NCBI RefSeq assembly: GCF_011745625.1
Contig: NW_027191498.1
Span: 114,416 to 134,415 of the forward strand
Direction: 5' to 3'
Length of the DNA stretch: 20,000 bases
Source of the DNA: Cladosporium halotolerans
Taxonomy: Eukaryota
Both the position numbers and the translations under genes were made by a program. Positions 1 through 20,000 of this stretch are shown one piece after another. The stretch's first letter is position 1; each line of letters starts with the position of its first letter. The notes beneath the pieces are model-generated. The model was not told where the DNA came from and ran no database searches. It was given only the letters and a program-made list of their open reading frames with translations.

Positions 1-691
1 TTTCTCTTCGGTGGCGTGGGCGTCGAAGCTGAGACCGTTCAGTTTACGTGGGATGGCAGAGTCCCAGACGCTGTGCAGGTTGAGGCGCTGCGTGTGGTGT
101 CCGTCGAAGGAGACGGGAATGTCGTTGCCGCCGCGGCTGAGGTCTTCGGTGTGCAGGGGCTGATGGATGTCGCCGATGAAGTGCAAAAGGTATTTGAGAG
201 CTTCGTTGCGGGTGTGCTGGTTGGTATTTGGGTCAAGGAGGAGGGAGGTCTGGGACATAGGTTAGTTGGTTGGGTTAGGGTGGGTTGTGGTGGGCGAGAA
301 CTGTTACCTGGTTAGAGATAGCGGAGATCACGCAGCCCTGGATTTCTTTACAGTCCCGGGCGTAATTGAGATTGCATTGCTCGGGCGGACTGTCCTTTGC
401 GTCTTGGGAATGATTAGATCGGATTCATCAGTCTGGCCTTGAGTTCCTTCCCTCACCGATAAAGTGCCATCCTTCGGTGTAGCCCCGATTGTGGCGGATG
501 GAGTCGGCCCAAACAGCGGCATCGCTGATGTCGAAGGACGTCGTCGGCCTGATGAGGGTCTCAAACAGCTCCGCACCCTCGTTGGTGAACCTCTTCTGTG
601 CTAGATAGCCTACTGTTCGGTGCCCAAGCCCGCCCCAACAGACCACTTGGCTTGCGAATGTGAGAATAGCGAGAGAGGGTGACTTAAGCAT
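1..691 (-). CDS. S1/P1 nuclease, secreted; 3' end lies beyond the window. Exons 691-457, 402-308, 249-<1
   Basis: Signal peptide followed by mature N-terminus WGGLGH. The spliced product reads AVWADSIR..WHFIDAKDSPPEQCNLNYARDC..GCVISAISNQ..ALKYLLHFIGDIHQPLH..GGND..NLHSVWD, the Zn-binding motifs of the S1/P1 family. Introns 456-403 (GTGAGG..CTAAT..AAG) and 307-250 (GTAACA..CTAAC..CAG) keep the frame. Confidence 0.95.
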
Positions 692-1119
692 TTTGTTGTT
701 TAAACAAGGCAGTGTTGGATTCAGAAATGTCCAAAGAATACGGCCTGGGCGCGGCTTCTAAATAGCTGGCTGGCTGGAGGCTGGAAGTCGGTGTCAGCCC
801 ATGCCCTTTGGGCTGAGCGGGATCCACCTTGCCTGGGGCTTGCATAAACGTGGGATTCCCATGCACGCGTGGTTTGCAATGTACATTATCTTTTTGATAC
901 TGTAGTCGTCAATGGCCAGGATATTAACGGCGAGCGCCACCAATATGCTGCTGACAGGTGCAGTGTCCCCATGTGTCTCCGTACCGAAGGGGCGATTGGC
1001 TGTGGTGGACAGCCGCCAAAGCGGGGGGTTTTGTTTCACAGCGCGCGTGTTCGTCAGGCCATGGAAGACATCTGCTTCCTCACGTTTGAAGACAAGATAA
1101 TTCACCAGAGGCCAGTACG

Positions 1120-1587
1120 ATGTTGCCAGTAATTTCAGGGCAATGCGCTTGCGGCAAAGCAACCTGGTCATCCACCTCCGCCCCAGAACACCTGGACTTC
1201 TGCTACTGCTCCACATGCCAACAGAACTCCGGCGCGCCATTCGCCCCCTGGATCGGGGTCGCCAAATCGGCTATTAGCTGGACTGGTAGCATATCGAGTT
1301 GGAGGCCCACCATCTTTGACGGCGAGATCAGCGTCTCAGAGAGGACATTTTGCGCAGAATGCGGATCCTGTCTTGCGATACAGTACGACCTCTACACCGA
1401 GAAGACGCACTTGGCTGCGGGAACGGTGATCCAAGGCGGTGGGAGCATTCCGCCTGTTTGTATGCATCTCTGGCTGAAGAGCGCGCCGGTCTGGTACCAT
1501 GTTTCTGATGATGGGGTTCCGCGGTACCAGGAGTTCCCGAATGACTTCGAGAAAGCACTGGAGGCGCACTTGAAGAGACGAGTGTAA
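1120..1587 (+). CDS. GFA / Mss4-like (CENP-V family) zinc-binding protein, 155 aa
   Basis: Cys pattern GQCACG...FCYCSTCQQNSGAPF...RTFCAECGSCL and C-terminal HLWLKSAPVWY are typical of the glutathione-dependent formaldehyde-activating family. Single exon. Confidence 0.9.
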   Translation: MLPVISGQCACGKATWSSTSAPEHLDFCYCSTCQQNSGAPFAPWIGVAKSAISWTGSISSWRPTIFDGEISVSERTFCAECGSCLAIQYDLYTEKTHLAAGTVIQGGGSIPPVCMHLWLKSAPVWYHVSDDGVPRYQEFPNDFEKALEAHLKRRV

Positions 1588-2026
1588 CTTTGGAATGGGG
1601 TTTGAATCAAGAGGTTTTATTTATTTGGCAGGCTGATACTAAAGACAGATCAGGCAAAGCACATATCAGTGATCGTCCGTACACGTGAGTTTGGAATAGG
1701 GGAAAACGGGAGATATATGAATGCGTAATATGATGACCAATGACATAGCTAAGGGATATATAGATAGATTACAGAAAATTGCCAGATGACACTGGCGAAG
1801 ACCAATCGCTCGGCGCCGAAGAGACTGTCGGCAGCCCAAATAAAGCATGATGCAAAGCGCATCCGTCGAATTCGTACACGTCTGTGTGTGAGATCGCTGA
1901 AGAGCGGTTGTTGCGATTGCTGATTCCCCGAGCTACGCTCTACGCGGCGGGGATGGTGGCAATCGGTTGTTCGTGTTGCAGTGAGCCCTTGTGCTCCGAT
2001 GTTGTTCCTCCTTTCTTGCTATGCAT

Positions 2027-3445
2027 TTAAAGGACGTTGCCGGTGACACCATCGGTGACGCCGGTGACCTTGTCAAGGGAGAGGCCCTCGAGGATGTCGC
2101 GCTCGGAAAGGCCGATAGACTTGGTGAGCTCGTCGATGGAGAGGTTCTCCAGCACGTCGCGCTTGGAGAGGTTGAGGGACTTGGTGAGCTCGTCGACGGA
2201 GAGGTTGTCGGTGATGGAGCGCTTGACAATCTTCTCGATGGTGCCCATGACGTCGCTGACATCGACATCAGCGTTGACGGCGGAGCGCCTGACAAGGCCC
2301 TCAACGTCGCTGACGACGCTGCCAGCGGCACCAGAGTTGAGGTCGAGGACGCCGCTGTTCTCGCGCTTGACAAGATCATCAACCTTGTTCATGAGGCCAC
2401 CGACGGTGCCGGAGTTCAGGTCGAGAACATCGGCGTTGTCACGCTCAAGGAGGCCCTCGGCCTTGTCAACAACACCGCCAACGGTGCCGGAGTTCAGGTC
2501 AAGAGCGTCAGAGCTGTCGCGCTCGAGGAGACCCTCGGCCGTGTTAACAACACCGCCGACGGCACCGGAGTCGAGGTCGAGAGCATCGGCGTTGTCACGC
2601 TTGAGGAGACCCTCAGCCTTGTCAACAACACCACCAACGGCGCCGGAGTTCAGGTCAAGAGCATCAGCGTTGTCACGCTCGAGGAGACCCTCGGCCTTGT
2701 CAACAACGCCGCCAACGGCGCCGGAGTTGAGGTCAAGAGCATCAGCGTTGTCACGCTCGAGGAGACCCTCGGCCTTGCCAACGACACCGCCGACGGCACC
2801 AGAGTTGAGGCCGAGCACGTCGCCGTTGTCACGCTTGAGGTTGGTGACACCGAGACCGTTGACAGCGCCGCCAACAGTGCCGGTAACGCTACCGACAGTC
2901 TCGCCGAGACCGAGGTCACGCTGCTTGAGGTTGGTGAGACCGAGGCCGTTGACGGTGTCCTTGACGCCGCCGACAGTCTCGCCAGCCTCGCCGACGACAC
3001 CACGCTTGAGGTTGGTGACGCCAAGGCCGTTGACGGTGCCGGTGGCAGTGCTGACAACGCCGTCAACCGTGCCGCCGAGACCGATGTCGCGCTGCTTCAG
3101 GTTGGTAAGGCCAACGTTGTTGACGGTGTCCTTGGTGTTGTCGACGGTCTGGCCGACGACGCCACGCTTGAGGTTGACACCACCGACGATGCCTTCGGCC
3201 TCATTGACAACGTTGTTGACAACACCGGCCTGGCGCTTGAGGTTGCCGAGGTTGACCTTGTCGACGGTCTCCTGAGCCGTGTTGACAGCGTCGCCGGCAA
3301 GGCCACGCTCGCCAACGACACCCTCGAGGTTGACGAGGCCGGTGACATCGTGGACGGCACCGCCAATGACGCCGCTCTCCTGGCGCTTGGTCGGCAGGGC
3401 CATGGTGGCCGCCGTGAGGGCAAGGGTGATGAAAGCGTACTGCAT
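2027..3445 (-). CDS. Secreted Kex2-processed repeat protein (KEP-type multi-peptide precursor), 472 aa
   Basis: N-terminal signal peptide MQYAFITLALTAATMA followed by LPTKR. Then 18 segments of 20-29 aa, each preceded by KR, RR, ER or KQR. Codon usage is strongly biased (mostly C/T-ending). No introns are needed. Confidence 0.9.
   Translation of the reverse strand: MQYAFITLALTAATMALPTKRQESGVIGGAVHDVTGLVNLEGVVGERGLAGDAVNTAQETVDKVNLGNLKRQAGVVNNVVNEAEGIVGGVNLKRGVVGQTVDNTKDTVNNVGLTNLKQRDIGLGGTVDGVVSTATGTVNGLGVTNLKRGVVGEAGETVGGVKDTVNGLGLTNLKQRDLGLGETVGSVTGTVGGAVNGLGVTNLKRDNGDVLGLNSGAVGGVVGKAEGLLERDNADALDLNSGAVGGVVDKAEGLLERDNADALDLNSGAVGGVVDKAEGLLKRDNADALDLDSGAVGGVVNTAEGLLERDSSDALDLNSGTVGGVVDKAEGLLERDNADVLDLNSGTVGGLMNKVDDLVKRENSGVLDLNSGAAGSVVSDVEGLVRRSAVNADVDVSDVMGTIEKIVKRSITDNLSVDELTKSLNLSKRDVLENLSIDELTKSIGLSERDILEGLSLDKVTGVTDGVTGNVL
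2030..2218 (-). repeat. Coding tandem repeat, about 3 x 60 bp (20 aa, x[I/V]x[D/E]xLSxDx[L/V]T)
   Basis: KEP residues 410-472: SITDNLSVDELTKSLNLSKR / DVLENLSIDELTKSIGLSER / DILEGLSLDKVTG... Confidence 0.85.
2285..2830 (-). repeat. Coding tandem repeat, 7 x 78 bp (26 aa, consensus DNADALDLNSGAVGGVVDKAEGLL[E/K]R)
   Basis: Direct reading of KEP residues 206-387. Central units are near-identical and the end units are more diverged. Confidence 0.95.
2831..3163 (-). repeat. Coding higher-order repeat: two copies of a two-peptide unit (GVVG...LTNLKQR + D[I/L]GLG...NGLGVTNLKR)
   Basis: KEP residues 95-205, segments of 25, 29, 28 and 29 aa in an A-B-A-B arrangement. Confidence 0.85.
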
Positions 3446-4986
3446 TATGTAAAAGAGTGTATGTGTAAAGAGTGTAAGAGTTGGTAAAAGAGAGAAGAAT
3501 TAGACAGTTGCTTGTAGTTGTACGGTGGTGGTGGAAGGAAAACAGCTTTCAGTGAGGGCGACAATCAGTTCATATACGACTGCACCTTGCGGTGATCCTT
3601 GATTGTTGCCCCCTCCGTGAGCCTTCAGGCGCCGACATGGTCGAGTCAGCCTTGAGCCCAGTTGGTCCTGAAGATATGGATTTACCGTTGCAATCTACCA
3701 AAAGATCTACATCCAGGGTGTTGTGGACAGTAATGATCTTCGTGTAACGGTGCTTGACTTGGTCCGTTTACTGCCAAAGCACAGGTTAGCGGAGTATAGT
3801 CAGGTCCTGGTGCTCGAACTAGAGGCACGGTGCGGACCTGGGGGCCTTGCGTGCGGCATTCTCCAATGACATTATTTGTTTGCAACGTCGTCGTAGTTGC
3901 TACTCCTGAAGAACGGTGGACTAGCACGGCTGTGTGGAGCACTGTCGACGAACGATCGCAATTCTCCCACCTTGTCAGGTACAAGGCTAGTGGAGTGAGG
4001 AACATGACTCCAGATTTTGATCGAGCATTGTGTTGAAGTGCGATTTTGATATCTTGGTCCATGTGAGTGCCATGTGAGCGGAACGCAAGGAACTCTTGTC
4101 TAGCTTTGACACAGTCTCGCAGTGTTTGAGACAAATCCCGTTTGTAGCGACATAGAATCATGATCAAGCCAACTTCTTCATGTGCATGGGGTGCCTGACA
4201 GGAGGGATGGTGTGAGCACCATGCTGGGGCCGCGTACCCACTCCGCCCGGGCCGGGTCACTACTAGGGCTTAACCTCAAGTAATCCTGGGGATCTTCGGA
4301 CTGGCGGCCGGCGGTCAGTGTAGTGCCGAAGTTCGGGGTGGTTCGGTCTGTATTGTGCGCTCTGCTGGTAGGAGAACCTGACAGCTATGTGTCATATCGA
4401 ATTCAAGACCTTGTCGAGGGCAGGCGGTCTCTGCGTAGATCCTAGTCTTCCGATACATCCGGGGCAAATCCCAGTACGTAGCCATGTCAGCTCTGCCATG
4501 GAGTACGTAGAACCGACGATGTGGACAAATCCTGGAGCAGTGGATAGCATCCCATGTTGACTGGGCGATACCGCCACAAGCACTTTGCGTCCCCATCTGT
4601 GCGAGTCCTGCGGGCTGAAGATGCAGGTTTCACCAAACGTGTTCGCTGCCACGCTAAGATCTCCAGGGCGAACGGTTTTGACGGCTCAATTTCTCCCAGC
4701 CTTTCAATGATGCCCTTTTGGTGTTGCTGTGCCCCCGAGTTACCTGTCACAAAACCATAGTGTAGGATTCAGCCCTGATAATGTATCTTACGCCTGTTCT
4801 GCATTAGCCATGTGCAGTACTTCGATAGAACCACTCAGCACAATAATTTGTCAATCAACCCTGTGCAACTCACTGCGGACGCTGTCCGTGCCCATGATTC
4901 GTGGCCTGCCAGCGTGGCTGGAGCGTGCAAGCCGTGACACGTCAAAATCTCCGCTGGACGGGCGAAGATCGGCCTCCGGACAATGC

Positions 4987-5208
4987 CAGCCCGTCGTTCA
5001 TCCGAAAGTTTGAGGTCTATGAGGTCCTATGATAGAGGTACCATATCTGAATATACCTTTTCTCCGTATTAATAAAGACCTTTAACGTACTACCTTCCCC
5101 CTTAGACGATTAAGACCGATTTTCTACCCGGAGGGTCTAGATATTCACTATACTCGGACACGTCGTGGTCGACTAAAGCCTGCAAACTTTCGGATGAAGG
5201 GTGGGCTG
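4987..5208. mobile_element. Putative MITE-like non-autonomous element or transposon relic, 222 bp
   Basis: Inverted repeats at 4987-5012 and 5183-5208 match at 23 of 26 positions, with a perfect 16-bp core TTCATCCGAAAGTTTG (4997-5012 / 5183-5198). They enclose an AT- and TpA-rich non-coding interior. No target-site duplication found. Confidence 0.55.
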
Positions 5209-5899
5209 CTCGGAGTTGTTCCGCATGCCATCGTCCACGACCTCAACCACCGGTCTAGCGGGTCTCGCTGACTCTCTTAGGCTTGCTTAGTGATATGGTG
5301 CGATGGTGCACAGTGGTGAGTCAACCGTTAACATGAGCTATCACAAGATATCACACGGCCTGGAACCATCTTTCATGCGTTGTGCTCCCAACCGACTCGG
5401 TGGACCGATGTCGAGGGAGAACAGACAGTACTGTGACGTCGTGTGGCCATTTGCAGGGATGAGAACCCCTGTGAGCGACATTCGACGTGTCAAAGGGCAC
5501 GTGGTGCATGTCCGCATGTGGTTTCAATACCAGCCATGTTTGCGTGACCAGTAATATCTGCTCTTCAGGGGCAGTTCTCGCGCTACCTCGTGGCGTCTAT
5601 CACGACAATGCACTGCTAGCCTCTACGAACGGGGACATGGTAAGGCTACTTTGTGGAGCAGCGTCTTGTCCGAGTCCCGTGGCAACCAACCAGCAAGGCG
5701 ATGCTTCATCTTCGGGTGTTCATGCTTGTCTTAACCATGCCGTTGGCCGAAGATCGCTTGATATCACGCCTGGTAGAATGAGAGTTCGACGTCGTAAGGA
5801 ATAGAAGCCCCAGCCCCACGCAAACGTGTGTCGTTCTCAGGATTATTCCAAAAGATGATCAGGTGTCAAGGATGTGGTACCACTACATGTATCTGAGAG

Positions 5900-7347
5900 C
5901 TACTCCAGCTTAACCAACCAACCATCTCCCTCCCTCTCGCCCTTGGCATTCACGCCACCCCAGATCATGATAGTAGCGCCATCTTTCAGCACATCACACC
6001 CAAATGACGCACGAGGCCCAGGATGGACCTTGCCAGCCTCACCATCACCCAGCTTCTCCAGCGCAGGCGGCTGAATGTCGACTTCAGCCCAGGCATCGGT
6101 TCCAGTGTCCGCCTTGAACGCAGACCGAATGCTATCCTTGATCGCGGCGGGGCGAAGAGTCTCGGACCATGAAGCCTTGCGACCTGGTGTGACCGAGGGG
6201 AGCTGCAGAGTCCAAAGGTCAGGGTATTGAGTTGGCTCGGAGGATGCTGCCGGCTGCGATTCGGTGGCAGCTGCGGAGGAGTCTGAAGCAGAGGGTTCCT
6301 GAGCGGACTTGCTCTCTGCGCCGGATGGCGATGCGCCGAAGAAGTGCAAGAGGTAGTGTCGTCCGTGTCCGGTTGTCATCGGCAGCAGGCCGCCGGCGAC
6401 GCGCGGTTCGGGCGATGAAACCAATGGATTAGTGGGGAATGAGCGAGTCGTCCAAGCAGAAGGGCTCGAGGGATTGATGGCTGATGAGATAGGCAAAGCA
6501 TGGACGTAGCCACTCAAGCCATCGGTATCAGGGCCGATTACGAGAAGCCAGAGTACACCGGTAGCGAGGGAAGCGTTGGTGTTGGCCTGGGGAGCGTCTG
6601 GCAAGCGAGTCCATGTCTTGTTTGCGTACGAGAAGTGCCACGTATCTTTCAAGGGCTCGCCAGTCTTGCCGAAACCACCATGCAGAACAAGGTCGTTGTT
6701 GCAATCAAAGAGCTTGCCTTCCGTCCTAGGTTCAGGGACCTCCTGCTCGCCCAGCTTAGGGCCGATGAACTCCCAAGTCGACTTTGCGGTGTTGAACAAC
6801 CAAATACGACCCTTCTCGTCAATGGCATCGCCCTGCGCATCACGACCACTGAATACGGCGACGCATACGTTGAAAGCGCATGCTGCATGTCTGGTCCTGG
6901 CTACAGGGACGCTGTTTGAGTCGTCTTCCGAAGCAGCTGGTGCCTCGCCACCTGTCGACCCTGCTGGTAACGCCGGCAAGAGAGCATACTGTGACTCGCC
7001 TTGCTTCTCGAGCTCTTCGGACGAGAGCAAAGAGATGACGTGGATTTCCGTCGTAGCGAGCTGACTCTCGCCGGTCTCACCGCCAAAGATGAATGCCTTG
7101 TCCCCAACAATCGTCAAGCTATGATTCGACCTGGCGAGCGATGCTCTGAGATGGATCAGCGAACGCACTCGAACAAGATGTGGGATCCATATTACCTCGT
7201 TTCGTCATCCGGTGCTGATGCGATCTGAGTGAACGTTCCTTTCAAGGGCATTGTCGGTTGTGACACCATGTATGCGGCTACACCAGCTTGAACGCCAGTC
7301 GAGACGACTTCTTCAGCAGCCCATGCCCCGGCTGCTATTTCCGCCAT
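5900..7347 (-). CDS. Kelch-repeat beta-propeller protein, about 465 aa. Exons 7347-7196 and 7145-5900
   Basis: Kelch motifs ARSNHSLTIVGDKAFIFGGE, ARTRHAAC, LVLHGG..DTWHFSYANKTWTRLPD, HPGPRASFG..IMIWGG. The true start MAEIAAGAWAAEEVVSTG is joined through a 50-nt intron 7195-7146 (GTAATA..GCTGAT..CAG) that restores the frame. Confidence 0.88.
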
Positions 7348-8006
7348 TTTCGAGTAGGCTGACGGAGTTCTTCTATAGTACTCTGTTGTAGAGTCTCACG
7401 CACACCCCCTTCTTTAGAAGCAAGGGATAGGACACGAGTTGTAGTGACGGATCTCGAACGGAATGCGAGAAAGGGCGTGTCTCCAATGATGTAAATGTGT
7501 TAAGCCCTCAAAACCTGTGAATCATTAATCAATTGTAACATGAATAGTCTACAAGGAGTCCCCAAGCATGACAGGTTGGATTGAGCATTGAAGCCGTGCT
7601 GGCTGCATGATGTAATGCCTAAAGACGAGACAAGGTTTAAGGTTCTCCGCAACGCCGGGAGTGCCCGCTGCGCGGAGAGAGCCAAATCCACCTCCCGCCT
7701 GCCGCTTGTCCATCGGCGCACGCAGCGAGACGACCACCCCGATCATCACCCCGCTAGCGCGCATCCCCGACGCCCTCTGGCATGCCGCGCGCGCACCGGG
7801 CATCCAACATTGCGAATTGGTACGCCGAATACGAGGAGACGATTTCTACGACTATCCTACTACGCGCACGAAGGCCGAGGCGCACACGCGCTGTCTGGCC
7901 GACGCACGCGCACCACCACGCTCGCTTCTTGGACTACGACTCAGTCGAGTCTCACGGCGCGAACTACCCATTCGTTACTCACAACTAATCCATCACCGAC
8001 ATCATT

Positions 8007-10718
8007 ATGGCGGCTCCTCAAGTCGCTCGCCCGGCCCCAGCGCCTCGCCGTCGCGACCCTCCTCGACCTTCAATATCCACCAAGCGCAGCGCTCCCAGCG
8101 ACTCTGCTGCCCCAGACCAAATAGCGAAAAAGCGAAAGCTGAGCGAGCCATATGTCCGCGATAGCCAATACATCCTGCGCAAGCACAAAAACAAGCCACC
8201 GTCCCTGGTCATCCACCTTCACCCTACCCATTTTCGCTTCGAGAACCAAGATGGCAGCTTCGCCTACGACTCGCCAATGCGCTTTGTGCTCCAGCACCTC
8301 AAGCGTCAGACTGTGCCACACGAAATACTGGAAGATCTGCTGGCGGCGAAAGTGCAGTTTTACGACGGATGCCTAATTGTGGAAGTACACAACCATCGCG
8401 GCGCTGGAGGGAAGAAGCAGGGCCCACGGGATAAGAGCGCAGACAAGGACAAATTCTCTATGCACGGCTACAATGAGCATATTACACCCTCGCCTTACGC
8501 ACCGTTTCCTAGTAAGGAGCAAGCTGCTGCTGAGGCGTACACACCGGAGAAAGCAAGTGACAATACGCCAGAGCGCCCTAAAGGTAGCGAAAAGCAGGGT
8601 CCGCGCGTCTCGACAATCGTGTTGCATCCTACCGAGCAGACCAAGCATGAAGAAGTCATGATTCTCGCTCGCACCCCAATGTCAGAAATTCGGAAGAACA
8701 AGAATGCAGGTGATTCAACGGCATCAGATGCTCAAGAAGGTGGCTCACAATCGAAAGCGCCGACGACACCTGGGGCGGCTTCAATTTCACAGTCGGAGAA
8801 GATGGCTATGGACCAAAGCGAACTTTACAGCTTCCAAGCTGAGCAGCTCGTCACGACTGAGCCACCTCTTTGTTTGGATGTCGCAAAAGATGCGGAAGAG
8901 TCTCAGGCCATCCTAGACCTTCTTGCTCACCCCTTGCACTCCGGCCAGCCGCCTGCACCAAGAGAGCGGAAGAGAACTACAGCAGAAATGGCTGCCGACG
9001 ATGCACAGGCGGCTGAGGCTGAGCGTAGAATGCTCATCATGGACGAGCGCATCAAGCCTTCAGCACGGACTGCTGCCGGCGCTGCAGCAAGCGACAACCA
9101 ATCAGCTGCGGCGTCCCTTGGTTTCTCGCGCTTCAAGACGATTGAGATGGTCCGGCAAAATCACGAGAAAGCCGAGCGCGAGAAGAAAGAGGAAGAGGCT
9201 CGCGCGGCCGTGGAAAAACGGCAGTTCGAGGAGCAGGCAGCACAGCAGCAGAAGATGCTACAGGCACAGAAGCAACGCGAAATGCTGATGCAGCAGCAGC
9301 ACCTCAAGCAGAGACAAATGGCTGCACAACAACAAGCCGAGATGTTACGCCAGCAGCAGATCTCGCAGCAAGCCAACATGATGCAAGGTCATGGGCACCC
9401 GGGCCAGAACAACATGATGCAAAACCAGCAGCAGGGCAATTTCCAAAATCCCCAGATGGCTGGCGTGCAAGGAAGCCCTGTGCCTCGGCAGCAATCGCAG
9501 ACGCCCATGATGCAGTCAAGTCCTATGGCTCAGCAAGGTGGCTTCCCTATGGCGCCACAGGCTTCAAACACTGGTGCTGGAAGCCCACCTCGTCCGGCTT
9601 CCGCTACTATGCAGCACCCGGGAGTGGCAATGGCAAGGAATGCAAGCCAGCAAGCTTCAGGCAGCCGCAACCACACCCCTCAGATGGCAAACACACCATC
9701 CATGGCTCAAGCGATGCCAGGGAGGCAAACTTCTCAGACTCCGCGCATGCAGCCAGGCAGCCCCGCTGTGGGAATGGCGCAGAACACACCGAATGGCCTC
9801 ATGATGCAAAACGGTGGTCAGAACTTGACGCCCGAGCAGTTAGCTCTGCTTCAGGCGCAGAGAAATCTGAACTCGGGCCAAGGTATGATGCAGGCCGGCA
9901 ACGGAGCAAGCATGACCCCACAGGAAATCCAATTCACTCAACAGATGGCGAGACTCCAATCATTGCGGGCTCAGAGCAGTGCGCAGTACCAGCAATTCAA
10001 TGCCATGGGTGACCCTGCGCGTGCGCAACAAGAGCGACAGCGTATCATTACGATCAGTCAAAACATGAAACAATTGCAGCAGGCGCATGCGCAAAGACAA
10101 ATGGCCGGCAATGCTGGCAGTCCAGGCATGGGAATGCAGCAACAGACGCCACAAGTAGGACACGCCCACCCTGGTATGCAACAGCAGGGACAGCAACAAG
10201 GACAGCAGCAGGGTAATAACATGCTACACCAGCAGCAAGCAATGGCCCAGCAACAATTCGCTCAACAACAGCGACAAGGTCATGCACAGCTGCAAGCACT
10301 TATTCAGCGCCACGGTGGAACCATCCCTCAAGACGTTCTTGCCACGATGCCTGCGCATCTCAAGTCGCTTTTACACCAACAGCAAATGAAGCAGCAGCAG
10401 GCGCGAGCCCAAGCGCAAGCTCAGGCCCGGATGCAAGGTCAGCATCAACAGCAGCAGCAACATCAAGGTGGCCAAGTTGGAAACGAGCAATACGTGCAAC
10501 ACCTACAGCGCATGCAGAATCAATTGGGTATGCAGATGGGGCAACCGCAACAGCAACAGACTCCTGGAGGCAACATGGGCATGCAAATGGGCATGAACAA
10601 CATGCAGCAGTTCGGTGGTCAACAGCAGCAGCAAGGCCAAGGCCAAGGCGATCCGCTTCAGGCACAATTTGCGGCTATGGCAAACGCTTTGCAGCGGGGC
10701 GGGCAAGGCATGCAGTAG
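8007..10718 (+). CDS. SPT20: SAGA complex subunit Spt20, 903 aa, with a long Q/M/G-rich C-terminal half
   Basis: Spt20-family domain signature PPSLVIHLHPTHFRFENQDGSFAYDSPM...FYDGCLIVEVHNHR...TIVLHPT...EPPLCLD, followed by a low-complexity glutamine-rich region. Uninterrupted ORF. Confidence 0.9.
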   Translation: MAAPQVARPAPAPRRRDPPRPSISTKRSAPSDSAAPDQIAKKRKLSEPYVRDSQYILRKHKNKPPSLVIHLHPTHFRFENQDGSFAYDSPMRFVLQHLKRQTVPHEILEDLLAAKVQFYDGCLIVEVHNHRGAGGKKQGPRDKSADKDKFSMHGYNEHITPSPYAPFPSKEQAAAEAYTPEKASDNTPERPKGSEKQGPRVSTIVLHPTEQTKHEEVMILARTPMSEIRKNKNAGDSTASDAQEGGSQSKAPTTPGAASISQSEKMAMDQSELYSFQAEQLVTTEPPLCLDVAKDAEESQAILDLLAHPLHSGQPPAPRERKRTTAEMAADDAQAAEAERRMLIMDERIKPSARTAAGAAASDNQSAAASLGFSRFKTIEMVRQNHEKAEREKKEEEARAAVEKRQFEEQAAQQQKMLQAQKQREMLMQQQHLKQRQMAAQQQAEMLRQQQISQQANMMQGHGHPGQNNMMQNQQQGNFQNPQMAGVQGSPVPRQQSQTPMMQSSPMAQQGGFPMAPQASNTGAGSPPRPASATMQHPGVAMARNASQQASGSRNHTPQMANTPSMAQAMPGRQTSQTPRMQPGSPAVGMAQNTPNGLMMQNGGQNLTPEQLALLQAQRNLNSGQGMMQAGNGASMTPQEIQFTQQMARLQSLRAQSSAQYQQFNAMGDPARAQQERQRIITISQNMKQLQQAHAQRQMAGNAGSPGMGMQQQTPQVGHAHPGMQQQGQQQGQQQGNNMLHQQQAMAQQQFAQQQRQGHAQLQALIQRHGGTIPQDVLATMPAHLKSLLHQQQMKQQQARAQAQAQARMQGQHQQQQQHQGGQVGNEQYVQHLQRMQNQLGMQMGQPQQQQTPGGNMGMQMGMNNMQQFGGQQQQQGQGQGDPLQAQFAAMANALQRGGQGMQ

Positions 10719-11159
10719 GATGCTGCTCTTGCTCAGCTGCCGAACGAGGGCGTCATGAACGCTCCTAATGACCTACAAGTGAGCGCGGCCGAAGGCTACA
10801 ACTGGTCTCCTCAGCAAGACTCCACGGGTCCTTCTTCTCCTACGCTGAACAATCATGTCCATAGCCATCCGGTCAAAATCGGAGGCGGACAGACGCCCAG
10901 AGCGCCCGTAGTACCTATGCGCACACCTGCCAGTATCGCCGCCACCTCACAGTACATTCCACCAAACGATCTGTCTTCGCCTGGATTGGCTTCTACGGTG
11001 CGAACAGCAGATGCTGGATACAGGTCAAGGCGCGAGCCTACTCCACTTGGCGCTGCGCTGAGAGCCACGGTCAGGGCTGAAGCACCAGATATTGAACAAA
11101 CGACAGGAAGCTCAAACGGTATCGCTGGGAATGATGAATCCATCCAAGGCTGGTTCTAG
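10719..11159 (+). other. Open frame continuing in register after the Spt20 stop (146 codons; internal ATG at 10755); coding status uncertain
   Basis: CAG TAG GAT GCT GCT CTT GCT CAG CTG CCG AAC GAG GGC GTC ATG..., with no stop until TAG at 11157-11159. Confidence 0.4.
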
Positions 11160-11592
11160 CGTGGCCAACGACCGTAGCGAATTTAGAAGACGGCGAAACG
11201 ATGCATCCATCGTTCAATTTTTTTGTTGAAGATTGGGTCAGGCTCTGTTGATGAAGCATTTTGACAGGAAGAGAATTGGAAGCTGTTTATCAATAATTTT
11301 GCTCCAGGCCAATTTTCGGTAATCCTAGGTTGGAGAATTGTATTGGTAGATCGGGGCCATTACCTACAGAATCACGCTGAAGCTCACATTGTATTCTGTC
11401 GTCTGCAATTTCCAGCCGACCGTTGTCAGTAACACTGCGTATCACACAATCTATTATATACCAGTCGACTCGTTTCTTATCGCCCTTGTGTTCTACGACG
11501 AACCTCGGGTTGGACAGTCAATGATGCGCGTGACGATCCCCCACGCCCACTTTCTGGCCAGTTTTGCTTCCGCTAACTCCAATGATGCCCTG

Positions 11593-11598
11593 CACGTG
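11593..11598. promoter_or_regulatory. CACGTG E-box, candidate Pho4/NUC-1/PalcA site upstream of phoD
   Basis: TGCACGTGTT about 380 bp upstream of the phoD ATG. It fits known phosphate regulation, but 6-mers also occur by chance. Confidence 0.35.
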
Positions 11599-11975
11599 TT
11601 GATCCAGCCTGCCACCAGGACCCACTACACCTCCTCCATGACCCGCCGGACGACAACACGCTCTACGGACGTCCTTAAGAGTCGCCCGCCACAGTCACTA
11701 CCCTTGCAAACATTCACCTAGCGGAGACGCTTTCCACAGACACTCCGCATTCTTTTGCCCTCATCGGCCGCGTCACCTTCCATGCTCTAGCACACGACGA
11801 CGTGTGGCCGCTTGCGAGGACTTGATGTCTTTGTGGCTGAGCAGGCGACAGGATCTTTGACGGACGCTTGCAGCAGCATATTATCGCGGCTGCGAGAGCC
11901 GGAAACCTTGTGCGACGAAGCCCGTCCATCTGTTCGACGTAGCACACGAAGCTCATACAAGGTTCCTTGCTTACG

Positions 11976-14281
11976 ATGCGGCTTCAAACCTTGTCCACAG
12001 CGGCCTTCGCTGTTCTCGCCTCTGGAAGCTGGACAAAGGTATGTCAAAGTGGAATTGCTTGGAAAATCGCCATTTGTAACTCTGTTTTAGAACATCAACT
12101 ACCGCTCTCCATCCGAGCACCATCCAGGCCTCGGCGTAGCTCTCCACAAAGTCAACAAACGCAACACGCCCGAGAAGAGCTTCAAACCCTCAGACCTCAG
12201 CTTTACTCATGGAGTAGCGTCTGGTGATCCGTACTCAGACTCTGTGATCCTCTGGACTCGCGTGTCGCCACAGTATGATTCCGTCGACGACAATGGTCCT
12301 GTTACAGGCGATGTCCCGCTCTACTGGCACGGCCCTGAACAGACTGTTTCTACAGCACCAATTTGCGTAGACTACCAAGTCTCTCCTACAAAGGATTTCG
12401 CCCAGGTAGTAGACAGTGGAAAGGCTTACACATCCAGCGATGTGGATTATACGGTGAAAGTCGAAGCCACCGGCTTGGAAGCCTTCACTCGCTACTACTA
12501 TCAGTTCAGTGTTTGCGATAGCAATAACACCAGCCCAATCGGCAGGACGAAGACGTCGCCTGGAGTAAATGACGATGTTAGCCAGGTGAATCTGGCTGTG
12601 TACAGCTGCGCCAATTACCCTTTTGGATACTTCAATGCATACGGAAATCCCGTCCGAAAGGACAGTGTTGACTACGTCGTTCATCTGTAAGTCTTCGTCA
12701 GCCTGAACGTAGCCTCCAATACACACTAACCAGCCCATCAGAGGTGACTACATTTACGAATACCGTGGCAACGGCGACTACGGCAACGGAGCGCCCATCG
12801 GCCGCATCCCCAAACCCGAGCGCGTCATCCACACCCTCTACGACTTCCGCGAACGCTACGCAACCTACCGCAGCGACCTAGACCTCCAGCTGTCCCACCA
12901 AGCCTTCCCCTGGATCCCCACCTGGGACGACCACGAAGTCGCCGACAACACCTACCGCGACGGCGCCGCCGACCTGGCCAACAACGAAGCCTCGTTCATC
13001 AACGACGGCGGCTTCTCCATCGACCAGGTGAAGATGAACGCAGTCCGCGCCTACTTCGAGTGGATGCCGATCCGGCAGGTCGAGATGGACGACAACCTGC
13101 GCATCTGGCGCTCCTTCAGCATCGGCAAGCTGTTCGACCTGATGATGCTCGACACGCGGCAGTACGACCGGTCCATCACCGACCTGTACTGGAACACGGA
13201 CTACATCCACGCGATCGCCGACGACGCCGGGCGCACGATGATGGGCTCGCGGCAGGAAAACTGGCTGTACAACGAGCTCTCCGCCAGCGCCGCGCGCGGC
13301 GCCGCCTGGCGCCTCGTCGGCTCGCAGACCGTCTTCGCGCGCCTCAACCAGTCCATCGTCTACGGCCCCGGCAACCCCTACAACTACGACCAGTGGGACG
13401 GGTACGAGGCGAACCGCAACCGCACGCTGCACCACCTCGCCCGCAACGCCATCGACAACACCATCGTGCTCTCCGGCGACAGCCACGCAAACTGGGTCTC
13501 CAACCTGCTCGGCGACTACGGCGACCCGGGCTCGCACCTCGGCGTCGAATTCGCCGGCACGGCCATCACCTCGCCCCCGCCCGCGGGCGAAGCCTCCGTG
13601 CCCGCCGCCAACCGCGAGAGCGACCTCTTCTCCGCGCACAACGCGCACCTGCACTGGAACGAGATGTTCTACCGGGGCTACTTCGAGCTGCGGATCACGG
13701 CCGACGAGCTGCGCGCGGCCTTCTTCGGCCTCCCGGACATCCGGACGCGCAACGCGCTCGAGATCCCGCTGGCGAACTTCAGCGTGCGCGCGGGCGAGAA
13801 CCGGCTCGCGGAGCCCGTCGGCGGCGGCAGGGCGGAGACGGGCTGCCTGAAGGGCGGCGAGGTCGCGCTGAGCTACCTGACGAACGACACGGAGACGGGG
13901 CAGTGGTTTGTGGGGGAGCCGAGCCAGGTGAGTGCGAGCAACAATGCGTCTGGTGCGTCTGGTGCTGCTGTTGTTGGTGCGGGGACGAATGCGAGCGGCG
14001 GGGTGTGGTAGGCCCCCACCCCTGGGTTCGCTCTGGCCTTGTTCGTTTGCGACAAGACCGTGTGGATAGATGCGTATGGCTACGCTTTCTTTCGACCAAA
14101 CATGTGTTCTCAGAGAATTTCCGGGCTGACGTTTCTGTGAAAGCCTGTTCCTCACGCCCTCTACTGGGTTCTCGCCGCCGGAGCGGGGATCGTGGCCGTG
14201 ACGATCGTGCTCAGCTTTGCCATTACGTGGTCGACGAGGAGAGCGAGATATATGGTTCTTGATGGCGAGGATTCCGGCTAG
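11976..14281 (+). CDS. phoD: PhoD-family alkaline phosphatase. Exons 11976-12038, 12091-12686, 12742-13927, 14144-14281 (660 aa, C-terminal TM helix); an intron-retained form would stop at 14011 (642 aa)
   Basis: Signal peptide, then motifs FTHGVASGDP..VILWTR, GRTKT, AVYSCANY..GYFNAY, HLGDYIYE, WDDHEVADN, LDTRQY, DQWDGY, LSGDSH. Introns 12039-12090 (GTATGT..TAG), 12687-12741 (GTAAGT..CTAAC..CAG) and 13928-14143 (GTGAGT..GCTGAC..AAG) are all phase-consistent. The last exon is less certain than the family call. Confidence 0.92.
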
Positions 14282-15102
14282 AAGGGAGAAGGATGATTGT
14301 GCGTGCACGTGGGGTTTGCCTAAAGAATCTCTCTCGCATTTCACGGAAAAGCATGGGGCGGGGGCGCATGTGTTGCATATGTTATGTAATGTAATGTGTT
14401 ACGACAGTGAATATAATGACTGATGAGTTTGAGCGTTGCTTTTTCCCTGTAGACTCCTTCGCTGCCTGTGTGTAGCATCTTCTCTGTGGTAAATGAAGGA
14501 AGAACGCTTCAGCTTTGGTCAGGTCGAGAGCGCCAGCAACACAATCGAACCATCACGCTTCGACAAGTGTAAGCCTCACTCACTTCTCACTTCAGAAGGC
14601 CTGTCCAAGAACGGCATCTGACCAACACTCAACACGGAATCCTGAAAATCTCGGACCAAAACCAGTGAAAAGAGAAGGAAAAAAAAGTCTTCCTCCATAA
14701 GGTATCTGAACCTGCTCTGACCTGACCCAATCCGATCACCTCTTCTCCCCAGATTCGAGTCCAGACGAGACCCTCCTCCCCTGATCCTCCCCTCATCAAT
14801 CCATCCACCTCCCCAGAACCAAAAAAAAGTCATTCACAAGAAAATGGACCAGACCAGCCAGGCACCCCGTTCCTCCTCTGGCCATCCTCGCATTATCCGA
14901 CCGTTTCTTTCATTCCACACCTCTACCCTGGATGAGCCAAACTCAGTGAATAACGGACCAGCAAGCCATCTCCTCTCACCCTCCTCATAATCCATCATGC
15001 GCAACAACCCCGATCCGCAAGCCAACATCATCGCGCGCTCGCTCGCTAACGTGTAGGATTGGATATTCGCTTCGCTTTTTTTTCCTCCTCCGCAAAGCAA
15101 GG

Positions 15103-15119
15103 CACACACACACACACAC
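15103..15119. repeat. (CA)8 microsatellite downstream of the Hsp70-like gene
   Basis: cacacacacacacacac read directly. Confidence 0.8.
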
Positions 15120-15552
15120 GCACGCGCAGCACTAAGGAAAGGAAAAGCAAAGAAAGCAAATTCAGAGAACTTTGGGTATGTAGAAAGCCAATTTCCGCAG
15201 CAGGAAACGAGGAGCAAAAGCATTAAAACGAGCATGAAAGAAGTTTCGGAGCCTTACGTTTTTGGTTTTTGGTATCCGTCCCCGGGGCTCGGTTCGTGTA
15301 ACGTCAAGGTCCGAGTGGAAATTTGAAGGTGGCGGTAGCTGTCTGGAGTGCGCGAGGGCGGAGCCGCTTTGTTTTGAGGTTGTAAGCTCCGAGCAAGTCG
15401 ACTGATGCCGGTCCCAGAAGCCGCGCCTTATCCAATAGGACAATAAGAGAAGAGTCGAGCTGCATCCGTGCGCCACCCGCCAGGCATGCTGTAGCACGGA
15501 GGTCGTTCGCGCGCATAGCCTGCAAAATGGTAAGTTCGTCGGCGCGAAGGCT

Positions 15553-18044
15553 CTACCTGAACCTGGCGGAGCAGCGGCCCATGACCTCGCCCTGGCAGAC
15601 GAGTTCGGCGTTGAATTCGGAGCCGTCGAGGGTGAGGTAGATGTCGAAGTAGACGCGGTAGAAGGTGCCCTGCGGCGTGTCCATGCGCTCAAAGTCCTTC
15701 TCGAGGTTCTTGCGGCTGAGGTCGGAGGTGAGGGTGACAATCTCCTTGATGCCTGTGGAACGGTCAGCGTAAAATCTGGTGGTCGAGTTTTGAAGGTGGG
15801 AAAGCTTACGAGGATCCTTGGTGTATTCTGGGCAAACGTCCTCGTCACAAGCGTAAAGCACATCCTCATACATGAGCGTTGCGCCAGGCGCCACCTGTCG
15901 GAAGAACGAGACCTTGACCGGCTCGCCGATCTTGACTCTCTGACCCTTCTGCACGAAGATCTGGCGGGTGTATTTGCACCTGTCTTTTCCGTCGAGCGAC
16001 GGCACACGGTACTGCTCGGGGTGGTGGCCCTCTTTAAACGGTTGCAGGGTTGCCATGAGGTAGTGGCGACGTGCAACACGGGAGGTGATGACACGTTCAG
16101 TGATACCGGCTGTGACAGCGCCCTTGACAATGGCGGCGACGGAGTCCATGGGACGGACCACCTTGTTCTGGAACTGCGGAGGGACGTGCAGCTTGATCTG
16201 CTGGAAGAGGTATTCTGAAGCACCGAAACCACCAACAACCAGGACGTTCTGTGAGGATGAAGTTAGCGACCTGTATCCTTGTAACTTCAAAAGCAATTTG
16301 ACTTACCTGCAGAAGTCTGTTCTGTGCCTGGATGGCAATGATCTGGTTGCGAACAAGCTCCAAGATTCTGTTAACCACAGGCTCAAAGCACTGCAGGATC
16401 TCCTCGTTTGTGAAAGTCATGTATCCTTCCTCGATTCCAGCTTCGGGGAATTCGGCTTCGATGCCCACATCAACGGCCCACTTCTGACCGTTATTCCTGA
16501 AGTCGGCCTTGATCCTGTTCTCAAAGTCCATGATACACTTGGCGTACACCTTGCCAGCGGTCTTTGAGCCATCCGGCAGCTTCATCTTGCGAATCTTCGC
16601 GCGGAGAATGTTGGAGAAGTTGCGGTTCAGCGCCGTAGAACCGCAAGAGTCACCGGAACCTGCTGTGCACTCTGCGACTGTGAAAGGCGACTCTTCCTCA
16701 ACTTCGTAGGCGATCAAATCGACAGTACCACCACCGCAGTCGACGATGAGGATGGCATCGTGAACCTTGAGGTTGAGCAGGCCAGTCTTAGCGCAGAACA
16801 TGGCAGCGGCTTCGGGTTCGGTGATCAAGGTGAGGCGGTTGTCGTTCTCGTCGCGAAGAAAGCCAGCCTGGATGGCGGCGGCTCTTGTCGCAGCCTTGCC
16901 AGCATCGTTCCAGATAGCAGGCACAGTGAGGAAGTAGCGAATGTTGCGCTCCTCGCGGTTGAATACCTCACCCAAGCTCTTCTGCAGCTGGTTACGCATT
17001 GCCTGTCGTAACTTGAAGAGGTAGTCGGCCGCGACATCGATTTCGGACTTTCCAGGAGGAAGCGGGGGGAGGTTGATCGGATCGATGTAGGTGTTGCCAG
17101 AAAGCATCAACTGCAACTTGAACCACTCCACCTTTTGAACACCGGGCTTGGGGTAGCCAGTGGGTGCAAGCGCATCCGCAATGTCAGGGCCCCAGCCGAC
17201 GACTTGCTGGTGCTGGTCGTAGTAGAGGACGGTGGGAATCTGCAAAATATTTGAGTTAGCGCATGTTGCACGACTGAAATTGCTTGCAGTGATACCTTCT
17301 GCTTCGTCTGTGTGCCTGCGCCAGGCCACTCGACGATGATATCCTCTTTGGCCTCGGTGTTTGTGGCGAAAGCAAAAGCGACACCGGAAAACGTCGTGCC
17401 CTGTGTCAGATGTCAGCAAAGTCCTTTCTTGCGATCGACCATACTTTACGCACGAAGTCAATGCCGACGATCAACTGCGCCTTGCTCCGGTTGTTCCCCT
17501 CGACCTCCGCCAAACTTCTTCCATACAGAGGGTTGGTGGATTGCGGCGCGCCGTAGCCGTAGGCTTGCTGTTGCTGCATCGGATAGCCCGGCGGGGCAGG
17601 CGCCTGCTGACCGTACATGTGCTGCTGGTGCTGAGGCGCGTACGCGTGTCCGCCGCCGGTGTTGATGGGCGGCGGCGGCATTGGGCTCGTGGGCCTGCCC
17701 TGGTTAGGATGGGGTGCGCCGAGGTTGTTGCCCTGGTTAGCATACTGGTACGACGGTGGCCGACCGAGCGGCTGCTGGGGGTTCATGTTGAGCGAGGTGG
17801 TGGAGGCTGACGCGGCCGGCGCAGTGGAGGTGGACGACGGCGGCTGGTGGGAGGAGTTGTTGGAGGCGAGGCTGTTGGTAGCGGACGAGGTGCCGTTGGA
17901 GGCAGAGGCAGAGGCGGCGGGGGCGCTCGGGGTGAGGGTGCTCGTGGAGGCGGTCTTGGATGTTTGCTGGGGCGCGGGCTTGTCGCTGCTCGGTCTGCGG
18001 GTCGAGCCAACTAGTTTGCGGAATCGGGAGTTCATGGAGGACAT
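15553..18044 (-). CDS. Hsp70-family (HSPA12-like) actin-fold ATPase, about 755 aa. Exons 18044-17454, 17400-17296, 17239-16307, 16248-15810, 15752-15553
   Basis: Motifs LIVGIDFGTTFSGVAF, KIPTVLYYD, LTVPAIW, LITEPEAAA, IVDCGGGTVDL, VLVVGGFGASEYL. Four GT-AG introns of 53-58 nt give a total CDS of 2268 nt, divisible by 3. The start (MSSMNSRFRK) is the least certain part; the N-terminus is S/P/Q-rich and probably disordered. Confidence 0.92.
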
Positions 18045-20000
18045 GCAGAGAGGAGCATTCCTTGCCGGAGCCTGTCGAGGGCGGGGCGAGGAGGGCGAGG
18101 GAGGAGAGTCGGAGGGTGGGCGGAAGGGTGGATGGGCGTGGGATTGGGTAGGCAGGCGCGAGGAGGCGGCGGCTGCAGCTGGCAATGCAGGTGAGATCGG
18201 AGATGGCGGCGGCTCTCACGTGTCAGGCCAGGCACGGTCAGGCAAGCACGGGGAGGCGCAGGCCGGCAGACAGACAGGCAGGGCGCAGGGTCGGCTTGAG
18301 GCAGAGACGGTGGTGGTGGTGAGTGAGGTGGTTGCGCGCGAAGTGTTGCAGTGCGGTGGAGAGCGGGTTCTGGCGGAGCGCAGAGCAATGGACGGCGGCG
18401 TGGCACCTGGCAGCTGGTGGTGAGCGAGGCGTGGTGGGTGGAGGCTGCGCCAAGGGCGTGCGTGCTTGCAACGGCGGGGGCGGTGTGTGCACCAGCCCGG
18501 GCGGGGGGAGGCAGTGGGAGGGGCGGCGGCGGCGGCGGGCGCTCAATTCAACGCGCACGGCGGCAGAGCCACGGGCAGACGGCGACGCGGTCGTTCGTGC
18601 GTTGACGGTGCGGCTGAAGCGACTGGACGGCGCAGTGGTGGTCTGCGTGCGTGTGAGCTGGGCGGTTTATTATTGCATGCAGCGAGGGGTTTGCCGTGCT
18701 GAGGCGCAAGTGGGCCAGCGAGGCCACTCAAGAGTCGCATGCGCCGCTCCAAGCTCGGCCGTCCAGCCAGCCCACTGCCCGCCAGCGCGCGCGCCGCCAG
18801 GGCTGGATGCCGGACATTTGCTAGCCGCACATCCTCGACCCATCACTAACTGCCATCCCATCACCGCGCGCCACAGGCTAAGGCGTCGTGGCAGCAGGGC
18901 TAGTACCACCGCGGAAACCGCAGCACTGCCCACCCTCGTCCACGTCGCAGCGCCCTCCCAGCGCGACCCTGCACCGCACACACGGCAGGGTATGCCGCCA
19001 GCCGCGTGGACAAACACTGCGGCCAGCACAGCAGCTGAACAAGCACACGACACCGTGGACGCCTGACGACACCCTCTGTGGCCTGCGGACGTCCGCCGCC
19101 TCCCCGGAGCGTGTCCCCACCCCAAACGAGCGCAGATTACTAGCCACACGGAGCCCCTAGTATGCACACGGACTGTCAAACGGGCCCGGCCTGGCGCGAG
19201 TCAATCCTACACGAGAGATCTCCGTTTGCCCTCCCAGATTGAGCCGAACCAGTGGACCATGCGCCTCGTCCCTGGACGCTCTGCACCTCGAAGCACCTTC
19301 CTGTTCACCGGTGGGCCAATACAGGGATCAATCTATCTCGAAGCATGATAGACCGTAGCTTGCATAGCGCTGAAGCATGATTTATTAGTGCGGGGCAAGA
19401 GATTCAGATTTGGACATCAGCCATCACGGAGGCCTGGGGCGGCATATGGTATACCGAGCATATCGTGCTGTACCATCCTGTTGACTCGAAGTACTCGGCA
19501 GCTCACTTACCAGTGATCTTCAACATGTCAAATGACGATCACGCGCAGGGTCCAACCGTAATCACACGCACTGCCATCCCAAAATCGTCAAAATCCAAAC
19601 CACAATGCTCGCAAATCACAAAGACGTAGTAGTACTACACACGCCCCTGTAATCCAAAGTTCCCACTTCTGGACATCGTGCCTGAGGTCCTCCACCCCCA
19701 ACACCCCATCGCTTGATACCTTCTCAAGCACCATCCAAGCCTCAGGCTCACCACGACAGCTCACCACTCCGCGACGTTTCACCCACCAGCACCCACCGTC
19801 CCGCCCGGCCCTCAGCTGAGCCAACGCTGCGGCCCTTCATCACTCTCGCTCGTCCGCAACAACGCGGCGACCGTCATATGCACGTACGGTACAAACCTCT
19901 CGTAAGCCGGCCGATCACCAGCTGCGCAAACGAACAGCCTGCCCCGCGTACCTTAAGGTACCTAGTTCCGGCAATCAGAGAAACAACACAGTAGCACCCC

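Follow-up and report, generated by a model that had tools for sequence, protein, structure and literature searches.

Kex2-processed repeat proteins, or KEPs, are defined in two surveys of fungal genomes (Le Marquer 2019, PMC6339444; Umemura 2020, PMC7329392). As given in the available text of these surveys, a KEP has a signal peptide, at least four fragments after cutting at KR or RR, three or more similar repeats of 8-100 aa between the sites that together cover 15% or more of it, and no membrane anchor. The 2020 survey counts 7878 KEPs in 1345 of 1461 strains (PMC7329392). According to the accessible parts of two further papers, their processing by secretion, Kex2 cutting and Kex1 trimming is established (PMC9769878; PMC12153327). 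Few KEP-derived peptides have a known function. The closest described system is that of the Ustilago repellents, Rep1 peptides of 34-53 aa reported to form amyloid fibrils in the wall and to promote attachment and aerial hyphae (available text of PMC3133707 and PMC4617103). In the literature searched, repellents were found characterised only from a smut fungus.

Here we describe a gene in a 20,000-nucleotide stretch of Cladosporium halotolerans DNA, called the window below, that encodes a protein of this kind, P0001. It represents a KEP family of Cladosporium-type fungi not described before; as KEPs number in the thousands, the family is new but its kind is known. No paper on P0001 was found in the literature searched, which covered few subscription papers. 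The genus Cladosporium is absent from the assembly and KEP tables of the Umemura survey, where the name matches only Rachicladosporium, with five stand-alone KEPs of R. antarcticum (PMC7329392). The four supplementary text files of Le Marquer hold neither the motifs nor the genus name, and the main KEP table of that work is perhaps elsewhere (PMC6339444). A preprint that uses Cladosporium allicinum locus tags (bioRxiv 10.1101/2023.09.25.559271) does not have the tag of the relative P0004, Q7P36_009676, in its main text. A link to the uncloned allergen Cla h 1 was dropped, as the literature listing gave nothing usable.

The P0001 Gene and Its Anatomy

The ORF runs from 3445 to 2027 with no internal stop. 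Its features and those around it, in coordinates of the window, are the following.

2027..3445, minus strand: P0001, the window's Kex2-processed repeat protein, an intronless ORF of 472 aa (from ORF calling, relatives and silent strain differences)
3398..3445, minus strand: predicted signal peptide, residues 1-16, with probable cleavage after Ala16 (from hydropathy and the near-identical start in relatives)
3383..3397, minus strand: pro-piece of 5 residues with the first KR at its end (PTKR in 8 of the 9 tabulated proteins, P0010 being without it)
2831..3382, minus strand: A-family units, residues 22-205, seven G/V/T/N-rich units of 23-29 aa (from unit alignment), with sites in the order ER, KR, KR, KQR, KR, KQR, KR
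2285..2830, minus strand: B-family units, residues 206-387, seven units of 26 aa with one LxLxSGxVG motif each (from repeats and unit alignment), with sites in the order ER, ER, KR, ER, ER, KR, RR
2030..2284, minus strand: a linker unit and three C-family units, residues 388-472, of 20-23 aa and rich in Leu and acidic residues
3569..3576, minus strand: TATA-like box, some 130 nt ahead of the start codon and with a pyrimidine-rich leader after it (same box and distance in 5 of the 5 loci displayed)
1734..3512, minus strand: approximate transcript extent, a weak hint from the outer ends of RNA-type contigs, the strand being taken from the ORF

The signal-like start of P0001 has a hydrophobic core at residues 3-15, where the GRAVY over 7 residues reaches 2.5. 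The protein contains 19 Arg residues forming 18 sites (9 KR, 1 RR, 6 ER and 2 KQR), and 18 segments follow its first KR. Shuffling 5000 times gave 0.97 KR on average and never more than 5, against the nine present. Intervals between the 18 sites are 20-29 aa, a regularity equalled in none of 20000 random placements, and L or V stands directly before the pair, or before KQR, at 14 of the sites. C, P, F, Y and W are all missing from the 451 residues after residue 21, and P0001 carries a net charge of -30. TRF gives repeat periods of 78 and 60 nt, and the B region accounts for 182 of the 472 aa. The earlier note, made from the DNA alone, had given these site and segment counts exactly; its statements that five amino acids are missing after the first KR and that most sites follow an aliphatic residue are confirmed, and its three repeat families are our A (7 units), B (7) and C (3), to which the linker unit is added. 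Three N-L-S sequons in the C-family region are not kept in relatives. As such sequons are present in 1 of 7 proteins, N-glycosylation sequons are not a family feature.

Judged on its sequence, P0001 fits the published definition of a KEP, as the note had proposed from the architecture. A signal peptide is indicated by hydropathy and conservation, and 10 dibasic sites deliver the fragments. The similar repeats left after cutting at KR and RR are of 76, 76 and 24 aa. A membrane anchor is not apparent by hydropathy, the predicted peptides having a GRAVY of at most 0.65 with charged residues in every unit.

In three studies, RNA-type contigs lie on the ORF without a joint. They come from runs X15 and X17, recorded as RNA, and X14, guessed to be RNA. 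The contigs, which show neither strand nor true transcript ends, have their outermost ends at 1734 and 3512 in X14 and at 1756 and 3496 in X15. One contig of X15 also lacks 403-456, a GT-AG intron of the neighbouring nuclease gene, so that this run contains mRNA of the organism itself or of one very close to it. The runs give no expression level because they were chosen for holding this stretch. Runs X18-X24, with a small or zero share, and the parts of the window without RNA cover were not counted as evidence.

Relatives and Conservation

Sequence searches gave three full-length relatives, P0002, P0003 and the C. allicinum hypothetical protein KAM0690906.1, here P0004, together with the fragments P0010 and P0011 and the distant forms P0023 and P0024. 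A metagenome scan added 7 loci with a related gene. The range of the family is a lower bound, the index searches being length-limited and scoring about 8000 candidates each; no further relatives came from a third profile search, in which about 8000 candidates were scored. One homologue search returned 10 matches, and P0002, P0010 and P0011 were kept from it as relatives. P0005-P0009, P0012 and P0013 were dropped: their matches are inflated by repeats, and they do not combine a signal peptide with KR architecture.

A near-identical start is found at all 7 metagenome loci and in P0002, P0003, P0010, P0023 and P0024. In the public C. allicinum model the start is placed 16 residues too late, so that the signal peptide is missing; the metagenome locus L004, to which the model is identical at 597 of 604 positions (99%), has it. 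Signal-based surveys would therefore miss the public model.

Within the ORF at least 11 strain differences are listed. Of the 11 scored, 8 are silent in the minus frame and 3 are conservative, and none falls in a site codon. Among four loci dN/dS was below 1 in 6 of 6 pairs, ranging from 0.36 to 0.80 in the non-B region by a crude Nei-Gojobori method. With values up to 0.80 the constraint is therefore loose. From these sequence comparisons we conclude that the P0001 ORF is a real, conserved gene. The S1/P1 nuclease gene downstream is common to the window and the loci L001 and L003, giving two syntenic loci; at the remaining five the sequence ends inside the gene or within about 400 nt of it. 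In the window Pfam recognises, besides the nuclease, a GFA protein, a kelch protein, Spt20, a PhoD phosphatase and an Hsp70-like protein. Around L001 and L003 lie genes for an MFS transporter, an NRPS-type module, a GATA-finger protein and an M28 peptidase. As these neighbours are not the same at the two loci, conservation of a cluster stops at the nuclease.

The eight close full-length relatives have 11-14 KR among 13-16 Arg each, and this confinement of Arg to KR is strong indirect evidence for Kex2 processing. Cys is absent from 11 of 11 proteins, which contain 0-1 F, W or Y. After the first KR these aromatics number 0 in 10 of the 11 and 1 in P0025. The lack of Pro is no family trait, as the 10 relatives examined have 4-7 each.

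In the orthologues the B region would be cut almost only at KR, giving predicted peptides of 50-56 aa with two LxLxSGxVG motifs each. Two motifs are present in 37 of 39 such products (P0002-P0004, P0025, P0026 and P0011), and the two exceptions have a V-for-L variant of the motif. The relatives contain 5 to 7 double units, with 6-7 motif-bearing dibasic products in P0002-P0004, P0025 and P0026. Across 32 aligned B stretches ten columns do not vary, each of them L, S or G, which points to a constraint on shape. LxLxSGxVG is absent from P0023 and P0024.

Cutting Sites and Predicted Products

Cutting P0001 at dibasic sites only yields 10 predicted products of 18-76 aa, and cutting at all sites yields 18 of 18-27 aa. 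With dibasic cutting the B products of 76, 76 and 24 aa carry 3, 3 and 1 motifs; the two of 76 aa would have masses of about 7.4 and 7.6 kDa. Eight of the 18 sites are non-dibasic (6 ER and 2 KQR). P4 is L or V at all eight, and P1' is Asp at seven. An extended Kex2 motif that takes an aliphatic residue at P4 and ranks Glu within the five next-best residues at P2 is described in the available text of PMC8528282, and a preference for an acidic P1' in that of PMC2515848. The eight sites fit both. This agreement is one of consistency and not a test, since the sites go back to a few ancestral ones by copying and are not independent. They look like weak Kex2 sites, and the likeliest outcome predicted for P0001 is a mixture of peptide lengths. 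The earlier note had put the number of peptides at up to 18; that many segments exist, and the full set is best taken as an upper bound. A 24-aa peptide offered as its example may be a minor product, since 8 of 18 sites are non-dibasic and the orthologues yield two-motif peptides of about 52 aa.

Non-dibasic borders also occur in relatives, as QAR and VQR and, in P0023 and P0024, as ER. One homologous site is KR in P0025 and P0026 and QR in P0002-P0004. ER and QR may be just decayed sites. The ER-ER-KR rhythm of the B region may be chance, being expected about 1 time in 5 given KR at unit 6 and five possible places for the other KR. The B2 unit (ER) and the B3 unit (KR) differ by 5 nt. An origin of the rhythm in a duplicated 78-aa block is unsupported, B3 being nearest to B2 and not to B6, which is 17 nt off.

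With KR, ER and KQR side by side as borders of repeats that otherwise hardly differ, the gene amounts to a natural experiment on the P2 tolerance of Kex2 in a filamentous fungus. Genes of this sort will be overlooked or wrongly counted by KEP surveys restricted to dibasic sites and to starts as annotated.

Chemistry and Predicted Structure of the Peptides

No predicted peptide is net positive in eight proteins under either cutting rule, the charges running from neutral to -13. The note had listed membrane-active peptides among the possible products, and this result disfavours them. Surface-active or self-assembling peptides, which it also named, stand as an analogy. The maximum GRAVY is 0.65 in P0001 and 0.85-1.09 for one peptide in close relatives. 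Neutral or acidic peptides of GRAVY at most 0.65 are mild for a water-repellent coat and count against one. Gly makes up 16% and V+T+I 24% of the composition, with low helix propensity. A short aggregation hot spot occurs in 12 of the 18 units by a crude score taken without a shuffle control.

The spacing of hydrophobic residues every 3-4 positions, also claimed in the note, reached p<0.05 in 1 of 18 P0001 segments. A periodicity of about 100 degrees in a non-redundant set of 10 P0001 units was matched by 63 of 600 shuffles, so that the amphipathicity of P0001 is not significant once repeat copies are removed, an observation that also speaks against a coat. By family it is borderline or absent (A 31/600, three B units 17/600 and C 257/600 shuffles). 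The non-B units of relatives have it significantly (P0002 4/600, P0025 0/600, P0023 1/600). The claimed spacing is thus weak in P0001 alone and clearer in the relatives. Hydrophobic periodicity of two residues was found in none of 10 sets tested.

AlphaFold2 models P0001 at a mean pLDDT of 38.0, drawing solenoid-like strands across the B region and making the C region helical. The strands recur every 26 residues over residues 206-387 at a pLDDT of about 40-61. The orthologue B region again gave strands, at a mean pLDDT of 37.7. They stand where the hydrophobic periodicity suggests helices. We give the models no weight because AlphaFold2 has been reported, in the available text of PMC11795689, to draw unrealistic solenoids for repeats. 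A four-copy complex prediction for a 52-aa orthologue unit, run without an alignment, scored 0.02 and was given no weight either way. Foldseek with the P0001 model found nothing at E<=0.001. PDB sequence searches with two profiles gave 0 matches and 1 match at E 3.3, and no Pfam family was above cut-off for P0001, P0004, P0023, P0010 or P0011. The ESM Atlas returned one match for P0001 at 0.76, an unnamed Ascomycota cluster under the lead threshold, and none for P0004. With no Pfam family, PDB match or paper found, the family is uncharacterised, as the note had supposed.

Possible Roles of the Peptides

A signal peptide would take the P0001 precursor into the ER, Golgi Kex2 would cut after the 10 KR/RR sites and Kex1 would trim the basic ends, so that 10 linear, unmodified, acidic peptides of 18-76 aa are very probably released. 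It is moderately likely that the 8 ER/KQR sites act as slow Kex2 sites and produce a ladder of one-, two- and three-unit peptides. The multi-motif forms would resemble the 50-56-aa two-motif peptides of the orthologues. By analogy, which makes this the weakest step, the peptides may be disordered in solution and become ordered at the interface of the wall with air or substrate. As with Ustilago Rep1, they might then assemble as a coat on the surface and thereby adjust wettability, attachment or aerial growth. Taken as a whole chain, linear acidic amphipathic wall or surface peptides acting like the Ustilago repellents, with no detectable kinship to them, are tentatively our best explanation. 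The near-identical long copies and the variable repeat number (5-7 double units) suit a bulk structural product. We infer that long, mildly amphipathic copies free of Cys and aromatics are more readily explained as surface material made in bulk than as a cytolysin, a RiPP or a signal.

A bolder form of the same explanation, which we think improbable as a whole, is that a repellent coat arose by convergence in Cladosporium. It would consist of a genus-level family of acidic Kex2 peptides based on an LxLxSGxVG turn motif that assembles only in tandem. Kex2 sites tuned down from KR to ER or KQR would hold the motifs together in this lineage, and the efficiency of cutting would so program the block length. 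Cladosporium is a dominant airborne mould, and a non-hydrophobin coat bears on the wettability, attachment and dispersal of spores. A conserved and easily deleted Cladosporium candidate that is present in RNA libraries would test for a non-hydrophobin Kex2 peptide coat in ascomycetes. Knockouts of kep genes in Coprinopsis had no phenotype in the available text of PMC9769878. If the peptides have none either, P0001 would be one more orphan KEP among thousands.

The same Kex2 products may instead stay soluble and form no coat, serving beyond the wall, acidic and for the most part disordered, as lipid or surface binders, protectants against desiccation or salt, carriers, or modulators of plant or microbial neighbours. 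We consider this unlikely, with more in its favour than any other alternative. The net negative charge, the mild hydrophobicity, the composition with its low helix propensity, and the lack of a confident fold agree with it, and a Kex2 repeat protein, Rsp1/Hum3, is described as an effector in the accessible part of PMC4617103. However, the invariant L/S/G columns and the fixed two-motif units of the orthologues suggest an ordered state, and positive selection was not seen, all dN/dS values being below 1 by the crude method used.

Another possibility is that the B region forms a multi-coil beta-solenoid or beta-arch polymer with one coil per LxLxSGxVG motif, in which cleavage is partial or sets the size and ER keeps three coils joined. 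The 26-residue strands modelled by AlphaFold2, which recur in the orthologue, would suit such a polymer, as would the two motifs in 37 of 39 orthologue products. P0006, a bacterial-type repeat protein of period 53, aligns in register. It scores no better, however, than unrelated ankyrin-domain matches in a permutation control, and we left it as a mere lead towards a beta-solenoid because P0005, P0008 and P0009 pass the same control. The known tendency of AlphaFold2 towards unrealistic solenoids, the absence of two-residue periodicity from all 10 sets and of a fold match, and the two relatives entirely without the motif (P0023 and P0024) make the polymer decidedly unlikely.

We regard it as very unlikely that P0001 works like Ece1, with acidic chaperone peptides accompanying a single peptide that is hydrophobic and membrane-active. 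The architecture does resemble that of Ece1, whose other peptides shield candidalysin from aggregating (available text of PMC12153327), and close relatives have the one peptide of GRAVY 0.85-1.09. But P0001 itself has no very hydrophobic amphipathic helical peptide, none exceeding 0.65, and aromatics are absent, no unit stands apart as cargo, and no peptide in the eight proteins is net positive.

Signal peptides like the alpha-pheromone or a dikaritin-type RiPP precursor, which belong to the best-known KEP classes (available text of PMC9769878), are just as improbable. DUF3328 was found in 0 of 118 stop-to-stop ORFs of the window (>=75 aa) and 0 of 83 ORFs of L001 and L003, together 201 scanned ORFs. 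The scan reached 2 kb downstream in the window and about 8 kb more through L001 and L003, and short exons could escape it. There is likewise no UstY nearby and no Tyr core in the repeats; the units are long and devoid of Tyr and other aromatics. Of the XA/XP dipeptides expected for Ste13 in an alpha-pheromone precursor, a single X-A follows 2 of the 18 sites and none is repeated. The preference of the earlier note for linear, unmodified peptides over dikaritin RiPPs is upheld. With no DUF3328 found in the scanned ORFs and every predicted peptide neutral or acidic, neither a RiPP nor a candidalysin-like toxin is likely.

That the real gene is a plus-strand ORF, 2021-3487 or 2094-3275, is scarcely credible: both frames are long and open, the antisense frame is open in L001 and L003 too, the 2094 frame makes 5 of 8 differences silent and the contigs carry no strand information, but the signal-like start, the TATA-like box and the codon bias (GC3 0.77) are all on the minus strand, the public C. 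allicinum model follows a minus-type frame, and 8 of 11 differences are silent in the minus frame against 2 of 11 in the 2021 frame.

Comparison with Known Systems

Dikaritin RiPP precursors of the ustiloxin type and alpha-pheromone precursors are like P0001 in having KR-delimited repeats behind a signal peptide. P0001 differs from both in having no aromatic core, no DUF3328 neighbour and no repeated Ste13 dipeptides, and its units are much longer. Ece1 of Candida albicans, the precursor of candidalysin, is likewise an ascomycete KR-delimited polyprotein, with linear peptides of roughly 20-60 aa in the available accounts. In contrast to Ece1, P0001 has true tandem repeats and is without a strongly hydrophobic, basic-ended helical cargo peptide.

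KEPs in general share with P0001 the signal peptide, the many KR/RR sites, the tandem units shorter than 100 aa and the occurrence of several unit types. The borders set P0001 apart from the surveyed proteins, as 8 of its 18 are non-dibasic (ER and KQR) and would go uncounted by those pipelines.

The likeness to Rep1 of Ustilago maydis, and to the Hum3 repeats, lies in a secreted precursor with Cys-free units between Kex2 sites; in the accounts available the Rep1 units are amphipathic and number 10-15. No sequence kinship with Rep1 was detected among the matches of four homologue searches, most of which are unnamed and none of which is named Rep1 or Ustilago. P0001, for which fibrils are conjectural, is not filed as a repellent, and no ascomycete analogue of the repellents was found in the literature searched. 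P0001 comes from an ascomycete and Rep1 from a smut, there are three unit families here, and the last piece is 23-43 aa compared with 228 aa in Rep1 (available text). The wall location and the amyloid are those reported for Rep1, and for P0001 they are conjectural. The 34-53 aa given there for the Rep1 products overlap the 50-56 aa predicted for the orthologues, and 4 of the 10 dibasic products of P0001, like the orthologue B peptides, are of repellent-like size (43-55 aa). Graded non-dibasic borders are the unusual feature of P0001, and by analogy with Rep1 a repellent-like role is plausible.

Genes surrounding the repeat gene

The repeat gene, an intronless ORF on the minus strand encoding the 472-aa Kex2-processed repeat protein P0001, lies among the following features of the window.

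Features of the window around the repeat gene
1-691, minus strand, S1/P1 nuclease gene
1120-1587, plus strand, GFA-family gene, flanked by the S1/P1 nuclease gene and the repeat gene
near 3642-3681, conserved upstream block of about 40 nt (coordinates converted from query positions)
near 4624-4667, conserved upstream block of about 44 nt (coordinates likewise converted)
4987-5208, 222-bp element with 26-nt inverted arms that are 88% complementary
5903-7204, minus strand, kelch-repeat protein
8007-10718, plus strand, Spt20
about 12091-14011, plus strand, PhoD phosphatase
about 15553-18044, minus strand, Hsp70-like protein

The S1/P1 nuclease gene has an intron at 403-456 with GT-AG ends, which one contig of the RNA run X15 skips. 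The GFA-family gene had no tblastn match in the seven metagenome loci with relatives of the repeat gene (L001-L007), including two that cover the interval. This points to an insertion or a loss that is lineage-specific. The other neighbors, across 5900-18044, are ordinary.

Upstream of the repeat gene, in addition to a TATA-like box, the two short blocks are conserved with L001, L002 or L007; they are possible regulatory elements. About 1.5 kb upstream is the 222-bp element, at which the DNA run X3 has raised depth and many loose ends. This element looks like a MITE-type repeat.

Antisense frames and a variant contig

Two long antisense frames are open over the repeat gene.

Antisense open frames
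2021-3487, plus strand
2094-3275, plus strand

Antisense frames are open in L001 and L003 as well. The best reading is that such frames are shadows cast by the C-ending codon bias. In one low-depth contig of X3, 62 nt within 3259-3322 are swapped for 23 nt, a net in-frame change of 39 nt inside residues 42-63, in the vicinity of the first ER site. The contig may belong to a related strain, or a related species, in which the unit is shorter.

Relatives of the repeat gene

Downstream of the L001 orthologue by 2-5 kb are two genes that are absent from L003.

Additional genes in L001
6145-7290, minus strand, MFS transporter
8593-12102, plus strand, NRPS-type gene with A, PP and C domains

Compared with L004:73-1935, the public Cladosporium allicinum model (P0004, KAM0690906.1) lacks a signal peptide. 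The model appears to begin at the second Met and to leave the signal peptide out. L004 and L005 start about 70 nt ahead of the ATG, and on the downstream side L004, L005 and L006 all stop only a few bases apart. Transcript contigs would show such ends.

The bacterial-type repeat protein P0006, which had no match in a Pfam search, carries at residues 204-531 a two-motif repeat of 53 residues, and this repeat can be aligned with the B units in register. This likeness is probably due to chance or convergence.

Follow-up and report, generated by a model that had tools for sequence, protein, structure and literature searches.

The phoD gene described here, from Cladosporium halotolerans, has a third and last intron that is found both removed and kept in assembled RNA contigs. 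The explanation that we hold to be rather probable is that the gene is a duplicate PhoD whose gained intron selects either a secreted or a membrane-anchored tail for the enzyme. The terminal exon behind this intron is real and used. The DNA analysed, a stretch of 20,000 nucleotides, is called the window in what follows.

The mechanism that we propose would run as follows. After duplication, a phase-0 intron would have arisen immediately past the final strand of the fold, in place of the ancestral C-terminus that ends in xEDI, xEDL or xEVL. This intron would then act as a tail selector, sometimes kept and sometimes removed (as seen at the level of RNA contigs). If kept, it would end the enzyme in a Ser/Gly tail of 27 aa that carries two N-glycosylation sites, leading to release to the wall or medium; if removed, the tail would be a helix of ∼25 aa followed by an RRAR stop transfer, giving a type I membrane protein. 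The anchored form would have its catalytic domain outside or lumenal and a 16-aa cytosolic tail. Some of the activity would in this way stay at the cell's own membrane while the rest is exported, and the simplest determinant of the split would be the weak, distant AAG acceptor.

Gene structure and transcripts

The gene begins with an ATG at 11976 on the plus strand and contains three introns. The features used below are:

11593..11598, no strand: candidate PHO box CACGTG, 383 nt upstream of the ATG
11976..12038, plus strand: coding exon 1, with a signal-peptide-like N-terminus (best 15-residue hydropathy 1.25)
12039..12090, plus strand: intron 1, 52 nt, removed in 4/4 runs
12091..12686, plus strand: exon 2, PhoD_N and the start of the PhoD domain (PF16655, E 1.1e-30)
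12687..12741, plus strand: intron 2, 55 nt, removed in 4/4 runs
12742..13927, plus strand: exon 3, PhoD catalytic domain (PF09423, E 9.3e-101; confident fold to ∼614)
13928..14143, plus strand: intron 3, 216 nt, spliced and retained (GCTGAC at 14125-14130, AAG at 14141-14143)
13928..14011, plus strand: tail of the retained form, 27 aa, Ser/Gly/Ala-rich, with two N-x-S sequons (stop at 14009-14011)
14144..14281, plus strand: terminal coding exon, 45 aa and stop (RNA joint, NCBI model)
14156..14230, plus strand: hydrophobic segment A620-W644, a predicted transmembrane helix (by hydropathy)
14237..14248, plus strand: RRAR (residues 647-650), basic, after the helix (by sequence)
14249..14260, plus strand: YMVL (residues 651-654), fitting YxxPhi, its Tyr 7 residues past W644 (by sequence)
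14258..14266, plus strand: Leu-Asp-Gly codons, identical in 9/9 nt to the short terminal exon of locus L012
14385..14417, plus strand: TGTA/AATATA-rich stretch, candidate 3′-end signals (X16 contig ends at 14417)

Intron 3, in phase 0, extends from the donor CAG/GTGAGT at 13928 through the branch site GCTGAC at 14125 to an AAG acceptor ending at 14143, all as located by the original prediction, which had been made from the letters of the DNA alone. Its removal yields a 660-aa product ending in the 45 terminal-exon residues, with the hydrophobic stretch, RRAR and YMVL that had been foreseen, and read-through yields a 642-aa product with its stop at 14009-14011, likewise the short-tailed end at 14011 that had been expected. 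Elsewhere in the window, the introns measured span 52 and 55 nt (phoD) and 57 and 58 nt (the neighbouring Hsp70-like gene), so that the description of this 216-nt intron as about four times longer holds. The exon had also been called hidden, which it is not: the NCBI model P0001 from C. halotolerans, the top match in our protein search, is identical to the 660-aa spliced form. Alternative acceptors at 14113, 14115 and 14351 were rejected, as they have no RNA joint in the runs examined. The last belongs to another branch-like site with an AAG acceptor (14320-14360) that resembles the distal acceptor of relatives. RNA structure across intron 3 is nothing unusual, with 190 of 200 shuffles folding equally well or better. 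The TGTA/AATATA motifs at 14385..14417 are candidate 3′-end signals; the X1 and X17 contigs extend past 14417, to 14508 and 14667.

RNA evidence comes from four runs (X1, X2, X16 and X17) of the 23 listed. It consists of assembled contigs, with only X1 recorded as RNA; these contigs carry no strand, true ratio or growth condition, their depth is a crude measure, and a filter removes part of the records. In all four runs the contigs skip introns 1 and 2, and the depth bins fit zero intron cover. The joint 13927^14144, which the original prediction had proposed seeking in RNA, occurs as a contig in two of the four (X1 at depth 27.4, X2 at depth 3.93) and is not among the contig matches listed for X16 and X17. 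Sequence of intron 3 is present in all four: X1 has the whole intron in a contig over 13898-14171 (depth 15.5), X16 a contig over 13919-14417 (19.6), X17 one over 13898-14667 (19.5), and X2 separate pieces (12.8 over 13903-14008 and 3.6 over 14074-14171). Both RNA forms therefore coexist in X1 and X2, X16 and X17 list the retained form only, and the ratio of spliced to retained varies among the four runs. Because contigs in three of the four runs (X1, X16 and X17) traverse the entire intron into exon 4, the signal is one of retention, not intronic polyadenylation; with the greater depth in the 5′ part of the intron in X2, some 3′ ends may nevertheless lie within it. Since RNA of intron 3 is abundant in all four runs while introns 1 and 2 are fully removed, both protein forms are probably made from the one locus.

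X16 and X17 lack, at full depth, one base of a T run at 12621 that X1 and X2 keep. This gap would shift the phoD frame and end the protein early; it may be a real allele or a homopolymer or sequencing error, so that retention in these two runs possibly comes from a broken allele or sequencing bias. Their listed pieces contain no substitutions relative to the window. A non-canonical joint of 393 nt in X16, 13525-13919 (CC..AG, with an overlap of 3 nt), lies in GC-rich sequence and is probably an artefact of the library.

Enzyme family and origin of the terminal intron

Judged by its domains and metal ligands, the protein is a member of the PhoD family, and Fe/Ca phosphoesterase activity is predicted for it. 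PhoD_N (PF16655) scores 106.5 bits against a cut-off of 30, and PhoD (PF09423) 337.8 bits against a cut-off of 27; the closest solved structure is Bacillus subtilis PhoD, PDB 2YEQ (phmmer E 3.1e-78). According to the accessible text of PMC4223295, the B. subtilis ligands tested by mutation are C180, D207, D265, D266, N271, N272 and D436. Six of these seven are identical here (C180/C194, D207/D222, D265/D282, D266/D283, N272/N289, D436/D466), and the N271 position is Asp (D288), which is invariant in 66 aligned fungal sequences. The AlphaFold model has a mean pLDDT of 67 and is confident to approximately residue 614, just before the donor, which places intron 3 at the end of the fold; residues 615-660 have pLDDT <50 and no helix, so that tail topology gets no support from it either way. 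The N-terminus aligns with the signal-like N-terminus of the family, its best 15-residue value being at the low end and judged by hydropathy only.

The genome holds two further phoD copies. The C57 copy (locus L008) is the canonical orthologue: it is 83% identical to homologue P0005, has no terminal intron and ends in the usual short tail of the family. A hydrophobic C-terminus was found in one of the 120 listed homologues, the next best 19-residue mean being 1.12. Our metagenome scan gave 76 loci, of which seven not covering the C-terminus were left out. Among the remaining 69, a phase-0 GT(A/G)AG(T/C) donor lies behind the fold in all six duplicate-type loci (four distinct sequences) and in none of the 63 others, many of these being near-copies. 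A tree was built from the C-terminal half of 41 rows, leaving out the C1 paralogue; its midpoint root serves the drawing only. All nine rows of the duplicate fall into a single group with support 100/100 and a stem of 0.43, within which subclade A (97/84) unites this gene with Cladosporium fusiforme P0003 and the loci L011 and L015, and subclade B has support 100/98. A convergent Hsp70-like gene is kept next to phoD in all four loci long enough to show synteny. We infer from these comparisons that a phoD duplicate restricted to Cladosporium gained the terminal intron. The alternative that this intron is ancestral in ascomycetes was rejected, as the donor is missing from the canonical paralogue and from the 63 other loci. 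The canonical proteins (L008 and many of P0005-P0120) have a conserved xEDI, xEDL or xEVL end; this end might serve as a signal for retrieval or sorting that the duplicate has lost.

The motif CACGTG occurs upstream of phoD in the window and in 10 of the 11 loci examined, including orthologues of the duplicate clade (e.g. at -334 to -461, counted from the first codon matched). It is a candidate Pho4/NUC-1 site (PHO box). Neither CACGTG nor NUC-1 was found in the accessible text of the review PMC12653687. The motif suggests phosphate control of transcription, not of splicing. That the tail choice itself responds to phosphate is a tentative idea that we consider more improbable than probable by a good deal.

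Alternative tails and their conservation

In the spliced form, RRAR follows the hydrophobic run A620-W644, and the 16 residues beyond the helix are for the most part polar or charged. Within the terminal exon, the Kyte-Doolittle mean over 19 residues reaches 2.49 at best; in non-coding DNA of the window and four orthologous loci, only 4 of 1271 AG dinucleotides are followed by an in-frame stretch reaching 2.4. Transmembrane helix and signal peptide were both judged from hydropathy means, on which the 660-aa form is predicted to be a type I single-pass membrane protein. A GPI anchor requires a hydrophobic stretch at the extreme C-terminus, with no polar tail behind it. This possibility was rejected for both forms, the spliced one having its 16-residue polar tail and the retained tail a hydropathy of only 0.66.

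YMVL lies near the membrane in the short predicted cytosolic tail. The YxxPhi pattern is found by chance in 56 of 1180 overlapping 17-mers from three neighbouring proteins, and it is absent at that place from the short terminal exons of the orthologous loci L011, L012, L013 and L015; a separate hydrophobic exon of two of these loci, described below, has YSPV in L011 and YSPT in L015. According to the accessible part of PMC2133128, a YxxPhi motif need not be predictive by itself. A sorting role of YMVL in the anchored form is conceivable, though we lean against it.

The tail of the retained form looks constrained or selected in the sequences compared. Between X1 and the window, a single strain pair compared post hoc, the retained part is unchanged over its 84 coding nt, and 10 changes (eight substitutions and two one-base gaps) fall in the 132 nt past the retained stop (Fisher p 0.007); in the 138-nt terminal exon a single change is listed, a synonymous one, and the total is at most two (p at most 0.018). 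X2 has an insertion of 3 nt in the retained tail, which keeps the frame. In subclade A the retained tails are Ser/Gly/Asn-rich and all contain sequons (two in the window, two in L011, four in L015 and two in P0003), and at least two sequons were found in 37 of 8131 overlapping stop-free non-coding windows, in a test that was chosen after the tails were seen and concerns four related sequences. The retained tails of L012 and L013 contain no sequons. For the retained form we predict a secretory enzyme that is soluble and glycosylated. Public models of the relatives P0003 and P0122 end in the retained reading. The same ending is found in P0127, a protein of subclade B type whose reading frame spans intron 1; it hints indirectly at retention in other members of the genus. 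P0122, P0123 and P0132, also of subclade B type, have retained readings of moderate hydrophobicity (19-residue means of 1.09-1.79 at best), two of which continue in the same frame into the short final exon.

Leaky splicing offers an obvious null for such observations, since intron retention is given as the commonest alternative splicing event in fungi in the available text of PMC5034255 and PMC7749757. Under this null only the anchored 660-aa form would matter, retention would reflect a long intron with a weak AAG acceptor and the 642-aa product would be tolerated; the spliced arm is indeed the deeper one in X1 (27.4 vs 15.5), the terminal exon is conserved within the species and retention is common in fungi. 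However, X16 and X17 list no form other than the retained one, which in X2 has the greater depth; the coding part of the retained tail is free of the changes that accumulate past its stop, and its sequons recur in sister lineages. We consider this null unlikely, and prefer a selector with two working tails.

In the relatives, the tails behind the same splice point are different. At each of the four distinct orthologous loci, a branch site and an AAG acceptor lie distally, and the exon behind them is short, with 8-10 residues of HWLDGIVW type. The branch-to-acceptor spacing of 18 nt in this gene equals that of L012, whose short exon also shares the Leu-Asp-Gly codons near the end of this gene's exon. 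This is suggestive of an anchor added onto an older last exon, with Leu-Asp-Gly as a possible remnant. L012 and L013 have no anchor exon. L011 (3139-3297) and L015 (3142-3306) have a second, nearer acceptor, followed by a putative Phe/Leu-rich hydrophobic exon of 52-54 aa (hydropathy 2.56 and 3.12) whose stop codon forms part of the distal branch site, making three C-termini possible in this lineage. Codon changes in this exon number 10 synonymous and nine non-synonymous in the sense frame, with 5.4 synonymous expected (P 0.021, permutation). Antisense coding as the source of this signal was rejected, the five other frames having 1-4 synonymous codons vs 10 in the sense frame.

The L011 hydrophobic exon does not align with that of this gene, and basic residues precede the hydrophobic run in the L011/L015 exon whereas they follow it here. 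Joined to a longer protein, the L011/L015 exon was found in none of 1626 candidates, which is weak evidence, and one query gave no match to it in the window's genome. Splice donors normally have a G at position +5. A second intron joining this exon to the short exon was considered but not adopted, as its candidate donors are without that G. For this gene's own exon, a search of 1.84 billion representatives gave a single relative, a same-species fragment from another haplotype that is identical at 44 of 45 residues. Searching with the region of residues 575-660 returned P0001 alone among 559 candidates, and as known orthologues were missed this search is insensitive. Across the duplicate clade, on the sequences at hand, the splice point is conserved and the tails behind it differ by species. 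The original prediction that one locus yields a secreted and a type I membrane form is partly supported, by the two RNA forms and a type-I-like anchor. Conservation of anchor and YxxL is not supported: no relative of the anchor was found outside the species, and relatives in the duplicate clade are without the motif at that place.

Alternatively, the secreted retained form would be the working enzyme, and the anchor exon a recent, species-specific exonisation that is occasionally spliced and has little effect. The anchor's occurrence in one of 120 homologues, the same-species fragment as sole match in 1.84 billion representatives, retention in all four runs and the reading of P0127, with intron 1 removed, through the terminal intron are all in its favour. 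Yet far fewer changes fall in the exon than in the intron beside it, chance seldom places a hydrophobic in-frame exon behind an AG (4/1271), and in a sister lineage there is a hydrophobic exon too, with an excess of synonymous change (10 vs 5.4, P 0.021). We hold this account to be about as improbable as leaky splicing alone.

Cover of intron 3 might instead come from an antisense transcript, such as a long 3′ end of the Hsp70-like gene, or from unprocessed RNA, with no retained mRNA at all. The convergent gene ends ∼1.4 kb away, the contigs have no strand and that of X17 spans 13898 to 14667. But the X1 intron contig is a bubble arm whose ends match the splice sites, the depth in X16 falls to ∼2 at 14408-14511, between both genes, and contigs that retain intron 1 or 2 are absent, which is evidence against DNA or bulk pre-mRNA as the source. 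This explanation we regard as very unlikely, and we keep to retained mRNA from a tail-selecting intron.

Related systems and neighbouring genes

B. subtilis PhoD shares the PhoD_N and PhoD domains with this protein, which differs in the Asp at N271 and in having alternative tails and no capping helix. B. subtilis PhoD is exported by Tat, whereas the putative signal here is of Sec type. That the tails tune the active site and not the location is highly improbable: the C-terminal helix of B. subtilis PhoD covers the active site and the conserved short C-terminus of the fungal family is replaced in the duplicate, but that helix is restricted to some Bacillus species (both statements on the helix from the accessible text of PMC4223295), a 25-residue hydrophobic run with RRAR fits a membrane anchor better, and the AlphaFold model, at low confidence, puts no tail over the site. 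The canonical ascomycete secretory PhoD proteins (L008, P0005-P0120) have the same domains, a signal-like N-terminus and an upstream CACGTG, but no terminal intron and no anchor; they end a few residues past the fold, mostly in xEDI, xEDL or xEVL.

C-terminal anchoring of eukaryotic PhoD proteins has been described elsewhere. The diatom proteins PtPhos5, PtPhos6 and PtPhos7 are PhoD-type with one predicted C-terminal transmembrane helix (PMC7283521, available text), and PtPhos5/6 (same source) and the membrane-bound BdPhoD of Babesia (PMC10907312, available text) were seen in the ER or endomembranes. In these systems secreted and anchored phosphatases are separate genes, the accessible parts of the two papers mentioning no splice switch, whereas here there is one locus; the anchors are likened by architecture, not by homology. 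Immunoglobulin mu makes secreted and membrane forms from one locus by RNA processing, as the accessible text of PMC5928244 relates, and it resembles this gene in that the soluble form ends in intron-encoded sequence and the membrane form uses a downstream transmembrane exon. The immunoglobulin switch, as described there, works by intronic polyadenylation and is developmentally regulated, whereas here the intron is retained; there is no homology.

Splice-dependent gain or loss of transmembrane segments has been predicted genome-wide in fungi, in Sclerotinia (PMC7749757) and Schizophyllum (PMC5034255), with isoforms of Sscle02g014060 predicted to move between secreted and membrane locations. The accessible text of these two papers names no PhoD and describes no conservation of a splice point across species; their gene tables could hold a PhoD case. 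In the accessible literature we found neither a spliced PhoD anchor in fungi nor a description of Cladosporium phoD structure. The arrangement adds to two known kinds, the C-terminally anchored eukaryotic PhoD and the soluble/membrane isoform pair; no new protein family is defined.

A bolder version of the preferred explanation would make the intron an evolvable tail switch, with a selected, glycosylated tailpiece, with anchors arising twice, independently, from non-coding DNA (in this species and in L011/L015) and with a ratio set by phosphate or salt. As a whole we think it rather unlikely; if true, the fungus would choose between shared and private scavenging of phosphate. Retention in fungi is usually hard to separate from noise, and here both RNA forms are accompanied by signs of selection on each of the two tails and by a splice point that the genus has conserved amid changing tails. 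The gene offers a compact, testable case in which splicing would decide whether a nutrient-scavenging enzyme is released or held, and a candidate example of membrane anchors born from intron or 3′ DNA. It is also relevant to annotation, given that the public models P0003 and P0122 end in the retained reading.

Other genes of the window were noted in passing. On the minus strand at 2027-3499 lies a 490-codon frame for a signal-peptide-like protein with ∼15-20 repeats separated by KR/ER pairs and no Pfam match, which resembles Kex2-processed repeat precursors. A 146-codon open frame on the plus strand (10719-11159) follows in frame directly past the TAG of the Spt20 gene, a candidate for readthrough or an alternative 3′ end. 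An S1/P1 nuclease gene on the minus strand (1-757), 11 kb from phoD, encodes a possible further phosphate-scavenging enzyme.
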